Shown: positions 1 through 64,000, numbered from the stretch's first letter. The stretch is 64,000 nucleotides of DNA from Trichoplax adhaerens (GCF_000150275.1 NW_002060947.1:6149736-6213735), one strand, 5' to 3'. A program made the numbers and translations. Notes: a model not told the origin generated them from the letters alone.

Positions 1-183
1 ACATTTTATCCATATATAAATGCAATTACTTGAATCGCTTTCAATACAACAACCATGAATAGCATTGATATTGTAGTGAAATGATACGTTATCATTAACA
101 TCTACTATAACCTAGCTTGGTTTGATTGCCTACGAATAAAGCATGTCTAGTTACAACTAGTCTATATGTCAATGAAAAGTTAC

Positions 184-2191
184 CAGCAGCAGGAGCATCG
201 CTAATTATATTGGGCTGTTCTAATGTTGTAATGTCGTCATTCTCCGTCCAAAAGGCGCTTTTTAATGTCCTTAAGAAAGGCAAAACAGTTGGTAGCATAC
301 TTTGATAGTTACATTGATGTAGCGATGTCATGAGAACCACTTTATCAGCATCAAACGTCTGCATTAACTATAGAAAGATAGATAGTAGAGAAAGATGAAT
401 CAAATTGAAAAGTTGACCAGCGTTCTAGACTGCTAAATGGAATAGTGATGTGATTGACAGTCACTGAAGTAAAAATAATATTAACAAGGCTATGCCATAC
501 ACTTTGTGCCCATTGAAAAGAATCTTGAGGTTTGTTGGAGCAAAAACATATTAATATAGAGTTTTCATTGTCGATACCAATTACTGGATATCGATGACGT
601 TGGCTAGTTTGACCATCCAAGGCGAAGTAGCCAATATTGTTCACTGTTCTATTGCTTAGATAGCCTTGTAAAAGAATGGTTGAAGCTAGAGCGAATAAAA
701 TTCAGAAAATTAGAACGTATGTATTTGTTCATAGTAGATAGATAGTTCATAGAACAATTATACTCATAGTATACCCGTATGGAATTGACTGTGCAAGCAT
801 TTATGCAGGTTCAGCTTAAGTTTAATAATGCAATTACTTCAACATGAACTATGGCGAGTTCACAAATTGTTGTTCTAAAAAGACACGTCCTATGATTACA
901 AACCTTAGCTAGTGAACTTACATACTAACTAGTCAAGGTCGATGGTAGTAGTTTTAAATCTTGCTATTTCTATTTTATTCCATGTACTGTATCATGTCTA
1001 TGTCCAGTATATTACATAGTCATAAATATTGCGATTTCTAAAATGCAAGTCTGTACAATAAAGCATGCGATTCTTTTATGAGTATTATTATATGTAATTA
1101 AGCTCCTGTTTTATTACAGTAAACTTCGAGACCACTTTAGACAGTATGAACAACCCAATATTGGTAGAATGTACAGTAATGTGCGAGTCGATTTCTTCTC
1201 TAATTCTTTCCCTTCTTTCTCTAATCTGGCATGATTTGGTATTTTGAAAGATTAGTATAACGAGTAATCTACCGTCTCGTTTCTAGCAACTGTGCCTATG
1301 CCTACATATGGACGAAGGTATTCAAAAGTAAAGTAGATCATGATATGCACTCTTATTTACAATTTAAAAAATAGTCAATTCAATCTAAATCTATTTACAA
1401 CTATATTAAGCCAGAGTGTTACAGACTAGTCGATTAATGTTTTACTATACTCGTCGATATGTAGTAAGATCAGTCAATGCTTATTGAATGTTCTCATCCT
1501 TAAAATACACGCGTACTATGCGTATGATTAAGGATTCGAAAATAATTATATCATAGAACGTGACTGGGATTTCTTGCTCTAGTTTACATCATCACATCAA
1601 TCCGTTCTTCTACCAAGGATTTTTTACATCATTCTCTCCAATGACACGATAGACACTTGTATCAATGTTACGATGTAACCTAGCAGCAAGATTTATTTTG
1701 GAGGCAGCACTCCAGCAACGATATAAACATTGCAAGGCAAAATGACGAAATGATGGAAAACATCTCCCTTGTCACAACCATGTCCATTGACACAGCGTCG
1801 AAACAGTTACCCATACCATGAAATAGGGGGGGTAGATTAAAAGAGTTTCTTCAGATAGATCGATTTAATCCAAGTAGAAACATTGACGATGAAAGCAGAT
1901 CCATTTAATGATTCTCTGTAATCAATATTATGTCCTCTCCTTATTGGTCTATGTCGAGTGTCCATCATGATTATTCAGCAAAAATCCATCTTGTATAGCC
2001 GTGTTGGACAACATCAACACCAACTTACCTGGATCGAAAGTGATGATTATCTCTTTACAGTTCCATTTGGATGCTAGCTTTTCACCTTCATCCTGATCTG
2101 CTAAATGAAAGGTATATTTAGCATGTTGCAAGGCAGTTTCATCATCCTCCAAGTCGTCGAATGGACTACGAGCAAAGTAGTTAACAGCCAT
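184..2191 (-). CDS. PSMG1: Proteasome assembly chaperone 1 (PAC1/DSCR2), first three exons; 3' end lies outside the window
   Basis: Exons 2191-2029, 685-501 and 367-184 join in frame through GT-AG introns: MAVNYFARSPFDDLEDDE...CKEIIITFDP/ASTILLQGYL...FQWAQS/LMQTF...PFLRTLKSAFW...LEQPNIISDAPAA. The last segment matches the PSMG1 signature PFLRALKT...LEQPNIVHDLPAA recalled from the human protein. Confidence 0.85.
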
Positions 2192-2539
2192 AGCGCTTTT
2201 CTCGATTGCAATGACGTAGTGGTTTTTGCAGTCCACTCTAGTCTGCAGTACAGTACACAGCGTCCTGTCGGCTACCCTATAGTATAGACTGTAAGCCCAT
2301 GACCCTGACGAAGTAGTCAACAACATCGACTCGATATTGCTGAAACATGGCGAAAAATTCCACTAGTTAGTATAAAACTATTTCAATCGTATTAAGTTGA
2401 TTGCGCTAATATTCTCAGTACTGCTTATAAAGGATGGAAATGAACCCAGTCGAATGTATACTAAACAAACAGCTGTACAGCAGGCAATATCCAATTTCCA
2501 AATACTTGATATGGCCTTTCTACTCATTAAAATTATGCC

Positions 2540-3335
2540 CAGCCATCATTTACTTATACTTTATTCAGCAGAATAGACTAATCTCACTTCTACGGTGGCT
2601 ACTTAAGATTACAGAGGGTCTAAAACTACTTTTACAATCCCGTCTTTTCAGCTATAGATATAGCCGCTAGCCATCATTTACTGTACTTTATCAAGCAGAA
2701 TAGACTAATCTAATTTCTACGGTGGCTACTTGAGATTAGAGATGATCTAAAACTACTTTTGCTAGAGATGATCCAAAACTACTTTTACAACCCCGTCTTA
2801 CCAGCTATAGATATAGATATAGCTGCTCTACTCATTATTGCTAGCCATCATTTACTATACTTTACTAAATAGAATAGACTAATCTAACTTCTACAGTGGC
2901 TACTTGAGATTACAGATGATCTAAAACTACTTTATAACCCCGTCTTACCCACTACAGATATAGACATAGCCGCTCTACTCATTATTGCTAGCCATCATTT
3001 ACTATACTTTATTAAGCAGAATAGACTAATCTAACTTTTACAGTGGCTACTTGAGATTACAGATGATCTAAAACTACTTTTACAACCCCGTCTCGCCAGC
3101 TATAGATATAGATATAACCGCTCTACTCATTATTGCTAGCCATCATTTACTATACTTTATTAAGCAGAATAGACTAATCTACGGTCCCGCAGTGCTGACT
3201 TGAGATTATATGGTCTAAAACTATTTTTACAACACCATCTTGCCAGCTATAGATATAGCCGCTCTATTCATTAGCGCCAGCCATCATTTAGTGTATAATT
3301 ATTTTATTAAGCGCAATAGACTAATCTACGTCTCA
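2540..3335. repeat. Degenerate tandem array, about 147 bp unit, 6 copies
   Basis: GCCATCATTTAC..TACTTTA..AAGCAGAATAGACTAATCT recurs near 2542, 2670, 2844, 2991, 3138 and 3280. Confidence 0.9.
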
Positions 3336-3849
3336 CAGTGCTTATTAGAAATTATAGTACAACTTTCAGCACATATGACTACTGGAATTAACTGAAATTA
3401 CTACGATTTGGACTTGCTTGATTTATAATTAATTATTTATTATTATAGTGTATATATACGCACTCCTATATAGTCGCGTAATAGGATATATCAAAATAGA
3501 ATTAATTAATTCATGAAACATGAAATATTACGCCTTTTATCTGAATCATGCCCTCCAAATATTGATAGATTGAATATGATAACGTTTCTACCCGTTGTGT
3601 AAGTATAGAATGCTACATATTAGGCTATCCAAGAGAGATTAGAGTTTCTGCAATCTTTCCGGGATAGCCTACTGACAGTGTACATGCAGTCAAGGTGAGT
3701 GTCAACATGCACAACTAGACAACTTTAAGCTCATTCTATCAATTGATAACTGTCTTTTATAGAAATAGATGTAGATATAGTCAACATGAGGGCGAAAATG
3801 TAGAGGTTGATCACCTTCTACTTACTCGATTGATCGAAAATTACACCTT

Positions 3850-4560
3850 TTCGATACAGACGCGTAGAGTCAAAGTCAGTCAGAAAATAGCTATTGAAAT
3901 AAACTTCTATTCCTATACACAAGATTAATTGCAGACTAGAGCTTTTCGCTTTTACAAATATACGTATGCATGTACATAAATTTAAAGTTAGCAGGAAAAT
4001 AGAGCATTCGATGAACTTGTATTCTTGCCCTCTGCATAGATTGAAAATGATAGCTTTAAGCGCATGTGTGATATGCATAGGGTCAAAGTTAGTAGGAAAA
4101 TGGAAAATTAGCTAAACTTTTATTCTAGATGACTGGATTGGCCACAACCATAGCTCTTTCTATGTATGCGAGTGCAAATAGTCAACTTTATTAGAAAAAT
4201 GAAGAATAAGATAATGTTTTATTCCTACTCACTAGATTAACTAAAAGGTATCGTTTTTGAAGGTGTATGAGTGTATATAGCCAAATTTGTTAGGAAGATG
4301 GAGAATAAGATAGACTTCTCTCTGTCTGCTCACTTGATTAACCGAAAGGGCAACTCTTATAGGTGTTCGAGAGCATATAATATATAATCAACGCTAACAG
4401 AAAACCGAGAATAGTGTGTAGATAAACCTCTATTCCTGCTCACCGAAACGCCAGAAAACGATCTTTTAGCTTTTTCGATGAATACATATATATAGGATCA
4501 AAGTTAAAAGGAAAATTAAAAATTGGACAAAAATCCAATCCTGCTTACTGAGTTGATTGA
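3850..4560. repeat. Highly degenerate tandem array, about 100-110 bp unit, about 7 copies
   Basis: AAAGTTAG.AGGAAAAT...AAACTT.TATTCCT-like blocks recur near 3902, 4014, 4114, 4213, 4312, 4424 and 4531. Confidence 0.6.
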
Positions 4561-5264
4561 AAATAAATGGCTTACATAGTTCTGGATCGCTTACAAGGGA
4601 CAACATATCTTACGTAAATATTATAGGATTATAGAACTGTGGGAAAATCGGTGCATAGTAGTAATATCCGCCCTAATGACGTAGAATTAAGAATTAAGAA
4701 CGGGAAATATATCCAGCTACAATACCGTTTATCTGTAGTCTACTGCGTACCTGCAATAGAATCAATCGTTCTATTTTCGATGGAAATCAAATTATCTCCA
4801 GTTTATCAATCATTCTACTTATTTAATTTAATATCATATTGAGAAATAGGATAAATAAATGCATTATGTCATAAATCATTTCAAAATGGGACAAAGTAGG
4901 ACCATTCAGAGCAGTAATTAAATTGCTCTACTTCTAAATCACCTTTGCCAAGCCAAGATAGTACAATGTTATTTGTTGAGAATGTAAAAAGCTAACGTAC
5001 TAACATAGAAATTTATGCTGGCAATGGTAATATCAGGTACAACACAAGTAGAGACCATTATTGCATACATATTGAGCAGTGTTCTTGACGAAATTTCACC
5101 CTTTAAAGCCTTACTACGAACAGAATCAGTTATTTACTGAATGATACTTTCAACGAGTGCAGTAAATCGAAAATAAGCACCGTTCTATGCAAAGTGACTA
5201 TCAATTAATTGATTACTTCGCCAGCATAATCACTTTACTGTCAAACTACGCTCAGAAAACAACA

Positions 5265-5995
5265 ACTTCATTCATTAAAATTTGAAACTCTCTCTTCAAC
5301 AGTGCGTTATTATTACTACGAAAATATTAAAACATTCAGTAGTAACTACTTTAGGAAGACTTAGAAACTCATTTAAACTAATTTAGTAAATGTAAACATA
5401 AGTCAATAACGAAGACGAAGTTAAGAAATAGCAAATCCATTCATTAAAATTCGGAATTCTCTCTTTTACAGTGCATCATTATTGTTACGAAAATATTGAA
5501 ACATTAGTCAATAGTAGCAGCTGAATGAGCCTGTAAGAAGTAAAAATTGCTTTGGATCGACTGAAACCTCATCTAAGCTAATACGGTAAATGTAAACGCA
5601 AGTCAATAACGAAGACGAAGTAGAGAGACAGCAAATTCATTCGTTAAAATTGAAATTCTCTTTTCTATAGTGCACTATTATCACTGCAGAAACATTGAAA
5701 TGAGGCTAACACTACCAAAATAGACTAATAGAAAGCAAAAACTGATTTGGATCGATTTGAAAACTCATCTAAGCTAATGCGGTCAATGTAAATGTCAGTT
5801 AGCAACGAAGAAAAAGTAAAGAAACAGCAAATTCATTCATTAAAATTGAAATTCTTTCTTCTATAGTGCACTATTATTACTATAAAAACATTGGAATATG
5901 GTCAACACTACCAAAATAGACCAGTAGGAAGTAAAAACTCTTCGAAACTAATACGGTAAATGTAAATGCAAGTTAACAACGAAGACGAAGTAAAA
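5265..5995. repeat. Degenerate tandem array, about 170-197 bp unit, 4 copies
   Basis: TTCATTCATTAAAATT.GAAA.TCT and GTAAATGTAAA...AACGAAGACGAAGT recur near 5267, 5438, 5635 and 5832. Confidence 0.85.
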
Positions 5996-7622
5996 GCTGA
6001 TGGCTAAAAGACCAATCCAAACGGCAAGTTGAATATAAGTTAGAAGGTAACGTAGAATAAATTATTAATTAATCAATGAATGAGAAGCTTGTGGATTATT
6101 AATTATACTAGCTAATAGCTATTCGCTGCCATCCTATCACAGTAAAGTACACATGGATAATGATGTGCACAGCATGATAATCCAGACTTGGTTTAATTAA
6201 GAGGATAATCAACCCATGCATATTTCTTGCTTCCCTCTTATTGGCTGCCATCTTGAATATAAATCCATCATCATTATAAATAGATAAATGAATAATATCA
6301 AGGATAAATAAAATTCATTCTAACCCATTCTTTTCAATAAGAAATCAAATCATGTATTGGCCAATAATTTTATTATAGCCTAAGGGCATATTCGATACTT
6401 TGTATTGCATGTTCATCGATGAAAAGAATAATTAACTTGATCATTCGTTATGTCCATGCAAGCCTAATTACTATGCAGTAATTTCATGTAAAGAATTGCC
6501 TTTACATTTCATCCCCTTTAGACAATCGATTGATCGTCATTAGATCAACGTATAAAATAAAAACAATAATATCCTCCTTCAATAGCGATTACGTTTATAC
6601 AACAGTGGATGGCCGAAAGCTTTGACGCCTGGTAGCCAAGTGCAAACATTACTTACGTATATCGAAAAAATCAGAAACAGTCGTAGCAGTCAGCATAGGA
6701 AGCGAATGTCGATGACAACGTTAACATCAAGATATTCCACTTCAATTTAAAGGAATCATCAAGTAAGTCATTCAATCTAGTCCGTAGATTATTTCACTCC
6801 TCTATAATCTATCGACAATCCCTGAACATGATTAAAGCAAAAGTTTAACCAACAAAATGTTAGTTAATATTGATGGATACGAGACCATTCAAACGGGAAG
6901 AAAAAAACACGATAATTGACGATAAGGTGTTACCTAACAGTCTTATTTACCCGGGATAATACTCACACTGGCTTGGTAAATTTCGCATTTAGTTGTCTAG
7001 TAGTTGCCATAAAATATAGTAAATGCTGTTGAAAATAGCAGAAAATGAACGAGAATCCACCCTGACTAAATGGCCGATATCTAGAATTTTAGATATCGAT
7101 AGCCACAGGTTGTATTGTTGATCGCTGTCGCTTGGTGCCAATAGAAAGAAAAAACGAGTAAAATTTATTGTCCAGTTAGAGCAATTTAGAAATAATCACA
7201 AGAAAAAAAAATGGGGTAATCGATCGTTATTGGATTATCATTAAAATACCCAAGACATAATCAATATTGATAGTTCATGAGTCTGTTCGTTAGTATTAAC
7301 TCCATACTATCCAACATGGAACCTTATGTATATTAAATCATTGGGGAATAGTCGATAGAAATCATCTCAAATAAATACAATAAGGCTAAAATAATCCATT
7401 TCTTGATGTAAATAAATGTTTGATATTACTCTCCAAGGATCACAAATTAATAAAAGGAATCATTCATATTTCTAGTTAATCGACAATCTGTTATACTTTA
7501 TTTTTAAAGATCAATTGTATAACATCGATTATCTTTGATTCTGATGTTAAGAGTAAAAATGATTTAATTAGTTGTAAAATACTATCTTTAATAGAAATCA
7601 TTTATTGATAGAAGATTAAGCC

Positions 7623-10600
7623 ATGCCTAGGAAGAAAACGTCGCCACCAGAAAAGAAAGGATCGAAATTTCTAGCAACTTTTTGTTGCTGCTGTTATTCA
7701 CCACCAGTAAGTGCCGCTAACGTACAAAGTTACAAGTACTATTTTAATTGAATCAATTTTTTTCGCTCCATTTTACTGGTACTTAATATTTGGCAGAAGG
7801 CTTACCAATTCAATCATCCTCTTATATAATTAGAATACAGTCGCCATTAATTCTTCTCTGATAAACAATATATAAGACTTTCAGGCTGAGTTTTATCATA
7901 CAGATTAATGAACTTCTCTAGCAAGGCGTTTTAATAACGGCCTGGTACTTTCCTTTTTAGTAACGCTATGCAACAATTCATTCCTGAACGTAGTTATAAA
8001 TTGATACTCTACAGAATAAGTAAAAAATTCAAAATATAGCATTGTGACGATCCCATTAGACTTTCAAATTGAGTTTTATCATGTAGATTAATGAACTCAT
8101 TTAGCGAGGCATTTTAATGATTACTTTCCGTTTTAGTTATACGCTATCCAACGATTCATTTCTTTCTTTACAAAATTATAAATCGATATTCTACAGAATG
8201 AGTAATGTATTCAAATTAACATTTCAATAATCCCAAAAGGCTTTCAGATCGAGATTTATCACGTAGAATAAAGAACTTGTCTAAAAATTAGGCTAGGTCT
8301 TTACTTTTTCTTCAGTAACGTATCCTACGACTCATTCTCTTCTTATGAAGTTGTAAATTGATATTCTACGGAACAAGTAATGCATTCAAAACATTAGCTT
8401 TCAAATAATCTTGTAAGGCTTTCAGACTGAGCTTTATCATGTAGAAGAAGTAACTCTTGTAGAAACTAAACAAGGCGTTTAATGGCTACTTCCCGTTTAG
8501 TACGCTATCCAACGATTCATTTCTCTATGTGGAGTTATAAATTGATATTCTACAGAATAAGTAATATATTCAAATTAGCATTCTAAACTATATAAAAGAA
8601 TAATAAATAAGTCAATGAAGCCAAGCGCAATGACTGATTCGTATCTACTATTTCCATAGAAAAAAAAATCAAAGGAAAAGTCCAAACTATTAAAAAATTC
8701 TGCCGTGGATGATGATCGCGATGAACTTACTTCATCTTCTGGTGAACATTACCCGATGGAAGAAAACAGCTGCTCTAGTCGAAGCCATGGCGATAATGGA
8801 CCACCTAGCCCAATAACAACTTACGAACAGGTTATTACCAACAGGGAAGAAGAAATCACTTTACCACAAAACTCTGTAAGTCGACGAATAATGATAAAAA
8901 TAAAAACAATTAAAAACGCGGAATAGAATTAATCAGGGATGAAAAATAATTCTAATTTCCGTCACAGCTCATTAATTACCTACTGTAGTGTAAGCAACAA
9001 CTTTCCATACCGCATTAATATTCAACAGTAGTAATACTTCCCTGCATGTGTTTACTAACTTTCAACGAGAAATAACAATACCATTGATCCGAATCTCCAC
9101 CTCCATAAAGAAAATACTGTTTCAATAAAGTTGCCTAGTTTCGATCTACTAAAATCAGTTAACATTGAAGCGGTGTTCTCTTTCTCTTCGATCAATGTAG
9201 TATGTTACCAGAGCTCTAGACGCTAAAAGCGTTGTTGGCTACTACGGTAAAGTATCAGGTAAAATCGATATGGATGATGGAAATAAGCATTATGTCTTCA
9301 AGCAATGGAATGATGTGGTAATGAATAAATTACGTTTATATTATTACCTATTAATAGACCTGCATACTGATCATAATCATTATTACTGAGCAGATTTTTC
9401 AAGATATCAATGTTGGTAAACAAGTAGAAATTTTATTGAGGTGAATTATAATTAAAAGTACATGCCAACATTACAATTTATATATTAAAGAAATAGATGC
9501 TACTGCTTTACTTGTATTAACAAATGTAAACTGATCATGTAGAATTCGTCATGAAAATATCATTAAAGTCTTGGCCTATATTAGAAACGATTCATTTGGT
9601 GGTGTCTTGGAGGAATATTGTCATATCACACTTCATAATCGTTTATTTGATATTGGGGTAAAATATTTGAAAATTGACCGTTAGATAATATAAAATATTA
9701 GAGGTAGAATTAGTAATAATACTAAATATTGAAAGTAGCGCAATCTCATACAAATATTTATGATCTTATTTCAGCCAACAAATAGTGCTGCAGTCTTAGA
9801 TTGCTTTCGACGTTATCGTATCTTGTTTGATATTATGATGGCTTTAAAGTATTTGCACGAGAAAAAGATTGTCCACAATAATATCACCAGGTAATTTGAA
9901 TTGCAAGACTAACCTCAATCTATCATATTTACTTGAAGATAGAATGCACGATATACCATAATTTATTGATCACTAATACCTTCTTTTCTCAATATTGCTT
10001 TTTAACATGTTTATATCTGCCGGCTCCTTCTTGAATTTCATTAACTTGGGATTATCTAGCTATAATATTTTATTAACACAAGAAAATAAAGCTAAATTAA
10101 CTCATGGCGGTTACCAAAGCATATTTTCGGGAATAGATCGTGCCATAGATAAAACATATTTTAAGACAGTTCCAACGAAATTGGAATATTACAGTCCTCA
10201 AGCACTAACCGGTATTTTACAACCAGAAAATGATATCTATAGCTTTGGTGTGGTAAGTTTTCTTATATTTTGAGCTATTCATTGCAAGACTGCCCTTACT
10301 TAGACATCTACGTAAAGATTACTTCAGAGATATGATATTAAGTGATCTAGTTCACTCCTTTTCGCAATCTTCTGCACTTATCCCGCAATATACACAGTAT
10401 ATATCCAAAACCTTTAATTCTACTGAATTGGTTGAGCTCAATAAGCATTTGAAACAAAACCACAATACAGGAAGTAAATAGTGCACTGACAACATTATAT
10501 GATTTTCTGAATATGTTATCTATCAATTAACTTCCAAAACGATACAGACTATTCTCTCAGGATCATCAAACTATGTCGGCGTGTCTCTGTCTCTATAACA

Positions 10601-11982
10601 GAATAGGTTATTAATACGAAACGAAATGCAAACTAATTTATAGCTAATATATATCAATATCAAAGTTACATAGATACTAGTTTAAAAGTACGCAATTTTC
10701 TGTATAAAGATGCAGAAAATGGACAAGATTGTCATCAGAAAGTATGAGTACAAGTTAAATTATCTATAAGAATCTACATAAAGTTGGTCAAGTAAATTAT
10801 CAGTGATATTCAGTTTCTACTTGTGAGCAGATACGGATTTCTTTAACTAAAAGTAACGCATTTCAACAGCTATATCTAAAAATTCATCTTCGAAATAATT
10901 AGAAGCGAATGATAAATATTAAATATATTCTGAAAATCTGTACAACCAATTAGTTTCATAATCGAGCATGAAGTCTTTACGGTATTCCTGAGCGAAGCGA
11001 AGATTTTTAGGCTATTGCGATTCTTATCATGCCCTTTCCAATACATATCTGTCTGAAATTAAAGAGTTTAGTTTTTAATATAATGTAATATGAGTAGCTA
11101 ACACTATGACTAATTAATATTATGAAGAATATCAGGTAATGCTCAATTTTATCGATTTTCACTCTCCGATTACGCATTTATCCGAAAGTAAATAGTTTAA
11201 TTTTAAAAAATTACAGCTATGAGGATGATTCTAAAATTAATATTATTACAGAATACCAGGTATCAATTTAGGCTTTGATTTTGATCTAGATCATTTTGGT
11301 TATGGTTATTGGCAACGAGCCGTACCAGCCTAATAATAAGCAATACCGTTATGCGGTAAGTTGAACTTTTAAACTATTCATGATAGAAAGATTACAGTTG
11401 TTAAGTATTAGTAAAAAGGTTAACCTTAGCAAAAGTTTTCTCTCATGATAAAAAACTTTAGATGTAAATAATTAATAGCTGTTGCAATTACTATCCAGTG
11501 AATGATTACAAATTGCTTTGTGCCATTATGATGAATAAAATTACGTATTCACAAATCATTACTTTAACACATATTTTAAATTATTATGATCGCCTATACA
11601 GATGCGGGTGTTGAGAGAAGATTCAGATTGGTCCATGTTAAAAGATTTTAGGATTAAATGGCCTAAAAATCAAGTATATCCTTCGCGAAAAACATTTCGC
11701 AAAGTTCTATTAAGAACTGCTTATGAATGTGTTAAAAAGAATAAAAATTCAAGACCAACATTAACTGATGTAAGACAAAGCTTTCCATAATTATTTCTGT
11801 TGTCATCCAATTTATTAGATGATACTAATCATTGATTTAAGTGTATCCTAATCACCATTGATCTGTAACAGAAATAAAATTGTTACGATTACAACTTGAT
11901 TAATGGAGATACTTATTTTAATTCTTTCTTTTAGCTAATTGAGAAATTTATCAAGTACGAAGCACGGTACTTCCAAGAATGA
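7623..11982 (+). CDS. IRAK/Pelle-like pseudokinase A (about 389 aa, 10 exons) with an N-terminal basic + CCCC motif
   Basis: Exons 7623-7706, 8660-8875, 9201-9317, 9394-9440, 9543-9657, 9775-9890, 10060-10252, 11290-11355, 11602-11769 and 11935-11982 are GT-AG with consistent phases. Motifs: MPRKKTSPPEKKGSKFLATFCCCCYSPP; GYYGKV; YVFKQ; IRHENIIKV; GVLEEYC; RYRILFDIMMALKYLHEKKIVHNNITSYNILL; KLTHGGY; YYSPQALTG; NDIYSFGV; C...RP. The R..I.....AL.YLH, DIYSFGV and D.R..WP segments are typical of the IRAK/Pelle/RLK group. Confidence 0.85.
7870..8585. repeat. Intronic degenerate tandem array, about 180 bp unit, 4 copies
   Basis: CTTTCAG..TGAGTTTTATCAT and TATAAATTGATATTCTACAGAAT recur near 7876, 8058, 8239 and 8416. 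Confidence 0.85.
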
Positions 11983-12101
11983 TCTAATGTAAATGAATTT
12001 ACATTCAAGGCCAATTATTTGTTGATCGACAACGATATCAAATTTGAACGTAGATTGTGATGTAGGATTACCTAAACTTAATCTTTTGGACTGAAGAAAG
12101 C

Positions 12102-12198
12102 CTAATTATCAATATTTCAAATGCCATGATGTTAAACTATCAAAATTGTCTAATTATCAATATTTCAAATGCCATGATATTAAACTATCAAAATTGTC
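12102..12198. repeat. 48 bp direct tandem duplication downstream of the pseudokinase A stop codon
   Basis: CTAATTATCAATATTTCAAATGCCATGAT[G/A]TTAAACTATCAAAATTGT occurs twice with one mismatch. Confidence 0.9.
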
Positions 12199-14169
12199 CG
12201 TATTACATCTGCATTTTTTAATTCTGTTTTAATATTCTCTATACAACATTGGATTTTATTTTGTACCTTAAAATTGAAGTTGAATTAAGGATGGTTACTT
12301 TGTTAGCTAAATTTGGGGCTAATCTTGTTTTGCTACTAGTAACTGGTATAATTTCTAATTTCAATTTCCGATTGGGACTATGCTTAACCAATACTATTTT
12401 TAATAATTAAATAATCATCATTATATATCGTATTTAACAATTGGTTTATCGACCTAACATTATTTCTCCTTAAGATCTATCATTAGGGTTAATTGTAAGT
12501 AAATGTTTAAAAAGGAACTGTATCTTCCTGCGGTACTTTTACCGAATATTTGGCTTAACTAGCATATTTGATAATATAGAAAGGAATTATTTTGTAGATC
12601 TTGCCAACACTATAGACAGACTGATTGATCTATTCACCTACGATATTTCTTTTATATCACAATTTATAAATTTTATTACAATACGAAGTTCCCATAAACG
12701 GCAGCCTTTAGCTTATCACTTGCTTTAATAAATATGCTTTTTTTTTAAATTTAGATATCAATTCTTGAAAAATATGTAGACTAGATTAAAAATAAATGCA
12801 TCGTGCTTAGTATACTCTACATTGTCAATCAGCACGTAACTTTAATTACGGTAATTTGTTCAGATAGAATACCATACAAGTTTTTCAGGTTTTATTCAGC
12901 AACATACCTTGGAAAATGAAGATTTGATGAAACTAATATGGTTTTCAAGATAGATTAGAAAGTACTTTTACTTTAACCATCTTAACTTGATACAAGGTTG
13001 TACCCACTCTTTCATGATTGCAGCTGAAATTCGTTAAATCATACTATTCAGTATTCACATTATATCGGATCTGTATGTTATCCATCTGTGCAGCATGAAC
13101 GCGTATTTTGCGATCGATAGAAGATGAGAATTAAATTCACAATTTTCCATTTAATGGTTAACTAATTTAATGATGCTAAACCTGGCTGCTCTGATTAACA
13201 GTGAATCAATTGCAATTCATTATTGCAGATATGATAAATTATAGTCATCGCCAAGTGAAACTCGTAGCAAGCCTATATTCATTATCCACATCCTATCAAC
13301 TTTTCTCATCGATAATAATGTACTGTAGAACATATACATCTGATAATAAGAGAAAAAGAAGATATGGTATCACATATGCCCATGCTATTAACTTTTTTCA
13401 TAATCTAAATATCGCATTTAATGGTTCCTATTAAACTGCTAATGGTTAGTGATTCGAATGGGAATACATGAAATTAAACCTCTTCACGTTGATTTTTTAA
13501 AGTAGAATATGATTAAATCTGGTGGAGATCAACTTTATTACCATAAGACTTTATTTCAGTAACCATTCTAATAACAAAGTCTCTCCATGTCGATTACTCT
13601 AAATTAGAAAATCGTGATTTACTACAAAACTTTTTGATAACCATACAGGAGATATATTATATTGTTATATTATGTTATATTTTTTAATACACAACGGATG
13701 CAACATCTAGACTATATTCTTTGTAGAGGGTTAGATTTTCAGTTATTCTCGATAGTAAAATGAACGAATCTGACTTTATAGAGAAAATTATTATTAAAAT
13801 ATTCAGCAAACATAATGAGGCTAACAAACAGATTAAGAGAGGATCACAATCGATTTTGAGAAAGATTTAAATCGACTAGTCCAATAGTAATGTTATCCAG
13901 TCAAATTAGCATACAAACAGTTCAATGCTGACTATTCGTCTCAGTCTATTTATTAATATCTCTCTGATATGGTAATATGAAAGATTGATTATAGCTGGCC
14001 AATTTTATACCGAAATCGGTACTCGTAGGAAAGGAAAAAAAGTTAACGGGATAGAAAGACAAGTGATAATTTTGGCAATAACAATGTCAATCGATTTAAT
14101 AGAACGATAAGTGGACATGTTTATAAAATTGTGAATTAACACTATCTCCAAAGAATTCAATCTTAAATT

Positions 14170-14750
14170 TATCCAATTTGCATTTCTTTATTGATAGATA
14201 ATGGTTGAAATAGAGATCAAGTTTATGAATTTTATGTTTTCTTAATCATCAGATAACTTAATTTCGAGGTTAAGGTATGTAAATGCATTTCTTTATTGAT
14301 AGATAATAGCTGAGATAGAGTTATTAAGTTTATGAGATTTTATATTTTCTTAATCATTAAATGACTTAATTTTAATGATACAGTATCTAAATGCATTTCT
14401 TTATTGATAGATAAAGGCGGAGATAGAGTTATTAAGTTTATGAGATTTTATATTTTCTTAATCATTAAATGACTTAATTTTAATGATACAGTATCTAAAT
14501 GCATTTCTTTATTGATAGATAATGGCTGAGATAGAGTTATTAAGTTTGTGAGTTTTATGTTTTCTAAATCGTTAGATAACTTAATTTTAATGATATCGTA
14601 TCCAAATGCGCTTTCTTTATTTAATAGATAATAACTCAGATAAAGCGATAGTAAGTTTACGAGTTTAATATTTTCCTAATCATCGCATAATTCAATTTTA
14701 AGGTTACGGTATCCAAATACACTTCTTTATTGATGGATAATGACTCCGAT
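14170..14750. repeat. Tandem array, about 107 bp unit, 6 copies
   Basis: AATGCATTTCTTTATTGATAGATAA...GAGATAGAGTTATTAAGTTT recurs near 14179, 14283, 14390, 14498, 14606 and 14717. Confidence 0.9.
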
Positions 14751-16153
14751 AACATGATTATGTTAATAAGTGATTCATCGTAGTTCTATTTCATACTTCA
14801 TTAAATATAGCTACTCGTAGTAGTACATAGACATAAACAAACTGCAATGAACTTGATCAACAAAGAAATTAGGAGTTAATTGACTTAGCCTACAGTAAAA
14901 TTGCAGAAAATGAAGATGATGGAAATTATCAAAACCAATGACCGTTAAATACTAACAAATTTCTGGGTTGTTCATTGTTAAAATCATTTTTAACTCTGAT
15001 TTATCAACTAAATCGTACGATTACGGTCAATATTAGTTGTATCTTTTCCATAAATAGTAAGAGATTGATAGATTAAAAGATAATCACATTAAGTATCAAT
15101 TGTTACAAATGATCGAATTCATCATTGGACCAATAAAAGATCTAGTTTTCGATCATGTTGATCTTACGCATAATTTTGTTTATTTTGTTAATTCGGCTGT
15201 CTTTAACGTCACCGAACGCATAGGATACTTTCATCCCTATAAGTAATATTTCATTTTTAGTGTTTTAATTTGTGTTTTGGATTAAAAGTCCTCTTCAACT
15301 TAAGCTTAATTGTTATCGCAGACTATTTTAAACTGCAAACGGATTAAATATTCGTTGAAGATTCCTTCCTTGGCTGTTGAACATTTTGTCGACATTATCG
15401 ATAAACAGTTTGAAAAAATAAATGTAAGTAGACGGTCCTCCAGATCAGCATTCCAATATCTATGCTATCAAATCTCGGTGATTATGCCATCGTATCGTTT
15501 TTATCATACCTTTTTTCGCACTTTATTGATGGAAAAATGAGTTGAGAGCTAGCTGAAGGATAGCCCGAAAACATCATATCTCTTAAAACAGTTTTGCGTT
15601 TACTTTGAAGAATGGCTATTATCTGATTAACGCAAAGCTTCTATTTTAATTAACATCATTTAATAGCTTATAATATAGTTCATATTGTACGAAGAAGGCA
15701 TTTTTTACCTAGCTACAACGTCTATAATGCCCTTTACACAACTCAAAATAGAAATGTCTTTCTACTGTTAGCGATTACATCATGTTATTCTTCTGCCATT
15801 CGTAGTTATCTTGCTAATTTAATTTTATCAACTAGTAATATTATTATTGATATCCTAAAGTTATGCCTTTATTAATTTCAAAATTTATATGAGGATAATT
15901 CTGTATAAGTAATTCTATGCAGCTTTATATAAGTCTAAATTAAGAAGTATTTACTTGACAGAGGACAAGAATTCTTTTTAATTGATGCGTAAATTATAAA
16001 GATCTGGGATAATATTAATAGGGTTTTAAGATATTACAATGATTTAATGATCAATGACATTAATCGAATCAACTTAAGCTGATCATAACATAAAATTGTA
16101 ATCCTATCAATTTTTGCCTATCTTTCCAAAATTGAAGAAGTTTAAGAAAACCG

Positions 16154-19100
16154 ATGGAAAAAAATTCTGATAACGAAGAGCCAAAAACCACAATATGTTG
16201 CTGTTGTTTTACCAAGGTTAGTTTGATCTATTGCTTATAATAAGATTGTTAAACAACTGCTATTGCAATATAATGAATTAACTGAAAAGTTATTCTATAA
16301 TACGAGTGTATGTGTTATATATCATGATATTAATCACAATCAATAATAAATCTCGGTCATCACTTTTCACTCCATTTTTCTTGTGGTTTTCATCATATTT
16401 CTTTTGGTATGAAATCTGTGATAATAATCCATAATAGACTCTAGAGTGTAAATCTTTTCAAATCAAGATTTTATATCATCGGTTACTAATATCGCAATCT
16501 TCAAAACGTAAATCACAATTACTAAAATTAAAACCCTATCCAAGTTAATTGAACATTCAAAATTAAATACTCATATATATGCACTGAATGCTTATTCAGT
16601 ATTGATACCATTGGAATAATCGCCGTGCCACTCGATTAAAAATGCCTCATTTTACATTAAAATTTGAATTTGTTATCATCCGAATAAGCAGCAGATTGTT
16701 AAAGCTGTAACAACTTTTCGGTAGCTTTCGTTTCAATTTCTTACTGAAATTCACAAGAAAATTTTGTTCACTTTTTTTGTCTCATTAATCGCTTAATTTT
16801 TGAACTTTAACAGCGAAATAAGAAACAGACTACGTACCAGCAAAAACTGATCGTTTATCGTTCACGAAATACAGAAAATGACCAGTTGCTCATGTCTGAT
16901 AGTGGTGTATCATTATATAGTGATTCTGATGCTGAAAGTACCATCGATGGAGTTGTAGAATCTTCAAATTGTTCAACCCAAGAAACAGATCGTAGAGATG
17001 ATGAACCAGAAGTAGCTGAATCTAAAGTGCTATTAGAAAAGGTACGTGATTACTGGCGATTAAATTAATTTACTCCTTGAGAATCGCTCTCATGCATAAA
17101 TCAGTATGGCCCATGTTGTGAACGTGTCTCCCCTACCCCTATCTGAAATAGCGTCGTCTGTATATATCTATAAAGGTTACTAATGTTAGCGGCTTGCAAG
17201 AGAAATTTTTCGTGATTTCTCTCCAAAGTCCCTGCTTAAGTACTTATGGACGCCATCGTTGAATACTTGCAACTGTACTTGAGTTTACTCCATTACTATA
17301 GGGCGAGTATACGTTGTGCCATGGACTACTAGATATATCTCTATCAGTGACTACTCAACTAAGATTCGCCCTCCCCTCCAAGCTGCAACTAAACATTTTT
17401 TCCCTTATGCTACAAAGAAAAAACAGAGACTACTTCAGATTTCCCCTGCAAGCTTTGAGGAGGAAATCTTAGCTGAGTAGTCCTATTCTTCGTGTTCCCT
17501 TGTTACCGCCATTACTGCTAAAGCCCGGCCAGTTTCATCCTGTACGTTTTTGTATGGGCAATTCTTAACATGACTTGAAAAGAAGGTCTGTAGTAAATGC
17601 TACCTGGAAATTTTACTGTCGACAGTAAAACATGTCTATTTGCCAGGCTAATTGCGTTGTTGCATAATTTCTAACTGTTAATTACAAACATTTCCTATGA
17701 GTTTTTATATACGTTTCAACACTCAGGACAGTGCTACCTACTACTATAAATTTCACTACACAGTACTTTAATGTCAGTATTAACCATACCCATAATCCAG
17801 TATATTAATTACTCAGATCACTGTATACTATTCTCCTTGACGGTAAGCTCAGTGATTTAGACTCGTCTTGAGACTCTGAAAAATTTCAGGATTTCTATTT
17901 AGGTTATTCTTCGAGAAGTACACACCGAGCGGCCAATAACAGAGCTGATCTATAACGTCGATAATTCGTATACTGCAGACAAGAGACGCCAATCCATTAG
18001 CTAGTAATGCATCGTATACTGACCAAATCACATTTACATTTTAGCGATCGTATTATCTACTGTATATACTATACCATACTAGTACATTGACTAGTGGCCC
18101 ATAGCCAATATTCAATTGGCTACCCTCAAATTGGGAGTAGTTCATTGTAAATTCATTGCATGTGTATGTGCATCACTGAGGAATAAATCGATTTAAAAGG
18201 TCGAATTGAGTTGATTTACACCAACGAGAGAGAGCAAGCGAATAGACTACCGTGATATCAACTAGTGCGAAATGATAACTATAATGGATAAGAATCACAG
18301 GCGAAATTCAAAAGTTAATAAATCAGATAAACCACATTAATAGCAACTATAAATAGAAAGTATAGCTATAGTTATACCGGAATGACGACAATTCGATTAT
18401 TAATAAGGTGCAAACAAATTGCTGACCATGAGAATCGCAATTATCTCTTAATGCTGTAGCATGAACCATCCTAATATTGTTCGAGTCTATCAATATTATC
18501 AAAATAAAACACTTCATGGTGTTATTGAAGAATACTGCTATTACAGCTTACACTTTGTCATGCTTAAGGTAACTGATAAATTATTCTTTCATTTCAATTT
18601 ATCAATTTATTATCCTCTATTGCTTGTTAAATCGCATTGTAATAAAGAAAATATAGGCCTTTGCTGACTATTTTATTCTTGATGCTAGTCTCCTAAAGAA
18701 GTTCTATCCTGCCACGATCGAGTTCGAATCCTGCTATCCATATCTCGAGCTCTAAATTATCTGCATAACCGTGACATTGTACATAATAACTTAACAAGGT
18801 ATCAATTGATTATCAACAAATTGTTTCAATAATTGAAATACCAGCTGAATGAATTCTTTTCAATGAATCTATTTCCAGCGATAATATACTTATTAATCGT
18901 GAAAATGTCATCAAAATTAGCCATGGCGGATATCACAGTATTTTCAACCACGTCAATCGTGAAATTATAGCTAACGATCTGCGATTTAAATGCCATGCTC
19001 AAGGCTATTACAGCAAGGCTGCACTACATGGTAAAGTGCAATTCGATAACGATGTCTACAGTTTCGGAGCCGTAAGTTTTATTATATGCTTGTAGCTTAG

Positions 19101-19870
19101 CTAGATTATCTAAAGTGAAAGTGTAGACAGTATTCCCTGAGTTGAGTACAATTTCAAGTTAGGCCAAATTGCAGTAAATCTGCTATAATTAGCTCTAATA
19201 AATGCTGAGCTATAATTGACAATAAATCTATTCAGCACGTACTTTCATGCTGCAAGAGGAGAAATAGAATAAGCAACTCATATTATATACTGCTTGATTA
19301 GGCTTTATTTTTAATGGTAAGAGGTGAGGAATATTATAGTGGAGAACAAGAATATCTACAGAACGTAAGTTAAGCTTCAATGGGTACAACACATAATGTA
19401 TCTAATTCATCTTGATCAGATGTTATTCATATTGCAAAGATTAATTTATCTAAGTATACAACTATGATATATCATCAACATTTCGCTTTAATACAACTTT
19501 AGAAAGATTTACTGAAGTCTGAATCCAACTGGTCCCAATTAAGAGATACACGTATCGTTTATTGGCCTAAACTGCCTACATCATGGTCATCCCTACGTAC
19601 TTTATCAGGTAAAGCTTCTGGTAAAAATCTCAGAAAGGACATGTTAAAATTATCAAGGCGTTGTCTCAAACAAGTACGATCAAGACCTCGAACAATCAGC
19701 CAAGTAAGTTGTTATTAAAGTTGATCAAGTTTAATGAATATTCTTAGTAATTAAGAGCAGAAAGTTTGAACGCATTTGAGTAAAAAAAGGATAGTTTTCT
19801 TAATTATTATCTGCGTATTTCTCCCTAGGTAAAGGCTAAGATAGAAAATTGGGAATTGATCTATTTCTAA
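16154..19870 (+). CDS. IRAK/Pelle-like pseudokinase B, tandem paralog of A (about 357 aa if the tentative exon is used), N-terminal CCCC motif
   Basis: Exons 16154-16216 (MEKNSDNEEPKTTICCCCFTK), 16814-17041, tentative 17903-17967, 18460-18568 (MNHPNIVRV..GVIEEYC), 18689-18798 (RVRILLSISRALNYLHNRDIVHNNLTS), 18879-19071 (DNILI..KISHGGYHSIF..NDVYSFGA), 19302-19364, 19503-19703 and 19829-19870. Intron positions and phases in the kinase C-terminal half match paralog A, and the HGG-containing exon is 193 nt in both. Confidence 0.8.
17349..17482. mobile_element. Putative MITE-like foldback element in an intron of pseudokinase B
   Basis: GACTACTCAACTAAGATT (17349-17366) and AATCTTAGCTGAGTAGTC (17465-17482) are inverted repeats with 1 mismatch. 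Imperfect pairing continues inward (CCCCTCCAAGCTGCA / TGCAAGCTTTGAGGAGG). Confidence 0.5.
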
Positions 19871-20936
19871 AGCTTATGCAAATTTTCAACTTGAGTTTCA
19901 GTTTTATTTTTTTAATCCAAATTGGTTATTGATTAAGAAGCGCCTTCGATACGTTTCTTATATCATGGTTAGTTTCTATTTTGGCCATTTATGATAGTAA
20001 GAATAGCTTCATCCAAGATGAAATTGGGGATAAAATATTATTAAATCTTGATTCTACGTTACGGCAATATTGTAATACTAGCTGTATTATAGCTAAAGCT
20101 TCCATGGGCTAGCCGGAAATGTAGCTAAACCGAATACCGGCAAATAAATTAAATTATATCATCAATGTTGCGAGTAGAAAAATGAGCGTATCTCTTTTAC
20201 TAAAAGGGATTTATATACAATGAGCATGTTAATCAATATGTGATATTTTAACAAAGTTAGGATCTTTCTATAATATTAAATCTTAGCTCCATGTCACAGT
20301 AAATATTATAATTATGCTAGTCCTCGTCAAAAAAAAAAAATACAGAATTACAGTATCTGCTCTTCGCTTAATTACGAGTATTCTGGTTGAATAAAGATCG
20401 AAATATCATCTCTCTACTTGAAAATTCTCTCCAGTCATTGTTTCTAACTCTCAACTGCAGACTGAAAATTTGAAAATATCAAAGTTGCTCTCTAATAATA
20501 CAGCTCTAAACATTGGGCCAAATCTACAGTCGCATTAAACTACCTACATTACGTTATATTCTTTGAGCAAAGATATAAAACATCATCTCTCTGATAGTAT
20601 AACTTTGACAAGATGCCACTGCATATATAGTAGTTCAATATCAATTTTTATAACAAAAATACAGTTAACACTTGATTAATAATTAATTAGGCTAGATGGA
20701 TGTTCACTGTGAAAGTTATATCGTTGCTAAACCTTATGGGTGATGTAAGCGCTGAAATAATTAAAAAATTCAAATTTGCAAAGTTTGATATAAAATTATT
20801 TAAACTGGCCGATTTGGTTATTCAAAACTGACTCCAATAACTCTATAACCGTACTTGAATTCTCTCCTATTTTAAAACAGAAATATCAATATGGAAGTTG
20901 CGTGCTAATAGCCCAACTCGAACTGTTTTGAGCAAA

Positions 20937-20984
20937 CCATGGACTACTAGATACGCGTATATAGGTGCATCTAGTAGTCCATAG
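20937..20984. mobile_element. Small hairpin element (CATGGACTACTAGA family)
   Basis: Perfect 14 bp inverted arms ATGGACTACTAGAT (20939-20952) and ATCTAGTAGTCCAT (20969-20982). GCAAA flanks both sides (possible target-site duplication). Confidence 0.55.
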
Positions 20985-21059
20985 GCAAACACTATAGAAT
21001 ATCTGCCATGGGCTGTAGGATGAGAATTCTTGTAGAGTAAAGATAATAAATATCATCAC

Positions 21060-21430
21060 TCCACCTGAAAATTCTCTCCAACCTTCATTTCTTGCTCAGA
21101 AAATGTAGCCTGGAAATTGAAGAAAAATGTCAAGACTCAAACCGTTTCTATCAATAGATTCAACGGAAATTAGGGGGACAATATTTGCTATCAGCCGAAG
21201 TCTACTTTGCCTTGGTAGTTAGGAGGATGAAAAATTTCACTTACGCTTCTTTCCTAGGAAAATATAGCCTGGAAATTGAGAAAATGCCAAGACTTAAACC
21301 GTTTCTAGAAACAGTTTCAGCGGTTATTAGGGGGGGATAATACCTACTATTAAGCGAAGCCTGCTATGCCTTTTATAGCTGGAGTGAGGAAAATTTCACT
21401 TACGCTACTTTACGCCGCAAATGTAACCTG
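21060..21430. repeat. Degenerate tandem duplication, about 160 bp unit, 2 copies plus a partial copy
   Basis: GAAAAT[G/A]TAGCCTGGAAATTGA occurs near 21099 and 21257, and GAAAA(A)TTTCACTTACGCT occurs twice. Confidence 0.75.
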
Positions 21431-21484
21431 AAGCATAGACTACTAGAAATTGCCATAGTAGTCATTTCTAATAGTCCATGGCTT
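21431..21484. mobile_element. Small hairpin element (CATRGACTACTAGA family), second copy
   Basis: Imperfect inverted arms AAGCATAGACTACTAGAAAT ... ATTTCTAATAGTCCATGGCTT. Confidence 0.5.
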
Positions 21485-21901
21485 TAGTCGCTCGAGGGAG
21501 ACAAATTCCACTTCAAGGGTGCAAGCAAATAGCCACCAAATTCAGTCACCCCTCGCGTATTTATTTATTTCTCTCCGTCTTTTTTCTGTAGCACCCCATG
21601 ATACATGATGCCATATATAGAAAATGTACACAGTAGAGTAATCCAGTAGAAATTGACTAAGCATTATAATAATTAAGGGAATAATAATTATTATAATCCG
21701 TTTTCTTTAGAAGAACAATCTTGTCCAATCACCTGCAGCCTTCTAACGTCAACAGAAATGTGTATATTAACGATGCATAATTCATTTTCGCATTTCTACA
21801 GTGTATTGATTTGAATATCAAGCCTAGCGTAGTTTAGAAAGTGCTCTCCCTACCTGATTGAAGTTCAATTTGCCAAGAGAATCCACATTCAAGAGGAAAA
21901 G

Positions 21902-24900
21902 ATGACCATGGCGAGACGACTACAACACGTAATCTATCAGACCGGAAGGATCCCACGTTTAATCTCATCACCGAATGTAAGATGCAAATAAGAACTGTTT
22001 TTGTTTACAATCAGTGAACATCGGTTGATCAATCAATTCCATGTCATGATAGCATGATAATGATGACTGTAGAGCCATTTTTGATCATGGCGATGTTGGA
22101 TTGGGATCGATTACAACAATTCCTGTCACGATGATCGTCTTGATCGAGACGACTACAACACGTAATCTATCAGACCAGGATGATAGCACGTTTAATCTCA
22201 TCATCGAATGAAAGATGCAATGAGAATTATCTTTGTTTACAATTCGTGAACATCGGTTGATCAATCGATTCCATGTCATGATAGCAAGATGATGATGACT
22301 GTAAAATCATTTTTCATCACGGCGATGTTTGATCGGGATGGATTGCAACAATTCCCGTCATGGTAATCGCCTTGATCAACGCAGTAACATGAACATCATC
22401 GGGGTCAAGTCAAGATTATCCATCTTGCAATGATGATAATAAGGCGTATCGAATTCATTTTTTTTTTTTTTTTTTTCAATCATTAGATCCATCGAGTAAC
22501 CCCAACAGCTGTTACCGGTATGATGCAGATTAAACACTTTTCTATCCATGAACATCAAAGTATGCAACTACTAGATCAACATGGCATTCGTACGCCTCAA
22601 AGTCGAGTAGCTACAACGCCAATTCAAGTTCATGAAGTAGCATCCACGTTAGGTATGAATTTGTAAGCCATTGGATAGGTTAAAAACTAGACTTTTCTTG
22701 CATGATCTAACTTAAAATAGATGTACTTGATGATAATCGATGATCCTTTTTCTTTCAAAATATCAAAGTAAACGACTTATGTTTATTTATTTGCGTACCA
22801 TTGGATTGATTGATTGATGATGAGGCATTTTACATCGTCTAGCTTAGTTAAAAAGTGTAGTATATCTACGTGGCGATAATGAATCGATGATCCTTTTTTC
22901 ATTCTAAATGTTAAGATTAATGACTAATATTCATTTATTTATACGCCATTGAATAGGTTAATGATTTGACATTTTTTGACATCGTCTAGCTTAGATAAAA
23001 AGTACAACGTGTACTTGGTGATAATATTAATATAACTGATCATTCTTTTTCTTTCTAAATGTCAAGATTGACGTTAATGTTCAATCGTTTATACACCATC
23101 GAATAGGGAATGACTAGACATTTTTACATCGTCTAACTTAGATAAAAAAGTACAATATGTACTTGGTAATAATTGCAATATCAATCGATCATTCTCTTTT
23201 CTTTCTAAATGTTAAAGTTAGTGCTTAATGTTCTTTCATTTGCACGCCATTGAATAGATTAATGATTAGACACTTTTTTACATCGTCTAGCTTAGGTAAA
23301 AAGTATAATATGTACGTGGTGGCAATTTTGATATAATCGATCATATTTTTTTCTTTCTAAATGTTAAGATTAACATGTCATATTCACTGACCTGCAGCTA
23401 TGTTTTATTTACTGCAAGATCGAATGATCCGGCTGTAATCAATTTTATTCTCCATGTTAACAGTTTAAGAATGATTCTTATAGTATAGACAACATCGTTA
23501 ATGGTAGTCAAGACGATATTTTCCCTCTATAGTTCTTTCTACTTTCTCAATCGTCTTGTTTTCTTGTTGACCTAAGATATTGAAACTAGTCAAGTAGCGT
23601 TACTTTAGTCACAGTAGTAAACGTACTCTTCACTGAAGATCTAATTGATGCTATTAGAACACTTAGTAGTATAATGTAATTGAGAATATACTTCAAGTGA
23701 AAACAGTAGTGAACAAATATCTCAATCGTCTTATTTTCTTGCTGAGCTAAGATACTGATTCAAGTCAAAGAGCGTACTTTTAGCAGAGTAATAAATATAT
23801 TGCCCACTGAAGATCTTACTCATGCAGTTAGAATACTTGGCAGAACAACATATTTTAGAATAGGCCCTTAATCGAAGACAGTAGTGAATGCCTCGTATTT
23901 TTTTTTCTCCGATACCAAAATAATAGTAAACTATTGGATTAGGATAGTATGTAGGATTACTTCTACAAGAATAAGATAGGACCCAATCGGTACTACACTT
24001 TGAACGAGCTATCTTGGTAGTTGGTACCATTATACGAGTACCATTGACATTTGGATTATTATTTATTTCTACGGCAATAAAAATGCCATATATTGATTTA
24101 GGTACTACATTTTGAACCATCTATCATAATGTCGTTATACAAGTGCTTTTAAGCAAAAACACTTTAATTGAGATAGAGTTAAATTTAATGTTTTTGCATC
24201 AATGTTACTCATGGACAGGCAGCAAAGATGTTGTTGTAAAAGCACAAGTCTTGGCTGGTGGAAGAGGTAAAGGCCTCTTTGAGTCCGGTTTAAAAGGAGG
24301 TGTGAAAATTGCCTACTCGTAAGTAAAGTATTGCACACAAACCGATAAAAGTTGGTGCCAAAGGAAGGCATACCTTCTACAAAATAATATTCATTCGTGA
24401 TTCTTACAATTCTCTAAAGCTAAATTTAAAACAATGACTACGTTATTTAAAGTTCTAGCTTGATTCGTTTAAAAAACATCTAGAAATAAATTGGCTATTA
24501 GATGAATCATAGGAAAATAGTACTTCTATTTTTCGTAGTTTATTGAATCCAATGTTAAAGCAAAGACGACGAAATCCGTTAATGCACTCGTATATATGTC
24601 GTTTACCGTATAGATAATCGATCATTTTGTAAAATGACTGATGGTGCAGTTAAATAGTTTGGCATGCAGTTATAAGGATACATGATAAACTTACCAGCTA
24701 CTGTTTGTTCGTAATGTAGACCTGATGAGGCTAAAACTATTGCAGCTAATATGCTTGGTCACAAATTAATCACGAAGCAGACAGGAGGGGCTGGGGTGCT
24801 ATGTAACAAGGTCAGTATCAGATGGTAATTTAATTCGAACTAATTTTTGACTAGCGTTATTCTGTAAAGCAGTCCCAAATTCGTTTAAGATTAAAATACA

Positions 24901-27450
24901 GAGTCATTCTGAACTGATTGCATATAAGGATGAATTTTACTGTAATAATTTAGATAATCTGATTGAAGCTAAATAGTCTTTGTTAATTGCAAGATGAAAT
25001 CTAATTTCTGTAATAATGTGAAGTTTACCAGAAACTGTAGTTCTTGTTCTATTATTCGGAAGATATTCTATTACCATTCCAAATGGCAACGAAAGAGACT
25101 TAACTTATTTTCTTGCATGAATATGCCCAAATGGCGATAATTATATTTATTTCAATTTTTAGCTCTCATTAATTGCAATACCACACATTTGCATTCGCTT
25201 AGGTAATGGTGTCGGAACGTTTATATCCTCGACGTGAGTACTATTTTGCCATTACTATGGACCCAACATCGATGGTTAGTCTGTACAAGAGACATAATAT
25301 CTACAGGCAGAGTTATTTCAGATTAAATGACATTGACAAATGATGCTATTAGGGCCCTATTATTATTGCCAGTAATCAAGGAGGTGTAGATATAGAGACA
25401 GTTGCAGCCGAAACACCTGAGGCAATTATTAAGCAACCTATTGATATTATCGAAGGTAGATAAAATCAAGCCTGTGATTCAGAATCGAATAGATTGTGCT
25501 TTGTCAGCTAGCAATAAATTTGAGAACTTAATCTTTGATATGATAATAAATTAAATGTTACGACGAAAACTATTGCTAATATAAAGTATTAATTGGATGG
25601 CTTGAGTATTAAACTATCTTACTTGTTGATTTTATATATTATTTCGTACCAAATTTCAAGGCCTAAATCGGGACACCGCATTATCTATAGCACGTAAAGT
25701 AGGCTTTGGTCCGGAATATATCGATCAGGTATACAATTTTGTTGGACATTATTGACTTAAATACAATAATCAACCGTAGCAAGATTCACAGTAGTTAGTT
25801 ATTGCCTGATACCTAATTTAATAAACTAAATTTTCAAAAATATAACGCTTCTAATTGTATATTACGGGATTCTATTATTATTTAGGCGACTGATATCATT
25901 CAAAAGTTATATAGCGTATTTATTGAGAATGATGCGCTGATGGTGGAAATTAATCCAATGACCGAAGATAGCAATGGAAATGGTAAGTTGATGCTTTACA
26001 TCGTATGTTGTAATAGTAAATATAGTGAGTACCAGCATAATCCTATGTAAAGAGTATTTTATTCTGATATTTGTAAAGATTGGATAAGAAATTCTTATAT
26101 TCATACCAATGTTGACTAAATTTTTCTGTGTTGTTGTCATTCGTTCGAATTAGTATATTGCATGGATGCCAAAGTAAAGCTAGATACGAGTGCGCTATTT
26201 CGTCACAAAAATTTAGCTGAATTGCGCGATTGGAGTCAAGAGGATCCTCGTGATGTCGCAGCTTCCAAAGCAGATCTCAATTATATAGGATTAGATGGAT
26301 CTATCGGTTGCTTGGGTTTGTCATAATTTATGGGCATCATTTCATTACTTGTATATTTTCACTGTCTCTAACATTAGAATATTAAATGGTAGCGCATAGG
26401 ATCTAAATAACATCCATCTATTCCTAATGGATTTAATATAAATAAATGTTACCTATATCTGCTGAAATAGCTAATGTTTCCATGCTGACCTTAAATTAAC
26501 TGCCATTTACAGGTAATAGCTAATTTTGCAATATTTACGCAAAGTTTTCAATTTTAATTAGTTAATGGCGCTGGTTTAGCAATGTCTACTATGGACATAA
26601 TCAAACTACATGGAGGTTTACCTGCCAACTTTCTAGATGTGGGTGGCGGTGCTACAGCTGATCAAGTTACTCAAGCATTTCAGATTATTAGTAGCGATCA
26701 GCACGTAAGTTTTTTCTTTTATAACCATCTTAATGTTGATCGTGCTAAATTTTATCCGCCTAAATAACAACGAATAATATTACATAAAGCCACATAAATA
26801 ATCTATTCTTTTTATTTATAACTTACTTGCTTCCACGGCACTCATTCAGGTCAATGCTGTTTTAGTTAACATATTTGGTGGTATAATGCGTTGTGATGTT
26901 ATTGCAAAAGGCATTGTTGCTGCCGCTGATCAATTGAAACTTAAAATTCCCATAATTGTACGATTGCAAGGTAACGATAGAAACGAATAGAATGGCATAC
27001 ATATACCATGTGCAATGGTGCATGTCGTTAACCACTACATACGCGTATATATATAGTACCCATTTCTACTCGAAATTAATGTCTCTAAGCTTAATATTTT
27101 CAATAGTGATCATCTTATACGCATATATATGTTCAATTTCTCATCTAGGAACTCGTGTAGAAGATGCCAAGGCCGTTATTGGTGCTAGCAAATTTCATAT
27201 ATTATCCTGTGATGATCTTGATGAAGCAGCTAAGCTGGTATTAATGCTCGAGCATATTGACAAATGAGAAATTAGATACAGTAGTAGCTATGAATTTTAT
27301 TCAATTGCTTGAGAATAAAATATATTCATTCAATAGACAAACTGCCTTAAGTTTACTTTGTTAATTTGTTTCTAGGCTGTCAAAGTAGCTAGCATTGTGA
27401 GCCTAGCAAAAGAAGCTTCCGTTGAGGTTGATTTCACTTTACCGATTTAA
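21902..27450 (+). CDS. SUCLA2: Succinyl-CoA ligase [ADP-forming] subunit beta, mitochondrial (13 exons)
   Basis: Exons about 21902-21976, 22487-22652, 24219-24318, 24720-24810, 25203-25274, 25353-25455, 25661-25728, 25886-25982, 26154-26315, 26562-26704, 26850-26970, 27149-27237 and 27376-27450. Motifs [84 protein letters not shown] and the C-terminus VEVDFTLPI* match SUCLA2 rather than SUCLG2. The Arg-rich N-terminus fits a mitochondrial transit peptide. Confidence 0.95.
21910..22380 (+). repeat. About 232 bp tandem duplication containing SUCLA2 exon 1 and the start of intron 1
   Basis: CGAGACGACTACAACACGTAATCTATCAGACC.G.A.GAT...CACGTTTAATCTCATCA occurs near 21912 and again near 22145. Confidence 0.9.
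22690..23375. repeat. Intronic degenerate tandem array, about 150 bp unit, 4-5 copies
   Basis: ACATCGTCTA[G/A]CTTAG recurs near 22833, 22980, 23127 and 23281, each followed by TTCTAAATGT.AAG. Confidence 0.85.
23540..23900. repeat. Intronic degenerate duplication, about 175 bp unit
   Basis: TCTCAATCGTCTT..TTTCTTG.TGA.CTAAGATA and CACTGAAGATCT occur in two copies starting near 23545 and 23720. Confidence 0.7.
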
Positions 27451-29325
27451 AAGCCATGCAAATATCTACCGAATTTCTAATAGAGCTTTAAGTTAGACTG
27501 GAATATTTCTATGCATTTACCGTATTTAATATGTAGTGAGATAAAATTTAAATTAATCTATCCGAGAGATATTGCAATTATCTTGGTTTATCCACAAATT
27601 CTAGATACAGGAATACTCATATTTTGCAAATTTATAGAAGCAATAATACGATCTACTGTATACTAATTTAAGAAAATATAACTTACGACGAGTAAAATAT
27701 TATCTGTGCAACGAAAGTATATCAGATCTTGCTAAGCATGAATGTTTACGTGTAGTAAATAAAATGAAGAAAACAATTGCAATCTTACTGAAACGTTTTG
27801 TTGATGTAGTTAAGATCGCAGATTGTTATACTTCTTAAAAACATCATTTAAAGCAAACCAATTTGATTATGAAAGCAATAAAATTTTAGCAATGAGGTAT
27901 ATGATGTCTTCTGGGATTCATAATTGCAACTCCAACAATGAACTTTATACATTCGTCATTTGTGACCTTGGAGGAAATTAACATATCTTTTACCACAAAT
28001 GCTACGTCTACAATATATGATTGTTATTGTAGGGACTTAATTTCGAAATAAATGGGCATCACAGCCTACTAGAATTTTAAGTTGTAGTCTTCATATATAA
28101 TTTACTATAGTTATCAAATATGCAAATACATAGCAATATAAACTTGATTTTATATCTAAAATCTAGGGATTAGCGATGTGTAAATGGGAACTCAGCATAT
28201 TAGAATTTAAATTGTATTCTGTATAATTTTACTGCAGTTATCAAATATGTGAATAAACAGTAATATTCTGTAAATTTGATTTTTAAATTCACAGCGTAGG
28301 ATCAGCAATGTATAAATGGGAGCTACACAATGTAGAGTATCAGTGATGCATAGTATCAATTTATTCGTTTCTTGCTGAAACAAGATATTACAAAACATGA
28401 TATGCCATTGATATATTACTTCAATATTCTTATTCTCTTGAAAACTGGGATATCTATTATTCTTTAGTGAGCAGCCGTAGTTACAGGAGTAATCTATTTG
28501 CATATGACAAAATAGATGCGATTATCATGGTATATTGTCATCCATCATTGAATGGAATAGAATAACGATTATTTTTTGGTGTGGGTTGTATAATCATAGA
28601 TAAAAATAAATGTTATATTGTTATAATTACGATTGATTAGATCCAATCAACAATAAATCAGATGCATATAGTATAGTTATACATGTTGCTGGACATATTT
28701 TTTCATCAAATATTGCTTATCTATTGTAAGAGCTATTATGGTATCAATAATGATCCGTGAATGATCAGTAAATGATACTTGCCATTCAGAAATGCGATAT
28801 ACGATTAATAAAAGGCTGTCAGTATTCTCGATGCTCTTGTATCGACTAAGGGAGTTTACTCAAACTAAAACTAACCTAAAATTCTAGTGATGAACTTATA
28901 ATTTGTCAGATTAAAATTGTAAGCTATATGTATTCGGTCCTTCACAAACAGTGTAATGATATCCTAGCTATAACACGTCCAGCCATATTGGTAGGAACTA
29001 TTACTATGACTAATACAGCAACAGCTAAAATTTTCTCATGCCAAACACTTAAAAAATAAGAATATATGTATGGCACGATAGGAATTTAATGAATTACAGA
29101 ATGATAACTTTTAATCATGTAATGATTTAATATTAATGCGACAAATATGTGAAGACCGACAACATTTATAATTTAGTATTTTCGTCAATTTTAAACTGTC
29201 AAAACAAATTATAACCAGCCTTGTATGTTACCAGTACACTATACTGCCTGACTGAAAAGATACAATTTTGTTCCTATATTGCTTATTCTTTGTTCAACCG
29301 TTGCTAAATGTAGAGCAATAAAGAA

Positions 29326-32300
29326 TCAATCTACATCAATAAAAGGATAGCTTGCTCCAATTATCTTGCTTAATTTTCGGTACAATTTTTCGAATTTGGG
29401 TCGATGAGTTGGCTCCTAAGTAAATATAATTATAAAAAAAGGAAATTGGAGATCACTCGGAGTCATTTATTGCTGTTATTATAAAGAAATAGAATGGTTT
29501 AAAGTTATTACTTTCTGTTCAAGGCATTACAGAATAATAATATATTTAATGTTTATTAACCTGAGAGTTACAATCACGAAGAATATTATAAATGTTCATA
29601 GGGCAAAATTCTGGCTTTTCAAGATAGTGACCCTTCAAAACCTGCGATAAAATTTAAATATTTTAAATTATGGATTATTTATGATATCCCTAATAATGCT
29701 TTTTTTAATTAAGGTTATAGTATCATTTAAAGCGTTTTATGTAGGAGATAGTATCTCACCTTTCTAGCTACCTCTGAATTACGCAATTCCGTATAAGGGC
29801 GCAAACCTCCAGTAAAAAGCTCCCACAAAAGTACACCTACAAAATATATAATCATTAAGGCAGCTATGTCAGAAATGAAGTAATACTCTCCATCACTTAC
29901 GAATTAGTTCGTTAACTATAGTTTTTAAGAGACCTTACTGAAAAGCAATCAAGTGGTATATTTTTACAATTTAATATCAATATCGGCTTACCAAAAGACC
30001 AAACATCTGATTTATTGCTGAATTTACGATAACCTAGGACTTCTGGAGCTGCCCAACGGACTGCAAAAACAGCTTCTTCAGAGGCCAGGTAGTACTGACT
30101 ATCAATAACACACCTGGATCGAAAAGAATAGATTTTAATTTACGACCGAAATATAAGATCTTAGAGAACGATTAAATTTATTGACTATGATACTATATGT
30201 TTGTTGCTAACTTTGCTAAACCAAAGTCGGCAACTTTAATAATTTGTATATTTGTCCCACCAATAAGGCAGTTGCGCGCTGCCTAGAAATATGATTGAAT
30301 CTTCATTAAAATCGCAAAATTTACGTTCGTAAACTAATAAAATATAGGAATTTATGCGAATTATTTTTATATAAATAAGTATCAGCCCTATATTCTTTTT
30401 TATACGGTAAATAAGCTACTGCACCAGATCGCGATGGATGAAATTGTTTTCTTCTAAATACAGCATCGCTGAGCATATTTGAAGCGCCATATTCAAGAGT
30501 ACTTCTACCGTTTGCTGAGAACTTAAAGCAGTTGTTGAACTGAAATGTTCCCTTAAATAATCCAACAAGCAGCCTAAAGTTTTTACAATCGAATATTAAC
30601 GTTAGTAATTTATTCATAGTACAGTTATAAAATAATTATACTAGATTTAGTCCGTTGCCGGATATAGTGAAAATATCAGCCTTTTATCCGAAAATGATAA
30701 GAATACAATCTATTCCAAAGGATTCAATTTCAAATAATTAATAAAGATATCCTGATACTCATCAGAAATGGGTTAGAGCAAAATATTTACAATACAATAG
30801 TTAACTCTTTATGGGCAATAAGTGATTCCATAGTGATTCTATAGTGATTACATTAATCCCAGTTTTCAAATTTTGACCAGTAACTTCGCATTAAAATGTA
30901 ATTAATATCGAGATTAAGATGAACCTTATAATAATTGCTGATACGATGACTGAAATTTATAAATAATTTAACACCAACTAAAAGTAATTTTTGGAGCCAT
31001 GTGCAGTCATTACAAATTTATACAGCATCATACTATATTAAAATATTTTACATATCCTGTTATTTATGTAAATTCTGAAACTTATCACAGATTTTTAATT
31101 ATGATGATGAGTAACTTCCCATTGAAATATAATCAATGTCGAGATTAAGATGAACCTTATAATAATTATTAATACGTTGACTGAAAATTAAAATGATTCA
31201 GTGCCAATTAAAAATATTTTTGAAAAGATATCGGAGTCAAGTATAGTCGTTCCAAATTTATATAGCATCATACTAGATTTAGCACATGTTATTTATCCTG
31301 TTGCTTATGTAAAATAAGCCATGATAGGTGAATCTAACTAAGGTAAGCGAAAGGACAACAGTATATTCAAATTTAAAATGCTTACCTCGAGACATAAACT
31401 CGGAAATAATGAATAATGGTTTGCCAATGCTACATATCCCGTAGAGTTGGACTAAATTTTCATGCTTCAGTTTACTAAAGAAATAAAATACGATATTATA
31501 AACAGCTATGATAAGTATTTTCCTTTAGTAGCAGTCAGTTGGATAGATATATTAAAAATGGATGGTAGGTAACAACGAGATAAACTCAAAACTAACTGCA
31601 TGACTTTTGCTTCTCTTAAGAAATCCTCTTCTGACATGGAATCAGACTTTAACATTTTAACGGCAACTTCAATGGAATTACGATAGGTACCAAAATAGAC
31701 AACCTAGAGATTTAGATGAAATAATGAACTTTATGAACATGTTAACAGTGCAATATGCATCTTAATTAAAATAATCCGCTAGAGATAAGCTTTGTTGGTT
31801 ATTTGTAATACGACAATGTTATGGCACTAAGTTACCTAAATTATAGAGTTTAAGAAAGTATTGTTGCTGACAGTATTTCAGTATTATAGCATGGCTCTGA
31901 GCCTTTTAGAAGGGTAGTTTTCAGGGGTTATAGTAGCAGTACTACATTCTTACTAGATCTTTCGACAGATTAGGATAGTAATCTGTAGAAGCAACTCAAA
32001 GTAAGTGCTTTACGTTAGACTAGTAAACTTGTCAGGAAATAGTCCGTGACAAACATATTAAATTTGCATTCGCGAATAATCAGATAATGCTAGTTATGAT
32101 TAACAGCTACAGTTGTAAAAATTGTTTCGGCTCTATATTAAGAGTTAATTAGGTCAGTAATAAGTATAGATTTGTCGACAAGTAATAACTTCTTTCATTT
32201 CCTTGACATCGCAGCTTTATGTGACTTATTGTGGTAAATGTTAATTGTATAATTATCATCAGATCTAGCAAATAAATATTTAACATTTATCTAGCGATCG

Positions 32301-35300
32301 ATAACTAAAATTACACATTTATTATATAATTATAAAATGAGCTGAATTAGTTAATTCACTATTGCATTACTCCAAATTGGCCTCTTCCCAGTTGCTTTCC
32401 AATTTGTAAGTCATTTCGGTTAATTTCGAAAATATCTTTTCATTAATAGATTAATAAAATATCAATAGATGCACACGCAATTTTGGTGCAGGCAGCTACA
32501 TGATCCCATTGTAATTATTTTCATCCTTAGATACTTTTAGTAATAATAAATCGATATCATAAATTACTCTAGTATCGGCATACCTCGGCCTAATTCGCTA
32601 ATAACGGGGATAAATTCTTCCGTGTAAGGTTTAGAAAGTTTAGTAGTCAAACCTATAGAACAGCAGGATTAAAGAATGGTGAACAATAGTGCACATAAAA
32701 TAGAATACCATACGGTAGTTAAGCCTAAAGAGTAGAATTTATTTTAAAATCTTGACTAAGTGTATTTCTTACCACCGTCATGATGTGTGTAATAATCTAG
32801 AAGATCTTGTAAAGTATGGAAATAAATCTTTTCTGATATATAAAATCTCTCTCTAGCATCTTTTTTTATTTGATAGTTCCAAACTTTTCCTTTATTCCTA
32901 AGAATTCCACACAAAATATCACAAGGTTGCACAGAAATAGATAATGCAAGAAACTAATTAGACATAAAAGGTCATGATACCTTACAGACAAGGCAAAAAA
33001 TCCTCGTGTTTTAGATTTTCTAATCAAATAGAGGCCATTTAATGATAAGTTATTTGGATCCTAGAGAGAAATTGTGTAAATACTATATGTAAAATTTATC
33101 ATAATAAGAGGATTTAGAGATCTATTTCAGAATAGATAGTCTAAGAAATGCTAAATACCGCAAGAAGCAATTCTTCAGCTTGTGTGCGTGAAACATTAGA
33201 ATAATACCATCTACAAAAATACGAGAACTTATAGTTAATCTACTCGTTATAAATTAGATTAAAGTTAACATTAGTTGGAATATCTATACGTTTACTAATA
33301 TTAAAGGTAAAACAATATGCTTTATTATATAAGAGATATCATTAGGAGAGAAAGCGAACAACTATCGTTAACCCAATTAAAAGATTATGTACAAGGAAAG
33401 GACGCATTACGACAGTGCACTCGCTAATTCTAATCTCCAGAGATACATAGAAAGTAGAATTATAAATCAATGAACTTATTGCTGTATCAGAAAATCGATT
33501 ATTTCATCAATTTCATGTATTACAGTTTTATTTGTCAATCAATTTTGTTAGTCAAACTTACTGATCACTTTGGCCCTCTAATTTCTCTAAGTAATTGCTA
33601 GGAATAAATCCTTCAATTCTAACATGAGATATTTTAAAAGAATCAAAAGCAGATTATCATCACAGTATAGAGTATATTAACAAGTACACAATATGCTTTG
33701 ATATAAAAATTTTATGCTCATTTTTACTATAGTATCAGAGAAGCAATGGCTAACCCTTGCCGGTTCTTGACTAGCCACCAATTTTCTCTGGAATGATCAA
33801 TAACTTGGACGATTTCCCCCTAATAAAATTTAGTTTATGCAACATTATTCCTAGTTTAATTTAATCTTCATCGCATTCAATGTGTGGCTACATATTATAA
33901 CCGTAAGATTATTTATACACTATCCACGGCGCAGATTGCAGTAAGTATGCGCTAATTCGTCAAATAACAAACCTTATTGACGGACAAATCGCCTTGAACC
34001 CGAGAAGTAAATGAATATTTAACTTTGCATGGCCCACTCTTTAGCGATTCCATGGATATGGATAACTTCTCATCACTAGAAACAAATAGACTTTGCGAAA
34101 TGCCAAGGATTGCCGAATCAGATGAGACGGAAGCAGTTCGGCCAATCTCATTTGGAGTTGTCTATTACAAAGTTTTTATTATGAATTAAAATTAATTATG
34201 AATAGATATAACTATACATATTAAGAGTGGCTATTTAACAAGAATGAATTTGTGGGATGAGAGATATCGATTTAATAATGTTGATCGTAAAATTCAGATA
34301 CCTCGCTCCTTGGATTCCGCAGATCTTTCGTATGCTTTATGATTGGAGCAGCACTAGGCTCCGATACAGCTTAATAAAGTAATAAAGGCTTTCAAAATTA
34401 GAATTTTTTGGTTGATCGATTTAGGCCAAGTAAAGTATGCAATTTTAGATGCAACATTTAGATTTAAGATATCGACATAGCTAATGGATTGTTCTTGCAA
34501 ACATCAAATGATAACATTTTTGCTCCATTATCGCCATTTGAATGATGCTTATTTTACTTATAGTTTCAATTAATTTGATTTTACCTTTACATTTGTAAAA
34601 ATTGTAGACTTAAAATTTACTAGAGTGATGTCGAATAAGTATATCCAGTCTATCTTAATTTCAATATCGTAGCAAATACATCATACACATCTGTATCAGT
34701 AAGCAGAATTGGCTGATTATTCGAATGCTAACTCATTGATATTCCAATAATGCGGCCGTACCTTTTGAACGAACTGGTATCATTATAATTAAATAGAGTA
34801 AGAAAGACTTTTAAAATCTGAATTTTTTGTTGGACAGATTTGCGTTAAGTAAAGTATGCAATTTAGATGGTAAGAATAAAGTACCGATATACAAAATATA
34901 CAACTTTAAATTATATAACGCTATCGTTCTGAGTAACATTATGTATTCGTTCCATAGTACCTCGAGCTTTCACCACGTTTCGACGAAGGATTTCCCCCAA
35001 AAATGTAAATTTGCATCCTTCAATATTTTTATCTGATTTGCCACAACACGTCCACTTATTATTTGAATAAGCACCACTATGATAGAATGGAATTAATTTC
35101 CCTTTGCCTTGACAAACTATAAAGCAGAGAAATAGAAAGCGATTTCTTTTGAGGAGTTTATTAAAATTCTTTAAGAATTAATATGTGGTTTAATAGTAAC
35201 AAATGAATGACAAAATTTAATAACTTAAAATCTTCTTACACAATAATCGGTAAACCCACTTATATATTCCGTTCATACCTGTTTGTAAAGTAGTAATCCA

Positions 35301-38300
35301 TTTCATTTGCTGATCTGAGCTCTTGGCAACGACATATAATTTCCAGTCGCTTCCATCTTCATCATAGATAATCTGCAATAGGATCAATTCGAATTCAAAT
35401 AATGGTAACATTAAATTAGCCTGATATTGCCTATTTCAAATGACTGAAAGCAATTTAACCTGGAAGACAAATTTCTGTGAGAAAGCTTGTGCATCCAATG
35501 ATTCAATTACTCTAATATTTGTCAGCTCTATCGATCCTTTTAACTTGCCCAGTTTCTATAATGAAAAAGATTTATTGTGATGAAAGACCGTTAATGCTTA
35601 AAATTGATAAACATGCATAATAATTATGTATTCGATGGTGAGGGATCGATTTTGGGCAGTTGTATGAAGGTCTATCTAGTTGTCTATAGATATTCATTTC
35701 TATAACAATTGCGATACTTTTAAGCTAGTTTTCATGTGTCTTTTAACAGAAACATTGATTCCAATCGTCGATTGGGAAGGCCATTCAACGATTAGTATTG
35801 GTAAGAGGGTGGAAGGCAGATACACTTGTGCATTTTAGAACGGCCATGTCTCAGGATTATGACTGGTAGATGCAGGATAAAAGGAATTGTATTAAGGCCC
35901 TCTAATCAGTTGAGATTTATTCAAAATTTTGAATAGCAAACGTATCAAACGACTTATTAGCAGCTCTCTGTAGTCATGAAAGAATAATTCTAGTCGTCTA
36001 GGCAGCTTTAATCAATCGATAACATTACAGTTGCCTAGCTAGACAGAGAGATCATTAATTGTTTCAAATTATCGTCTACTGAAAAATCTATAAGTCAACA
36101 TATAAAGCTATAATAAAATTCAAATCCAATGAAAGGCAAGCAAGTATTAATAACCTTCATTAAAATTTATTATTAGAAACTAACGAAGCTAAATGCAAGT
36201 TCTTTTTGCGGTATTTGGAACCGTAGTAATAGCTTCCATTATAATTTATTATTAGAAAACTAACGAAGCTAAATGCAAAGCTCTTTTTACGGTATTTGAA
36301 ATCATCTATTTTGCCAGGTTGATAGAAAATATTTGCATTAAAAACTAAAGAAGCTAAATGGAAAGCTCTCCGTACGATATTTGGACACTGTAAGCTGGCC
36401 ATTTATATTTGCTAGGTGGCGAGAAAAACAAAATATTCTCGTTGCGAACTCTATATTATCGAAGCTAAATACAAAGCTCTCCGACCGATATTTCGACACT
36501 GCAAGCTTACCGCCTATATACCAGGTGGCTAGAAAAAATGAAATATTGTCATTATAAACAATCGAAGCTAAATGCAAAGCTCTCTGTGCGATATTTGGAC
36601 ACTGTAAGCCTGCCATCTATGTTACCAGCTGATCAGAAAAAAGAAACATTCTTATTGCGAAACTAACAAAACTAAATACAAAGCTCTTCATGTGGCATTT
36701 GGATACTGTAGGCCTACCATCGATGTTGTCAGGTGGCCAAAATAATATTCTTATTATAAAACTAACATAGCTCAAGGCAAAGCGCTCTATGTAGTATTTG
36801 GACACTCTAAGCCAACCATTGATGTTGTCTGGTAGCTAAAAAAATACTCTCATTGCAAAACTAACGAAGCGAAATGCAAAACTCTCTGTGTTCGGTATTT
36901 GGATACCGTAAGCCTACCATCTATGTGGCCAGGTGGCTAGAAAAATGAAATATTCTCATTGTAAACTATCAGAGCTAAATGTAAAGCTCTCTATGCGATA
37001 TTTAGACATGGTAATCCTACTTATAGTCTATGTTATCAAGTGGTTAGTCACGACAATTCTTCGTCATGCAGTAGTTTAGAATGACGAAGGAATGGCTAAG
37101 AACTTGTGTTCTACCTTAATCTCTCTATCATCGTTTTATAGCGCGGTAGAACTAGATGGGTATAGCTCCATCATTGGCATTCATAGGTAAGGAAGACAGC
37201 AAGAAATGAATTGTAAAATCGAATAGAATAAAACGAAACAATAGCTCTGATCGCAACCATAGAAAGAAAGCAAATTGAATATATATCAAAGGGAAGAAAC
37301 AGACCCAATGACATTACTATGATATGTCTATCTTATTCAATAAGCATAAACAGATTAACTAATTACCCTCAAGCACTGCTTGATTTTTAAACCAAACTAT
37401 TACAACGCCTAGTTAGACATCGATTGTTGTCTTGCCATTACTATTGTTATCTATTAACAAGTAAAGACATTGACTTTATTGATGATCCTCTTGTTATTTT
37501 TGTTGAAAGCATTGGAACTTATTGATGATGAACAAATCACAAAAACTTAATCCTATTCTATAGGGAAGGGTAAACTGTATAGCATGGAAGGATAGGCGAA
37601 TTCAATATTCTTGACGAGCCAAGTAAACTACATCTGTTATAAGTCGAATATTATTCTATCTATTATTCAATAAGAAATGAAAAGTAAACTTTTTCACATG
37701 TCAACCATAATCAGATTCAAGAGCAACAAATGATACATTGATATTCAAGGGATAATTTATCATCGTATTTGAAAAGTAAACTTTTTTGACAGGTTATCCA
37801 TGGTCGAGTTCAAGAGCCACAAATGATACATCGATATTGAAGGGATAATTTGATATTATTTGAAAAGTGAACTTTTTACGTGTTATCCATCGTTAACTTC
37901 AAGAGTATTGTAATAAAATGATACGTCGATATTCGAGGAGTAATTTTGAAAAGTAAACTTTTTCACATGTTATCTATAATCGGGTTCAAGAGTACCGTAA
38001 TAAAGGATATATCTATAGTCAAGGGGTTATTTTGAAAAGTAAACCTTTCACATCTTATCCATGATCGGGTTCAAGAGTAATACAATGATACATCGATATT
38101 CAAGGAATAATCTTAAAATAGCAAACTAATATTTTATATGTTATCCATAATCGGATTCAAGAGTAACAAGTAAAAATAGCGATATTCAAGGCGTAGTCTT
38201 GAACTTTTTACATGTTATTCATACTCGGGTTGAAGAGTAACCAATGATACACTGATATTCAAGGAATAGTTTGATATCGTATTCCAAAAGTCAATTTAAT

Positions 38301-40411
38301 GTTACACTTTACATAATCGGATTCAAAAGTAGCCCATGATACATCGATGTTCAAGGGATCATTGGGATTACTAAGAAATAGACTTGATATATTTTAGCGG
38401 CAGAATTACACTTCAGCTCCAATAAAAGCAAAGCAAAGGCGTTTGATATGACTGAAGAAAAGCTACATCATAATCTGATGACACATTTCAACACCATAAT
38501 AAAGGTTTTCTAATTGTATTGGGTTTGTAAATGGTCATATTTTCGACAGTGAGTAATAACAATTGGAATGTATTTCTTTCTTCAGTAGCATCTTTAAACA
38601 GTTATTTATTTCTGCAATAACAACTTTGCAATAAATTAATATACGATGAAATTACTAATAGCTACTTTTTAACGAATAGGCAATCACAAACACCGCTCAA
38701 CTAAAACTGTCTTAACAGACATTTATGATTTAGTTACCTTGCTAATGAGTGATAGATTATCGTGTTTATTACTAAACTTGAGAATTCATTACTATTCATT
38801 GGATTCAATTTCAATGTTTAATTTAGCATCAGTCAAGGCTAAGTCTACAGTCCTCCTGTTGTGTATATTTCAGTTCTCTATAACTATAATTAGCGAATTA
38901 CCATAGATTCCATGTATCGTAACTCGATGATTCCTTAAAAAGCAAACCTTTGAAGAAAAAGTGTTTAAGGTTATATTTAGCGTCATTTTATACTGTATAA
39001 AGCGTAATGTCGGGTTGAATACTGTCGCTGAGAAATCCCTTCAATAGATCATAAGAAATAGAACTAAATGGATTAGCATTGCTTAATCACCTCAGACACT
39101 AATTAAATATCGGTCTTTGTTGCGACATGTTAGACAGCTTTATTATCACGATGATCACGTTATGGCTGCTACTTTACCCTCTAGCCGATTAGTTAGTAGA
39201 GGTAGATGATAAGATCAAGTATTAAATGATTTATTTTGTACTTAAGAGGTACGGATATTAGATAAAATAATTATTTATTATCAAGACATCAATCATCTAT
39301 CAATTTTAGAGAAAAGATAGAGTAGTCATAGAATGAGCCGGATGGATTCATATAGTGAGCCGTTAAATTGAGCCGATTCGTTAATGCCACTTGATGAGAA
39401 GATTGGGTAACACATGATCTATTTTGTACTTATAAGGCAGGGATACGAAATAAAAACAATTATCGAGACATCAATTCTCTATCGATATAGGAGAAAAGAT
39501 AGGGTGGTCACGTAACGAACCAGAGGGATTCATCGTGTAAGCTTTACTCAAAATTAAGCCAATGCGTTAATGCCACTTAACGCGAAGATCAAACATCCAA
39601 TGATTTAATTTATAATTAAAAAGCAGAGATATGAAGTAAAATAATTGTCAAGACATTAATCCTCTATTGATATTGGGAAAGCGATAGAGTAGTTATGTAA
39701 CGAATCAGAGGCATTCATCGTGCAAACCTTACTGTATATTAAACCAAATCGTTAGTGCCACTTGGAGAGAAGATCAAGTGATAAAATGATTTAATCTGTT
39801 AGCAGGGATATGAAACAAAACAGTTATCAAGGCATTAATCCTCAATCGATATTAGAGAAAAAACACAGTGGCTAAGAAACGAAGCAGAGAAATTTGTACT
39901 ATAAGCCTTAAATTAAATGCTTGATGTTACTATGATGAAGGATAATTGTTCCCATGCCCTTATACAGCGTTAAATTCTATCGTTGAAAGATTTCTACCTC
40001 TTAAGTTATTCATTAGGAAAGCAGAAAAATGAGTGTAGGTGTAACTATTGAACTAGAGTTAAATTTGGGAGTAATTAATGCAACTATTACAACAGTTGAT
40101 AAAATTTCAATTTTAAAAAAATAACAGTAGTCTGTCTACCTTACGCATATGTGTCACATACCAACTTAACATTGTGGATAATCAATAAAGTCATTCGAGT
40201 TGGCATGCGATTGCATGAATCAAATCAAAAGTGTCAATCTTACCTCCAAGTTGCCTTCGTAATAATATAATTTGGATTGAGTTAAAATGAATAGTCTCTC
40301 TTTAAAATTGCTACCGATAATGGAAGCAAGAACACCCTTGTCTTGAGAACGTTTTGACATCACATCAATTAATAGGATCGTTTCGCCATCATGGCGTTCT
40401 TCGTCTGCCAT
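29326..40411 (-). CDS. Tec/BTK-family non-receptor tyrosine kinase (PH-BTK motif-SH3-SH2-kinase), 21 exons, about 689 aa
   Basis: Exons 40411-40244, 35555-35460, 35372-35279, 35116-34961, 34369-34302, 34161-33973, 33819-33755, 33618-33562, 33210-33159, 33060-32981, 32897-32773, 32652-32584, 32435-32371, 31703-31597, 31474-31386, 30573-30425, 30282-30212, 30113-29992, 29836-29760, 29641-29561 and 29415-29326 are all phase-consistent. PH: [17 protein letters not shown] zinc motif: YHSGAY...WTCC....GC. SH3: WWLVKN..GFIPSNY. SH2: [17 protein letters not shown]. Kinase: GRGQFGVV, VAVK, HRDLAARN, DFG, SDVWSFG. Confidence 0.95.
30880..31310. repeat. Intronic duplication, about 231 bp unit
   Basis: CGAGATTAAGATGAACCTTATAATAATT occurs near 30909 and 31140, with similar downstream sequence. 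Confidence 0.8.
36165..37045. repeat. Intronic degenerate tandem array, about 80-110 bp unit, about 9 copies
   Basis: AACGAAGCTAAATGCAAAGCTCT...TATTTGGA.ACTGTAAGC recurs near 36186, 36265, 36350, 36461, 36565, 36668, 36768, 36866 and 36972. Confidence 0.9.
37675..38360. repeat. Intronic degenerate tandem array, about 85-92 bp unit, about 8 copies
   Basis: GAAAAGTAAACTTTT..CATGTTATCCAT...TTCAAGAG..TGATACATCGATATTCAAGG recurs from about 37681 to about 38340. Confidence 0.9.
39200..39900. repeat. Intronic degenerate tandem array, about 183 bp unit, 4 copies
   Basis: ATCAAGACAT[C/T]AAT-like blocks recur near 39285, 39467, 39652 and 39832, with GTTA[A/G]TGCCACTT between them. Confidence 0.8.
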
Positions 40412-41689
40412 GGTAATTTAAAAGATTGACGATCCAATTGAATTAATCCTATCTGTTATTTTAGTGTAATTTAGGTTTTTCTACTTTTTGTTATGATCGC
40501 GGGAGTTTGATACGATAAGCCTAGAAAAGGCCTAGCAACGATTATAACCGATTAATAGTGTAATAACCTTCCATCCCTCCAAGATGATACCACATTGACA
40601 TAAGTTAATCCTTTGATCAGAATGTATTTCTATTTTTCACTTTGTATTGATCTCATGAGAAAATCAATCAACAGGTTGATTGAAAAGACTTTCAATTCTT
40701 GATAGAAAGATAATGTGAAATAGCGCAAAAGACTAGAGAACCAAAAGAGTTGAATTTAGGTCAAGGCTTGTATTCCATAAAGTGGAGGATAATCACAATG
40801 AATATTGGTCATAGCAAAATGGATAGTGTCATTAGCGATAGAAAAGCTAGCTATTAAATGATGGAAAAGTACAACCCTTGTTGTTTTATAGAATCGAGGT
40901 GATGACTGAATTTGAATAGCTAATTACATCAAAGATGCGCAACATGAATACATTATACAGGATTGAAGAATTAGAATAGACACCGGTATTATTTATAATG
41001 ATCCTGATCAGTGACAGACTGACAGAATATGCAAACTATTAATAGAATTTTTATTGCTGTTGGTCCATGCAATGCAAAGAGTAAACTAATTTGATGTTGA
41101 GGTAAATTCTATTCGAGTAGAGCTAGGTGGCAATCGATACATAAAATGACATCCATAGCTGTTGGATACTGTTATTCTCATCATGATGAAGGAAATCGAT
41201 CCAGGATTTGGACAAATTTACCGTAGAAGAAATCGTACTGTTATAGGTGTTATGATATTGTAAAGTAAAACTACTGCAATTAGCTGAAATCACTACAGAT
41301 ATGATCATATTTAGAAGATGTTATGTAATAATATCTTAATACTACTGTATATCGTAGATCATTGATTATGATATTGTAGATCACATTTATAAACTACTTG
41401 ATAATTACCGGACATGTTATGTATATATAGACATATTACCATAATATATATTCTCTTATCATATATACTAATGCTATTTTATATACACATATGTACTAAC
41501 GATATTTTGCTCGCGTAAGTTACACATATATAGAGATTCTGACCTCCTAACTCTTTAGGTAGTCCTTATCTTTCTTATACCTTATGCATTATATTAACAA
41601 CATTGTTAATTGGTGACTATTTTCAATAAACTACCTTGTATCTCCCTACTTCTCTTCTACCTTGACTTACTCTTACAATAACTTAACAA

Positions 41690-42650
41690 CATGCTGTACT
41701 ATTACAATAGGATGCTAAATAGAGCAGAATGTAGGCATTGCCATAACGATATTATCATCAAGGACAGAATGCTTTACTTTGTTGCAAATGGTGTCCGATT
41801 GGATAGACAACCCGAGCATTGTAGATTGCGATGTTGATATATTGTTCTTATTACTATTCTGTTGGCGTGCTCTATTTCTCATCTGTGATCAAGGAAACCG
41901 ATCAAGGACTTGTACAAGTTCACTGGAGAGGAAATCATACTGTAATAGGATGAAAAATAGAGCAGGTATCATCAAGAATAGAAAGCTCTGCTTCGTAGCA
42001 AATTAAGTCCGATTGGAAAGACAACCAAACATTCTAGAACAGTCGTATAATATCATTATTATTATCCTATTAGCGCACTCCGTTTCTCATCTATGATCAA
42101 GGAAACCGATCAAGGACTTGTACAAGTTTATCAGAGAAGAAATTATACTGTAATAGAATATAAAATAGAGTAAAGGCATTGCCATAACCATGTTATCAAG
42201 ATTACCATGCTCTGCTTTGTAGCTAATGGTGTCTGATTGAAAGGACAACCCGAGTATTCTAGATAAAATAGAGTAAGGCATTGCCATAACCATACTATTA
42301 TCAAGATCTCAATGCTTTGTAGCAAATTATATCTGATTGGATAGACAATTCGAGCTTTCTAGATTGATTACAAAAATCCTTCAGTATTATTATTATTGCA
42401 TGTTTCGTTGGATATTATTATTCTTATTATGATCAAGGGAAGCGATCAAGGACTTGAACAAGTTTACTGCAGAAGGAATCATACTGTAATAGGATACAAA
42501 ATAGATTAGAATGCAGGCACTACCATAATTATGTCACCATCAAGAATAAAATACTCTACTTTGTAGCAAATTGTGTCCGATTGAATAGACAACTCGAACT
42601 TTCTAGATGGCAACAGTTATATAATGTTATTATTGCTGTCCTATTGAGTG
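41690..42650. repeat. Degenerate tandem array upstream of the Tec kinase, variable 100-240 bp units
   Basis: GATCAAGGAAACCGATCAAGGACTTG-like blocks near 41887, 42095 and 42431; TCYGATTG.A.AGACAAC-like blocks near 41792, 42007, 42231, 42331 and 42574. Confidence 0.85.
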
Positions 42651-42949
42651 TACGTAGTAACAGCTGTCGACACGAGAAATCACCAACAAAGTAGGAAAGA
42701 AGGACTTTTGCTCATAATTGAGACTAACTTGTTGCCCCAACTAGGACAGTTTAATGCGCTAGTTACCCCATCAATAGGAATAACTTAGATATGAATCATT
42801 TTCTTGTTTACTTTGTGTAGTCACATGGAGCTAGCACTTTCCGCCCTGTAAATTCACTCCTCCGATGACATCTATGCCATAGTATTGATTACTATCCACT
42901 ATGTCAATAAAACTACAAAGATGAAATGATGTCATTCGAGGTTAATTAT

Positions 42950-45000
42950 AAATTCTAATATTCAAGTTTTTCAGCTTGGAATGATCCCATTGTCTATCCT
43001 AGAATTGGTACGCCACTGATTTATCTTACCATATTCCATCGGATCCTTGTACCGTAGATCAGTGATAACTGATCTTTATGGATTAATGTTGCATGATATT
43101 ATTACTAGAATCAACATGCTTGATGTCTCACAAAGAAAGTTAGACACTTAGTAATTGGATTGACCTAAAATCTAACCGAGCTAACGTTAATGATCATTTT
43201 GTTGAGTTTGTTCATAAGCTGATGTAATTCCATCTGACAATAATTTTAAAGTCGGCATGCTTTGTGATTAACTTCAACATGACAGGATAAATTACTATGT
43301 TAGTGGTTTAAGTGGCTAGCATAATTGTATCCAACAGCAAGTTTTATTAACAAATATCCGTTTCTAGAAAGAATTTAATTTAACGGACAAGTATCGCTGT
43401 CTTCAGGTTATTTACGATGAAAGTATTCTTCTACTTGCTAGCAAAATCGTGAACGCAGAGAATACTTGGCACTACTTAGTAAATTGGTTTGATGGTTGAT
43501 CCCAAAATTACAGTATCGCACAACGAGATATTTTATCCTTAAAACTCCAATTTTGACGTCGAAAAATTGTAAATATAACAGAGCGACAACAGATCTAAAA
43601 TGATATCACAAAAATCCACTTTTAATAATTGTTTCGTGGGCAAGCGATCATATATGCTATTTGAATATTCATTACCTAGAGCATCGGTTAATGTTATCTT
43701 AACCGGATGATATTCTAATACTTGACAGCAGCTTTCACGAATAAATAAACATTTTTTGAGATTGAGCAGCAATTCATTTCGCTTTTGCAGTAATCAATTA
43801 GCTAGAGCATGGCTCTAACAAACTAGATTAGTTTTATTTATAGATAATCAGTTATGTGAAATATCAGTTTTGAATCCGTTGGTTAGCCAAGACATAGATT
43901 TCACTGTGCTTAATAAAGTTTCCGTTGGCATCAATCGTTTACTAGTATACTAATCAGAATAGAATCGTATAAATGCGGCCAATACCTCTTCGCTGCTAGT
44001 TCGAATCATGATACAGTATATTGGTAACAAATACTTTTATTAATAATGGTATCTTATCAAGTAGAGAGCTTCCATCCTTTGAAGAATTTTCTTCAGTAAC
44101 ATTTAACAATATCTTATACAAGTGTTACATGGGAAATAATGGCTTCTTGCTAAAAAACGAATCGTTAGCATCAATTGATTAGCCAAAATAGAAATTTACC
44201 ACACCCAAATAATGGCTTTTTTATCAAATTAGTAAACGTCAAATTCCTGTAGGTCAATTACAAATAGGCTAAGATATAAACCTTTTTGATTAATTGACCT
44301 GTGAATATCCACATTTACTGGTCAATATTGCTATAAAAACTTCTTTCAGAATAGTCTAGTTTGATGTTGTTGTCATTGATAAATTTGGCCAAAGCATCAT
44401 TGAAAACGATCTTATACACTAAAAATTGTTAGTGTCAAGTTTCAGTTTTTTTAAAGAAATCTAATTTATAAAAATCACCATGATCGATTTCTTGATTAGC
44501 ATGGATTAAGCTAGGATCAAAGCCAAATATCGAATGACACTAACTGGAGAAAAGGATGCTTTACTAGTATTGAAAAAATATATAATCAAATATGGCTTAG
44601 TTTGTAGGTGTTGAAGACCTGAAGATGATGTGATAGAGTTGGCAACTATGTTACTTGATTACAGTCTATCACATTTAGCAATCTCATAAAAATGATCATG
44701 TAATATTCTACTGTCTAAATAAAGGTTAATGTCAGCTTTATTAATGATATTAGCAAGGATCTTTGACATATTCTTACAGCCTTTATAGTTGATAAGTTAC
44801 GCATTACAACAATACAGTCTATCACCTTTGATTACTATTAGTGAAGGAACAGCAACACTTTTTTTGGTCTCCATTATTTATGATTATAGCATCCTTTATG
44901 TTTTAGATCATATACGAGCTTCTTTAAGAAATACTAGTGCAAACTCCCGTCGCTTTGCTGACGGTTTACGATAATGTGCTCATTTAACAGATAGTATTAC
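42950..45000 (-). pseudogene. Decayed, apparently intronless NACHT-LRR (NLR-like) gene remnant
   Basis: Manual minus-strand translation through stops and frameshifts gives ordered NLR-like fragments: HIIVNRQQSDGSLH*YFLKKLVYDL..KKVLLF (Walker-A region, 44985-44850); LQHLQTKPYLI; QLIKKVYILAYL*LTYRNLTF (winged-helix-like, 44300-44230); then LRR-like DISHN*LS..NLVC*SHALAN..LLLNLKKC, IKHVDSSNNIM and LKNLNI. Pattern recognition only. Confidence 0.45.
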
Positions 45001-47051
45001 CATTTGTCGTACTGTAGACCTGTCAGAGGTTCAGTAACTTTATACCGTGTACTAAGCACCAGTAATATATCAGATCAGATTTTATAAATTCGTTTGCCCC
45101 CAAAATTTATCACCGCTGTATAAGATTTCATTATTTCGTCGAACAATATACGCTTGCTATTAGATTACATAATAAAGTAATATTTCATTCAAGGCACAAA
45201 TTAAAGTCTTATGCAGACTATTAATTTTTGCAAATGGCCTTTGACTACAGCTTTAAATTATATATTGCCTAACATAAAAGTAACATAAAGTACAAGATAG
45301 AGATTGATACTTCCCATAGTGTAGTTATCGCACAAATTTTGAAATACTATAATATTTTAAGGTTTAATCAAACATTTGAGATAAGAAAAAGGGCTAGAAA
45401 TGAATAATTAATATATTTACTAATCTGATTATCATCGTTCCTTCAAAATATTTATATATTACCAATAGAGAGTAGAAAAGCATCTTGGTTATGATAATAA
45501 CATTATTTACATAGTCGGTAATTGCATTGCATTTAACATTCCAAAACTTTAATTACTATGAAACATGTAGCTATTGAGTTCAAGTTATTTCTGTCAGATA
45601 AGATTACTTATAGTTCACAATTTAATAATGAGGTTACAACTCACCGTCTCAACACTTCTGCTTATAATGCCATTTGTGATGACCTTTCCTTATGTCATCC
45701 GATTATTATAATAACGTTTAGTAATTTAAACCAGATAGTATTACCTGTAAGTTCTCCAATTTGTGATTTTTAGATGTCTACTTAAACATATTTACTTAAT
45801 AACCGATAGTCTAGCAAAATGAATAAGCACGTAACTGGATGAACAAATTTTAAGTCCGGTTTATGAATATGACTATATCTGTCTAATAAAAGAGAATTAT
45901 CGAATTGCATATTTAGGGTACGCAGCATTTTTGTCATGTAGGCAGTTTAGGAACAGGATGCTGCTATACACTATATGCGAGTACAGTACACGTTTAGCTA
46001 CGCGATGTAACGATTCCAACTAAAAGCGATAAAACCTATATGCTTAATCTAGCGAAGTTATATCATTCTATGTCATAAGATTCTACGACTTTGGTAATTT
46101 ATAATTGCCATAATAACATACGATCTATCCCAAAGTTTGCGCCTACACCTACACTTGTTGTTGGTCAATTTCGAGTTCTAAGAAGTATTGGGTATATGCA
46201 TCTTTAATCAAATATGTTATCAGTAATCTTAAATCGTAGAAAGTTAGCCAGGTTATAAACATATCATAATGGCCAAATTTACTTCATTCTATCTATCAAA
46301 CATCAATTAATTACTAATATTTTGAATTCTATTAACTTTATTTCATTTTTGCTCATTTACAAATATTAAATTTTGATTATTCGCCATTAAAGCGCAATAT
46401 TCAAGATACTTCATCAACTATTTGGTACATGTATGCGTATAGGTATTAATTTGATACAGCAGTTACTGCGTGATGCATGATGCATATTCAAAATGTATAC
46501 ACGATAACGTACTTATTACTAATATTTGAATCTTTTCTTCATTTACGTAGAATAATATGCTGTTGTATAAACAGTACCATCTCTTAGAGAAAAATTATAT
46601 TTCAAATTAAAATTAATATATTTCAATAATTTACTACTACAGTGAACGATGCCGTACGTTGATTACAATTGACACAAGATCACCGACCGCTGGGAGAAAC
46701 CGTCGCATGGACCAATCAAGTATATGTAAATACACTAATCAAATATTCAAGCAATCTGAAAGATTATCGATAGCGTTCGACAAAGGTAAATAATTCATTA
46801 TCATATATAACCATCAATAGTAGTTTCACAGCGATTATTGCTTGACAGTAAGTTACATCACTTCATAATAATAATATCTATTATTATAAAACAATCATAT
46901 CGCAGCTACATAACAGCGTATATAGTTCGATTTGCTGCAGGTCTCCATTTACGAATAATAAAAGAATATGCATAATTCAGATTAATTTCAAATAAATTCA
47001 ATATTTTATATAAATTTGTACAGCAATAGTCCATACGTATACTGTATGCAC

Positions 47052-50000
47052 TTAATTCTTCGATATCAATTTCATTCCTCGACGAACGTAATTCAATAGG
47101 TCGGCCAAAGTACTAAAAATAATTTAAGAGAAAACATTGAGAAATTTAAAGCTTGTTGTCAAAGCATTCCCTATTCATAATAAAACTTTAACTGTACCTA
47201 TCGTAGTGTAAAATATTACGTTGATGTAGTTGAGTGAAGAAATCTATAAACAAAAATTAAAATATGGTATGGATACATGATTCCTGTATGAAAAATTTCA
47301 AGATTATAAACAGCTTCTATTGAGGCATATTTCAGATTATGATCTCATTCTCCTTACTGTAAAATTATTCTTGGCAGATTACAGTCCTAAATGTATTGAA
47401 TGATTTATTTTACCTTCAAATTCTTTCATAATCAAATTTCCGTTCTCCCATAAATCCATAGCATAGGTTTCTTGATTCCATAGGTGATTCAATCTTAACT
47501 GCATAGACATAATTTTATTGGGGATGCTTATAAAATTATCATTTTGCGTACTACTACTTGAAGTAGAAGATTGGCTTCCAGGTGTAAATGTTGGAGAAAC
47601 AGACAGATCTGAGGTTCTGCTACTAAATGTAAAAATGTAATAATATCTAAATGGAAATAACCTAACATATTGAAAAGAAATGTTGATTAAACAAAGAATA
47701 GTTTACAATTACAAGTGCGATACTTACTTTTTGGAAATTGATCCCATTTGTTGCTTATCTTTCTATAGTGTCATAAATTTAATAGAAAATAAAATTATAA
47801 ATAGCAACGTACCATAGAATTGCAATATGTTACTATAATTACTACGAACTTAAGGTACTAACCGCACAATATTCGTTAACATTCTGTAAACAGCAAAAAA
47901 ATGTCGATAGTTAGAATTTTAAATTTGCCTTAATTTATTTCATTAGTGTTATTAAGGAAATATTTAATAAATGTCTTCGAAATTGCACTCACTTGCAGTA
48001 AAGTTCGTATTTCATTACGAGAGCGTAAAAATATTTTATGAACTAATAATGCTCGGCTTCTATCACTAATTTTGGATATAATGATAAAATAGGTGTAAAT
48101 CTTTTAATACCTTCTTCATTTGATATTATTCTATTCGTTATTTGATTAACTATAGTATTTTTAATATTTCGAGTACTATCATCGACACATGATGTTTTTA
48201 CTATTAATGCTAATGCTATCAATTTCTAATACCAAAAGAATAAGAACTTCTTTAATTTGATATTTCCCTTCCATCCATCTTTAGATCCCAGATCACGTAG
48301 TATTCTACATATTTGTCTATTAAAGTTGCATAAATAGACAGTGTTAAGATAGCAATTGCAGTACACAATGGTAGGCAAACAGCAAATTATGTTGCCTAAA
48401 GTTAAGTTAAACATTATTTACTTTAAGAAAGTAGCAGTAGTGTTTAATATTTCGTAATATGGTTCCTTTTTTCTACTTTCATGTTTTTCCTTATCTAATT
48501 TCTGTGAAGGATTATTAATATTATAAATCAAGGATAGAAATGTTAGTTATATATATTATTTTTAAGCTACTTAAGTAAACAAATTAGTGACATATTGCAT
48601 AGTAACTGCTACCACGCCATTTAACCTCTTCTATAAGGGCTTGTTCAATAAATAACATTGCAGCTTCAGTGTACTTAATTGCCTTCACTTCAATATTTGG
48701 CTAAAGGAAGCACATACAATATATTAGTTACATGAATCATCAGCCTTGACGGACTATAAATACTCTTAAGGTAGGTAGGTAGGTAGCTTAGGATAACGTT
48801 AATAAACATAAATGAATATTAAAAATACGTTAAATTTAATGTAGTGATCTTTATAAAAAAATACTTACGTTAGCATCACCACTACGCTTGTGTTCAGTTG
48901 CTTGTTTACGTAAATTTTCAGATCTACACAGTGAATTAATTCTCTGAATATTAAATATATCCATGAAAATAATGCAATTATAAAGAATTATGTATCTCAC
49001 TTTATACGTAAATCTTCAATAGTTGATACTTCCTCCGTATTTTTCTTTAATGTCTGCTTGTTGAACGTAGTTGCTGCCATATCGGATCGGTAGTCTTTAT
49101 TACTTTCCTTGGCTACTGATTTCTTACGACGTTGAGTATTATCACTATCCAAATGTTTGGACTGAGATGCTTTGTAATCACAATTTTTACCTCGATCTTG
49201 CACCTCACTTTGATCATTGTCATTCTTAAACGGCGGAGGAGTTCTATGATGAGATGACGAGTCATCATCTGACGTTTTAACACGCCTTATTTCCTTTTTT
49301 CGCTTCTTGTCTTTTTTATGACGCAACAACGCGGAATCATCTTCCGATCCAATGATACTTCTTGAAGCTTTTTTTAATCTCTCTTTTTCTGATACTTTCC
49401 CATGAGATACTACCTTAAAATCATCAGATTTTTTATTACGTTTCATTTCATTTCTTTCAGGACTAATTCCTTTCCGCGACGATACAGCCGTGACGTTGGC
49501 CTCATCGCTACTTTCGGCCATTTTATTTCGTATTTTCTTCTTTAATGGATGACCTTCGTTATTGTGGTTATTAATTCGTTTGGATTTAGATATGCCACTT
49601 GATAGTGACCCATCTTTGGATCCTGACGTTGACGTGAGCTGCTTATCCACGTTAATTTTTTTGTCCTTAAAACCTATATTATTAAATGGGCACAAAGATA
49701 CAATATTGATGCAAACTTCGTAACTTAATGATCAGATCATGAGAAAACAAAACCTATATTTATAGTATGACAATTTATGGTGTATACCTTGTGCTTGTTC
49801 ATCCTGATGCTTTTTCTGATTTTTTAGAATATTAAGTGAATCAGTATTTATAATCCAATCAGAGAGTTGAAATTTTCGAATTTAATTATATTTATGTGTC
49901 ATGATTATGGTTTTGTTGAAGCTATACGTATATCGGAACTTATTAATTATTAATGTAGTTCTTTCATTGTAGCCATTATATAGCAGTACTTACAGCTTTT

Positions 50001-53000
50001 GAAGTTGACAATTTGATGCTCTTCAGACGCGATAGGTCAAAGCTTACGGGGTAGCTTTTATCTGCAGTTGGAGGCAACGTTGACGAAACGACTGCATCAT
50101 TTTGTATCGGGGAACGCTGTTGTTGTTGTTGATCGCTGTTATCAACATCTTCGAATAATTCGTTATGTTGATCAGCCGCAGCTTTATTCTCTTCTTTTTC
50201 AGAAGTATTGTCGATTTTAGCTAAACGCAAAACAGATGATGTGTTACTTAAACATTGAACATCTTGCGTTCCATTACAACTACAAGTGACATTGTCATCA
50301 TGTAATGCGATCGACTGCCGGATTAAAGTCGAAGTTTGGCTAGAACAGGATGATGATGATATATCAACGCAATCCGTATTATAGTCAACGGTAACATTAG
50401 ACACCGAAATTTCTCGTAATGTTGAACTATTCTTATTCTCATTCGTTACATGTTGGTGTTGTAAATCAGTTTTTGGATTACTGGACGTGGAATCACATTG
50501 ACTATCACTGTCATGAAGAGAGCGATTCCATTGATCTCTGTAAAATAGATTTGTAGGCAGTCTCTCTTGAGCAGAGCTGGTTGCTGAAGAAACAACTATG
50601 TTATCAATACAATTAGCCAAATTTTGCGTATCAGAGTGATCAAAAAGTTTCCTTCTGACTGATGTAGATCGAATCTTAGGGGTTTCTTTGTCAGTAGCTA
50701 ACACAAAAACTGCAGGCTTTTTAGCTGGCTTGAAAGCCTTACCGAAACGTAACGGACTAAGCTCAATGATCCGTAGGAAATTGCGCATTTCTTGTAGAAT
50801 TTGGTGTCTAGAAACTAGTGCCACATTAGCCATCATTTGTATGTCATGACATTGATTACTTTTAGAATTGGTGTTAGCGTGCGCAATATCACTGTTTCCA
50901 ACAACAATGTCGGCTTCGATATTTTTGGAAATAGTCCGTAAATGACGTTGCTCACCACCATTAGAAATATTAAGACTGTTTCGGTTTCGCTCATAACTAC
51001 GAAGTGAGCTACAATCGATTATACGTAAAAAGTCGTATACTTCTTGTAATACCCTTTTACGCTTAGCTGGAGAGTATGCCTTTTTGACTGGCGATAATAC
51101 ATTTCTTTTCTTAAGTAATCCCTTCCGGCAGTCAAAGTGTCGAGTATTGTCACTAGCATATATTTTACCAATTAGCTCAGGATTAGCAGTTGTCAAATGC
51201 ATATTTTTACGACGGTATGGCCATTCAAGCTTAGAGGTATCACGGAAGTTATGACGACTACGTTTTGAACGTAAATGCAAGTTATTTCGATTGGACTGGC
51301 CAATAGTAACGTTATGGCCGCTTTGACGTATTGGGCTAAGACTTGTCAAACGAATCAAATCGTTAATATCTCCTAATGCTACTCGAGCTGCTGATAAACG
51401 TAACAGATTGGACGACGGGTTTAGCTGCCCTTCTTTACGTTTATCGGGATTGATATCGTTGTTGGAGCGACTGCTTACGAGAAATTTCTTGTCATCTACC
51501 GACAAATCACTTAAACATTTTCCATGAGATGTGGAGCAATCATCACAATGAGTAGATTTCATAGCAGAGTCATAACTCCTTCGTCCAAAATCATCATCAT
51601 TGCGGCATTTTTCATAGTGAATATTTCGTAAAGGACTTAAAACAGGAATCTGATATTGCAGTACCTCGCGTATAATATTATTTGCAATTCTGTTGGATTG
51701 CGCTGCAGAATGATAACTTTGGGGTGCTTGGATACAGAGATCAATGTACGGTATTATTAATTATGGAGTTAAGATTAGATTTCGTAATATAATGACTGTA
51801 TTTACTGAACATACTAATACGTCGTAACTTTCGGTAAGTACAGCTTGATATGTTGTTCATAAAACTATCTATACAGTATATAGTATATATCTTACTCTTC
51901 TTTTGCCGAGGAGAATGTTTTCTATTGTCACTGGATGGCGTCTTTCTCTTCTAAAATTGAAAAATAATATTACAATTTCAGTACAATCAATAGCATAAAA
52001 AATTTCGTTTACGATAATAAATCAAATAAAATGACAACGATAACATACTTTTACTTGCTTTACGGCACCTATGTCAGAATCATTATCACTTTCACTTGAT
52101 GATTCAGAGAGAGGAGTAGGGTCGATGATAGGAAATAATTTTCCTGAAATCGCATTGTTACCATTTCTAGTTAAATCTTCCACTGCGTCGCTTTGGTTAT
52201 CACTATCACTGTCATCTGTCAGCTCTAAGTCTTGTTCCAGGCAATTTTGATCATCACTAACCCAATAGGTAGCATGAATATGTTACAAACGTTAATGAAA
52301 AAATTTTAATTACATGATACAGGAGGTAAAATTATTCATTCTGGTTACAATGAACAAAATACAGATAAAATCATTTTTGAAAACTAACGTAAAGTTATTT
52401 TCTTCAGACTCTTTCTTGATATCTATAATTGATAAATGGTATTTTAAAGATAATTTATTTTAGAAGTATTCGCCTTTACATGTATAGTTCATTACAAATT
52501 ATAAATTGTACCTTTACGATTACTGGTCGCTTCATCCTTAGAATGCAATAGTTATGAAATAAATTTAAGTTGATCAACAAAGGAAGGAATCAAGACAATA
52601 TTAACGTTATCCAAAAATTATAACACGCCTAACAAATGAATTCAATTTGATCTCGTTTTTCACCTTTTGCTGAAAAGCAGGAAATGCAGATGAACTGCTT
52701 GATGGCGTCCTGATAGCACTGATGGGAGGAGGAAGCCCTACCATTTCCTAAATTACAACATTTACAGGTTGAAAAATTTTAAATTCGTATGCTTCAATTA
52801 AAATACTTGAATAGCATAAGAGAATGATTTTAAACCTAACCTCACATATTTGTTTTACTTTGGCTATCATTGACTAAAAAATAAAAAAAATATTTTACTA
52901 TCTTCCTTGCATAAGTCGCTGTACAGCTATGGCTAAAGAAGTGAATTAATCTATTAAAATAAGCTTACTACTTTTTCGTCGCTAGTTGATTGAATCATGC

Positions 53001-54665
53001 CTTTTGCGATTCCACTGCGATTGAATATTGTCAAAAGAAGAAAGTTCAATGTAAGAGAATTTCTACTATACGCGTATTACGATTATTATAAAAATTAGCT
53101 AACTTTTGAATTATATCAATTTTTAGTTCTTTAGGCCGGACAGTAGTTGCTTTTGTATCGTTATCTGCTTTTTGACGTTTTATCTTGTTATTATTTTCGC
53201 TTGCTTGCAGTAGCTCATCTTCATCTTTGGTTTTAGTGTCTTCTTTATTTTGACTAGTTTTCGTATCGTCAGCTACACAGAAATCATTATTAGCGCTTGG
53301 CTGCCCCTGGTTTCGTTTACTTAAGGTTGTAGTCTTGGCAATCGTCTCATTTGATACCGAAGGGAGAAAAGAATCAGGTCCGTTGCTAATTTCTGTTTTG
53401 ACTTTCCGATCACTTGGTACTCCACGATGATAACTAGACGATAATGCCGAAGGGAGACAAGAATCAGGTCCGTTGCTAATTTCTGTTTTGACTTTCCGAT
53501 CACTTGGTACTCCACGATGATAACTAGACGATAATGCTTGATCGCTGGTGCTTTCTATTTCTTGATTCCCATCGTAATGACGTTCCTTCTTTATTGACTT
53601 GTTACGTTCTAGACCAGTATTACTAGACAGTGATGATTTCTTCGATGTACGTTTATCACTATCATCACTATGCGCTTCTTGTAGTGATTTATTATCATTG
53701 CTGCCTTGATTATTAACTTCGTCCACTTTATGATGCACATTATGCGATCGAGGATCTGAACTTCGTATGTACGGAGGAATAGTTTTGCCCTCTCTACATT
53801 TATTGAATTCGCGTAACGTTGTACCTCCCAAAATACCAATGACCTCATGGAAGTTGCCATTTCTCAAGTATGGCTTAATATTGGAGATGTTACCTAGTAC
53901 ATGCTTAATTTATAGGCATGATGATAACGAGATTAATGAGAATTAGAAGGAAAATTGGTTGTTGAATCGACATTTTACCGAATTAAGACTACAATAATGA
54001 TACCATCGCTACGTAATATGGTAAATAAAAACCTTAGCATAGTTGCTTAATTCATCCAATTTTGCTTCATCTGGTGATAACTAATCAATTTTTATCACGA
54101 TAGAATGCAAAATATAATTATCGAAGGAAAGAAATCTCAAATTGAATTCAATTATTTCACAATATATAAAATTATACAGTGATTCCTTACTCTGCGAGGT
54201 CGTGAACTGACATAATCAGGTGGTTTATCATCAGGATGTGAAGTTGGCTACATAAAAAAGAAATAGCCAAATCCATTTCACTTATTGACTTCGATTTGAT
54301 ACATTATACAGCTATTGAAGCATCTTTATGAGTAATTATTAAGAAAAGTTGAATTGAATTGAATCATCAAATTAGCCAAAGATAGTGTCGCTTGAAAGCG
54401 TTTAGAATGCTTACATCATAGGCTAGTATACTGTCCATATCTTTTTCCTCGCTACTTTTCGAATTATCTTGACTTATTCCGAGTCTACCATTTGCTCTGA
54501 AATGGACCACGAGTGGTAAGACAATTTTCAGTTCAGAAAAGGTCATTGGATATTAAATTAACATTATTCAAACATGAGCGTTTTACTGTCATCAATGACA
54601 TGAAGTGAAAAAATGTTGTAGTAATTTGCTCACCAATCAAGCAAAGGAGAATACCTGATATCCAT
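47052..54665 (-). CDS. AF4/FMR2-family (AFF1-4 / lilliputian) super elongation complex scaffold, about 25 exons
   Basis: N-terminal cyclin T1-binding-like segment DELSNYAK/HVLGNISNIKPYL (54080-53860). ELL-binding box VKQICE/EMVGLPPPISAIRTP (52875-52700). CLEQDLELTDDSDSD (about 52240). AF9/ENL-binding-like SYPVSFDLSRLK (about 50050). C-terminal homology domain LRKQATEHKRSGDA, KAIKYTEAAMLFIE, CDRSRALLVHKIF, ISIPNKI..YAMDLWE, DFFTQL, LADLLNYVRRGMKLISKN* (stop 47054-47052). Large exons at about 53903-53075, 51726-49993 and 49673-49000. The start exon (54665-54655) and some small internal exons are tentative. Confidence 0.9.
53357..53537 (-). repeat. 90 bp in-frame tandem duplication inside an AFF exon
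   Basis: Encodes ALSSSYHRGVPSDRKVKTEISNGPDS[C/F]LPS twice, with a single nucleotide difference between copies. Confidence 0.95.
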
Positions 54666-57600
54666 GACTAGAATTATTCTTGTCAAGTAGCGAACTATGA
54701 TAATTGTATCAATTGACTTATAAATGATGAATTTGATAACTTGGATAAATGTAAATGTATTTCAGTAGGCAAATACCTTTCAAAATGTAATGTCATCATT
54801 TAAGTAGAGATGCTATTGAATTAATAACGCCATCACCGAGATAAACACAATGCAAATTAATACCAGAACAGCCTATCCTATCCCCTATCAGCTTACACCA
54901 AGGAGTCGAGTCGATTGCAATTCACTCTAAACCAAGTAGTGTCAAGATTATCATCACCGTATGCCCTACAGCAGCATACGAAATTGCAACCCAATGGAAC
55001 CCCTATTACTAAATATAGATATTTTGAGAGAGCTAATAGATAAAAACAGAAGAGATACCATCCATGCCAGCATCAATCAGATTATGGCGCTTGCTGTATC
55101 AAGGTCTGTGTTAAACAAACAGTGATACTGGTCGTACCAATATCGTTCCCATGTAACAAAAACAGATCCTCTTTTTGTTTCTACTGTACTATAAAATGCT
55201 AACTACCCTATATGGTGCACTTAAGGGGGAAAGGATCGTTCAATCCTACCCATTGTATTGGCATATCATTCACAGTGGCAAACTTTAAAATAAATGATCA
55301 AAATTTCTTTTTTGGGCATTAAAAGATTAACGTGGTATTGAAAGTATTTCGAATAATTATCACTTTCAATTGCACAATCATTTCATCTCTGGAAGTGATC
55401 CTTTTTACCTGCCGTGATTGTATCTGTGGCTTATACGAGTACATGTCTTGGCAGCAAGTGTTGTGCAGCCTGCAACACTTGCTCAACCCATTTTCTCATC
55501 TCAACAATCGTTTGATAGAAATAGGTACTGTTTGGACAGTCAATTTGTCCCTGCTTGATTTGATTTGTATTCTCTAGCCTGTAAAATGTACAAATTGAGT
55601 TGTATCGTCTACCGTAGGTGAGATATTCGCTACCTCAGTGGCCATCGGCTCTCACTTTACAGACTATTTACGTATTTACCTAACCAAGGTAATACAGTAG
55701 CGTACAGTAGAGTATGGTATACGTAGCATAATTCAATATTGGAAATTAGATTGCATGGCTAGTATTGTGAACTTGTTCAAAAGTAGTAGTTGGTCAGTTA
55801 CTGGTTTAACTGAAGGGTAGAGATTGAATTTCTAGTCAAAATCTATCCTTACTTTATTATCTTGGCCACCATGAATCAATTCCTAACTTGAAATAGATTC
55901 TACTGTTTATAGAGATATACTAACTAGCTGAGGAGGTATACTGTCAACATAAATGATGATGATTCTACTTTATTCAAGGGGGAAAATTACTTTTGAAAGA
56001 TAGATGATTACTTAATCTTTCTATTGCGGAATGGTGGATGCTTGGTAGTCTAGTTTACAGTCAAGAGTTATGGCACAAATCGGTAGAGCACTTCAATTAG
56101 TGTTGGAACAATTAAGTCACAGCACGTGCTGAGAATGTTCTACAAGAATAAATACATTCTTTGAAACAAAGGCATAACAGGCAAATAATATCAATATCAA
56201 AACTCTTTTATGTGATACTAAGGATGAAGAATAAGCATTAGTTTGTATAGATGTATGGAAAATTAGGGGGGGTAGAAGATATTATAGTGTATTATACAAT
56301 AACAGTTTGACAATCGTTTAAACTAAAAATAAGAATTAAAATAGTTATTTAAATGATGATGTCGCAAAGACAATTGATAGACATCGACTTCTTTTATGTC
56401 GGTTACTCTCAATCAACACTATAGATTGTATTGTTGAAATAGAGAATGGAAGAGAAGATAAGAAAAAAAGTCATGGGGAGAAGTTTCTCTGTGGGAATCT
56501 AAACTGGCCGATTGCATGGTATTTATTGTTTGAACACATGCCGAATTCATTGAAAATCAATACTGTTTAAAGTCGATTGATGGAGAAATCGGCCAGTTTG
56601 GATGGAGCATAGACAAAATGAATGAATTGACAAGGTAACAGAATGTCGATGAGAAGAAAAAGTCGAGGTAGCGGTAACTACTTGTACACTACAATGTGGT
56701 ACTGTACATTGTCGAAAAGACGATTTTGATTGACCTTTCTAGTAATTTCGATAAACTAAAATCAATCACTCATAATTAGCCTTCTATAGGTATTTTCTGG
56801 CCAGGGTATAACCAATCAATGGGTGATATTAACTGATATTAATGTGCGTGTGTGCCGTACACATTACAATCGCTAGATTAATGATCAGAACAATTAGCTG
56901 TTGTACAAAAGTAATAACATTCAGTCGGTGAGACAATCATGATTAAATCGGCTTTAAAGAAAGATAATGCTATGAATCCAATATTGGAGTTCAGTCTGCA
57001 AATGTTGAGCAAGATTTGTGTGTCGTAATAGACTCAAGCATGACGAACGATCAAGAACGACACTGTCGATCGATTATTAAGTTTTAGTTTGAATGAAAAT
57101 TTCCACAATTCAGCGTTACTAATATCAGTGCCAATAAACAAATAACACTTTGGATTTCATCGGAGGAAATGGTATATTCATAAATAGCTAAATATACTCC
57201 AATGCAAGCTATTAGTAGGATACAGGTAGATCATGCATTGACTATCATGTGAGTTTATATGCACAGGGAAATAATTATAAAATTGCTACCGCAATCATTT
57301 CTTAATACTCGTATGACTGATTACTTTCCAATCCGGTATGACTTTACTACAAGAGTTTTCCTATCCTAGGATTGGAATTTTCTTTCCATGCAGAAGCATG
57401 ACACAGAATAGGGAAACTGCAATCGCCATTGACTGCCAATAAATACAGTAGCATCATAAGTGTATCACTCGATATCCAACTGACTAGTTTATCTGTTTTA
57501 TGTTACGAATATGTAATTAAAGCATTTGGACACGAGCGATCCATTTCAATTTTGGAACATCACACGCCATTTACCGTAGAAAGCAACAATCTCCAGTCGA

Positions 57601-59799
57601 TTATGTTATTGTTTTCTTATTGACCAAACTTTGTGATTAAAAGTAATTTAAAACGATCGGAGAAAGTGAACATTTGGAGCAACTCATTGATATCCTGGCT
57701 CTATACTGTACGAGTTTATCCAAGTTTTGTAATGAAAAAAAAATTTTTAACCACCAAAACTTTGATATCGGATGGCTTCTACAGTGTTATTAAAAGAACT
57801 ATTTTTAACCAGCCAATGCGCTTCATGCAATAAACTTGATGATTAGCGGAAGGAGAAACTACAGTTACTTGGTAGCATGCAATCAAATGGATAAACATGT
57901 AGAGTACTTGTCTAATAGAGTCATTGAATCGGTTGATGGTAAAGGAAAGCGAGGAAGTCAGTCATTAAGGGCTGTCGACTTTTACGCCATGGATAGCATA
58001 ATTAATCTCCTGGAAGGGTATTTTCTATTGACCATGGGATGGCCAACTAGTGCCGAAGTATTCGTGAACGCGATTACTACCCTATCCAATGGGAATGTCC
58101 GTAAAGGAAAATTAGTCAACGTGATGAACATTATTTTTGCACTTGCTCTCACTGGAGGAAATGCGAACTGCTTCATACTGTACGTATGGCAGACAGGGAG
58201 ACTGATTTTACAGCTGCTGAGATGGATCGCGTCCTGTAATAAGCGTAAATATGTCAACTTTACTTGCAATTTTTTTTGCACGCCATCTCTACTAAGTGAA
58301 AAATGGTAATACAATACTGCGTTGGTTACTGTTTGTTACAATTACTGTATAAGTGAGAATGGGTGGATGTTTTGATCTGTGCCATTTCATGCATCGCATG
58401 TACTGTAGTATACAGAGTACGGTATGCAGATTAGGATTGATGTTGGACAACGTCTTGGGATTTGAAGTACAGTATACTGGATTCAATTGGAATTTGTCTC
58501 AGCAGTAAGGATTGCAAACATATTCCATTCTTTCCTGGGTACCCATTGAATGACTTGAAGTCAACTTGGTAGTCGGGCTTGATCCATTTGGAAGTATATT
58601 GTAGTATTTTGTTGGGTCGTCATCGACCATCAACAACGACGGCTTGATCAATTAACCTAAATGGCAGTATCACCTTCCAATGATGTCATACTGTATCGAC
58701 TTTAGGAACATGGGGCAGCGTCTTACTAGGAAATAGTGATTATGAAGGATGTTTCAAGTCTATCTAATGGAAATGGTGTTGATACAAATGACTGTTGCGA
58801 CGATGATGTTATTAAATGAGTGACGTTATGAATGTTTAGTTAATGGGAAAGAAATGACGATGATCGATGATAGTACTGTACTCGTCTACTAAACATCAAT
58901 AGGGAAGTAGGCAATATAGTTTCTATCAGCACTGTAGTGTATTCTGAGTAAGCCCTATTTGGACTTTTGACCTGTTTTTTTTTTTCTTTTGCTATTATAG
59001 TACACTATCTACTCGACGAATACAGTCGCTATTGTACTGTATGAATCACAGTTCGGGCGAACTATCTCCATGCCAACTTTATTTTGGATTCCAAGTTCGG
59101 CGGAGCAATAATAATAAGACTAAGTCGAGGATAAGTAGTGGCATGCAAATAATGATCATCATTGGGTGAAATGGAAGTATCCTATCGTTGCTTCAAACCA
59201 CGACGGTCGATTGCAATAGGATTTAGTAAGGGGAAAGGCTTGGCCTCAAGTTGACGAATAAACTCTTGGTCAAGGTTGTCGTTGGTAGACAATTGGGGTA
59301 AAGGAGTCTAGGGCGAAAAATATGCCAAAATATTCCATTGACTTACCTTGCTTTCCAAATCCTTGACGGAAGTAGCAGCGGGAATAAGATGGTCCAATTG
59401 CTGTTCCCCTGCCTAATAGTCTACTGCAGTAGAAATGCTCCTCTATGCCGTGGAATCTTACCTGCCCCCCAATTTCCCTGGCTACCCAGAATATTAATAT
59501 TAATTTTGGCAAGTAAATCGTCAGATAATAAATAATATAATAATTGATTGGCGAAAAAACTGATCTATCTTTCTACAGTACTCTACGTACAGTACCTACT
59601 GTGGACATGGATTGGACTGTACTGTATTGTGTGTTATTCCACTACAGACACATTGTCCAGTCCAGACGTACGGACACCCGCCATGGAGGTTGACTTTTGG
59701 ACCATTGGCTTGGTACTGTACCGGCTTGAATGTACTGTACAGTACTGCTACAGTATAGCGCAGTACAGTACAAAGTGACAGTCTGCACAAGCAAAGTAC

Positions 59800-59849
59800 N
59801 NNNNNNNNNNNNNNNNNNNNNNNNNNNNNNNNNNNNNNNNNNNNNNNNN
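59800..59849. other. Assembly gap (run of N)
   Basis: 50 consecutive n characters; one more n at 59961. Confidence 1.
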
Positions 59850-60081
59850 TTCATTCATGTGTACTGTATCTTATGGCTGCTCAATATTACGGTAGGTGTC
59901 AGTATAGGCTGCAGATTTTATCGGCCTTAATTGGCATGAATGTGCATTAGCAGACATTTGNCGTTTGAAAACAAGTTGGATGCATTTTGCTGGTGTTGAC
60001 GACAACAACTTGTTCCAAAAATCGAGTTCACTATTACAATAAATGTGATTCCATTCAAACAATACCAGCTTCCTGTACAGT

Positions 60082-60109
60082 GTACAGTACAGTGTACACT
60101 GTACTGTAC
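60082..60109. repeat. Perfect 28 bp palindrome built of GTACA/TGTAC units
   Basis: GTACAGTACAGTGTACACTGTACTGTAC equals its own reverse complement. Confidence 0.9.
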
Positions 60110-60388
60110 TGCAGTACCAGGATGATCAACGGACAGTAATGTACAATCGCATGAATATCATTTGATGCTCGATCTTCTACATCTTACTTGACGATATCTT
60201 CAATAGTTATTTTGATCAATCTAGCTACAATAAAAGTGCGTTCATGCCAAGTACCACCACCGGAACATTCTACTGAGTATTGATTTTATTATTTTGCTGT
60301 ACTGTATATTTATTTATTAGGCAAGTTCCTCGACGATCATGACCATTTCCAGTTAATGCATTAATCTACGGTACAGTGTCCACTGTTC

Positions 60389-60440
60389 CTATGGACTGCT
60401 AGAACTGACTACTCATTTCTAGTCATTTCTAGTATTTATG
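60389..60440. mobile_element. Degenerate hairpin element (ATGGACTRCTAGA family)
   Basis: Imperfect inverted arms CTATGGACTGCTAGAACTGACT ... AGTCATTTCTAGTATTTATG. Confidence 0.4.
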
Positions 60441-60525
60441 CTAGACACTCATTCATACTGTTATTCCCTGTATCATGAGCCTACAGTATTTTTCTCCACA
60501 GTCTACAGTACTGTACTGTACTGTA

Positions 60526-60595
60526 ATGGTCCATAGAGATTTTGCTTTTCTTTTATTTCTTTTATCACTCCTTTTATCTCAATGCCATTCAATGG
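60526..60595 (+). CDS. Probable first coding exon (signal peptide) of an unidentified secreted or membrane protein
   Basis: MVHRDFAFLLFLLSLLLSQCHSM followed by a phase-1 donor G|GTAAGG. It has the n-h-c signal peptide pattern. No downstream exon was confidently found in the window. Confidence 0.6.
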
Positions 60596-60734
60596 GTAAG
60601 GTCACGTACTCGGGTGAAGTCAAGCTGCAATCGCTCTTGCAGTCATACAAACTTCAATCGCCCACGACACTACCGATGACGATTACCATGCGCAAACCCA
60701 ACCGTTAATAACAGGCCTACTCGTCATCATCTAC

Positions 60735-61392
60735 TTTACAGGAATAATTTCCTGAAAATTGGATGCTCAGATGGAATTGGAAAGCATAGTCGTAGTATAC
60801 AAGAGTATTGACAGTATGTTTAATCTACTTCTGAAGGTAAACAGTGACATCAGCATTGACAACACACTTACAGGAATAATTTCCTGAAAATTGGATGCTC
60901 AGATGGAATTGGAAAGCATAGTCGTAGTATACAAGAGTATTGACAGTATGTTTAATCTACTTTTGAAGGTAAACAGTGACATCAGCATTCATAACACACT
61001 TACAGGAATAATTTCCTGAAAATTGGATGCTCAGATGGAATTGGAAAGCATAGTCGTAGTATACAAGAGTATTGACAGTATGTTTAATCTACTTTTGAAG
61101 GTAAACAGTGACATCAGCATTCATAACACACTTACAGGAATAATTTCCTGAAAATTGGATGCTCAGATAGAATTGGAAACCATAGTCGTAGTATACAAGA
61201 GTATTGACAGTATGTTTAATCTACTTCTGAAGGTAAGCAGTGACATCAGCATTCATAACACACTTACAGGAATAATTTCCTGAAAATTGGATGCTCAGAT
61301 GGAATTGGAAAGCATAGTCGTAGTATACAGGAGTATTGACAGTATGTCCAATCTGCTTCTGAAGGTAAACAGTGACATCAGCATTGACAACA
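60735..61392. repeat. Near-identical tandem array, 132 bp unit, 5 copies
   Basis: TTACAGGAATAATTTCCTGAAAATTGGATGCTCAGAT starts at 60736, 60868, 61000, 61132 and 61264. Confidence 0.97.
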
Positions 61393-61696
61393 GTTGAGCA
61401 CAGAATCTACCGTCATTGGCGAGAACAGAATGGTGTACGAGTGATAGCCATCAAGTATCGTACTAAACCATGAAGAAAAATGGAAAAAGCTTTTTTATCT
61501 TGATGACACTGATTGTAGGTCATTCACTCAGTGATGGCCAACCATTTTACGCTAATAGAATCACTAATACTAGGGGATTTTCCAGTCATAATTGACAGTA
61601 TTGTATGTAATGCGTTGATGAATTCTTAGGGGAAATCAATGACTTCATTTTTATTATCTGCTATCCAACAGTATCATGAGTCGGCCAATAGATATT

Positions 61697-61828
61697 GAAA
61701 GTAAGAATTTTTTCAATCATACTGCAATATTGTAATGTAAAATTCAGTCACAGCTTCCTACATCGAAAGTAAGAATCTTTTCAATCATACTGTAATATTG
61801 TAATGTAAAATTCAGTCACAGCTTCCTA
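61697..61828. repeat. About 68 bp tandem duplication
   Basis: GAAAGTAAGAAT.TTTTCAATCATACTG.AATATTGTAATGTAAAATTCAGTCACAGCTTCCTA occurs at about 61697 and 61765. Confidence 0.9.
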
Positions 61829-62114
61829 TGGTACGGTAGAGCAGGCCTTTACTGTCCGTTCACGCCTATGGGTAGTCACTCTTGACTATTTTGAGTTGAT
61901 GCGGCAAAAATAAATTATTTTATTTATTTATTTTATTATCTACTATTGACCATAATTATTAGAGGGTAAGACAGACATTAAAATTAGGAATTTTCCAGCA
62001 ACAATGATGGCAATGCAAAAATTGGCTGCCAAATTTGAACATTACAGTATATCAGGCATTTTAATATACAGCGCCCTCTACCGACGCCGTTTCAATTTTA
62101 GCAAATATGAATAA

Positions 62115-62510
62115 TTTATTATCTACTATCTGTAATATATTCCGATATTATATCCAGTTCATCAAATGAAGGATAGAAAATGCAGGGAAAAAATCAGTTT
62201 ATTAAAAATAAGTAGCAAAGAGATAGTGACACATACAAGGCAGAGGTTTATTATCTACTATCTGTAATATATTCCGATATTATATCCAGTTCATCAAATG
62301 AAGGATAGAAAATGCAGGGAAAAAATCAGTTTATTAAAAATAAGTAGCAAAGAGATAGTGACACATACAAGGCAGAGGTTTATTATCTACTATCTGTAAT
62401 ATATTCCGATATTATATCCAGTTCATCAAATGATGGATAGAAAATGCAGGGAAAAAATCAGTTTATTACAAATAAGTAGCAAAGAGATAGCGACACATAG
62501 CAGGCAAAGG
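62115..62510. repeat. Near-identical tandem array, 132 bp unit, 3 copies (no evident similarity to the 60735 array)
   Basis: TTTATTATCTACTATCTGTAATATATTCCGATATTATATCCAG starts at 62115, 62247 and 62379. Confidence 0.97.
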
Positions 62511-64000
62511 GTATGTCAATACATTTGAATTTTGAATCGATTAAACTGATTGTATACGTATTTCAAAATTACAGTATAAGGGATAGGGGATATATCGGAT
62601 CCCCCCTCTCGCCGATAAAAATGACGAGGGACTTATATACTGTACCGTACGTCAACAGATTCAAAAAAGTTATGATTTGCGAAATTCTTGAAATCCTGAC
62701 TTACATAGTCAACAATTTAGAACGAATTAGCTAACCAGAGTCTATATACAGTGCATTAGACCTAAGGATTTTCCAATAAACAGAGCTATGCAAAACTTAC
62801 TACGAGCTTCAACTATTAAAGTATCTTGAGTAATTACAGTGTCGTTCTGACAGCTGTAGACTATGATTTTAGTATGATACATTTAGAAATCAACTAATGT
62901 GTTGTAATAATTCTTAGGAGGATAATGAACTAATAAATTCTATCTACTTAATTGTACTCTATATGATCGTAGATTAACTATGATCGACATTTCAACTTAA
63001 ATCGTTTAGCGGTAATGCTTGCTGCTTACATGCAACAAACAAATCGTTGAGTCAGTCCGTAATAAAGCCATTACTTGTCAAATGCTTTCGCTGTACGCTC
63101 GAACAACAAAGAGTAGAAGACAGTCTTTGATATTCAATAAAGGTTTGATCTACGACAGCATGTCTCCGCTCTTTGCGATCTGCTTTACAGCTATTCATGA
63201 AACTACGATGAAGTACGCTGGCTAATGTTGTTCAATATTAATTAAGCAGTAACCATCTACAAAAGAAGGCTATCTCAACTTTTGCCTTCTAAGCATAATA
63301 AATAACGCAAGAAATGCATATCGAATACACTGGGTAAACGCTCAATGGCATACGTAGCTTCTAGTTTCTACATTACAACATTGGCAACGATTGCTACCGG
63401 CATTCTTATTCTAGTGATAACTTCTAAATAGAAATAATACGGAACACATTTTCGCATAACTTACCGGATTAATTAGCTTTATTTCTATTCGCTAGTGATA
63501 GAAGCAAGCTTCGTCAGTTGTATGCAGTATCAGACATCAGCTGATCAAATTATTGATTAGAAATATTCAATAAGGCATTACGTTCATGTATTACCGCACC
63601 AATTACTGTAAATTGGCTCGTTCTATCGATAAAGATGAGAAATTCAAAATGCATGCGAGGGATAAGCCACCGACTCAATAACCATTGCTATTTATACGTA
63701 TGCTGATTTTAACTAAGTGCGTGTTTTCCACTCTTGGTTTATAATGCTAATGAATCAGCTATTATTTTATTTATAATATCCAACCATCACGAATTAATCC
63801 GGAAGAGAATACGCTGCTCTTTAGGATAGGATCATAAAAATTAATTTTACGCCAGTGCGGCAGCTTTCATGTTAGAGTTTTACTCTGCCAGTGTCTTATG
63901 AACCCTACTGTTGCAAAAATTACATCTATTGCAGTAACTATTCTGCTCATACTCTACTCACTATCTCCAGTACTACAGTATCAATCGTTATATCTTCTTC

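What the first reader, a model, noticed from the sequence alone, without database searches (positions are those of the whole stretch)
7623..19870. Tandem pair of death-domain-less IRAK/Pelle-like pseudokinases with a shared HNN/HGG signature
Seen: two adjacent same-strand genes with matching intron positions. They are strongly diverged overall yet carry the same non-catalytic motifs: HRD..K -> HNN[I/L]TS, DFG -> HGG within HGGY.SIF, and GV[LI]EEYC (Glu at the gatekeeper position). APE is degenerate (SPQ / SKA). Gene A also has Gln in place of the alphaC Glu. Established: loss of the HRD Asp and the DFG Asp defines pseudokinases, and animal IRAKs (including the pseudokinases IRAK2 and IRAK3) normally carry an N-terminal death domain and a Tyr gatekeeper. 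Inference: intact frames plus conserved replacement motifs point to selection on a non-catalytic role (scaffold, allosteric partner, heterodimer or decoy). This could be an undescribed pseudokinase subfamily that an ORF scan misses because the exons are short.
Basis: partly seen in the sequence, partly recalled or inferred. Interest (0 to 1): 0.85.

Follow-up and report, generated by a model that had tools for sequence, protein, structure and literature searches.

The report
Lipid-anchored dead IRAK-like kinase pair
Two neighbouring Trichoplax genes encode conserved, catalytically dead IRAK-type kinase-fold proteins that start with a cysteine cluster (a likely fatty-acid membrane anchor) instead of a death domain. 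They belong to a 12-gene family found only in placozoans, and the reference genome lacks 950 bases that hold two exons of the second gene.

Summary
The motifs are real. Gene A (7623-11982) and gene B (16154-19870) each have 10 exons with the same intron phases and are 36% identical. Both carry HNN for HRD, HGG for DFG, GV[LI]EEYC, and SPQ or SKA for APE. Both start with a CCCC exon and have no death domain.

One correction: in this assembly gene B is not intact. A 950-bp stretch holding exon 3 (glycine loop, beta3 lysine) and exon 4 (alphaC) is missing at 18288/18289. The Trichoplax sp. H2 assembly, one DNA-like run and the spliced RNA contigs of three studies all contain it, so the natural gene is whole and expressed.

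Both genes are under strong purifying selection (B dN/dS 0.07; A pN 0.09 against pS 0.81). They belong to a 12-gene placozoan family of dead kinases. The family profile matches IRAK4 best, then plant receptor kinases.

Death-domain-less IRAK-like kinases in placozoans were published in 2019, and this scan met related clusters on other DNA (s1-739324, s1-739344, s1-756297). The dead-kinase signature and the cysteine anchor of this subfamily are in none of the papers I could search.

Most likely role: membrane-tethered scaffold or allosteric partner, in the manner of plant RLCK pseudokinases. Gene A's transcription was not tested directly.

The parts
7623..7706 (+). Gene A exon 1: 28 codons ending in the CCCC cluster; phase 0
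   Evidence: ATG preceded by in-frame TAA at 7617-19; GTAAGT donor. 100% identical in H2.
8660..8875 (+). Gene A exon 2: polybasic start (KKKSKEKSK), then an acidic, Ser-rich linker of 72 codons
   Evidence: AG/GT boundaries; no Pfam match; 100% identical in H2.
9201..9317 (+). Gene A exon 3: glycine loop (GYYGKV) and beta3 strand with the Lys kept (VFKQW)
   Evidence: aligns to the family.
9394..9440 (+). Gene A exon 4, alphaC mini-exon (15 codons plus AG); Gln where B has the alphaC Glu
   Evidence: Shortest of three nested, stop-free AG..GT candidates (starts 9358, 9391, 9394) that end at 9440 with the needed phase; only this one gives 389 aa, the H2 model's length. Aligns with B's exon 4.
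9543..9657 (+). Gene A exon 5: IRHENIIKV ... GVLEEYC (Glu aligned to the gatekeeper)
   Evidence: gatekeeper register from the HMMER alignment of paralogue P0001 to IRAK4.
9775..9890 (+). Gene A exon 6: alphaE and catalytic loop HNNIT, ending in AG of a split Ser codon
   Evidence: Kept as HNNI in distant orthologue L023.
10060..10252 (+). Gene A exon 7: catalytic-loop Asn kept (YNILL), THGGY in place of DFG, SPQ in place of APE, DIYSFG
   Evidence: 76% DNA identity and 77% protein identity (P0006) to L023, with HGG kept.
11290..11355 (+). Gene A exon 8: second half of alphaF (22 codons, ...GNEPY...)
   Evidence: The family-like candidate among the stop-free phase-0 AG..GT candidates; GTAAGT donor.
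11602..11769 (+). Gene A exon 9: C-lobe (alphaG to alphaI), ends ...SRPTLTD
11935..11982 (+). Gene A exon 10: 15 codons plus stop
   Evidence: With it the model totals 389 aa and ends where the H2 gene call ends (L021 1617-5977, 389 aa).
16154..16216 (+). Gene B exon 1: 21 codons with the CCCC cluster
   Evidence: In-frame TGA at 16133-35 upstream. Spliced 16216/16814 in an RNA contig of X7. Identical to P0026.
16814..17041 (+). Gene B exon 2: linker of 76 codons, predicted disordered
   Evidence: RNA contigs of X5, X6 and X7. AF2 pLDDT is below 50 for residues 1-90.
18288..18289 (.). Site where the reference lacks about 950 bp that carry gene B exon 3 (glycine loop, beta3 Lys) and exon 4 (alphaC)
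   Evidence: H2 contig L021 12120-13069 has no counterpart here or elsewhere in the assembly. The X1 contig has 952 letters at this joint. The X5 loose end equals the H2 sequence. RNA contigs of X5, X6 and X7 carry 161 letters between exon 2 and exon 5.
18460..18568 (+). Gene B exon 5: MNHPNIVRV ... GVIEEYC
   Evidence: Joints 17042->18458 and 18566->18687 (cut +2) in three RNA runs.
18689..18798 (+). Gene B exon 6: catalytic loop HNNLT plus AG of the split Ser codon
   Evidence: Joints in three RNA runs. HNNL kept in L024.
18879..19071 (+). Gene B exon 7: SHGGY in place of DFG, SKA in place of APE
   Evidence: Joints in three RNA runs. HGG kept in L024.
19302..19364 (+). Gene B exon 8: alphaF second half (21 codons)
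   Evidence: Joints 19071->19302 and 19364->19503 in three RNA runs.
19503..19703 (+). Gene B exon 9: C-lobe
   Evidence: joints; identical to P0026.
19829..19870 (+). Gene B exon 10: 13 codons plus stop
   Evidence: Joint 19703->19829 in three RNA runs.
15385..15535 (+). Approximate 5' untranslated exon of gene B (end not fixed)
   Evidence: X6 and X7 contigs carry 146-152 loose letters before 16128. Their first letters lie at window 15385.

Best explanation
Genes A and B are two old paralogues of a placozoan-specific family of about 12 genes. The proteins are about 390 aa long. Each consists of a short N-terminal exon with a cysteine cluster, a disordered linker, and a kinase fold of the IRAK/Pelle/RLK lineage.

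The kinase fold has lost the catalytic Asp (HRD to HNN) and the metal-binding Asp (DFG to HGG). It has Glu at the aligned gatekeeper position. It keeps the beta3 Lys, most of the glycine loop and the catalytic-loop Asn.

Shown here: the motifs, the gene structures, B's transcription and splicing, strong purifying selection on both genes, the family's extent, the nearest solved relatives, and the absence of a death domain.

Inferred: the cysteine cluster (with a polybasic stretch in A) is S-acylated and holds the protein at a membrane. There the dead kinase domain would act without catalysis, as a scaffold or allosteric partner of the active placozoan IRAK-like kinases. At least one of those, read here, carries a lipid-anchor motif. 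This is how plant RLCK and RLK pseudokinases and vertebrate IRAK2/IRAK3 work.

Gene B's apparent break in this window is a defect or rare allele of the reference assembly, not a property of the gene.
For: - Motifs and exon models.
- B is spliced in RNA contigs of three studies, and 161 letters (exon 3 plus exon 4, 164 nt less 3 nt of alignment overlap) lie between exons 2 and 5. B's model equals H2 protein P0026.
- A's model sums to 389 aa and shares start and end with the H2 gene call.
- Selection. B against L024: 203 codons, pN 0.081, pS 0.60, dN/dS 0.07. A against L023: 96 codons, pN 0.087, pS 0.81. A against H2: dN/dS 0.20 from 9 changes.
- Family. Six genes have HNN plus HG[GC], five have HN[ND] plus [AS]DGC, and one has HEN plus SDFG. 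In the 10 members where the upstream catalytic-loop exon was recovered, the phase-2 catalytic-loop intron was seen or suggested by the reading frame (DNA checked in 4: A, B, L031, L035). Three HRD/DFG genes in the same cluster lack it.
- An exhaustive HMMER scan of 1.84 billion proteins with the exon-7 profile gave only 24 hits. The best nine and five weaker ones belong to the family (the named ones are all Trichoplax; the rest are unnamed ENA/Logan ORFs). The named non-family hits are plant receptor kinases and one crinoid protein.
- Family profile against PDB: IRAK4 at 116 bits, plant RLKs at 97, IRAK3 at 89.
- The AF2 model's best Foldseek matches are IRAK4, B-Raf and IRAK3.
- The ESM Atlas structure neighbours are plant inactive receptor kinases, TM 0.80-0.83.
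- Cysteine clusters occur in A, B, P0001, P0002, P0009, P0013 and P0017. An active cluster gene starts MGNGCSC.
Against: - Acylation, membrane location, lack of catalysis and any binding partner are all untested.
Reads were laid on B.
- Gene B alone scores CDPKs (59.6 bits) above IRAK3 (50.8) in PDB, and Foldseek does not separate IRAK4 from B-Raf. The IRAK assignment therefore rests on the family profile and on paralogue P0001.
- No tree with reference kinases could be built.
- The AF2 model is only moderate (mean pLDDT 62).
- The beta3 Lys, the glycine loop and the Asn are kept, so nucleotide binding or unusual chemistry is not excluded.
- The organism behind contigs L023 and L024 is not identified.
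Confidence: 0.6

Rival explanations
1. Decoy or guardee. The dead kinases mimic the active lipid-anchored IRAK-like kinases and are watched by death-domain or NLR-type sensors, as plant ZED1/PBS1-type RLCKs are watched by NLRs. They would report attack by microbial effectors.
For: The family grew by tandem duplication beside active IRAK-like genes. Paralogues have diverged far (24-48% identity) while orthologues are conserved. A Death-domain match lies 3 kb from paralogue L005/L028 on the opposite strand.
Against: No sensor gene is linked to A or B, and no Death match lies in the window. Strong purifying selection on orthologues fits a fixed partner at least as well as an arms race. No interaction was tested.
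Confidence: 0.15
2. The proteins keep an unconventional enzymatic activity, or act as nucleotide-gated switches, using the retained beta3 Lys, glycine loop and catalytic-loop Asn.
For: Lys (FKQW), GxxGxV and the Asn of HNNxTxxN are invariant across the family. The solved IRAK3 pseudokinase binds ATP-gamma-S (entry 6ziw).
Against: Both aspartates are gone in the six HNN/HGG members, and APE is degenerate. A Glu at the aligned gatekeeper position would put a charge at the back of the pocket.
Confidence: 0.1
3. Gene B is truly broken in the sequenced reference strain. The 950-bp loss is a real deletion allele, so only gene A is functional there.
For: The window reads straight through 18288/18289 without N. 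The missing bases are nowhere else in the assembly. Short similar words (TAAGAA / AGTAAG) lie at both edges.
Against: All four runs laid, from four studies under two organism labels, and the H2 assembly carry the segment. None shows the deletion joint. The other exons of B are identical to H2 with one synonymous change, which would not be expected of a decaying gene. The segment is rich in TA repeats, a common cause of loss in clone-based assemblies (my own knowledge).
Confidence: 0.15
4. The family is not IRAK-related. It would be a fast-evolving offshoot of another kinase group whose IRAK4 match is a long-branch effect.
For: P0026 alone matches CDPKs best. Foldseek E-values for IRAK4 and B-Raf are alike. 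The feature search of the ESM Atlas lists mixed kinase clusters.
Against: The profile of seven members puts IRAK4 19 bits above the next family, and plant RLKs and IRAK3 follow. P0001 alone gives IRAK4 at 4e-17 against 2e-11 for B-Raf. The nearest non-family hits of the exhaustive scan are plant RLKs. The only other genes of this genome that match the exon-7 profile are HRD/DFG kinases with the ATNNFS...GxGGFGxVY signature of IRAK/RLK kinases. They lie in the same cluster and share the intron after YS[FY]G.
Confidence: 0.07

Closest known systems
Death-domain-less IRAK-like kinases of placozoans (Kamm et al. 2019, BMC Genomics 20:5, PMC6321704)
   Same: Same phylum, same lack of a death domain, and tandem clusters of lineage-specific paralogues with IRAK or plant-RLK best hits.
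   Different: The paper does not use the word pseudokinase (0 occurrences). Its passages on IRAK and its Table S2, the parts I read, mention neither motif loss nor an acylation signal. The Swiss-Prot best hits of its nine listed genes (IRAK2, At1g01540, IRAK4 three times, SD16, CRCK2, EMS1, MSP1) do not match the product names of this family (SRF6, LYK5, PXC2, SRK, LRK10L-1.3, LecRK-I.3). A and B therefore seem not to be among them. I could not map locus tags to accessions.
Vertebrate IRAK2 and IRAK3 (IRAK-M) pseudokinases
   Same: IRAK-lineage kinase folds without the catalytic Asp that act as scaffolds or regulators. IRAK3 is among the best sequence and fold matches.
   Different: Those have an N-terminal death domain and a Tyr gatekeeper (established knowledge). 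A and B have a Cys-cluster exon and Glu at the aligned gatekeeper, and have also lost the DFG Asp. Identity is only about 18-21%.
Plant receptor-like cytoplasmic kinases and inactive receptor kinases (BIK1/PBS1-type RLCKs; ZED1, BSK, STRUBBELIG, LYK5-type pseudokinases)
   Same: An IRAK/Pelle/RLK kinase fold, with no ectodomain in RLCKs, held at the membrane by N-terminal acylation. Many members are catalytically dead and work as scaffolds, co-receptors or decoys (established knowledge). Plant RLKs are the nearest non-placozoan sequence hits. Plant inactive RLKs are the nearest predicted structures.
   Different: Different kingdom. The anchor is a run of cysteines about 15-24 residues from the start, not an MGxxxS/C motif (except P0013, which starts MG). 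The HNN/HGG/Glu-gatekeeper set is the family's own. Common descent of the architecture, as opposed to convergence, is not shown.

Membership tests
Animal IRAK family | Kinase domain closest to IRAK1-4 among kinases | tested here: inconclusive
   The family profile A2 gives IRAK4 at 116 bits against 97 for the next family, and P0001 gives IRAK4 at 4e-17. Gene B's protein alone ranks CDPKs above IRAK3, and Foldseek does not separate IRAK4 from B-Raf. No reference tree was possible.
Animal IRAK family | N-terminal death domain | tested here: not met
   No PF00531 match in the window's range. Only kinase domains are found in the paralogue proteins and in the partial gene B model P0007. In-frame stops lie upstream of both ATGs. 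B's RNA contigs add only a 5' untranslated exon. Residues 1-90 of B are predicted disordered.
Animal IRAK family | Tyrosine gatekeeper | tested here: not met
   In HMMER's ungapped alignment the second Glu of VLEE lies on the IRAK4 gatekeeper Tyr. Six of seven aligned family members have Glu there.
IRAK/Pelle/RLK superfamily (TKL group) | Best sequence and structure matches within IRAK, Pelle and plant RLK kinases | tested here: met
   PK_Tyr_Ser-Thr and Pkinase both match.
Pseudokinase | Loss of the catalytic Asp (HRD) and the metal-binding Asp (DFG) | tested here: met
   HNN and HGG in A and B, kept in distant orthologues.
Pseudokinase | No phosphotransfer activity | not testable with these tools
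   Needs purified protein.
RLCK-like architecture (acyl-anchored IRAK/RLK kinase fold without ectodomain) | N-terminal acylation motif; no signal peptide, transmembrane segment or other domain | tested here: met
   CCCC in exon 1 of A and B, followed by basic residues. Cys clusters in six of the seven aligned members. No other Pfam domain. This is motif presence only.
RLCK-like architecture (acyl-anchored IRAK/RLK kinase fold without ectodomain) | Actual S-acylation and membrane location | not testable with these tools
   Needs acyl-exchange chemistry and imaging.
Placozoan HNx pseudokinase family (defined here) | Phase-2 intron inside the catalytic loop, HNx catalytic loop, and HG[GC]/xDGC/SDFG in place of DFG | tested here: met
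   A and B share these features with the other members. The catalytic-loop exon was recovered for 10 of the 12.

The most novel reading that the evidence does not exclude
Placozoans run an animal counterpart of the plant RLCK system. Lipid-anchored active IRAK-like kinases would be paired with a dedicated, conserved set of lipid-anchored dead paralogues, A and B among them. The dead ones would serve as obligatory allosteric activators, specificity adaptors or guarded decoys at the membrane, replacing the death-domain (Myddosome) mode of IRAK recruitment.
Probability: 0.2. Interest if true: 0.7.

Novelty: new variant of a known kind. Interest (0 to 1): 0.42.

Why it matters
How IRAK-type signalling works in animals that lack death-domain IRAKs (placozoans, and reportedly cnidarians) is an open question raised in the 2019 placozoan immunity paper. 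A conserved, expressed family of membrane-anchor-type dead IRAK-like proteins gives concrete candidates for the missing recruitment or regulatory step. It also offers a possible parallel with plant RLCK pseudokinases. On the practical side, the reference T. adhaerens assembly lacks 950 bp of gene B. That explains the truncated public model TRIADDRAFT_56729 and would mislead any kinome survey based on that assembly.

Tried and rejected
- Hand-built exons that proved wrong. A 'TTIRLLI' exon for B at 18331-18408 is intron in H2. For A, the candidates 'LFIARLP...' at 10275 and 'YEDDSK...' near 11215 were replaced by 11290-11355. A stop at 11788 was replaced by the donor after 11769 plus exon 10.
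- The search for homologous proteins with P0001 and with the family alignment found almost none of the known members and then listed bacterial kinases. Its word filter is too coarse for this family, so I drew nothing from it.
- Foldseek against PDB confirmed a TKL-type kinase fold but could not rank IRAK above RAF.
- The feature search of the ESM Atlas gave mixed kinase clusters.
- Exon-wise scores do not show that A and B are each other's closest paralogues. A is as near to P0001 as to B.
- Searches for the TRIADDRAFT identifiers and for 'pseudokinase' with 'Trichoplax' found no paper on this family.
- Left out: any search, fold or complex prediction with a joined full-length model of gene A. 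It was examined exon by exon, by reference only. As a result A's H2 protein id could not be obtained and an A:B complex was not attempted.

Full report
WHAT IS THERE

The window is AT-rich eukaryotic DNA with short exons. It is contig C1410:6149736-6213735 of a 105.6-Mb, 1414-contig assembly. Proteins encoded here are named Trichoplax adhaerens in public records.

Reading the frames and testing splice candidates by phase gives two + strand genes of 10 exons each.

- Gene A exons: 7623-7706, 8660-8875, 9201-9317, 9394-9440, 9543-9657, 9775-9890, 10060-10252, 11290-11355, 11602-11769, 11935-11982. This makes 389 codons, all with AG/GT boundaries.
- Gene B exons in the window: 16154-16216, 16814-17041, then 18460-18568, 18689-18798, 18879-19071, 19302-19364, 19503-19703, 19829-19870.

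Intron phases are identical in the two genes. The proteins are 36% identical overall and 39% over the kinase exons.

All the motifs are present:
- HNNIT/HNNLT followed by a Ser codon split AG|C
- THGGYQSIF and SHGGYHSIF in place of DFG
- GVLEEYC and GVIEEYC
- YYSPQAL and YYSKAAL in place of APE

HMMER's ungapped alignment of paralogue P0001 to IRAK4 puts the second Glu of LEE on the gatekeeper Tyr. In A's alphaC mini-exon a Gln stands nine residues before the His of IRHENI. B has Glu at that position.

The beta3 Lys (FKQW), a GxxGxV glycine loop and the catalytic-loop Asn are kept in every member. Both proteins start with a short exon bearing CCCC. A follows it with KKKSKEKSK.

THE CORRECTION: GENE B IS INCOMPLETE IN THIS ASSEMBLY

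The Trichoplax sp. H2 protein for gene B (P0026 = RDD41894.1, 390 aa) matches every window exon at about 100%. The exception is residues 98-152, the glycine loop, beta3 and alphaC, which find nothing in the window.

The H2 contig (L021) aligns to the window at 97.5-99.4% identity but carries 950 extra bases between window 18288 and 18289. Those bases hold exon 3 (L021 12751-12867) and exon 4 (13018-13064). They occur nowhere else in this assembly.

I laid four runs from four studies on 15900-19950:
- A DNA-like contig of X1 has 952 letters at exactly this joint.
- X5 has a loose end at 18288 that equals the H2 sequence.
- The spliced RNA contigs of X5, X6 and X7 carry 161 letters between exon 2 and exon 5. 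That is exon 3 plus exon 4 (164 nt) less 3 nt of alignment overlap.

The same contigs confirm every other intron of B. No run shows the deletion joint. The natural gene is therefore whole and transcribed. The reference either lost the segment in assembly or represents a rare allele. This also explains the truncated public model TRIADDRAFT_56729, which starts at MNHPNIV.

NO DEATH DOMAIN

- No PF00531 match lies in the window's range, although the genome has 118 matches.
- Pfam finds only a kinase domain in the paralogue proteins and in the partial gene B model P0007, and nothing in A's linker.
- B's transcripts add about 150 nt of 5' sequence from near 15385. An in-frame TGA at 16133-35 precedes the ATG.
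- A's ATG is preceded by TAA at 7617-19.
- AlphaFold2 predicts residues 1-90 of B to be disordered.

SELECTION

- Against H2, gene A has 5 synonymous and 4 non-synonymous changes (dN/dS 0.20). Gene B has one synonymous change.
- Two metagenome contigs carry clear orthologues from a much more distant source. That source is presumably another placozoan, but the organism is not identified.
- A against L023: 96 codons, pN 0.087, pS 0.81.
- B against L024: 203 codons, pN 0.081, pS 0.60, dN/dS 0.07. Intron positions are kept.
- HNN and HGG are kept in both.

The A/B duplication is older than that split.

THE FAMILY

An exon-7 profile finds 12 pseudokinase genes in this genome:
- Six have HNN plus HG[GC]. 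All are on C1410: A, B, three near 6.585-6.604 Mb, and one at 2.547 Mb.
- Five have HN[ND] plus [AS]DGC, on C1414 at 2.74-2.79 Mb.
- One has HEN plus SDFG, on C1410 at 6.567 Mb.

For 10 of the 12 the catalytic-loop exon was recovered upstream. DNA inspection shows a phase-2 intron inside the loop in A, B, L031 and L035. Three HRD/DFG genes lying among the C1414 members lack that intron but share the intron after YS[FY]G. These three have the ATNNFS...GxGGFGxVY signature of IRAK/RLK kinases, and one begins MGNGCSC. Cysteine clusters head six of the seven aligned family proteins.

An exhaustive HMMER scan of 1.84 billion representative proteins with the exon-7 profile returned only 24 hits. The best nine and five weaker ones belong to the family. 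The named ones are all Trichoplax and the rest are unnamed ENA/Logan ORFs. The named hits outside the family are plant receptor kinases and one crinoid protein. By exon-wise scores A is as close to P0001 as to B, so the pair is an old duplication.

CLASSIFICATION

- The profile of seven members hits IRAK4 first in PDB (E 1e-32, 116 bits). Plant lectin and LysM RLKs follow at 97 bits, GCN2 at 94 and IRAK3 at 89.
- P0001 alone gives IRAK4 at 4e-17 against 2e-11 for B-Raf.
- Gene B's protein alone ranks CDPKs (59.6 bits) over IRAK3 (50.8).
- The AF2 model of P0026 (mean pLDDT 62, core 70-90) matches IRAK4, B-Raf, IRAK3 and plant RLKs about equally by Foldseek.
- The ESM Atlas's own model is nearest to plant inactive receptor kinases such as STRUBBELIG family members and At2g26730, with TM 0.80-0.83.

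I file the family in the IRAK/Pelle/RLK superfamily. I do not file it as a member of the animal IRAK family proper, because the death domain and the Tyr gatekeeper were tested and not met. A tree with reference kinases could not be made, since no tool supplied those sequences.

WHAT IS KNOWN

Kamm et al. 2019 (PMC6321704) state that Trichoplax has several IRAK-like genes, all lacking the death domain, and many in a tight cluster of placozoan-specific paralogues. Their Table S2 lists nine genes. The paper never uses the word pseudokinase. The product names of the present family do not match the best hits in that table, but I could not map locus tags.

Searches for the gene identifiers and for pseudokinase with Trichoplax found nothing on this family.

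Earlier notes of this scan describe related clusters on other DNA:
- an 11-gene IRAK-like cluster in which half the genes are dead (s1-739324)
- lipid-anchor exons (s1-739344)
- the paralogue at 2.547 Mb (s1-756297, s1-756298)
- the CCCC exon of this same pair (s1-784861)

I treated these as leads. What I checked myself agrees with them.

MECHANISM

Shown: dead catalytic motifs, a conserved fold, conservation of the replacement motifs, expression of B, and N-terminal cysteine clusters.

Inferred: S-acylation at the cysteine cluster, helped by the basic stretch in A, tethers the protein to a membrane. The dead domain then works as a scaffold or allosteric partner of the active IRAK-like kinases. 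This follows how IRAK2/IRAK3 and plant RLCK/RLK pseudokinases work (established knowledge of those families).

Rivals: a guarded decoy, residual or unusual catalysis or nucleotide switching, a real null allele of B in the reference strain, and a non-IRAK origin.

LIMITS

VERDICT

This is a real, conserved and partly already public gene family. The pair adds a distinct dead-kinase subfamily with a probable lipid anchor, and it exposes a defect in the reference assembly. Interest is moderate.

Noticed in passing
window 17835-17880 (intron 2 of gene B): Contigs of X1 and X7 end here, with about 150-255 unlike letters on both sides. Other strains appear to carry a different or extra sequence at this place.
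   Followed up: no
window 19508 and 19610 (gene B exon 9): Contigs of X1, X6 and X7 read T>G at 19508, which changes Asp to Glu. X1 and X7 also read T>A at 19610. X5, the window and H2 agree with each other. The runs labelled organism A therefore represent a lineage distinct from both assemblies.
   Followed up: partly
window 17042-18288 (intron 2 of gene B): The RNA run X5 has contigs over much of this intron (17042-17571, 17585-17731, 17930-18288). This could be unspliced RNA or DNA carry-over in that library.
   Followed up: no
window 8138-8574 and 14179-14742: Tandem repeats: a 178-bp unit in 2.4 copies (by eye about four copies from 7880) in intron 1 of gene A, and a 108-bp unit in 5.2 copies between the two genes. 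H2 differs in copy structure there (overlapping BLAST pieces).
   Followed up: no
G000 C1414:2755957-2756151 (+), 2763997-2764185 (+), 2795298-2795486 (-); loci L036-L038: Three apparently active IRAK-like kinase genes (HRD, DFG, PPE, ATNNFS...GGFGEVY) lie among the dead family members. The L037 gene starts MGNGCSC, a myristoylation plus palmitoylation type motif.
   Followed up: partly
G000 C1410:2549816-2550046 (-): A Death-domain match (24.7 bits) lies 3 kb downstream of, and convergent with, the family paralogue at 2546747 (L005/L028).
   Followed up: no
window about 22700-28250 and from about 30100 (from H2 gene calls on L021): The next genes downstream are a succinyl-CoA ligase beta-type gene (+) and a Tec/Btk-type tyrosine kinase (-). 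No functional link to the pair is evident.
   Followed up: no
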